UHGV virus genome: UHGV-2022489 | Reading direction: 5' to 3' (one strand) | Length of the DNA: 10,043 nt | DNA from: a virus | Part shown: piece by piece, positions 1 through 10,043 of the stretch | How positions within the stretch are numbered: the first letter of the stretch is position 1 | How the letters are laid out: the number at the start of each line of letters is the position of its first letter | Notes under the pieces: generated by a model | Databases searched by the model: none | What the model was told of the DNA's origin: nothing | The model's input: only the letters and a program-made list of their open reading frames with translations | Program-made: the position numbers and the translations under genes

Positions 1-216
1 TCAGTAAAGAGAATGAGAGATCAAAGTGGTCATTTTAATTGAGCTGGATAACGGACATTTCAATTGAGCCTTGACAAATGGTAAGGATGGCAGAATCTGG
101 CGGGAATCGTTGACACTGGCCGTCAACTGGCTACTATCGACAGTGATTCAAAATCATCCGTTTCTCCAAACGAATCAGAATCAAATGTCTGTCAGCAGTA
201 AGTGAACGGCCTGACC

Positions 217-414
217 TCACCAATCAGGCCTGTTCATCCAGTTAGTTGGTAAATCTGTACCTGATACACGAGAATCAAACACCACTTCTTCAGTGCCATC
301 ACCATGATGCCGGATAATCTGGTAACCGGATTGCGGGTTCTGGCTCTCAGCTTCATAAGCAGCCCGGAATGCTGGATCTTTGAGAAGCATCACTTTCAGC
401 TCCTGATGTGTCAT
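217..414 (-). CDS. Small hypothetical protein; the track ORF is 217..465, but the start is more likely the internal Met at 412-414 (MTHQELKVMLLKDPAFRAAYEAES...), giving about 65 aa. Function unknown; could be phage or host.
   Basis: Open frame in the track. The internal ATG at 412-414 is preceded by GGAAAAA, whereas the first ATG at 463-465 has no recognisable Shine-Dalgarno. No motif I can assign. Confidence 0.3.
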   Translation of the reverse strand: MTHQELKVMLLKDPAFRAAYEAESQNPQSGYQIIRHHGDGTEEVVFDSRVSGTDLPTNWMNRPDW

Positions 415-587
415 GAATTTTTCCATGATAAGCCCCGATGAATGCTGCCGCGCCGAATCAGCCATAACGCTGAAAATGGAAACTGTACGGCTTGGCCAAC
501 CCCGGACAGCAACAAAACAAGTTTTGTCACTGACCGGCGTTATCTTTCAAAAAAGACAGTTAACGATTTTTTGTCTGGTGTTTATGC

Positions 588-614
588 GTGAAATTTCGTG
601 CGTACGAAATTCAC
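588..614. repeat. Imperfect inverted repeat (hairpin-capable) in the non-coding region downstream of the secretin gene: GTGAAATTTCGT-gcgt-ACGAAATTCAC.
   Basis: Read directly: arms of about 11 bp with one bulged base. In Ff-type phages the region after gene IV carries packaging and origin hairpins; the same role here is inference. Confidence 0.4.
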
Positions 615-947
615 CACCAATAAACAAACGGACGATGACTGACCGGAAAAGCAATGCCGTCAGCATCATGACCACGCATTACCTGATTGAGAAGCCTTCT
701 GACTTCACGGCGCTCAGGCCTGGTCATCATCATATTGCGATACCAGGACGGCGATTTATCAAACCATCTGGCACAACTGGCAAAATGTGAACCGACACGA
801 CGATAAGACTTAAGGCGGCCACCGGGAAGTCGGTCACGCGCCTTATTTTTTACAGACATAATAAATCCTCTAAGTAACTGAATACCTAGAAGATGTCGTA
901 CTGTTCATACCCCATAAAAGTTAACGCCATAATAAAAATCCATACAA

Positions 948-2192
948 TCAGTTCAGGTTGTCCCGGAACAGTTCACCGCTCCTCGCGGCGCTGCGGGGCG
1001 TCGCCCTGCTCCGGTCAACCTTTCTGACCTGAAGCATCACCATAATATCAGTCTTGTTGCTTTCACTGGTACGGGAACCGAAGAAGCTCCAGCCGGAACT
1101 GGCCTTACTGTCTTTCTGTTCAGCAAGGCCACCAAGTAAAATAATGTCACCATCTGCAAGGCTGACTTCGGTTGTTACATCACGCTTGATAAGGGTTGGC
1201 GAGTTATTGACGCCGGTTTCAGCGGTCACAAAGTTGGAAAGCTGCTGCTGAATCTTGAGATCCATTGTCCGACTTTTGATTGATGGCGTCACGTTAAACA
1301 AAACACCGCTGGAACGATATTCAACGGATTGCGTTGTCGTATTGTTATTCACCGTAACACTGCCCAGTACTGGCACATCAGAGCCGACTGAAAAAGACGC
1401 TGAGGCATTATTTTTTACCCGCAGTCGTGGCGCACTGACAACAGTAAAACGACTGTCGGTTTTCAGCAGATTGAAAATGGCATCAATGGAGCCGGTTCGA
1501 ATATTGATAAAATTATCCAGTCCGGCAGCACCAACTGAAATATTGAATTTATCAGACAGAATTTTAGCCGCTAAAAGAATGCCGGAGCCGTCAGACTGCG
1601 AGGTCTGAACCTCAAAAACATAACCAGAAACAACCACTTCATCACTCATCGTATCCAGCGAAGTGACCAGTGTTTTCAGGATGGCGATATCCTCTTTCGT
1701 ACCATAATAAACCAGAATATCACCGGTTCGATTGATGTAGTTGCTTGCCCCTGATGAACCTTTTAGCGAATCGTCAGAAATCACGGCTCCACTGTTATTG
1801 AAGGAGCCTGAAACGTAGCCGCCAAGAATATCAGACAGGTAGGCAACAGAACGGTACTGAGGCGTATAAGTCCATGTATAACGTGGCTTAACCGGCTCTT
1901 TCGGCGTATAGGGCGCGATAAAATCAACACCCTTTTTCGTCCATATTCGAATGTTCATATTGCCAAGATAACGGGTTACAAATTCCCGTTCATCAATATC
2001 AGGTGTTAACCTGAATGTAATCATTCGTTCATCATTAACAAGCTGTGGATCTAGCATATACGGGACTTTAAGCACCTCACTGTAAATAAGAGAAATAGCC
2101 TCCGGTAGCTTGACTTTATTTAATTCAAGCTCTGACCCTGCGAAAGCACATGAAGAAAATAGTAGCGTTAATGCGAGTAAAATCTTTTTCAT
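948..2192 (-). CDS. Filamentous-phage pIV-type secretin (outer-membrane export channel), 414 aa
   Basis: N-terminal signal peptide (MKKILLALTLLFSSCAFAG); C-terminal secretin-like segment (DGDIILLGGLAEQKDSK...SGWSFFGSRTSESNKTDIMVMLQVRKV); last gene of the morphogenesis block. Its ATG (2190-2192) overlaps the stop of the upstream pI-like gene by one base (TAATG), indicating translational coupling. Confidence 0.85.
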   Translation of the reverse strand: MKKILLALTLLFSSCAFAGSELELNKVKLPEAISLIYSEVLKVPYMLDPQLVNDERMITFRLTPDIDEREFVTRYLGNMNIRIWTKKGVDFIAPYTPKEPVKPRYTWTYTPQYRSVAYLSDILGGYVSGSFNNSGAVISDDSLKGSSGASNYINRTGDILVYYGTKEDIAILKTLVTSLDTMSDEVVVSGYVFEVQTSQSDGSGILLAAKILSDKFNISVGAAGLDNFINIRTGSIDAIFNLLKTDSRFTVVSAPRLRVKNNASASFSVGSDVPVLGSVTVNNNTTTQSVEYRSSGVLFNVTPSIKSRTMDLKIQQQLSNFVTAETGVNNSPTLIKRDVTTEVSLADGDIILLGGLAEQKDSKASSGWSFFGSRTSESNKTDIMVMLQVRKVDRSRATPRSAARSGELFRDNLN

Positions 2193-3217
2193 TATTTTTT
2201 CCCCGTATAAAGCGTCACACGCTCACCATCAATAATTCCGCTCATCAACATCCCTTTGTAATTAAAACTAGATGCAGGAACGGCACGCAAAACACCGGCA
2301 CCGTTAACAAGAATCACAAACGCCCTGCCTTCACTGGTCATTCTCCCTGATATACGCCACTCGGTTGAAAGTGGCGGTTCAGCTGGTTCTGAGGGAGTAT
2401 CTGATGCTGGAGTAGCAGCGGAAGAACGAAACATGGCCGCATCACGTACATCTGTTGTAGTCAAATCTGGCGAGGGATCGCTTCGGCCAAACGTGCTGAA
2501 AAATGAGTAAATCAGCCAGCCTGACCCGATAAACATCAATGGAAAAAGCACAAGAAAGAACCTGACTTTGCCAGAATTCCAGATGCTCTGGCGTTTATCT
2601 GTCTGCTTTTCATTACCGTTATTTCCTTCATAGCTTTTGTAAAGTTCAAAAATATCAGGGTTATATTTATTGCGATAACTGGTGACGAGGTTGCTTTTAT
2701 AGATTTTGTGGCCTGAATATACGTCAATGCAGTAATGATTATTCAGGCCCAACGCTTTCAGCTTGCGCATCCGGTAAGTTGTTTCTATTTTGTCTTTCAG
2801 AAAGCGAGCAATATTAGAAAGTGACTGATTTACAATAACCAAAGCACAGCTAATACCCGTTTCAGGGTGCGTAAAATGACGATGTTCAGCAATAAATGAT
2901 TTCTTCTCAGCCGTCATATCCTTATCGCTACCGAAGATTCGCCATGCTTCATCAATAACAATTAAATCACCAAACTGGCAAAAGCTCCCTTCCCCACCTT
3001 TAAAAGGAAAGAAATCTGCTTTAAGCACATCATCATTATCCACAACAATAATTTCTCCCGTTGCATCAGGATAACGTTCGGTGATTTTATCTTTTTGTAA
3101 ACCATAAATGTTCGTCACAACTCTCCGGCCGCTGGTAAATGCCGGAATAATGACATTGCAAACGGCTTCATAACTTTTTCCTGAGCCGGGTATGCCAATA
3201 TATGCAGAAATAGCCAT
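2192..3217 (-). CDS. Filamentous-phage pI / Zot-like assembly NTPase, 341 aa
   Basis: Walker A P-loop near the N-terminus (GIPGSGKS, aa 8-15), one predicted transmembrane helix (FFLVLFPLMFIGSGWLIYSFF) after the NTPase domain, and a position directly upstream of the secretin, as for gene I of Ff and zot of CTXphi. Confidence 0.85.
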   Translation of the reverse strand: MAISAYIGIPGSGKSYEAVCNVIIPAFTSGRRVVTNIYGLQKDKITERYPDATGEIIVVDNDDVLKADFFPFKGGEGSFCQFGDLIVIDEAWRIFGSDKDMTAEKKSFIAEHRHFTHPETGISCALVIVNQSLSNIARFLKDKIETTYRMRKLKALGLNNHYCIDVYSGHKIYKSNLVTSYRNKYNPDIFELYKSYEGNNGNEKQTDKRQSIWNSGKVRFFLVLFPLMFIGSGWLIYSFFSTFGRSDPSPDLTTTDVRDAAMFRSSAATPASDTPSEPAEPPLSTEWRISGRMTSEGRAFVILVNGAGVLRAVPASSFNYKGMLMSGIIDGERVTLYTGKK

Positions 3218-4763
3218 AACTCACCCTATAACAGGAATACGTCGAATTAATAATTGGCGTTAAAATATCTCTTGCCGTTGGCGTTTCTTCAAGCTCAGGC
3301 TCTTTTACACCGGGATCTTCTCCCAAATCTATATTGCCATTATTTCCGGTGTCAGATCCTGAGTTGTTATTAATGGTAATATCAATATTGACGTCAGCCC
3401 CTGCACTGTCAGATACAGGTGAAAGCATATCTAATAACGTTGGAGATAGCCTAAGTTCCGACATCGCAGAAGTTACTTCAGCCGGTGAAACCTCTTTAAA
3501 CGGTAAGCCGTTATAATCGGCATTAACGGCAGCTTCAGACCACAGCTCGTTAATCATGTCGGCAAGAAGTGCTGGCGATACACTAACACTATCAAGATAC
3601 TCCAGATAATCAATCATGGACTCAATATTTCCTGCCTCCAGTACTTCCGTCATGGCTTTATATTTGGTATTGGTCCAGATAGTAAGCTCACTCTTTTCAT
3701 CAATATCTTTTGCGGTGTAATCCTCTTTTTCAGGAACGGCGCAAATCGTCGAATATCCACCATTTGACTGATTAGTCGTTTTACAAGGCGTGTTGTGATA
3801 CTGATATTGCTTGCCTGCTGTTAAATAAGCAACGCTGTAATACATGGGAAGCCCTGCTACATTTTCATACATGGGAATACCTGCGGGAAATGAAGATGCG
3901 GCCGGGTTGCTATACAAGTGTGTAATTTCTGGTATTTCATAAAATGAGGAAGGATAAGTAAACTTATAATTCTGTTCAGTAAAGGATACATCTCCATTAC
4001 TGTTGACAACTTTATTCGTCACAGTGCGTTCAAAATTTGTTAGTGTTTCAGTATAAGTACGCGAGTTATAGTCATTAAGATAATTTCTGGCAATTTCAGT
4101 TGGATTATCACCATAGTAATAAATTAGCTCTTTCGAATCCTGATAATAATAAAGTGCATTATCTGGCGTGGAATATCCTGTTTCAACACCTACAACTGGA
4201 GAACCCGCATCCACATTATTACGACTAACATGAAGGATTACCGGACTTAATTCCTGTGGTTCAAAATTAACGGTTATCGTCTTACTTTCACCACTTTGAC
4301 CACTGTACGTTACTTCATATAAATTATCGGAAATCTTTTTACCGTTAGTCATTACCATTACCGAGCCGTCAGATGAACTCAAAGAAGACGGAACAAAAGA
4401 TGATACAGCAGCAGCAATACCCGCCCACGTTGCAACACCGCTCATTTTGTATGATGAGGCAGCAGGCAAGTATTCGGCAGCATTAGCCGCAGCGCGGCCA
4501 ACAAAAACACGGGTTGCTGTAAGCTGTGATGCCGTATAAATCGCATCATTGGCAGCAAAGCGACGAACAAGCACCCGGCCAACGACTTTAGGAATAACAG
4601 CCCGCGCAGCCACTGCTGCAATTGCTGGTACAAATGAATATGAATATCGGGGAAAGGAAACCCAGAGAAAGGAAAAAATAAAGGAATAAACCGTCAGCCT
4701 CTTAGCCCAAGAATAACGACATAAGCTGAGACGATCCCCCATAAAAGGGAACCCAATTTCCAT
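3168..4763 (-). CDS. pIII-like minor coat / adsorption protein (putative), 531 aa; start codon uncertain
   Basis: Large ORF immediately downstream of the major coat gene. GGAGA lies about 8 nt upstream of the ATG at 4761-4763. Contains a Gly/Asn/Ser-rich linker (NNNSGSDTGNNGNIDLGEDPG) typical of inter-domain linkers in pIII-type proteins. The assignment is by position and composition only. The 3' end overlaps the pI-like gene by 50 nt. Confidence 0.55.
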   Translation of the reverse strand: MEIGFPFMGDRLSLCRYSWAKRLTVYSFIFSFLWVSFPRYSYSFVPAIAAVAARAVIPKVVGRVLVRRFAANDAIYTASQLTATRVFVGRAAANAAEYLPAASSYKMSGVATWAGIAAAVSSFVPSSLSSSDGSVMVMTNGKKISDNLYEVTYSGQSGESKTITVNFEPQELSPVILHVSRNNVDAGSPVVGVETGYSTPDNALYYYQDSKELIYYYGDNPTEIARNYLNDYNSRTYTETLTNFERTVTNKVVNSNGDVSFTEQNYKFTYPSSFYEIPEITHLYSNPAASSFPAGIPMYENVAGLPMYYSVAYLTAGKQYQYHNTPCKTTNQSNGGYSTICAVPEKEDYTAKDIDEKSELTIWTNTKYKAMTEVLEAGNIESMIDYLEYLDSVSVSPALLADMINELWSEAAVNADYNGLPFKEVSPAEVTSAMSELRLSPTLLDMLSPVSDSAGADVNIDITINNNSGSDTGNNGNIDLGEDPGVKEPELEETPTARDILTPIINSTYSCYRVSYGYFCIYWHTRLRKKL

Positions 4764-4827
4764 AATTCAATCTCCATAATAACCTCAAGTAAAACGGGCG
4801 ATATTGCATCGCCCATGAATAATGAAT

Positions 4828-5061
4828 TTATGCGGATTTAACGGTACGCAATACCCAGCGAACGCCAGCGACACCGGCATAAAGTGTTACCAGTGAAGCA
4901 GCAACGGCCATAATCGCAACCAGAACTGTACTGAAATCAATGCTGTTCGTCAGCGGCGATAAATCAACACCACTTGATGCCGCTCCTTCTGCAGCGAAAG
5001 TCGCGCCAGAAACAGCCATTAATGCAGGTACAGCCAGAAAACTAACGATTTTTTTAAACAT
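4828..5061 (-). CDS. pVIII-like major coat protein precursor, 77 aa
   Basis: Signal peptide (MFKKIVSFLAVPALMAVSGATFA) followed by a mature sequence beginning AEG (Ff pVIII mature protein begins AEGDDP), a hydrophobic helix (VLVAIMAVAASLVTLYAGVAGV) and a basic C-terminus (RWVLRTVKSA). GGAGA lies 8 nt upstream of the ATG. Confidence 0.8.
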   Translation of the reverse strand: MFKKIVSFLAVPALMAVSGATFAAEGAASSGVDLSPLTNSIDFSTVLVAIMAVAASLVTLYAGVAGVRWVLRTVKSA

Positions 5062-5095
5062 AACTCTATCTCCATTACATTTTAAAGGTTCGCAT

Positions 5096-5347
5096 TCAAG
5101 CAGTACGAACCATCTTTATTACCTGTCCCACACCTACAGAAAAAAGCCAGAGCAGCAGGACAGAGCCAAAACCTAATGTCCAGTAATTTTCCATTGCAGA
5201 ATAATCAATTTGATGAAATGGTTCAGAACGTACCATTATTGCCTGACATTCTTTTGCATTGTTCGCATTACATAAATAACCTTCAATACGGTAACCATTT
5301 TCAGGAATATGATTATCAAACTGAATATCGAAACCTGATGTATCCAT
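5096..5347 (-). CDS. Hypothetical phage protein with a C-terminal transmembrane anchor, 83 aa (possible minor virion or assembly protein)
   Basis: ORF between the ssDNA-binding-like gene and the major coat gene, where Ff encodes pVII/pIX. C-terminal hydrophobic helix (WTLGFGSVLLLWLFSVGVGQVI) followed by basic residues (KMVRTA). No recognisable catalytic motif. Confidence 0.45.
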   Translation of the reverse strand: MDTSGFDIQFDNHIPENGYRIEGYLCNANNAKECQAIMVRSEPFHQIDYSAMENYWTLGFGSVLLLWLFSVGVGQVIKMVRTA

Positions 5348-5349
5348 AA

Positions 5350-5667
5350 TCAGCCTTTTATTTCAGTAATGCCGCCATCTGATGAAATGTTATAAGTTAC
5401 TCCTTCCCTCCCCTCCATTGACCAGACGCGAACATATACAGGTATCTGGACTAACTTACCGATAAAATTATTTGCCTGATTCATTACACCGGCATTAACA
5501 AGAGCCTGAGATACACGAATAATAATCTGGTCTTGCTTAGTGCCGCCAAAACCATCAGGAATCTCTAAGCCAACACCAATTTCATTATAGTATCCCTGAC
5601 CATTGACCTTATTACGCTGGCGAGCACCAAGCATTTTACCTTTTACAAAAAGACCATAATTAGACAT
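5350..5667 (-). CDS. Putative ssDNA-binding protein (gene V / RstB position), 105 aa
   Basis: Small ORF directly downstream of the Rep gene and tightly packed with its neighbours, as for gene V in Ff and rstB in CTXphi. Assignment is by size and synteny only. Confidence 0.45.
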   Translation of the reverse strand: MSNYGLFVKGKMLGARQRNKVNGQGYYNEIGVGLEIPDGFGGTKQDQIIIRVSQALVNAGVMNQANNFIGKLVQIPVYVRVWSMEGREGVTYNISSDGGITEIKG

Positions 5668-5678
5668 ATCACTCTCCT

Positions 5679-6731
5679 TTAATGCCAGTTACTGGCATGT
5701 GAAATACGGTTATAATCGAAAATTAAACCTTTCTCATAAACCCATGATGGAATTTTGGCTGGTTTGGCTTCAAGAGTACGAACCAACGGAACAACGTTAT
5801 TAGAATCCGGTGACTCACAATAAAAGTTAATATCTATTCCGAAAGAAAGTAATTCTTTACGGTGTCGGTAGAATGTAGGTTTCGGAAACATCTCTTTCAT
5901 GTTCGCGCCCTGCTTCCACAATAAATATGTAGACTGTATTTTTCTTGGGAGATTAATTATTTTTTCATCAGTTAATATAGTATTTTGATTCATTTCTATT
6001 CTCCCTACATAGTCAGAGAATAATTTATTGGGCGTCTCAATATTCCAGCTATTACCAAGCGTAAGATTCAAATCAATTAATTCAGTTGTTCTTAATGTTA
6101 ATTCAATGCGTAATTTATCTTTTGACCAGTCCAGTAAACCAGCTTTAACGAATTCGTCTGCCATCTGGTGCCCTTTTTTGCCAGATGTATGCTCATCATA
6201 TTTTGAATAAAATTTCAGGCTCCAACGACGGGAGTTTTTCCCTAAGTAAACAGTGCCACCTTTACCACAGGCGCGACCGTGGCGAGTTTTAGCTTTAAAT
6301 TCTGCGGCATATAACCATGCGCGGACATTTTCTAATGTTGACAATGAATACATGTAATTGATATCGATGCGCGAGATCTTAAATTGCCCTTCCATGACCT
6401 GCCGATAGGATGGTAGATCATGAGGAATATGCAGTAATGCCAATATTCTGGCGTAAGTTGTTACCACCAACCCTTGCAAATCGTCGGGACCGATAACAGA
6501 GTGACCTTGCAAAAACTTTGATGGATTACCGTCAATGTAGAGATGTGTTGCCCGACCTTCACCATCAGATCCAACAGACCTTACTTTCATTGTGGACTCA
6601 TGCGAACCGCGAACGGTCAACCGTTTTACTGTTTCCCACTCCACTGCACCGTCAGCATCGACGCTGACGACACTACCAGCCGGTAACGGTCGGTGTGTGC
6701 AAGGCAGGATTCCGGTAAACCAGTCGATCAT
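5679..6731 (-). CDS. Rolling-circle replication initiation protein (pII / RstA-like, Rep_trans-type), 350 aa
   Basis: First gene of the minus-strand phage operon, divergent from the HTH repressor. Contains a segment (GKGGTVYLGKNSRRWSLKFYSKYDE) resembling the conserved G-x-T-x-Y-x-G-x-R ... Y-x-K motif of Rep_trans replication initiators. Confidence 0.8.
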   Translation of the reverse strand: MIDWFTGILPCTHRPLPAGSVVSVDADGAVEWETVKRLTVRGSHESTMKVRSVGSDGEGRATHLYIDGNPSKFLQGHSVIGPDDLQGLVVTTYARILALLHIPHDLPSYRQVMEGQFKISRIDINYMYSLSTLENVRAWLYAAEFKAKTRHGRACGKGGTVYLGKNSRRWSLKFYSKYDEHTSGKKGHQMADEFVKAGLLDWSKDKLRIELTLRTTELIDLNLTLGNSWNIETPNKLFSDYVGRIEMNQNTILTDEKIINLPRKIQSTYLLWKQGANMKEMFPKPTFYRHRKELLSFGIDINFYCESPDSNNVVPLVRTLEAKPAKIPSWVYEKGLIFDYNRISHASNWH

Positions 6732-6902
6732 AAGTAGTCACACCCATCAAAATATACGTCAATAGTCATTTGTGAGCGGATTAAATGGTCACAATGTAAT
6801 ATGCTCAGATCTGACAGTCAATACATTTGCAATGTTTAAATTGTCAGAAATGAGCATAAAATCTAACTATTGAAAAACCACTGTTAAGATGGAGCCAAGT
6901 AG
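6732..6902. promoter_or_regulatory. Divergent promoter/operator region between the Rep gene and the repressor gene
   Basis: 171-bp AT-rich intergenic region between divergent genes. Contains inverted repeats (TCTGACA ... TGTCAGA around 6810-6860; near-palindrome CATTTGCAATG) that could be operator sites. Exact promoters were not mapped. Confidence 0.5.
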
Positions 6903-7349
6903 ATGGGCAACAATGAGCATGAAGTTATGGCGGACAAACAGAGAGCAGAACGTATCAAAAAGGTAATTCTGGAACACTCGACTTATGAAGAACTGGCCGA
7001 GAAGACTGGCATTAGCGTGAGTACGCTGGTCAGGATAGCGTCCGGCAAAACTGAACCTAAATTCAGTGACATCATTCAGATAGCTAAAATTACGGGTGCA
7101 GACTTAAACACCTTAGCTTATGGCTATACTCTTGATGTTAAAGAAGAAGCTACCGAGCGGAAGCTAATCACTTCTGCGGATGGATATACTGATGAAGAAA
7201 CCACTAACGCACATAATTTCATCGTGTGGAACATCAGGACACTGGAAAAACAAGATATTCTGGCACTCGCAAGGCAGGTTTCTGCATTAAGTTCATACAC
7301 TTACAGTACTAAAATGTTTATGAAAAAAGCGGTGTCTGGAGAAGAGTAA
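6903..7349 (+). CDS. XRE-family helix-turn-helix transcriptional repressor (RstR-like phage repressor), 148 aa
   Basis: Classic Cro/C1-type HTH (STYEELAEKTGISVSTLVRIASGKTEPKFSDIIQIAKITGADLNTLA); divergent from the Rep gene as rstR is in CTXphi; GGAG about 9 nt upstream of the ATG. Confidence 0.8.
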   Translation: MGNNEHEVMADKQRAERIKKVILEHSTYEELAEKTGISVSTLVRIASGKTEPKFSDIIQIAKITGADLNTLAYGYTLDVKEEATERKLITSADGYTDEETTNAHNFIVWNIRTLEKQDILALARQVSALSSYTYSTKMFMKKAVSGEE

Positions 7350-7378
7350 AAGGATTAACAGTCTCAGGAATGAGACAA

Positions 7379-7413
7379 ACGTGCAGTATTACCAACACTG
7401 CACGTTCTTTATT
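7379..7413 (+). terminator. Rho-independent terminator downstream of the repressor gene
   Basis: Perfect 9-bp stem (ACGTGCAGT, 9-nt loop, ACTGCACGT) followed by TCTTTATT, 30 nt after the stop codon. Confidence 0.6.
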
Positions 7414-7448
7414 GTGCGAATTTTGAACAGTAAAAAAGGATCAAAAGG

Positions 7449-7871
7449 ATGAGTAGAAATAACGAAACAAGCGGCGTTGAACTGGTTGTCGTCGGCGTAT
7501 TTGCTTTCTGTCTGGCAGTTGTTGCCTGGCTAATGAAAACTTTCGATGTTGAATGGCAAACAGCACTGGAAACTGCGCCTGGCCTGATAGTCTGGCTGCT
7601 TGTTGTTGGGGCGGGGATCTTTTTCGGGATCAAAATGGAAACAGGCCTTGTTCGCTGGGGTGCTCCACTGGCGATCGCCCTTCTGATTCCGGTATTCAAA
7701 CCAATTCTTAAGGAAGCTGCCGGAGTACGTGAAATGGGTGGGTTGGTTTTCGATGATATGGTTTCGTGGTACGGAACTGGCTGGGGAATGTCGTTAATGT
7801 TTTTCGGTATTCTTATCGTCGGATACGGTCTGCTTTATTGGTGGCACAGAAGAAACTCTTATTATTGGTAA
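7449..7871 (+). CDS. Small integral membrane protein with four predicted transmembrane helices, 140 aa; function unknown
   Basis: Four hydrophobic segments (LVVVGVFAFCLAVVAWLM; GLIVWLLVVGAGIFFGI; WGAPLAIALLIPVF; WGMSLMFFGILIVGYGLLYWW); AAGGA-type RBS upstream of the ATG. No motif I can assign. Confidence 0.7.
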   Translation: MSRNNETSGVELVVVGVFAFCLAVVAWLMKTFDVEWQTALETAPGLIVWLLVVGAGIFFGIKMETGLVRWGAPLAIALLIPVFKPILKEAAGVREMGGLVFDDMVSWYGTGWGMSLMFFGILIVGYGLLYWWHRRNSYYW

Positions 7872-7938
7872 GCAATTTTGCTCCATATATCAGCGGTGAA
7901 GTTCAGAGGTGGTTATTTTTTAGTCTTGAGGAAAGATA

Positions 7939-8733
7939 ATGAAGCCAGAAAAAGCTATCGAGATATTAAAAAGACAACGGGAGCAAATCCCAGCAATACA
8001 AAATGAACGAAGGAGTACAGGAAATAACCCAAGTTTTAACTTGTGGCAAAGAAACACTAAGACCGCCATATCAAAAATATTTGGTGAAGAGTCAGATCAC
8101 AAAAAAGAATTTGGCTCAATTCGATACTCTTTAATGGCATTTGTTGGTGATACACCAGATTATGTTTTCGATAACGCATTTTGTAGTGGTTTAGATGAAG
8201 CACATTCTCTTCTTACGTCTATGATCGCTGAGATTGAAGAATATGGAATTGACGGAAATTTCATAGAGACAAAAAATGATGCCGTAGCTCTTGTTGAACT
8301 AATTTGCCATCAATTTCATAAGGTTGCAAGACAGCTACAGCAACGACACGATAATAGACAAACCATTGAAATAAATGACGAATATGACGTTCAGGATTTA
8401 TTTCATGCTCTTTTGAAGATTCATTTCGAGGATGTCAGACCAGAAGAATATACGCCAAGCTATGCAGGATCTTCAACACGAGTTGACTTCTTGTTAAAGA
8501 ATGAAAAAATCATTATCGAGTTAAAGAAAACGAGAAAAAATCTCAAGCAAAAAGAAGTTGGTGAGCAATTAATTGTTGATATAGCTCATTATCAAACGCA
8601 TCCTGATTGCGAAACTTTAGTGTGTTTTGTATATGACCCTGAAGGTAGAATTGCCAATCCAATTGGTGTGGAGAATGACCTTGAGCGTTGTACAAATTCA
8701 ATTTCGGTAAAAGTAATAATCTCACCAAAATAA
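7939..8733 (+). CDS. Hypothetical two-domain protein, 264 aa, with a candidate PD-(D/E)xK nuclease motif in the C-terminal half
   Basis: GAGGAAAG RBS upstream of the ATG. C-terminal region contains an acidic helix (EYDVQDLF, FEDV), then RVD183FLL and, 10 residues later, IIE194LK196, matching the D...(D/E)xK arrangement of restriction-endonuclease-fold nucleases. The N-terminal half is helical-looking and contains R131-x5-H137. Family not identified. Confidence 0.7.
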   Translation: MKPEKAIEILKRQREQIPAIQNERRSTGNNPSFNLWQRNTKTAISKIFGEESDHKKEFGSIRYSLMAFVGDTPDYVFDNAFCSGLDEAHSLLTSMIAEIEEYGIDGNFIETKNDAVALVELICHQFHKVARQLQQRHDNRQTIEINDEYDVQDLFHALLKIHFEDVRPEEYTPSYAGSSTRVDFLLKNEKIIIELKKTRKNLKQKEVGEQLIVDIAHYQTHPDCETLVCFVYDPEGRIANPIGVENDLERCTNSISVKVIISPK

Positions 8734-8743
8734 AAGGACATAT

Positions 8744-9010
8744 ATGGCTACTGTAGATGATGTTGCACAATGGATGAAATCAGAGCTGGAAAACACAAAC
8801 TGGCTATATCAAGAAACTGTTGTATATAAAATAAAAGAGTTATTTGGCGATACTTTCGTATATTTGAATGCTAATGGAAATTTATCCATTGATAAAAAAG
8901 TATTAGCGAAATTTAGAAAGCTAACTAATGACACGGTTATATGGGAGAGAGGTGAAAAAGCATGGCGAAAAAGACAAGGTTATGATGCCCCTGGTCGACA
9001 GCAGGACTAA
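8744..9010 (+). CDS. Small hypothetical protein, 88 aa, translationally coupled to the upstream 264-aa gene; basic C-terminus
   Basis: Starts 10 nt after the upstream stop with AAGGA in the gap; followed within about 35 nt by a strong terminator. No recognisable motif. Confidence 0.65.
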   Translation: MATVDDVAQWMKSELENTNWLYQETVVYKIKELFGDTFVYLNANGNLSIDKKVLAKFRKLTNDTVIWERGEKAWRKRQGYDAPGRQQD

Positions 9011-9044
9011 ATAATTGGTTCGCACAATGACGTTATGCTAAAGA

Positions 9045-9080
9045 GGCCGCTGCGGGATTCGATCTTCGCAGCGGCCTTTT
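9045..9080 (+). terminator. Rho-independent terminator ending the two-gene cargo operon
   Basis: Perfect 10-bp GC-rich stem (GGCCGCTGCG, 12-nt loop, CGCAGCGGCC) followed by TTTT. Confidence 0.75.
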
Positions 9081-9110
9081 CAACATAACGAGTCGTACAT
9101 TATGCGCACT
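9078..9110. other. Candidate dif-like XerC/XerD recombination site (possible prophage attachment junction)
   Basis: TTATGCGCACt (9100-9110) matches the reverse complement of the E. coli dif XerC arm (TTATGCGCACC) at 10/11. tTTcAACATAA (9078-9088) matches the XerD arm (ATTTAACATAA) at 9/11. The intervening 11 bp is longer than the 6-bp dif core. The dif sequence is recalled from memory. Confidence 0.4.
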
Positions 9111-9259
9111 CATGTTGTAGTAGCCAACTTGAGATGTCCGTCTCTGACCAAATAGACATGTCCGCGCTACAGTCTCACCACAGCGATCACTGCTTTTAAA
9201 GATAGTTTCCCAATCAAAGGATTCTGATGACGGATCATGCACCGGCATTTTTACTTTGG

Positions 9260-9537
9260 ATGAAGTTAACCGACTCTAAATCATTCATGACGTTGTCGAC
9301 CGGCGTCTGACCACTCAGATGGCCGCGCAGCGCCTGGGTATTCCCGATCGTCAGTGCCGATGCCTTCTCTCGCGTTACAATCAATCAGGCCCACTGAGTA
9401 TGCCTAACCGCCGTCGTGGATAACCCAGCAATAACCAGCTGCCTGATGGTCTTGCCCGGTACGCACTCAATATTATCCGCGAATGCTATACCGACTTTGG
9501 ACCTAGGCTGGCGTATGAGAATGTTGTCTACTTGTGA
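9260..9537 (+). pseudogene. Decayed N-terminal fragment of an IS transposase (HTH region only; frameshift near 9280 and in-frame TAA at 9421-9423; C-terminal catalytic domain absent)
   Basis: Translation reads ...VVDRRLTTQMAAQRLGIPDRQCRCLLSRYNQSGPLSMPNRRRG*PSNNQLPDGLARYALNIIRECYTDFGPRLAYENVVYL*, resembling the conserved N-terminal HTH region of IS481/ISNCY-like transposases (recalled pattern ...RLL.RY...G...L.H.NRG.PSN..L...YADFGP.LA.EKL). An ATG at 9260-9262 (MKLTDSKSF) is in a different frame from the HTH segment. Confidence 0.55.
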
Positions 9538-9640
9538 AAAAAACTCATAACACCATTCAATGGCGCATGCTGGTTCCCTTCATACCAGTGCAATACCCTG
9601 TCACATACATAATTGCTGGCAATAAAAGAAGGAACACCGA

Positions 9641-10043
9641 ATGAAGTATGTGAATCTGGGTCGTAGCGGGTTGAAAGTCTCCCGTCTTTGTCTCGGTTGT
9701 ATGAGTTATGGCGAACCTGAACGTTTGCCTCAACCCTGGTCCCTGGATGAAAAGGCGTCACGACCGCTCATTCGTCAGGCGCTTGAAGCCGGCATTAATT
9801 TTTTTGATACCGCGAATATCTACTCGGGCGGTAGTTCAGAAGAAATTACAGGAAAAGCGCTGAGAGAGATGGCCAGACGCGACGAGATAGTTGTAGCGAC
9901 AAAGACCTTCTTTCCGTGGCGCAACTCACCCAATACCGGGTTTCTTTCCCGCAAGGCCATTTTTCAGTCTATTGACGATAGCCTGATGCGCTTAGGCATG
10001 GATTATGTGGATCTCTTTCAGATTCATCGCTTTGACTACTCCA
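9641..10043 (+). CDS. Aldo-keto reductase, YajO-like (5' portion; CDS continues beyond the window end)
   Basis: Absent from the ORF track because no stop lies inside the window. ATG at 9641 preceded by AAGAAGGAA. Translation MKYVNLGRSGLKVSRLCLGCMSYGEPERLPQPWSLDEKASRPLIRQALEAGINFFDTANIYSGGSSEEITGKALREMARRDEIVVATKTFFPW...MRLGMDYVDLFQIHRFDYS carries AKR hallmarks (LG.S.L.VS.L.LGCM at the N-terminus; GINFFDTA.iY; DYVDL.QIHR.D) and closely resembles E. coli YajO as I recall it. Confidence 0.85.
   Translation, partial: MKYVNLGRSGLKVSRLCLGCMSYGEPERLPQPWSLDEKASRPLIRQALEAGINFFDTANIYSGGSSEEITGKALREMARRDEIVVATKTFFPWRNSPNTGFLSRKAIFQSIDDSLMRLGMDYVDLFQIHRFDYS

Follow-up and report, generated by a model that had tools for sequence, protein, structure and literature searches.

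A conserved membrane protein gene beside the repressor of dif-integrating enterobacterial inoviruses as a candidate exclusion or defense factor

HK97 gp15, lactococcal Sie2009, P22 SieA, and T4 Imm are small inner-membrane proteins with which resident phages block phage entry, and membrane proteins that act in exclusion are often made from the lysogeny module. The RexB protein of phage lambda has 144 amino acids (aa) and four transmembrane (TM) helices and is co-transcribed with cI and rexA. PfsE, another small inner-membrane protein of this kind, has about 30 aa and targets the type IV pilus platform. It is encoded by a Pf phage (cited in PMC10473763). Filamentous prophages of Vibrio contain hot spots of accessory genes beside the regulator, and these loci are rich in defense genes (PMC11630473).

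Here, we describe a 140-aa protein encoded in a viral DNA of 10,043 nucleotides (UHGV virus genome UHGV-2022489; the whole stretch is referred to as the window). The protein is similar to lambda RexB in size and in its four TM helices, and both genes belong to the immunity region, where they follow the repressor gene on its own strand. RexB, however, has its partner RexA in the operon, whereas the 140-aa gene lacks a RexA-like partner and is flanked by the repressor and by variable cargo. Homology to RexB was rejected: hhalign comparison of the family alignment with lambda RexB gave a probability of 0.1, and there was no Pfam match at an E value of ≤1. At 140 aa, the protein is also considerably longer than PfsE. 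Neither Pfam nor PHROG revealed homology to families annotated as exclusion proteins, and a role like that of RexB, HK97 gp15, Sie2009, or PfsE would resemble theirs without homology to them.

The slot that follows the gene (positions 7872 to 9040) is, like the Vibrio hot spots, a variable locus near the regulator; it holds a nuclease-like pair in the window and an AbiJ-like gene in sister phages. In Vibrio, the genes of the hot spots are its variable occupants, whereas the 140-aa gene is a conserved flank of the slot. The inovirus proteins pI/pXI, pIII, pIV, pVI, pVII, pVIII, and pIX come from the morphogenesis operon; the 140-aa gene is on the opposite strand and is not co-inherited with that operon.

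The prophage and its 140-aa membrane protein

An inovirus (filamentous) prophage spans bases ~74 to 9112 of the window (Table 1). The match to E. coli prophages ends at 9109 to 9112, at the dif-like sequence ACATTATGCGCAC. In many E. coli chromosomes, prophages that are ~99.5% identical adjoin hipBA in the terminus region; elements with the same level of identity were found within a plasmid of Klebsiella and, with the look of a replicative form, as a circular "plasmid" of 9,565 bp. Because UTI89 (O18:K1:H7) has the same backbone, we assign the window prophage to the CUS-1/YpfΦ lineage of the literature (PMC4266046). Filamentous prophages that integrate at dif are often found in Klebsiella, Salmonella, Yersinia, and extra-intestinal E. 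coli. In nucleotide and tblastn searches of GenBank phage records, the 140-aa gene and the region from 6700 to 9100 had no match, and the prophage backbone had only weak Zot matches; dif-integrating prophages of this group are absent from the GenBank phage collection searched. Rfam gave no match anywhere in the window.

Table 1. Positions of genes and sequence signals in the window
Feature	Position	Strand	Remarks
Secretin	948-2192	minus	
Zot/pI ATPase	2192-3217	minus	
pIII-like ORF	3168-4763	minus	
Coat protein	4828-5061	minus	
Gene V-like ssDNA-binding protein	5350-5667	minus	
Gene II replication protein	5679-6731	minus	Phage_CRI + G2P_X_C
Sigma-70-like sequence	6835-6862	plus	TTTAAA-16-TAAAAT; consensus match only; sole plus-strand match 5' of the 140-aa gene
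HTH_3 repressor-like regulator	6903-7349	plus	148 aa; directly 5' of the 140-aa gene
Hairpin 1	7361-7376	plus	GTCTCA ggaa TGAGAC; compensatory changes between phages
Hairpin 2	7378-7406	plus	10-bp stem, 9-nt loop, then TTCTTTATT; terminator-like
Shine-Dalgarno-like AAGGA	7436-7440	plus	8 nt 5' of the ATG; read from the sequence; kept in the upstream alignment
140-aa four-TM inner-membrane protein gene	7449-7871	plus	ATG start; phrog_4174 family
Cargo gene 1	7939-8733	plus	264 aa; C-terminal REase_DpnII-MboI (PD-(D/E)XK) domain
Cargo gene 2	8744-9010	plus	88 aa; DUF6953 protein
Intrinsic terminator-like hairpin	9041-9084	plus	strong; RNA fold z = -8.7; ends the plus-strand gene row
dif-like sequence	9097-9109		ACATTATGCGCAC; prophage end

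The 140-aa protein has four hydrophobic segments at residues ~10 to 29, 45 to 61, 70 to 83, and 113 to 132 (Kyte-Doolittle scale; 19-residue window), a number reached by none of 1,000 residue shuffles of the protein. Lysine and arginine are enriched at the N terminus, in the loop at 62 to 69, and at the C terminus (which ends in HRR); we therefore predict that both termini are cytoplasmic and that the loops at 30 to 44 and 84 to 112 are periplasmic. With a diverse alignment of 27 sequences that included distant relatives, AlphaFold2 modeled a four-helix bundle (pLDDT, 86.6; pTM, 0.73), and with close homologues alone, the model was weak (pLDDT, 66). The original prediction of a four-TM membrane protein was thus borne out by the hydropathy scan, the shuffles, and the modeled bundle, and the analysis likewise agreed with its description of a protein devoid of enzymatic motifs whose gene lies in a lysogeny module, on the strand of the repressor and the downstream pair. 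A lipoprotein reading was rejected, as C21 varies among homologues and a lipobox is absent. In 28 pairwise comparisons of eight homologues, dN/dS ranged from 0.015 to 0.21, with dS of up to 0.95. Judged from these sequences, 7449 to 7871 is a real gene under strong purifying selection.

Database searches provided a family without a function. The protein matched phrog_4174, a PHROG family annotated "unknown function," over its full length (residues 1 to 140 on profile positions 1 to 140; E value, 1.6e-85). It matched no family at an E value of ≤1 in Pfam, NCBIfam, or the defense system profiles of PADLOC-DB; GtrA-like flippases, SMR transporters, holins, and TraS/Eex entry exclusion proteins were among the families without a Pfam or NCBIfam match at this threshold. 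A PDB sequence search returned nothing better than an E value of 0.05, and fold searches with the four-helix model returned generic helical bundles only.

A word-indexed search of 5.8 billion proteins yielded 49 clusters with identities down to 52%. Those with a named source were from Enterobacterales without exception (Klebsiella, E. coli, Salmonella, Citrobacter, Phytobacter, Pantoea, Lonsdalea, Yersinia enterocolitica, Kosakonia, Pectobacterium, and Mixta). With a family profile searched exhaustively against 1.8 billion representatives, no more than 41 proteins were obtained, including relatives of 109 to 162 aa with 19 to 53% identity. In the wider set, P73, P85, Y108 (in a W-Y-G-x-x-W motif), and G125 (in G-Y-G) are nearly invariant, and conservation peaks in the two predicted periplasmic loops and in TM4, with a minimum in the cytoplasmic loop and the termini. 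The gene is present over at least 80% of its length in 127 of 5,426 complete E. coli genomes (~2%) and also occurs in thousands of assemblies; the contigs with a family member amount to more than 6,000 blocks. The UTI89 copy (WP_000089310.1) has 96% nucleotide identity to the gene in the window.

Position across phage backbones and transcription

In every inovirus sampled, the gene order is constant. The Rep gene occupies one strand, and the other carries the regulator, two hairpins, the 140-aa gene, variable cargo, and the dif-like end. The backbones that share this arrangement have at least four types of replication protein; their regulators fall into two families unrelated to each other, and their morphogenesis modules are likewise unrelated. 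The position is kept in CUS-1-type phages (13 loci) and in UPΦ-type phages (two loci), the latter with morphogenesis genes like those of IKe, a regulator of 60 aa, and no more than 85% identity in the gene II product. It is also kept in a phage of Klebsiella spallanzanii with just 40% identity in the repressor, with a second Rep type (four loci), in a Rep_trans phage, and in a phage with a 467-aa Phage_CRI Rep. Copies of the membrane gene with 97 to 99% identity occur in phages whose regulators and whose pIII, pVI, and secretin modules are unrelated, and a copy at 89% identity accompanies a different Rep. As far as the compared genomes go, the membrane protein varies independently of pIII, of Rep, and of the regulator. 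When 10 places were chosen solely by having an identical gene V protein, the membrane gene was present in all 10.

A published survey of 229 UPΦ prophages described three reverse-oriented ORFs near dif; one of them, h3, was present in 221 of the 229, and the adjoining h4 and h5 were present in 56 and 57, respectively (PMC7307601). From its position and these counts, the 140-aa gene is probably h3, and from its position, it is probably also orf1a of CUS-1 in O18:K1:H7 strains. The gene has previously been known as an unnamed hypothetical ORF of CUS-1/UPΦ prophages and as a PHROG family.

Between the regulator and the membrane gene lie two hairpins. The original prediction had placed a repressor terminator here. 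The hairpins are indeed present, although a consensus terminator scan called neither of them. Hairpin 2 overlaps CACGTTCTTTA (7401 to 7411), 11 nt that are identical to the nick region of the M13 (+) origin; this 11-mer was spotted by eye and then checked against M13. The M13 nick-site pattern with up to three mismatches has no match in the window because of an indel. The sequence type of the hairpins tracks the type of replication protein, and the hairpins may therefore be origin-like and not only a terminator.

A consensus scan for a promoter at 7414 to 7448, where the original prediction had suggested looking, gave no match. The sigma-70-like sequence at 6835 to 6862 is the probable promoter of the repressor and of the genes 3' of it. 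The 67-nt gap between the 140-aa gene and the 264-aa gene is unstructured (z = +0.7). We infer that the repressor, the membrane gene, and the cargo form one transcription unit, with possible attenuation at hairpin 2. Because hairpin 2 and its T-run could stop most transcripts, expression of the 140-aa protein in the lysogen is put forward as a prediction.

Candidate functions of the membrane protein

We tentatively favor an exclusion or defense factor that acts at the inner membrane and is expressed in lysogeny with the repressor. In enterobacterial inoviruses that integrate at dif (CUS-1, UPΦ, and related types), the small four-helix protein would be a conserved yet dispensable part of the arm for regulation and lysogeny, and its gene would be the last conserved one ahead of the cargo hot spot, which the dif-like site closes. 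Transcription would proceed from the repressor promoter through both hairpins, in which case the protein would be made in the lysogen, and the transcript would be shared with whichever cargo follows, up to the terminator at ~9041 to 9084. The predicted site of action is the periplasmic face of the inner membrane. Since pIII, Rep, and the regulator all change without matching changes in the protein, its target may be a host component or a generic step of invasion and not a phage-specific partner. The likeliest activity would be exclusion of, or defense against, incoming phage or mobile DNA, and the target could be the Tol-dependent step at the membrane, common to filamentous phages with different primary receptors.

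Several features speak for exclusion or defense: the position in the lysogeny arm, as for rexB and sie2009; independence from phage-specific modules; conserved periplasmic loops; spread to other mobile elements and to defense neighborhoods; and dispensability for the phage life cycle. Against an exclusion role stand the lack of homology between the 140-aa family and any exclusion or defense protein and the partial immunity of YpfΦ, which arises without the 140-aa gene. Lysogens of YpfΦ are partially immune, and YpfΦ is taken up by E. coli TOP10 and ECOR31 (PMC4266046). Two different phage variants, each with the gene, were found in tandem in E. coli CU532-9 and in one metagenome scaffold, so exclusion of a phage's own kind would be partial at best. 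Immunity to the phage's own morphogenesis proteins was considered as a function and rejected, as the gene does not co-vary with those modules.

Among the accessory genes, only the membrane gene is retained by nearly all sampled phages as the adjoining slot turns over, which makes it the best single candidate for a gain of the lysogen or phage at the membrane. If it encodes an exclusion factor, it would represent a new exclusion family for Enterobacterales inoviruses and could account for cross-immunity among phages that use different receptors; should no exclusion phenotype emerge, its product would stay one conserved hypothetical protein among many. As the conserved flank of a cargo hot spot, the gene also offers a marker for mining that locus for defense genes.

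The gain could instead be directed at the host, with the protein acting as a fitness factor (for example, in envelope stress, transport, or colonization) that benefits lysogens in the gut or urinary tract. We consider this unlikely, though a serious contender. In vivo, host fitness is modestly higher with CUS-1 and with YpfΦ (PMC4266046), strong purifying selection on the gene holds even in a defective prophage and in remnants, and extra-intestinal E. coli, UTI89 among them, commonly have the gene. However, the fitness effect of YpfΦ arises without the 140-aa gene, and the published phenotype of CUS-1 maps to puvA, a virion gene (PMC4266046). The sequence also gives no sign of a transporter or an enzyme.

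The invariable location of the gene directly 3' of a regulator gene would suit a membrane sensor or modulator that tunes induction or virion production via that regulator. To this we assign a small probability. Copies with 97 to 99% identity adjoin two unrelated regulator families (an HTH protein of ~150 aa and a protein of ~60 aa), and a specific pairing of membrane protein and regulator is unlikely because near-identical copies adjoin unrelated regulators. In addition, conservation of the protein is lowest in its cytoplasmic loops and termini, and its distant relatives have no such regulator nearby.

We give little credence to a membrane toxin or holin-like addiction factor that stabilizes the episome or prophage. 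Such a role would fit the small size and hydrophobicity of the protein and the instability of its elements in episomal form (PMC4266046), and being encoded after a small DNA-binding protein recalls some toxin-antitoxin layouts. Yet type I membrane toxins do not resemble a four-helix protein of 140 aa, holin and toxin families gave no match, and intact copies survive in remnants whose regulator gene is truncated (carrying the window sequence from 7195 onward).

It is very unlikely that the protein has a virion, assembly, or replication function that the inovirus needs, although nearly every sampled member of several inovirus lineages has the gene and it adjoins a possibly origin-like hairpin region. 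The gene is on the regulator strand, opposite to all morphogenesis and replication genes, and its near-identical copies accompany modules for pIII, pVI, and the secretin that are unrelated, with the 89% copy next to a different Rep. The infectious phage YpfΦ provides a further argument. YpfΦ and CUS-1 are 99% identical over 7.1 kb that cover regulation, replication, and assembly, and their variable arms differ, with YPO2271/2272 in YpfΦ and the unrelated orf1/orf1a in CUS-1; YpfΦ nevertheless produces infectious particles (PMC4266046). Positions 74 to 7349 of the window span 7.3 kb, a length that would fit an end of this shared block at the repressor. That YpfΦ lacks the 140-aa gene is taken from the review (PMC4266046) and from negative homology searches: Y. 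pestis proteins were absent from the source-named matches of the word-indexed search, and the profile search gave just 41 matches, in a library that carries no source names. The original prediction had named a phage structural or assembly gene as the alternative to its own reading, and against this stand the opposite strand, the unrelated morphogenesis modules, and the absence from YpfΦ.

Distant relatives of the protein outside inoviruses also argue against a virion or replication function. One is encoded in a conjugative element of Vibrio, which also has genes for a TraD-like protein, a topoisomerase, SLT, and T2SSE ATPases; another is the final gene after a ThiF-containing operon in the cargo of a Tn7-like element; a third ends a three-gene operon that adjoins a type II CBASS; and the fourth is an orphan in Mixta. 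Inovirus genes and both regulator families are absent from all four loci.

The membrane gene and its variable cargo

At least nine different cargo sets follow copies of the membrane gene that are 88 to 100% identical. Besides the nuclease-like protein with its DUF6953 partner, we observed pairs of 155 and 123 aa, 71 and 204 aa, 89 and 240 aa, and 133 and 114 aa; a zinc-ribbon protein (89 to 91 aa) with a membrane-anchored protein of 159 aa; a Mob_CxxC_CxxC protein with a 63-aa protein; single proteins of 321, 363, and 369 aa (the last in UTI89/CUS-1); and an AbiJ-like protein. The 10 places with an identical gene V protein contained seven cargo sets (one of them AbiJ-like), with the nuclease/DUF6953 pair in three. 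Among the 5,426 complete E. coli genomes, 24 carry this pair, compared with the 127 that carry the membrane gene. None of 18 homologues of the 264-aa nuclease (40 to 54% identity; from other, larger viral contigs) has a member of the membrane family within 4 kb, and nuclease relatives in tailed phages are without the membrane gene.

A constant RexB-like channel that serves swappable sensor cargos, which would make inoviruses modular abortive-infection platforms, is highly improbable. The membrane gene and the cargo are probably co-transcribed, the zinc-ribbon/159-aa pair co-diverges with the membrane gene, and distant relatives close operons that adjoin ThiF-type and CBASS genes. We nonetheless disfavor this scheme because cargo families occur elsewhere without the membrane gene and some of them look self-sufficient.

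Least probable of all is that the 140-aa protein is the sensor or effector of a three-gene defense unit with the 264-aa nuclease and the DUF6953 protein, as the original prediction had suggested for the genes at 7939 to 9010; such a unit is refuted by the variety of cargo sets, the 127 versus 24 genomes, and the nuclease homologues without the membrane family. The three genes do share a strand, an unstructured 67-nt gap, and a single terminator, the exact allele of the window is followed by the pair in all 10 of the places listed, and degraded Klebsiella remnants retain all three genes together. This linkage at the level of the allele, however, reflects one phage strain, and the Klebsiella remnants derive from one common deletion event. 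The original prediction had also proposed a check of co-occurrence, and many inoviruses were found to carry a homologue without the pair, a pattern that it had itself set against the unit.

Base composition separates the genes as well. The GC content of the 140-aa gene is 47.5% (46% at third codon positions [GC3]), compared with 35.5% (GC3, 26 to 27%) for the downstream pair, a mismatch that also speaks against a single unit. The more balanced composition that had been noted for the membrane gene is thus real, and the GC gap, together with the co-occurrence data, supports the suggestion that the membrane gene and the low-GC pair were acquired separately.

Variable cargo downstream of the membrane gene

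The interval between the membrane gene and the prophage end is a cargo hot spot. Across this prophage and the sister loci (L001, L002, L003, L004, L006, L008, L020, L058, L063, and L064), it holds at least nine different gene sets in phages that are otherwise near-identical. An AbiJ-like protein (AbiJ_NTD4 plus Abi_C; family annotation STM4504/CBY_0614) makes up one set, and the remaining sets consist for the most part of orphan proteins.

A recurrent pair immediately 3' of the membrane gene comprises a zinc-ribbon protein (89 to 91 aa) and a 159-aa protein with a TM helix at its N-terminal end (L004, L007, L009, L018, L019, L059, and L060). The pair diverges roughly in step with the membrane gene; one comparison gave identities of 46/54/63%, and others gave 88-89/84-96/79-91%. 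The 159-aa protein has a homologue in the L001 cargo, a 155-aa protein at 38% identity.

In the window, the slot encodes a 264-aa protein and its 88-aa DUF6953 partner. The C-terminal part of the former matched REase_DpnII-MboI (E 7e-59) and also the PADLOC entry Aga_Helical-REase, and residues 1 to 107 matched candidate system PDC-S35. Homologues with 40 to 54% identity occur in larger viral contigs, and beside these a DUF6953 neighbor was apparently not detectable. The 264-aa protein is probably a stand-alone nuclease-type defense gene.

Coordinates of features (window positions unless a locus is named)
Feature	Position	Remark
Hairpin region	7350-7448	contains both hairpins
Hairpin 1	7361-7376	
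Hairpin 2	7378-7406	
11-mer CACGTTCTTTA	7401-7411	exact match to 11 nt of the nick region in the M13 (+) origin (GAGTCCACGTTCTTT^AATAGTGGACTC)
Cargo slot	7872-9040	membrane gene on one side, terminator and dif-like end on the other
264-aa protein	7939-8733	
88-aa DUF6953 protein	8744-9010	
155-aa cargo protein	L001 2024-2491	
Deletion of ~464 bp	about 3247-3253	missing segment is L001 6180-6643
Segments left in Klebsiella remnants	74-489, 950-1974, 7195 onward	L028, L029, L030
Operons ending in distant relatives	L013 7978-10393; L016 7125-13314	

A candidate origin in the hairpin region

The hairpin pair upstream of the membrane gene had been called the repressor terminator in the original prediction. 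Across the phages compared, its sequence type tracked the Rep type and matched neither regulator type nor membrane-gene divergence: type A accompanies a Phage_CRI pII, and type B (AAAGTTCGGGTGTCACAGAACCCCGAACCGCTTCGCGG) accompanies a different Rep. Base changes in hairpin 1 from phage to phage are compensatory, and the 11-mer is shared with M13. The region may be the phage origin. Two observations count against an origin: the candidate and gene II are on opposite strands, and phage L008 has GTTCCAGATTT in place of the 11-mer.

Tandem arrays, defective copies, and distant relatives

Tandem prophage arrays are found at dif (L001; L056/L057; L066). Two differing cargo variants adjoin in E. coli CU532-9 (L001) and in a metagenome scaffold (L056/L057), and FDAARGOS_1251 (L066) carries at least three identical copies in tandem, several with frameshifted genes. 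Up to 16 matching places were found in one E. coli genome.

Relative to E. coli copies, the window prophage lacks about 464 bp. Most of the DUF2523/pVI gene is lost, as are the final ~65 codons of the pIII gene, leaving a fused 531-aa ORF, and the window prophage probably cannot produce virions. The membrane gene and cargo are nevertheless intact. Three Klebsiella chromosomal remnants retain only the segments listed above, with a 3' fragment of the repressor gene, the nuclease pair, and a membrane gene that is still intact; because all their junctions are identical, they represent one ancestral deletion.

Distant relatives of the membrane gene are the last genes of operons in defense-like settings. 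One follows four small genes, including that for a 272-aa ThiF-type protein, within Tn7-like cargo. Another comes after two orphan genes, with a type II CBASS (cyclase, ThiF/E1, JAB, and SAVED) immediately downstream.

What the first reader, a model, noticed from the sequence alone, without database searches (positions are those of the whole stretch)
7939..9010. Coupled two-gene cargo operon (PD-(D/E)xK-like 264-aa protein plus 88-aa partner) between the phage repressor and the dif-like site: candidate undescribed defence or toxin-antitoxin-like module
The two genes are translationally coupled (10-nt gap with RBS), have their own terminator, and sit where temperate phages carry accessory (moron) genes, between the repressor and the attachment site. 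The larger protein has a restriction-endonuclease-fold-like motif (D183 ... E194-x-K196, preceded by an acidic helix) with an unassigned helical N-terminal domain. The 88-aa partner has no recognisable motif and a basic tail. By eye the operon looks more AT-rich than the flanking host gene. I cannot match either protein to a named defence family (Shedu, Gabija, Kiwa, AbiE and others considered), so the pairing may be uncharacterised. A nuclease with a small cognate partner fits either an abortive-infection effector with a regulator or a toxin with an immunity protein.
Basis: partly seen in the sequence, partly recalled or inferred. Interest (0 to 1): 0.8.

Follow-up and report, generated by a model that had tools for sequence, protein, structure and literature searches.

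The report
Nuclease cargo cassette in filamentous prophage
The two genes are real cargo in a swap-in slot next to the attachment site of a CUS-1/YpfPhi-type filamentous prophage: a restriction-enzyme-fold DNase of a large known family that other bacterial immune systems use as a killing domain, followed by a small winged-helix protein. They are not a conserved two-gene system, so this is a reasonable but fairly ordinary candidate phage-defence gene.

Summary
ORFs 7939-8733 (264 aa) and 8744-9010 (88 aa) are separated by 10 nt with an AAGGA ribosome-binding site. They have 35.5% GC against 42.6% for the phage backbone, and a strong hairpin follows them.

The claim that neither protein matches a family does not hold.
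- **264-aa protein:** Pfam PF18742 REase_DpnII-MboI (E 7e-59). E148, D183 and K196 are invariant and E194 is at least 90% conserved. Its nearest characterised relative is bAgaN, the nuclease associated with long-B Argonautes. Its N-terminal four-helix bundle matches PADLOC candidate PDC-S35.
- **88-aa protein:** Pfam DUF6953, predicted to be a winged helix.

The pair is not a conserved system. The nuclease family (about 4,400 clusters at 50% identity) is almost always found alone, including an 85%-identical copy in Pectobacterium polaris. DUF6953 is mostly found alone or next to DUF2158. The pair occurs only in dif-integrating elements of Enterobacterales.

In sibling phages the same slot holds at least nine other cassettes, among them an AbiJ-like protein and a TIR protein, or nothing.

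My best reading is a stand-alone sensor-plus-DNase defence or exclusion gene in an inovirus accessory hotspot, with DUF6953 as an optional nucleic-acid-binding accessory. This is a new member of a known kind, of moderate interest.

The parts
7939..8733 (+). 264-aa nuclease gene. N-terminal four-helix-bundle domain (about residues 1-112, nt 7939-8274) plus C-terminal PF18742 REase_DpnII-MboI PD-(D/E)xK domain (residues 118-264). Catalytic codons: E148 at 8380-8382, D183 at 8485-8487, E194 at 8518-8520, K196 at 8524-8526.
8734..8743 (+). 10-nt intergenic gap AAGGACATAT carrying the ribosome-binding site for the downstream gene.
   Evidence: Sequence. Tight spacing (10-17 nt) is kept in the Salmonella, Pectobacterium and Morganella copies.
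8744..9010 (+). 88-aa DUF6953 protein, predicted to be a stand-alone winged-helix domain with a basic wing and tail.
9017..9109 (+). Phage attP region and right border of the cargo slot. Dif-like arm A 9017-9043, GC hairpin with U-tract 9043-9080 (also terminator-like), inverted dif-like arm B 9081-9109. Homology to the E. coli prophage copies ends at 9109.
   Evidence: Forked ssDNA hairpin -24.4 kcal/mol, z -5.1. RNA hairpin z -6.2. Conserved in E. coli, Salmonella and Pectobacterium copies. Match end.
7449..7871 (+). 140-aa multi-pass membrane protein (phrog_4174). It is the conserved left border of the variable cargo slot and is part of the phage backbone, not of the cassette.
   Evidence: Present at 88-100% identity in 21 related IMG/VR contigs regardless of cargo. 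A 36%-identical homologue lies next to a nuclease homologue in a different inovirus. Found in 128 E. coli genomes against 24 for the cassette.
6903..7349 (+). HTH_3 (RstR/cI-like) phage repressor upstream of the slot, followed by a terminator-like hairpin at about 7378-7410.
   Evidence: Pfam HTH_3 1.6e-9 and phrog_3557 9e-74. Fold of 7350-7450, z -5.2.

Best explanation
The segment between the conserved membrane-protein gene and the attP/dif site of this CUS-1/YpfPhi-type filamentous prophage is an exchangeable accessory slot. In this copy it holds a low-GC cassette acquired as one unit.

The 264-aa gene encodes a self-contained 'sensor plus effector' DNase. Its C-terminal PD-(D/E)xK domain (family PF18742) carries an intact E148/D183/E194/K196 metal-binding site and is the catalytic part. 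A variable N-terminal four-helix bundle most likely keeps the enzyme inactive or mediates oligomerisation or trigger sensing. By analogy with bAgaN, its closest characterised homologue, I infer that the enzyme is harmless when idle. When activated by an incoming phage or other mobile DNA, it would degrade DNA, giving the lysogen (and so the prophage) exclusion or abortive-infection immunity.

The 88-aa DUF6953 protein is a winged-helix, probably nucleic-acid-binding, accessory that is co-expressed here. It is not an obligate partner. It may tune expression or targeting, or it may be an independent small cargo gene.

Shown: family membership, conserved catalytic residues, predicted folds, slot variability and lack of obligate pairing. 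Inferred: DNase activity, the regulatory role of the N-terminal domain, the defence phenotype and any role of DUF6953.

For: Immune-effector relatives:
- PADLOC Aga_Helical-REase 1.3e-34 and profile hit to EcbAgaN, PDB 23wq.
- EcbAgaN is a dimeric, Mn-dependent, non-specific DNase that does not kill on its own (PMC10620215).
- PF18742 is listed as an alternative effector domain of Detocs (bioRxiv 10.1101/2023.01.24.525353).

Modularity:
- The N-terminus matches positions 1-103 of PADLOC PDC-S35, whose remainder matches a TIR domain.
- Across 4,429 family representatives, many match only the C-terminal domain, and the longer ones carry unannotated N-terminal regions.
- The N-terminal domain averages 43% identity and the C-terminal domain 65%.

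Hotspot:
- 22 related phage contigs keep the membrane gene but carry at least nine different fillings or none, including AbiJ_NTD4+DUF7014 and a CAP12/Pycsar-type TIR protein.
- In E. coli, 128 genomes carry the membrane gene (a phage backbone gene) and 24 carry this cassette.

Context elsewhere:
- 31 further IMG/VR prophage loci carry solo homologues.
- Their neighbours include Kiwa, a DUF1156-MTase/PLD-helicase operon and PDC-S31.
- Accessory hotspots enriched in defence genes next to a regulator are documented for Vibrio filamentous prophages (PMC11630473).
Against: No phenotype is known. PADLOC has no model that calls this protein a system by itself, and 'PDC' entries are only candidates. 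Only 2 of the roughly 9 alternative cassettes hit recognised defence domains. About 5 of the 17 distinct homologue loci had known defence neighbours within 4 kb, and I computed no background rate. None of 50,697 deposited phage genomes encodes a homologue. The tight nuclease-to-DUF6953 spacing is kept with nuclease alleles of 49-96% identity, which hints at a closer functional tie than 'optional accessory'. The activation mechanism is pure inference. Model pTM is 0.56, so the relative orientation of the two domains is uncertain.
Confidence: 0.55

Rival explanations
1. The pair is a true two-component module: a toxic nuclease with DUF6953 as its cognate antitoxin, immunity protein or activating adaptor.
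For: A 10-17-nt gap with an RBS is kept in four contexts: the window, Salmonella (nuclease 96% identical to the window's, DUF6953 89%), P. brasiliense (49% and 77%) and Morganella. The two genes have identical low GC. Linkage is perfect in E. coli, 36 of 36 places. In Morganella the nuclease has decayed to a pseudogene while DUF6953 is intact, the direction of loss expected for a toxin and antitoxin.
Against: An 85%-identical nuclease in P. polaris, at the same dif-adjacent locus, lacks DUF6953. The nuclease is solo in Roseococcus, Riemerella, a second inovirus and 31 viral loci. The family has about 4,400 clusters at 50% identity whereas the DUF6953 search found 91 clusters at 90% identity. 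DUF6953 lacks a nuclease neighbour in 21 of 21 distant loci and sits next to DUF2158 in seven contexts. The E. coli linkage comes from one clone at 99% identity or more. bAgaN is not toxic alone.
Confidence: 0.2
2. The nuclease is an orphan sequence-specific type II restriction enzyme of the DpnII/MboI kind (cutting unmethylated GATC). The host's own Dam methylase would protect the chromosome and the phage replicative form.
Against: The scan at E<=1 listed no other restriction-enzyme family; only PF18742 matched. Full-length homologues at 52-57% identity occur in Alphaproteobacteria, Bacteroidota and Firmicutes, which generally lack Dam (the taxon statement is from established knowledge). The nearest characterised relative is a non-specific DNase. 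The N-terminal domain is a helical bundle, not a recognisable DNA-reading domain.
Confidence: 0.1
3. The genes serve the phage life cycle, for example as Xer-recombination accessory factors at the adjacent attP, in replicative-form processing or in lysogeny control. DUF6953 would act as a DNA-binding directionality factor similar to XafT.
For: DUF6953 is a winged helix lying 6 nt from attP arm A. The cassette is always next to attP in dif-integrating elements.
Against: Sibling phages with the same backbone and attP carry unrelated genes or nothing in the slot (L093 and L094 are empty), so the cassette is dispensable for integration and propagation. In Salmonella, DUF2158 separates DUF6953 from attP. 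Both families occur widely outside inoviruses.
Confidence: 0.05
4. The cassette is a neutral or decaying hitch-hiker, or a host-fitness or virulence factor unrelated to nucleic-acid conflict.
For: YpfPhi and CUS-1 give a modest in vivo fitness gain of unknown basis (PMC4266046). Decayed copies exist in Morganella and P. polaris.
Against: Both ORFs are intact with all catalytic residues. The family is highly conserved, with 62% mean column identity across phyla, which implies purifying selection. Its relatives are immune effectors.
Confidence: 0.1

Closest known systems
bAgaN, the nuclease of long-B prokaryotic Argonaute (BPAN) systems (PADLOC Aga_Helical-REase; PDB 23wq EcbAgaN)
   Same: Homologous C-terminal PD-(D/E)xK domain with the D...E-x-K motif (PADLOC 1.3e-34; PDB profile hit 1.8e-4). 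Two-domain layout of a helical N-terminal part plus a REase-like C-terminal part. It probably works the same way: a latent non-specific DNase unleashed on invader detection.
   Different: There is no Argonaute gene in the window. The protein is 264 aa against 370-400 aa. The N-terminal 96 residues do not match the bAgaN profile, where the match starts at profile position 216 of 378. Whatever triggers the enzyme must therefore differ.
PADLOC candidate PDC-S35 (single-gene phage-defence candidate)
   Same: The N-terminal helical domain (residues 1-107) matches profile positions 1-103 (E 3e-11). Both are single-gene, roughly 264-aa, 'N-terminal domain plus effector' proteins.
   Different: The effector half of PDC-S35 matches a TIR domain. 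Here it is replaced by a REase-fold nuclease, an effector swap. PDC-S35 itself is only a computational candidate.
Accessory or defence hotspots of temperate phages (P2/P4 hotspots; variable locus of Vibrio filamentous prophages, PMC11630473)
   Same: A fixed position next to the regulator and the att site, flanked by conserved sequence. It is filled with many alternative small cassettes, some with defence domains (AbiJ-like, TIR, REase).
   Different: This one is in the enterobacterial CUS-1/YpfPhi lineage. Most alternative cassettes have no recognisable domains. No phenotype has been tested.
Type II restriction endonucleases DpnII/MboI
   Same: Same fold superfamily, and the Pfam family is named after them.
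   Different: No cognate methyltransferase, no match to other restriction-enzyme families, a different N-terminal domain and unknown specificity.
Detocs variants whose DtcC effector carries a PF18742 REase domain
   Same: The same effector domain family is used as an immune output module.
   Different: The window has no DtcA/DtcB two-component partners and no receiver domain.

Membership tests
Pfam PF18742 REase_DpnII-MboI | Score above the curated gathering threshold over the full domain | tested here: met
   198.2 bits against a 27-bit cut-off; residues 118-264 cover profile positions 2-150 of 150
PD-(D/E)xK nuclease superfamily | Conserved E...D...(D/E)-x-K metal-binding residues on an alpha-beta-beta-beta-alpha-beta core | tested here: met
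PD-(D/E)xK nuclease superfamily | Demonstrated nuclease activity | not testable with these tools
   Needs purified protein
BPAN (long-B pAgo + bAgaN) system | Nuclease homologous to bAgaN | tested here: met
   PADLOC PDLC02411 1.3e-34; EcbAgaN 23wq E 1.8e-4 with the family profile
BPAN (long-B pAgo + bAgaN) system | Adjacent catalytically inactive long-B Argonaute gene | tested here: not met
   All large ORFs of the window are inovirus genes, the repressor or host genes. No Argonaute was seen in any related locus examined.
Type II restriction-modification (DpnII/MboI type) | Cognate methyltransferase encoded alongside | tested here: not met
   No MTase in the window. Solo in nearly all homologue loci; a methyltransferase lay within 4 kb in at most 2 of the 17 distinct loci, one of them the DISARM-like DUF1156 MTase in L042.
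Type II restriction-modification (DpnII/MboI type) | Sequence-specific cleavage blocked by methylation | not testable with these tools
   Needs a biochemical assay on Dam+ and Dam- DNA
PADLOC PDC-S35 | Full-length match to the profile (N-terminal helical domain plus TIR-like C-terminal domain) | tested here: not met
   Only residues 1-107 match profile positions 1-103 of 264 (E 3.1e-11). The profile's C-terminal half matches a TIR protein instead.
Type II toxin-antitoxin or nuclease-immunity pair | The toxin gene is consistently accompanied by its cognate partner across genomes | tested here: not met
   The nuclease is solo at 85% identity and in all 31 other viral loci. DUF6953 lacks a nuclease neighbour in 21 of 21 distant loci.
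Type II toxin-antitoxin or nuclease-immunity pair | Toxicity of one gene neutralised by the other | not testable with these tools
   Needs expression experiments
Pfam PF22266 DUF6953 | Score above the gathering threshold | tested here: met
   98.9 bits against a 27-bit cut-off; residues 3-75 cover profile positions 1-73 of 74
Winged-helix DNA-binding proteins | alpha1-beta1-alpha2-alpha3-beta2-beta3 fold with a basic wing | tested here: met
Winged-helix DNA-binding proteins | Binds nucleic acid | not testable with these tools
   Needs EMSA or similar
Prophage accessory (defence) hotspot | Same position between conserved flanks holds many unrelated cassettes in sibling phages | tested here: met
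   At least nine fillings plus empty slots between the membrane gene and attP arm A in L076-L097
Prophage accessory (defence) hotspot | Cassettes enriched in anti-phage genes | tested here: inconclusive
   AbiJ_NTD4+DUF7014, a CAP12/Pycsar TIR protein and this REase have defence-type domains. Six other cassettes have no informative hits.
   No such PADLOC or Pfam hits for either protein at E<=1

The most novel reading that the evidence does not exclude
The 4-helix-bundle-REase protein is an autonomous, Argonaute-independent relative of bAgaN that works as a single-gene anti-phage or anti-plasmid system. In dif-integrating elements DUF6953 is its nucleic-acid-sensing adaptor or regulator. The CUS-1/YpfPhi cargo slot would then be an uncharted enterobacterial defence hotspot whose six domain-less cassettes (91+159, 155+123, 98+262, 101+240, 110 and 374 aa) are new immune systems. 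This might also explain the unexplained fitness effect of these phages in E. coli K1 and Yersinia pestis.
Probability: 0.2. Interest if true: 0.6.

Novelty: new member of a known kind. Interest (0 to 1): 0.38.

Why it matters
CUS-1 and YpfPhi are the filamentous prophages of invasive E. coli K1 and pandemic Yersinia pestis. The 2014 review of YpfPhi states that the two terminal ORFs next to the repressor differ between the phages, have no homologues and have unknown function, and that identifying them 'could bring important insights' (PMC4266046).

This analysis shows that the position is an exchange slot for conflict-type genes, and it gives this allele a concrete, testable assignment. It also flags a very large family (about 4,400 clusters at 50% identity) of stand-alone PF18742 nucleases that has no experimentally assigned role outside multi-gene systems such as long-B Argonaute and Detocs. 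If one member is shown to protect cells by itself, many 'hypothetical proteins' in prophages and defence islands would gain an annotation.

The general principle, that filamentous prophages carry defence hotspots, has already been described for Vibrio and Pseudomonas. The advance is therefore incremental.

Tried and rejected
- **NCBIfam:** no hit for either protein.
- **PHROGs:** only 'unknown function' families: phrog_29450 and phrog_10782.
- **PDB by sequence with single proteins:** only E 0.27 for the nuclease and nothing credible for DUF6953.
- **Deposited phage genomes (INPHARED):** no DNA or protein match.
- **Context look-up of P0006:** not on record.
- **Literature searches** for DUF6953, PDC-S35 and AgaN with Argonaute: nothing. 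'DpnII-MboI' gave one unrelated paper.
- **Direct BLASTP** of the nuclease against the TIR cargo protein of L092: no similarity. The link between the N-terminal domain and TIR therefore rests only on the PDC-S35 profile.
- **Promoter scan:** counts equal to shuffled expectation (8 against 7.2), so no promoter claim is made.
- **Membrane protein plus nuclease as the 'real' pair:** I considered this after finding both in a second inovirus. I rejected it because 20 sibling phages keep the membrane gene without the nuclease, and the Pectobacterium copies and all other viral loci have the nuclease without it.
- **Shedu, Gabija, Kiwa, AbiE:** no model hits.
- **Not attempted:** I could not establish whether the window's cassette equals YPO2271/2272 of YpfPhi or orf1/orf1a of CUS-1.
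Full report
**1. What is in the window**

The window is a filamentous (Inovirus) prophage. It encodes:
- a G2P-type replication protein (Phage_CRI plus G2P_X_C);
- a Zot/pI morphogenesis ATPase;
- a secretin;
- an HTH_3 repressor.

Near-identical DNA (99.6-99.8% over 7400-9109) lies at the dif locus next to hipA in 24 complete E. coli genomes, often in tandem copies. This is the behaviour described for CUS-1 of E. coli K1 and YpfPhi of Yersinia pestis (PMC4266046).

The host flank of this window is not E. coli chromosome. It holds a transposase remnant and an aldo/keto reductase.

**2. The observation**

- **ORFs.** Both ORFs sit at exactly the stated coordinates. They are separated by AAGGACATAT.
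- **Residues.** D183, E194 and K196 are as stated, with E148 in the preceding acidic helix.
- **Composition.** The cassette has 35.5% GC. The neighbouring membrane gene has 47.5%, the phage backbone 42.6% and the host flank 48.5%. The two genes therefore look like a unit acquired together.
- **Terminator.** The 'own terminator' is real as a structure: hairpin 9043-9080 plus a U-tract, -28.3 kcal/mol, z -6.2. It is also the tip of a forked ssDNA hairpin made by two inverted dif-like arms at 9017-9043 and 9081-9109 (z -5.1). That is a CTXphi-style attP. The whole structure is conserved in the E. coli and Salmonella copies and, up to part of arm B, in the Pectobacterium copies.

**3. The 264-aa protein**

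It is not an orphan.
- Residues 118-264 match Pfam PF18742 REase_DpnII-MboI at 198 bits (cut-off 27).
- PADLOC matches Aga_Helical-REase, the nuclease associated with long-B Argonautes, at 1.3e-34 over residues 97-263.
- Residues 1-107 match the first 103 positions of candidate PDC-S35 at 3e-11.
- In 38 homologues, E148, D183 and K196 are invariant and E194 is at least 90% conserved.

The AlphaFold model (pLDDT 84, pTM 0.56) has two parts:

A family profile finds EcbAgaN (PDB 23wq) at E 1.8e-4. EcbAgaN is a dimeric, Mn-dependent, non-specific DNase with a D-EVK motif. It does not kill by itself and is switched on by its Argonaute (PMC10620215). PF18742 is also listed as an alternative effector domain of Detocs.

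The family is large. It has 4,429 representatives at 50% identity with E<=1e-3 and 1,623 with E<=1e-30. Full-length relatives of about 262 aa at 52-60% identity occur in Proteobacteria, Bacteroidota and Firmicutes. Many relatives share only the C-terminal domain, and the longer ones examined carry unannotated N-terminal regions of 140-250 aa. Within the close family the N-terminal domain averages 43% identity and the C-terminal domain 65%. This is the pattern of a constant effector joined to a variable input domain.

**4. The 88-aa protein**

**5. Is the pair a system?**

*Evidence for a link*
- The order nuclease then DUF6953, with a 10-17-nt gap, recurs in three further places:
  - the Salmonella version of the phage (nuclease 96% identical to the window's, DUF6953 89%);
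  - a dif-adjacent mini-element of Pectobacterium brasiliense (nuclease only 49% identical, DUF6953 77%);
  - Morganella, where the nuclease has decayed to a stop-riddled pseudogene and DUF6953 is intact.
- In E. coli both genes occur in the same 24 genomes and 36 places. All copies are at least 99% identical, so this is one clone.

*Evidence against an obligate link*
- P. polaris carries an 85%-identical nuclease at the same dif-adjacent locus with no DUF6953.
- The nuclease is solo in Roseococcus and Riemerella.
- In a second, unrelated inovirus the nuclease is followed instead by a membrane protein.
- All 31 other IMG/VR loci have the nuclease without DUF6953.
- None of 21 distant DUF6953 loci has a nuclease neighbour.
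- Seven DUF6953 contexts instead have a DUF2158 (YodC-like) gene immediately adjacent. One of these is the Salmonella phage itself, where the order is nuclease, DUF6953, DUF2158, attP.

The nuclease therefore does not need DUF6953, and DUF6953 has other company. The pairing is a facultative arrangement limited to Enterobacterales dif elements.

**6. The slot**

The 140-aa membrane protein upstream (phrog_4174) is backbone. It is present at 88-100% identity in 21 related IMG/VR contigs, and more distantly (35%) in a 22nd (L097), and in 128 E. coli genomes. What lies between it and attP arm A varies:

| Slot content | Loci |
|---|---|
| This cassette (nuclease + DUF6953) | 2 contigs: L080, L081 |
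| 309-aa AbiJ_NTD4+DUF7014 protein (PDC-S32-like) | L076, L077, L079 |
| 368-aa CAP12/Pycsar-type TIR protein, matching the C-terminal half of PDC-S35 | L092 |
| Zn-ribbon 91 aa + 159 aa | L083, L084, L086, L095 |
| 155 + 123 aa | L082, L089 |
| 98 + 262 aa | L087, L088 |
| 101 + 240 aa | L096 |
| 110 aa | L085 |
| 374 aa | L090 |
| Nothing | L093, L094 |

This explains the old remark that YpfPhi and CUS-1 differ by 'two unrelated ORFs' at this end. It also shows that the cassette is dispensable for the phage. The arrangement parallels the accessory hotspot next to a regulator in Vibrio filamentous prophages, which is enriched in defence genes (PMC11630473).

Elsewhere, nuclease homologues sit in prophage accessory regions near Kiwa, PDC-S31 (DUF2971) and HSDR_N genes. 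In L042/L043 the homologue lies 4 nt downstream of a PLD-helicase, in an operon with a DUF1156 methyltransferase.

**7. Mechanism proposed**

I propose a latent DNase. Its PF18742 domain would cut DNA using the E148/D183/E194/K196 site. Its four-helix-bundle domain would hold it in check or sense a trigger. Activation during invasion by another phage or mobile element would give exclusion or abortive infection.

- **Shown:** family, fold, conserved site, modular architecture, hotspot location and independence from DUF6953.
- **Inferred:** activity, latency, trigger and phenotype.
- **DUF6953:** most likely a nucleic-acid-binding accessory, acting as a regulator or adaptor, or an independent small cargo gene.

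**8. Rivals**

- **Toxin/immunity pair (0.2).** Disfavoured by the solo nucleases.
- **Dam-dependent orphan DpnII-like restriction enzyme (0.1).** Only PF18742 matches, homologues occur in taxa that generally lack Dam, and the nearest characterised relative is non-specific.
- **Life-cycle or Xer accessory role (0.05).** Excluded in practice by sibling phages that lack the cassette.
- **Neutral hitch-hiker or virulence cargo (0.1).**

**9. Verdict**

Neither gene is family-less, and the pair is not a conserved two-gene system. The nuclease is nonetheless a credible, untested stand-alone defence candidate sitting in a true cargo hotspot of a medically relevant phage lineage. I class it as a new member of a known kind, with interest about 0.4.

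**10. Caveats**

- Neighbour ORFs in fetched loci were called with a simple longest-ORF script.
- The IMG/VR loci are partly redundant.
- No background rate was computed for defence neighbours.
- PADLOC 'PDC' models are candidates, not validated systems.

Noticed in passing
window 9017-9109: Two inverted dif-like arms (9017-9043 and 9081-9109) flank the GC hairpin. As ssDNA the region folds into a forked hairpin (z -5.1), resembling the CTXphi attP(+) substrate for XerCD. Homology to the E. coli prophage copies ends at 9109, which is the host junction.
   Followed up: partly
L010, L013, L015, L023, L024, L036-L038, L072/L073: DUF6953 is repeatedly found immediately next to a DUF2158 (YodC-like, about 60-70 aa) gene, often with overlapping stop and start codons, in Acidobacteria, Rhodocyclaceae, Methylobacterium and others, and in the Salmonella version of this phage. 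This uncharacterised small-gene pair is more recurrent than nuclease plus DUF6953.
   Followed up: partly
L076-L097 (slot equivalent to window 7872-9016): Sibling phages carry at least nine alternative cassettes in the same slot. Six of them (91+159, 155+123, 98+262, 101+240, 110 and 374 aa) have no informative Pfam or PADLOC match and are untested candidates for new functions.
   Followed up: partly
L074/L075 (Pectobacterium brasiliense), L031 (P. polaris): A 1.7-kb mini-element at the chromosomal dif site consists of dif, about 500 nt, nuclease, DUF6953, then attP arm A, the hairpin and the start of arm B, with no other phage genes. P. polaris keeps only a different nuclease allele (85% identical to the window's, 49% to that of P. 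brasiliense). These are either decayed prophages or minimal Xer-mobilised elements.
   Followed up: partly
L042 272-7940, L043: A nuclease homologue (54% identity) sits 4 nt after a PLD-helicase (PADLOC PLD_Helicase, E 0) and downstream of a DUF1156 methyltransferase, followed by a 377-aa unknown protein. Here the nuclease looks like a component of a DISARM-like multi-gene system.
   Followed up: no
window 7449-7871 and L032 5787-6176: The 140-aa membrane protein of this phage has a 36%-identical homologue in an unrelated Rep_trans-type inovirus, where it lies directly downstream of a nuclease homologue. Its function is unknown.
   Followed up: partly
window 9208-9588: Remnant of an IS-type transposase N-terminus (HTH_23/HTH_29 type, 68% identical to an intact copy in L083) with three in-frame stops, lying directly beside the dif junction. 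The first 92 nt of the flank match unannotated DNA on E. coli plasmids at 94.6%.
   Followed up: partly
L006-L008 4300-4983 (Morganella morganii): A heavily decayed nuclease pseudogene with many stops. Family motifs such as FIYDHEGRIVN are still recognisable. It lies directly upstream of an intact DUF6953 gene.
   Followed up: yes
window 7378-7410: A strong terminator-like hairpin (ACGTGCAGT...ACTGCACGT followed by a T-rich run) lies just after the repressor gene. This suggests the membrane gene and the cassette may form a transcription unit separate from the repressor. No convincing promoter was found.
   Followed up: no
L001 (E. coli 1410D004): The prophage is present in tandem at dif, so the cassette occurs twice. 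E. coli genomes carry up to three copies of the cassette and up to 16 places matching the membrane gene.
   Followed up: no

Follow-up and report, generated by a model that had tools for sequence, protein, structure and literature searches.

How does a filamentous phage that encodes no integrase come to reside in a bacterial chromosome, and at which base does such a prophage end? Both questions are raised by the virus genome UHGV-2022489, a stretch of 10,043 nucleotides (the window) in which phage genes lie beside host-type genes. A sequence-only reading had proposed that a dif-like XerC/XerD site with an extended spacer marks the edge of the prophage. The comparison reported here covers the location of dif, the anatomy of the junctions, an exchange of the XerC arm, the conservation of paired sites and a predicted fold. 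The site at 9078–9110 is very probably the junction, on the attP side, of a prophage of the YpfΦ/CUSΦ lineage that entered the dif site of Klebsiella pneumoniae through host XerC and XerD, by the CTXφ-type route.

Identity and gene content of the prophage

On nucleotide identity, the element is a YpfΦ/CUSΦ phage with a different accessory module. Over 74–7429 it is 99.4% identical to YpfΦ of Y. pestis (reference NCTC5923), its attP region (9012–9109) is 98–99% identical to the same genome, and its pII protein shares 99% identity with one of Y. pestis. The sole part that differs from YpfΦ is the cargo region, 7430–9011, which is missing in Y. pestis YpfΦ and present in E. coli copies. The earlier reading had named the Ypf/CUS-type lineage; the element proves to be YpfΦ/CUSΦ itself. 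The annotated features of the phage are as follows.

77–9099, minus strand: body of a YpfΦ/CUSΦ-type filamentous prophage (Pfam; nucleotide identity to YpfΦ; extents of the E. coli copies)
948–2192, minus strand: secretin/pIV (Pfam)
2192–3217, minus strand: Zot/pI (Pfam)
3168–4763, minus strand: truncated pIII-like protein
4828–5061, minus strand: coat protein (coat B; Pfam)
5096–5347, minus strand: 83-aa ORF
5350–5667, minus strand: G5P (Pfam)
5679–6731, minus strand: G2P (Pfam)
6903–7349, plus strand: repressor-like HTH gene (Pfam), inside the prophage
7449–7871, plus strand: 140-aa ORF, variable cargo inside the prophage
7939–8733, plus strand: 264-aa protein with a DpnII/MboI-type restriction endonuclease (REase) domain (Pfam), variable cargo inside the prophage
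8744–9010, plus strand: DUF6953 protein, variable cargo inside the prophage

A Pfam search of ten ORFs found no integrase or recombinase, only inovirus functions, the HTH repressor and the nuclease-domain cargo protein, in agreement with the earlier observation that the window holds no integrase gene. The transposase material in the window is insertion sequence (IS) debris, all of it outside the phage. The phage was identified through genome contigs rather than through the phage collection, where megablast of the window returned only a 76-bp match to the end of ISKpn21 and no YpfΦ-like record.

The same cargo-bearing version is found in 21 of 5,426 complete E. coli genomes, where the match runs from 74 or 77 to 9109 or 9112 and adjoins hipA. 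These copies extend past the cargo, and the proposal that the cargo operon lies inside the prophage if the junction is a true one is thereby upheld. Tandem arrays additionally reveal the circular form of the phage: in the E. coli copies, ...TTATGCGCACC is joined directly to AATGGTAAGG..., which connects 9110 to 77. The circular junction is seen in tandem arrays of both E. coli and Y. pestis, with the general form ...TTATGCGCAC followed by C or T and then by AATGGTAAGG...

A dif-like site and its inverted partner

The boundary region contains the following elements.

9110 to 9100, minus strand: XerC-binding arm AGTGCGCATAA, matching the E. coli XerC arm GGTGCGCATAA at 10/11 positions
9099 to 9089, minus strand: 11-nt central region TGTACGACTCG, of phage origin; it opens with the four bases TGTA, the XerC side of the dif centre TGTATA
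9088 to 9078, minus strand: XerD-like arm TTATGTTGAAA, phage-derived, matching the XerD arm TTATGTTAAAT at 9/11 positions
9044–9077: G+C-rich apical stem-loop of the attP hairpin (stem 9045–9054/9067–9076, loop 9055–9066)
9017–9043, plus strand: inverted partner site, made up of GGTTCGCACAA (9017–9027, 9/11), the 5-nt spacer TGACG (9028–9032) and TTATGCTAAAG (9033–9043, 9/11)

The whole window was scanned for dif sites on both strands, with up to 3 mismatches allowed in each arm and spacers of 4–14. Exactly two were found, the site at 9078–9110 and the inverted site at 9017–9043, which together lie within 94 bases. For the first, the position, both arm matches and the 11-nt spacer of the sequence-only reading were all reproduced; the partner was absent from that reading. 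The XerD-like arm TTATGTTGAAA is identical in the Y. pestis, E. coli, Photorhabdus and IMG/VR copies.

A match of this kind might be thought a chance resemblance in ordinary DNA past a terminator, and with the loose thresholds of the scan shuffled windows do yield a mean of 0.8 matches each. At the observed quality of 3 total mismatches, however, 300 dinucleotide-preserving shuffles give an expectation of just 0.003 sites per window, and two sites of up to 4 mismatches occurred in none of the 300; the site at 9078–9110 is therefore real. Moreover, it forms the prophage boundary to the base in the 21 E. coli genomes and in 10 K. pneumoniae loci, and it coincides with the host dif at an empty site (described below), a comparison that by itself already refutes chance resemblance. 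The probability of a meaningless match is close to nil.

The host dif site, empty and occupied

The right flank of the window identifies the host as K. pneumoniae. In K. pneumoniae WRC19_AI1572C (L004) the site is empty and reads ...ATTTAACATAA-TATACA-TTATGCGCACT-CATGTTGTAGTAGC...; the host dif in this genome, AGTGCGCATAA-TGTATA-TTATGTTAAAT, directly abuts the flank that the window has from 9111 on. Only 9096–9110 (TACATTATGCGCACT) is common to the window site and the host dif, and 9078–9095 is phage DNA. The prophage sits exactly at the host chromosomal dif. With the dif region of the chromosome identified, the replication terminus is therefore located as well.

Ten K. pneumoniae loci with the prophage were recovered, one of them (L017) 99.88% identical to the entire window, and the near junction is the same in all ten. 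In the six that reach far enough (L011–L016), the far end of the prophage carries a perfect 28-bp dif in the same orientation, and in four of these (L011, L014–L016) both flanks match the empty site at 58/60. In the window's own arrangement this regenerated dif lies outside the stretch analysed, about 2.3 kb to the left, and is seen in near-identical genomes (L011–L014 and L016); L017 stops short of it. The remaining locus, L015, has no ISKpn21, and its phage end CCATCCTTACCATT directly abuts the far-end dif. An E. coli copy (L002) likewise has a perfect dif at its far end. In L012 and L013, tailed-phage genes lie just past the XerD side of the regenerated dif, replacing the usual host flank.

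The sequence-only reading had looked to the species' own dif, to a genome with an empty site and to a second dif-like site on the left as the evidence that would decide the matter. In the empty genome, dif abuts the flank from 9111 and the junction falls at this very site; the second site exists as a perfect dif, in K. pneumoniae as in E. coli. The two outcomes by which that reading was to be abandoned, a chromosomal dif elsewhere and 9078–9110 being ordinary host DNA, both fail.

Insertion sequences at the prophage flanks

Both ends of the prophage are bordered by IS1202-family material, and beyond it on the right lies host DNA.

1–76, plus strand: right end of ISKpn21 (IS1202 family), wedged between the far end of the phage and the regenerated dif
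77–81, plus strand: AATGG, the 5-bp target duplication of ISKpn21 and also the first five phage bases beside the XerC arm in the circular form
9111–9115, plus strand: CATGT, 5 bp of host DNA that separate the XerC arm from the old IS end
9116–9588, plus strand: decayed IS1202-family (ISNCY) element, host DNA that is also present in the empty site
9641–10043, plus strand: start of a host aldo/keto reductase gene

ISKpn21 sits 5 bp from the XerC arm of the regenerated dif, on the phage side; in L011 the other end of ISKpn21 is followed by CCATT and then by GGTGCGCATAA-TGTATA-TTATGTTAAAT. The decayed element on the right has its left end at 9116, so that 5 bp separate it from the XerC arm, whose outer base is 9110. 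Its left inverted repeat matches that of ISKpn21 at 38/55 positions, and it retains an N-terminal transposase fragment with stop codons. Both elements thus have the left end towards a XerC arm and 5 bp from it; a 5-bp duplication is seen for ISKpn21 only, the remnant being truncated. One E. coli genome has two tandem copies of ISKpn21 at this spot, each separated by AATGG.

This arrangement is that of the IS1202-family "dif hunters", which include ISKpn21 and ISAjo2 (Harmer, Pong & Hall 2023, PMC10132070) and for which the reported K. pneumoniae target is AGTGCGCATAA-TGTATA-TTATGTTAAAT (PMC10132070). The distance of 5 bp from the XerC arm, the inward left end, the 5-bp duplication and the K. 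pneumoniae target are all shared. Unlike in those cases, the elements here are part of the flanks of a prophage and not of phage integration, and one of them inserted on the phage side of a dif that the prophage had regenerated.

With ISKpn21 at the left end (1–76) and a related remnant starting 5 bp past the right junction, IS1202-family composite transposition or homologous recombination might have brought the prophage to its place, the dif-like site being incidental. The right-hand remnant is already present in the empty site, however, and so is older than the phage insertion, and the prophage of L015 abuts a perfect dif with no ISKpn21 between them; together these two loci effectively refute delivery as a composite transposon by the flanking IS elements. 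ISKpn21 also has its own AATGG duplication on both sides, which points to a separate insertion, and dif also holds the same phage in E. coli, Y. pestis, K. spallanzanii and Photorhabdus, where no IS is common to the copies. Delivery by IS elements or by homologous recombination is accordingly very improbable, and integration by XerC and XerD remains by far the better account of the junctions.

Exchange of the XerC arm

The two ends of the K. pneumoniae prophage carry different XerC arms. At the near junction, the arm begins with A (AGTGCGCATAA, followed by TGTACGACTCG) and is the one that K. pneumoniae itself has at dif. At the far junction of L011–L016, the arm begins with G (GGTGCGCATAA, followed by TGTATA and TTATGTTAAAT) and is the arm of the circular form of the phage, as read from tandem junctions in E. 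coli and Y. pestis. Judged by this comparison, the XerC arm at 9100–9110 is host-derived and not phage-derived.

Other hosts show the corresponding pattern. The E. coli arm, GGTGCGCATAA, stands at the near junction of E. coli lysogens; an IMG/VR copy (L027) has AGTACGCATAA there, the variant present in the dif of K. pneumoniae strain 176 (L003); and in a Y. pestis tandem array the arm of the outer junction (GGTGCACATAA) differs from the internal arm. Carnoy & Roten (2009) give the dif of Y. pestis CO92 as GGTGCGCATAA..., which is the regenerated site in that lysogen. Since CO92 thus offers the regenerated site and not the native arm, the arm-swap argument relies on K. pneumoniae. Such a swap fits an exchange of strands just where the XerC arm meets the central region.

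The predicted attP hairpin

When the region is folded as a single strand, 9017–9043 is predicted to pair with 9078–9110 such that the XerC arms pair with each other, the XerD arms do the same, and an asymmetric bulge forms in the centre. Within the predicted centre, ACTCG bulges out of the 11-nt spacer, whose TG and ACG are paired with the partner's 5-nt spacer. The earlier reading had been reminded by the 11-bp spacer of the atypical central regions of phage attP sites. The inverted partner accounts for that spacer: because a site with a 5-nt spacer would anneal to it, the 11-nt spacer can be understood as one side of an asymmetric bulge. The dif homology of the centre is confined to its XerC side (TGTA followed by CGACTCG, against TGTA followed by TA in dif), and the top spacer starts with TGT, as does the dif centre TGTATA, in 13/13 attP variants.

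The paired arrangement recurs in about 20 related loci, with a top spacer of 9–11 nt, a gap of 32–62 nt and an inverted site with a 5–6-nt spacer. Even diverged relatives (L006, L007 and L040) keep the bulged hairpin, though their arms, spacers and loops differ. An RNAalifold consensus has one helix for the XerC arms and another for the XerD arms, with a bulge between them, and ends in the apical stem. Double changes occur in 4 of 33 pairs, among variants most of which are near-identical and not independent; this covariation is consistent with the hairpin and not decisive.

The fold is also predicted to favour one strand. The gene-sense strand folds at −27.9 kcal/mol (z = −5.6), the other at −24.4 kcal/mol. 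Among 13 variants, differences between the arms appear as 34 G·T pairs and 31 mismatches on the gene-sense strand versus 15 and 50 on the complement, and the gene-sense strand is the more stable in 12, the reverse being true of one; the gap is small throughout (1–5 kcal/mol).

Between the two sites lies the apical stem-loop, which travels with the attP module in phages of different cargo (for example L008). The sequence-only reading had placed the dif-like site directly after a terminator of the cargo operon. A G+C-rich stem-loop does adjoin the site there, but it is the apical stem of the attP hairpin; a terminator scan did not call it, its loop being 12 nt (over 8 nt) and the stem being followed by only TTTT. 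At most, it is plausible that the stem-loop doubles as the terminator of the cargo operon.

Probable integration by XerC and XerD

In the circular phage, the inverted dif-like sites lie 34 nt apart with spacers of 11 nt and 5 nt. YpfΦ packages the (+) single strand. This corresponds to the minus strand of the window, and on it the two sites would anneal to a hairpin with duplex XerC and XerD arms and a bulged centre that is paired on the XerC side alone (TG/CA, ACG/CGT). XerC and XerD would take this hairpin as a mimic of dif, XerC would swap a single strand with dif where the XerC arm gives way to the centre, and replication would turn the intermediate into a prophage. At the attP end, the expected product has the host XerC arm leading into a centre, a XerD arm and a remaining hairpin that all come from the phage, and this is the site found in the window; the opposite end would receive the phage XerC arm together with the host centre and host XerD arm, an intact dif. 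Both junctions, as read at the near and far ends of L011–L016, are as expected from such an exchange by XerC.

The single-stranded substrate, catalysis by XerC alone, resolution by replication and irreversibility are modelled here on the CTXφ paradigm (PMC4246890, PMC4266046). By that analogy integration should be irreversible, because the 11-bp spacer would render the duplex junction site unusable. In the literature found, no experiment addresses how the YpfΦ attP folds or whether its integration needs XerC, and a review calls the sites "potential".

The same products could arise by a VGJφ-type route, in which the replicative form offers the site with the 11-nt spacer alone as a duplex attP, XerC recombines this site with dif, and excision stays available because the prophage is flanked by two compatible sites. 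A duplex crossover on the XerC side and a single-stranded hairpin substrate yield identical junctions, and VGJφ-type sites also need the XerC-side homology TGTA (PMC4246890). On the other hand, the attP of VGJφ is a single 29-bp site (PMC4246890), implying a centre of about 7 bp, whereas the spacer here is 9–11 nt in every variant. An inverted partner with a 5–6-nt spacer, 32–62 nt away, is present every time. The analogous CTXφ site, with its 12-bp centre, has been reported to be unusable as a duplex (PMC4246890), and the literature lists YpfΦ and CUS-1Φ as CTXφ-type. Nor does the prophage have the single duplex attP of about 29 bp, the near-canonical centre and the two Xer-compatible flanking sites of the VGJφ type, the spacing at the near junction not being dif-like. 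Because of the spacer length, the invariable inverted partner and the CTXφ precedent, a duplex crossover of the VGJφ type is unlikely, while keeping a small share of the probability. The degenerate XerD arm and the centre near-identical to dif that mark the TLCφ type are likewise not found, the XerD arm matching at 9/11 positions and the centre measuring 11 nt. The hairpin route of CTXφ is thus the preferred reading.

Relation to known phages

The two attP sites of CTXφ, inverted and separated by 90 bp, have centres of 12 bp (attP1) and 5–7 bp (attP2), and neither can be used as a duplex (PMC4246890). Once they have annealed in the (+) strand, a single strand is exchanged by XerC alone and replication finishes the integration, which is irreversible and owes its specificity to homology beside the XerC arm (PMC4246890). 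The folded CTXφ attP(+) hairpin comes from Val et al. (2005), as summarised in PMC4246890. The present prophage resembles this system in its paired inverted sites with a long and a short centre (11 and 5 nt here), in predicted (+)-strand annealing, in dif homology on the XerC side only, in the position of attP at the end of the cargo region, in doing without a phage integrase, and in a junction anatomy that fits a single strand exchange by XerC. It differs in that its sites are 34 nt apart rather than 90, and its sequence likeness to CTXφ is limited to the dif-like arms, the lineages being unrelated. Moreover, the mechanism has been established experimentally in CTXφ, whereas for this prophage it is proposed by analogy.

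YpfΦ of Y. pestis and CUS-1 (CUSΦ) of E. coli O18:K1:H7 are essentially the same phage as the element described here, with the same paired inverted sites and integration at dif (PMC4266046). They also share with it the intact dif regenerated at the attP-distal end, and they form tandem arrays in E. coli and Y. pestis. The K. pneumoniae prophage is distinguished by its host, by its cargo (the DpnII/MboI-type nuclease-domain protein and the DUF6953 protein), by a 465-bp deletion, by occurring as single copies and by the ISKpn21 between phage and dif. YpfΦ-like prophages at more than 98.7% identity have been reported across many Enterobacteria, and in the literature found their hosts include K. 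aerogenes, with K. pneumoniae not listed (PMC10354491).

The UPΦ phages of Enterobacterales (Shapiro & Putonti 2020, PMC7307601) also integrate at dif, often as tandem repeats, and have genes II and V in common with YpfΦ at over 85% amino-acid identity. One locus, L008, fits the UPΦ pattern: its match to the window is confined to the gene V/II region, the region of the 140-aa ORF and attP, and its attP region is 99% identical to that of the window. The morphogenesis genes of UPΦ resemble those of IKe and I2-2, whereas those in the window are of YpfΦ type.

The feature itself is already known, since dif integration of YpfΦ and the paired inverted XerCD sites have been published. What is added is modest, namely a K. 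pneumoniae junction resolved to the base, the arm-swap signature, and IS1202-family insertions at both XerC arms.

Defects and cargo of the K. pneumoniae copies

The 465-bp deletion is common to all K. pneumoniae copies. With it the DUF2523 gene, here regarded as the pVI equivalent, is lost, and the last ~65 residues of the pIII-like protein give way to other sequence; the copies are single, not tandem. From the biology of Ff and CTXφ, a prophage with such a deletion is expected to make no virions, and the K. pneumoniae prophage should accordingly yield none. Among the cargo, the 264-aa protein matches the helical-REase model of PADLOC (1e-34); PADLOC found no complete defence system in the cargo, its matches being at the level of domains alone.

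Because the K. pneumoniae copy is single, lacks the DUF2523 gene and the pIII membrane anchor, is split from dif by ISKpn21 and carries a nuclease-domain gene, it may be imagined as a locked, assembly-defective YpfΦ derivative retained at dif for its cargo, a tentative idea with the odds against it. If it were true, the regenerated dif and the attP sites of the phage would be recurrent targets of IS1202-family elements, and Xer, phage and IS would meet at the terminus in a three-way interplay not previously described. In a weaker variant, the junction with the 11-nt spacer may still bind XerCD as a duplex and offer an entry point to superinfecting phages; insertion of YpfΦ between tandem copies has been reported.

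Implications

For this prophage, the right-hand boundary is fixed to the base, and the nuclease-type cargo operon is placed inside the mobile element. For the hosts of such phages, the XerC arm at junctions of this kind reports the host in which integration happened. For the Enterobacterales at large, a G+C-rich "terminator" flanked by two imperfect pairs of dif half-sites is a reliable signature of a CTXφ-type attP.

Insertion elements and other mobile DNA beside dif

ISKpn21 and a decayed member of the IS1202 family, termed "dif hunters", are both found beside dif, as are flanks of atypical sequence.

ISKpn21: window 1-81; K. pneumoniae locus L011 12133-14427; E. coli EH09-18-41 (L002) 1766-6320
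Decayed IS1202-family element, with left inverted repeat and transposase N-terminus similar to ISKpn21: window 9116-9588
Atypical XerD-side flanks of dif: K. pneumoniae loci L012 and L013 14428-21245; L006, a diverged relative with the same kind of attP, 14156 onward; L002 1-1631

ISKpn21, with DUF6904 as its passenger gene, has inserted beside the dif regenerated by the prophage, at a distance of 5 bp from the XerC arm, and is accompanied by the duplication AATGG. The identical ISKpn21-phage junction is shared by K. pneumoniae and E. coli. One E. coli strain, EH09-18-41, has two tandem copies of ISKpn21, each separated by AATGG, which implies that the element has inserted repeatedly, targeted to one spot.

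On the right flank, 5 bp separate the XerC arm of the K. pneumoniae dif from the start of the decayed element. The left inverted repeat of that element agrees with the one in ISKpn21 at 38 of 55 positions, and 126 aa of its transposase N-terminus, interrupted by stop codons, match at 47% identity. Because this element lies so close to the XerC arm and is already present at the empty site, the K. pneumoniae dif was struck by a dif-hunting IS long ago. The decayed element in strain 176 (L003) contains a later ISKpn38 insertion.

Some Klebsiella genomes lack the usual host flank next to the XerD arm of the regenerated dif; in its place they have a sequence that reads TGCAGACCAAAACGAG... and, after it, tailed-phage genes for lysis and tail. 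Two integrase genes in E. coli EH09-18-41 terminate at a distance of 135 bp from dif, again on the XerD side. Other mobile elements seem to sit directly on this side.

Cargo next to attP

REase-domain cargo protein, 264 aa (Pfam, PADLOC): window 7939-8733
DUF6953 protein, 88 aa, following the 264-aa protein: window 8744-9010

Towards its C-terminus, the 264-aa protein has a restriction-endonuclease domain of the DpnII/MboI type (Pfam, 7e-59); the protein also matches the helical-REase model of PADLOC (1e-34), and its N-terminus is similar to PDC-S35. Of the ORFs tested, none was recognised as a methyltransferase. The two cargo genes possibly constitute a phage-borne defence or exclusion module. 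E. coli CU532-9 harbors two YpfΦ-type prophages in tandem (L001 1-4003 and 4001-13506) that differ in their attP-adjacent cargo: one has genes of 468 and 372 nt, the other those for the REase-domain and DUF6953 proteins. The attP-side slot is therefore a swap point inside one array.

Variation among prophage copies

IS5-like element, ends GGAAGGTGCGAACAAG..., within the XerD-like arm of the inverted partner site: K. pneumoniae locus L016 1020-2730
pIII-like region, affected by a deletion not seen in the E. coli and Y. pestis copies: window 3168-4763, with the deletion junction near 3247-3253

Most K. pneumoniae copies (L011-L015, about 4093-5290) contain a tandem duplication of ~750 bp that doubles the HTH repressor gene, which is single-copy in the window and L017. 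In L016, the attP hairpin is split by the IS5-like insertion.

On a contig whose label names a Candidatus Nanosynbacter MAG (L008 8258-16596), an enterobacterial filamentous prophage lies between a perfect E. coli-type dif and an attP that shares 99% identity with that of the window. The contig of the diverged relative L007 is labelled Aerococcus; both labels likely reflect binning contamination.

The window prophage is missing 465 bp that the E. coli and Y. pestis copies have. The DUF2523 gene, regarded here as the pVI equivalent, is lost through this deletion, and the pIII-like protein ends in an unrelated 25-residue tail instead of its last ~65 residues. Since all ten of the K. pneumoniae loci examined share the deletion, the K. 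pneumoniae prophage is probably assembly-defective and passed on as a fixed variant.
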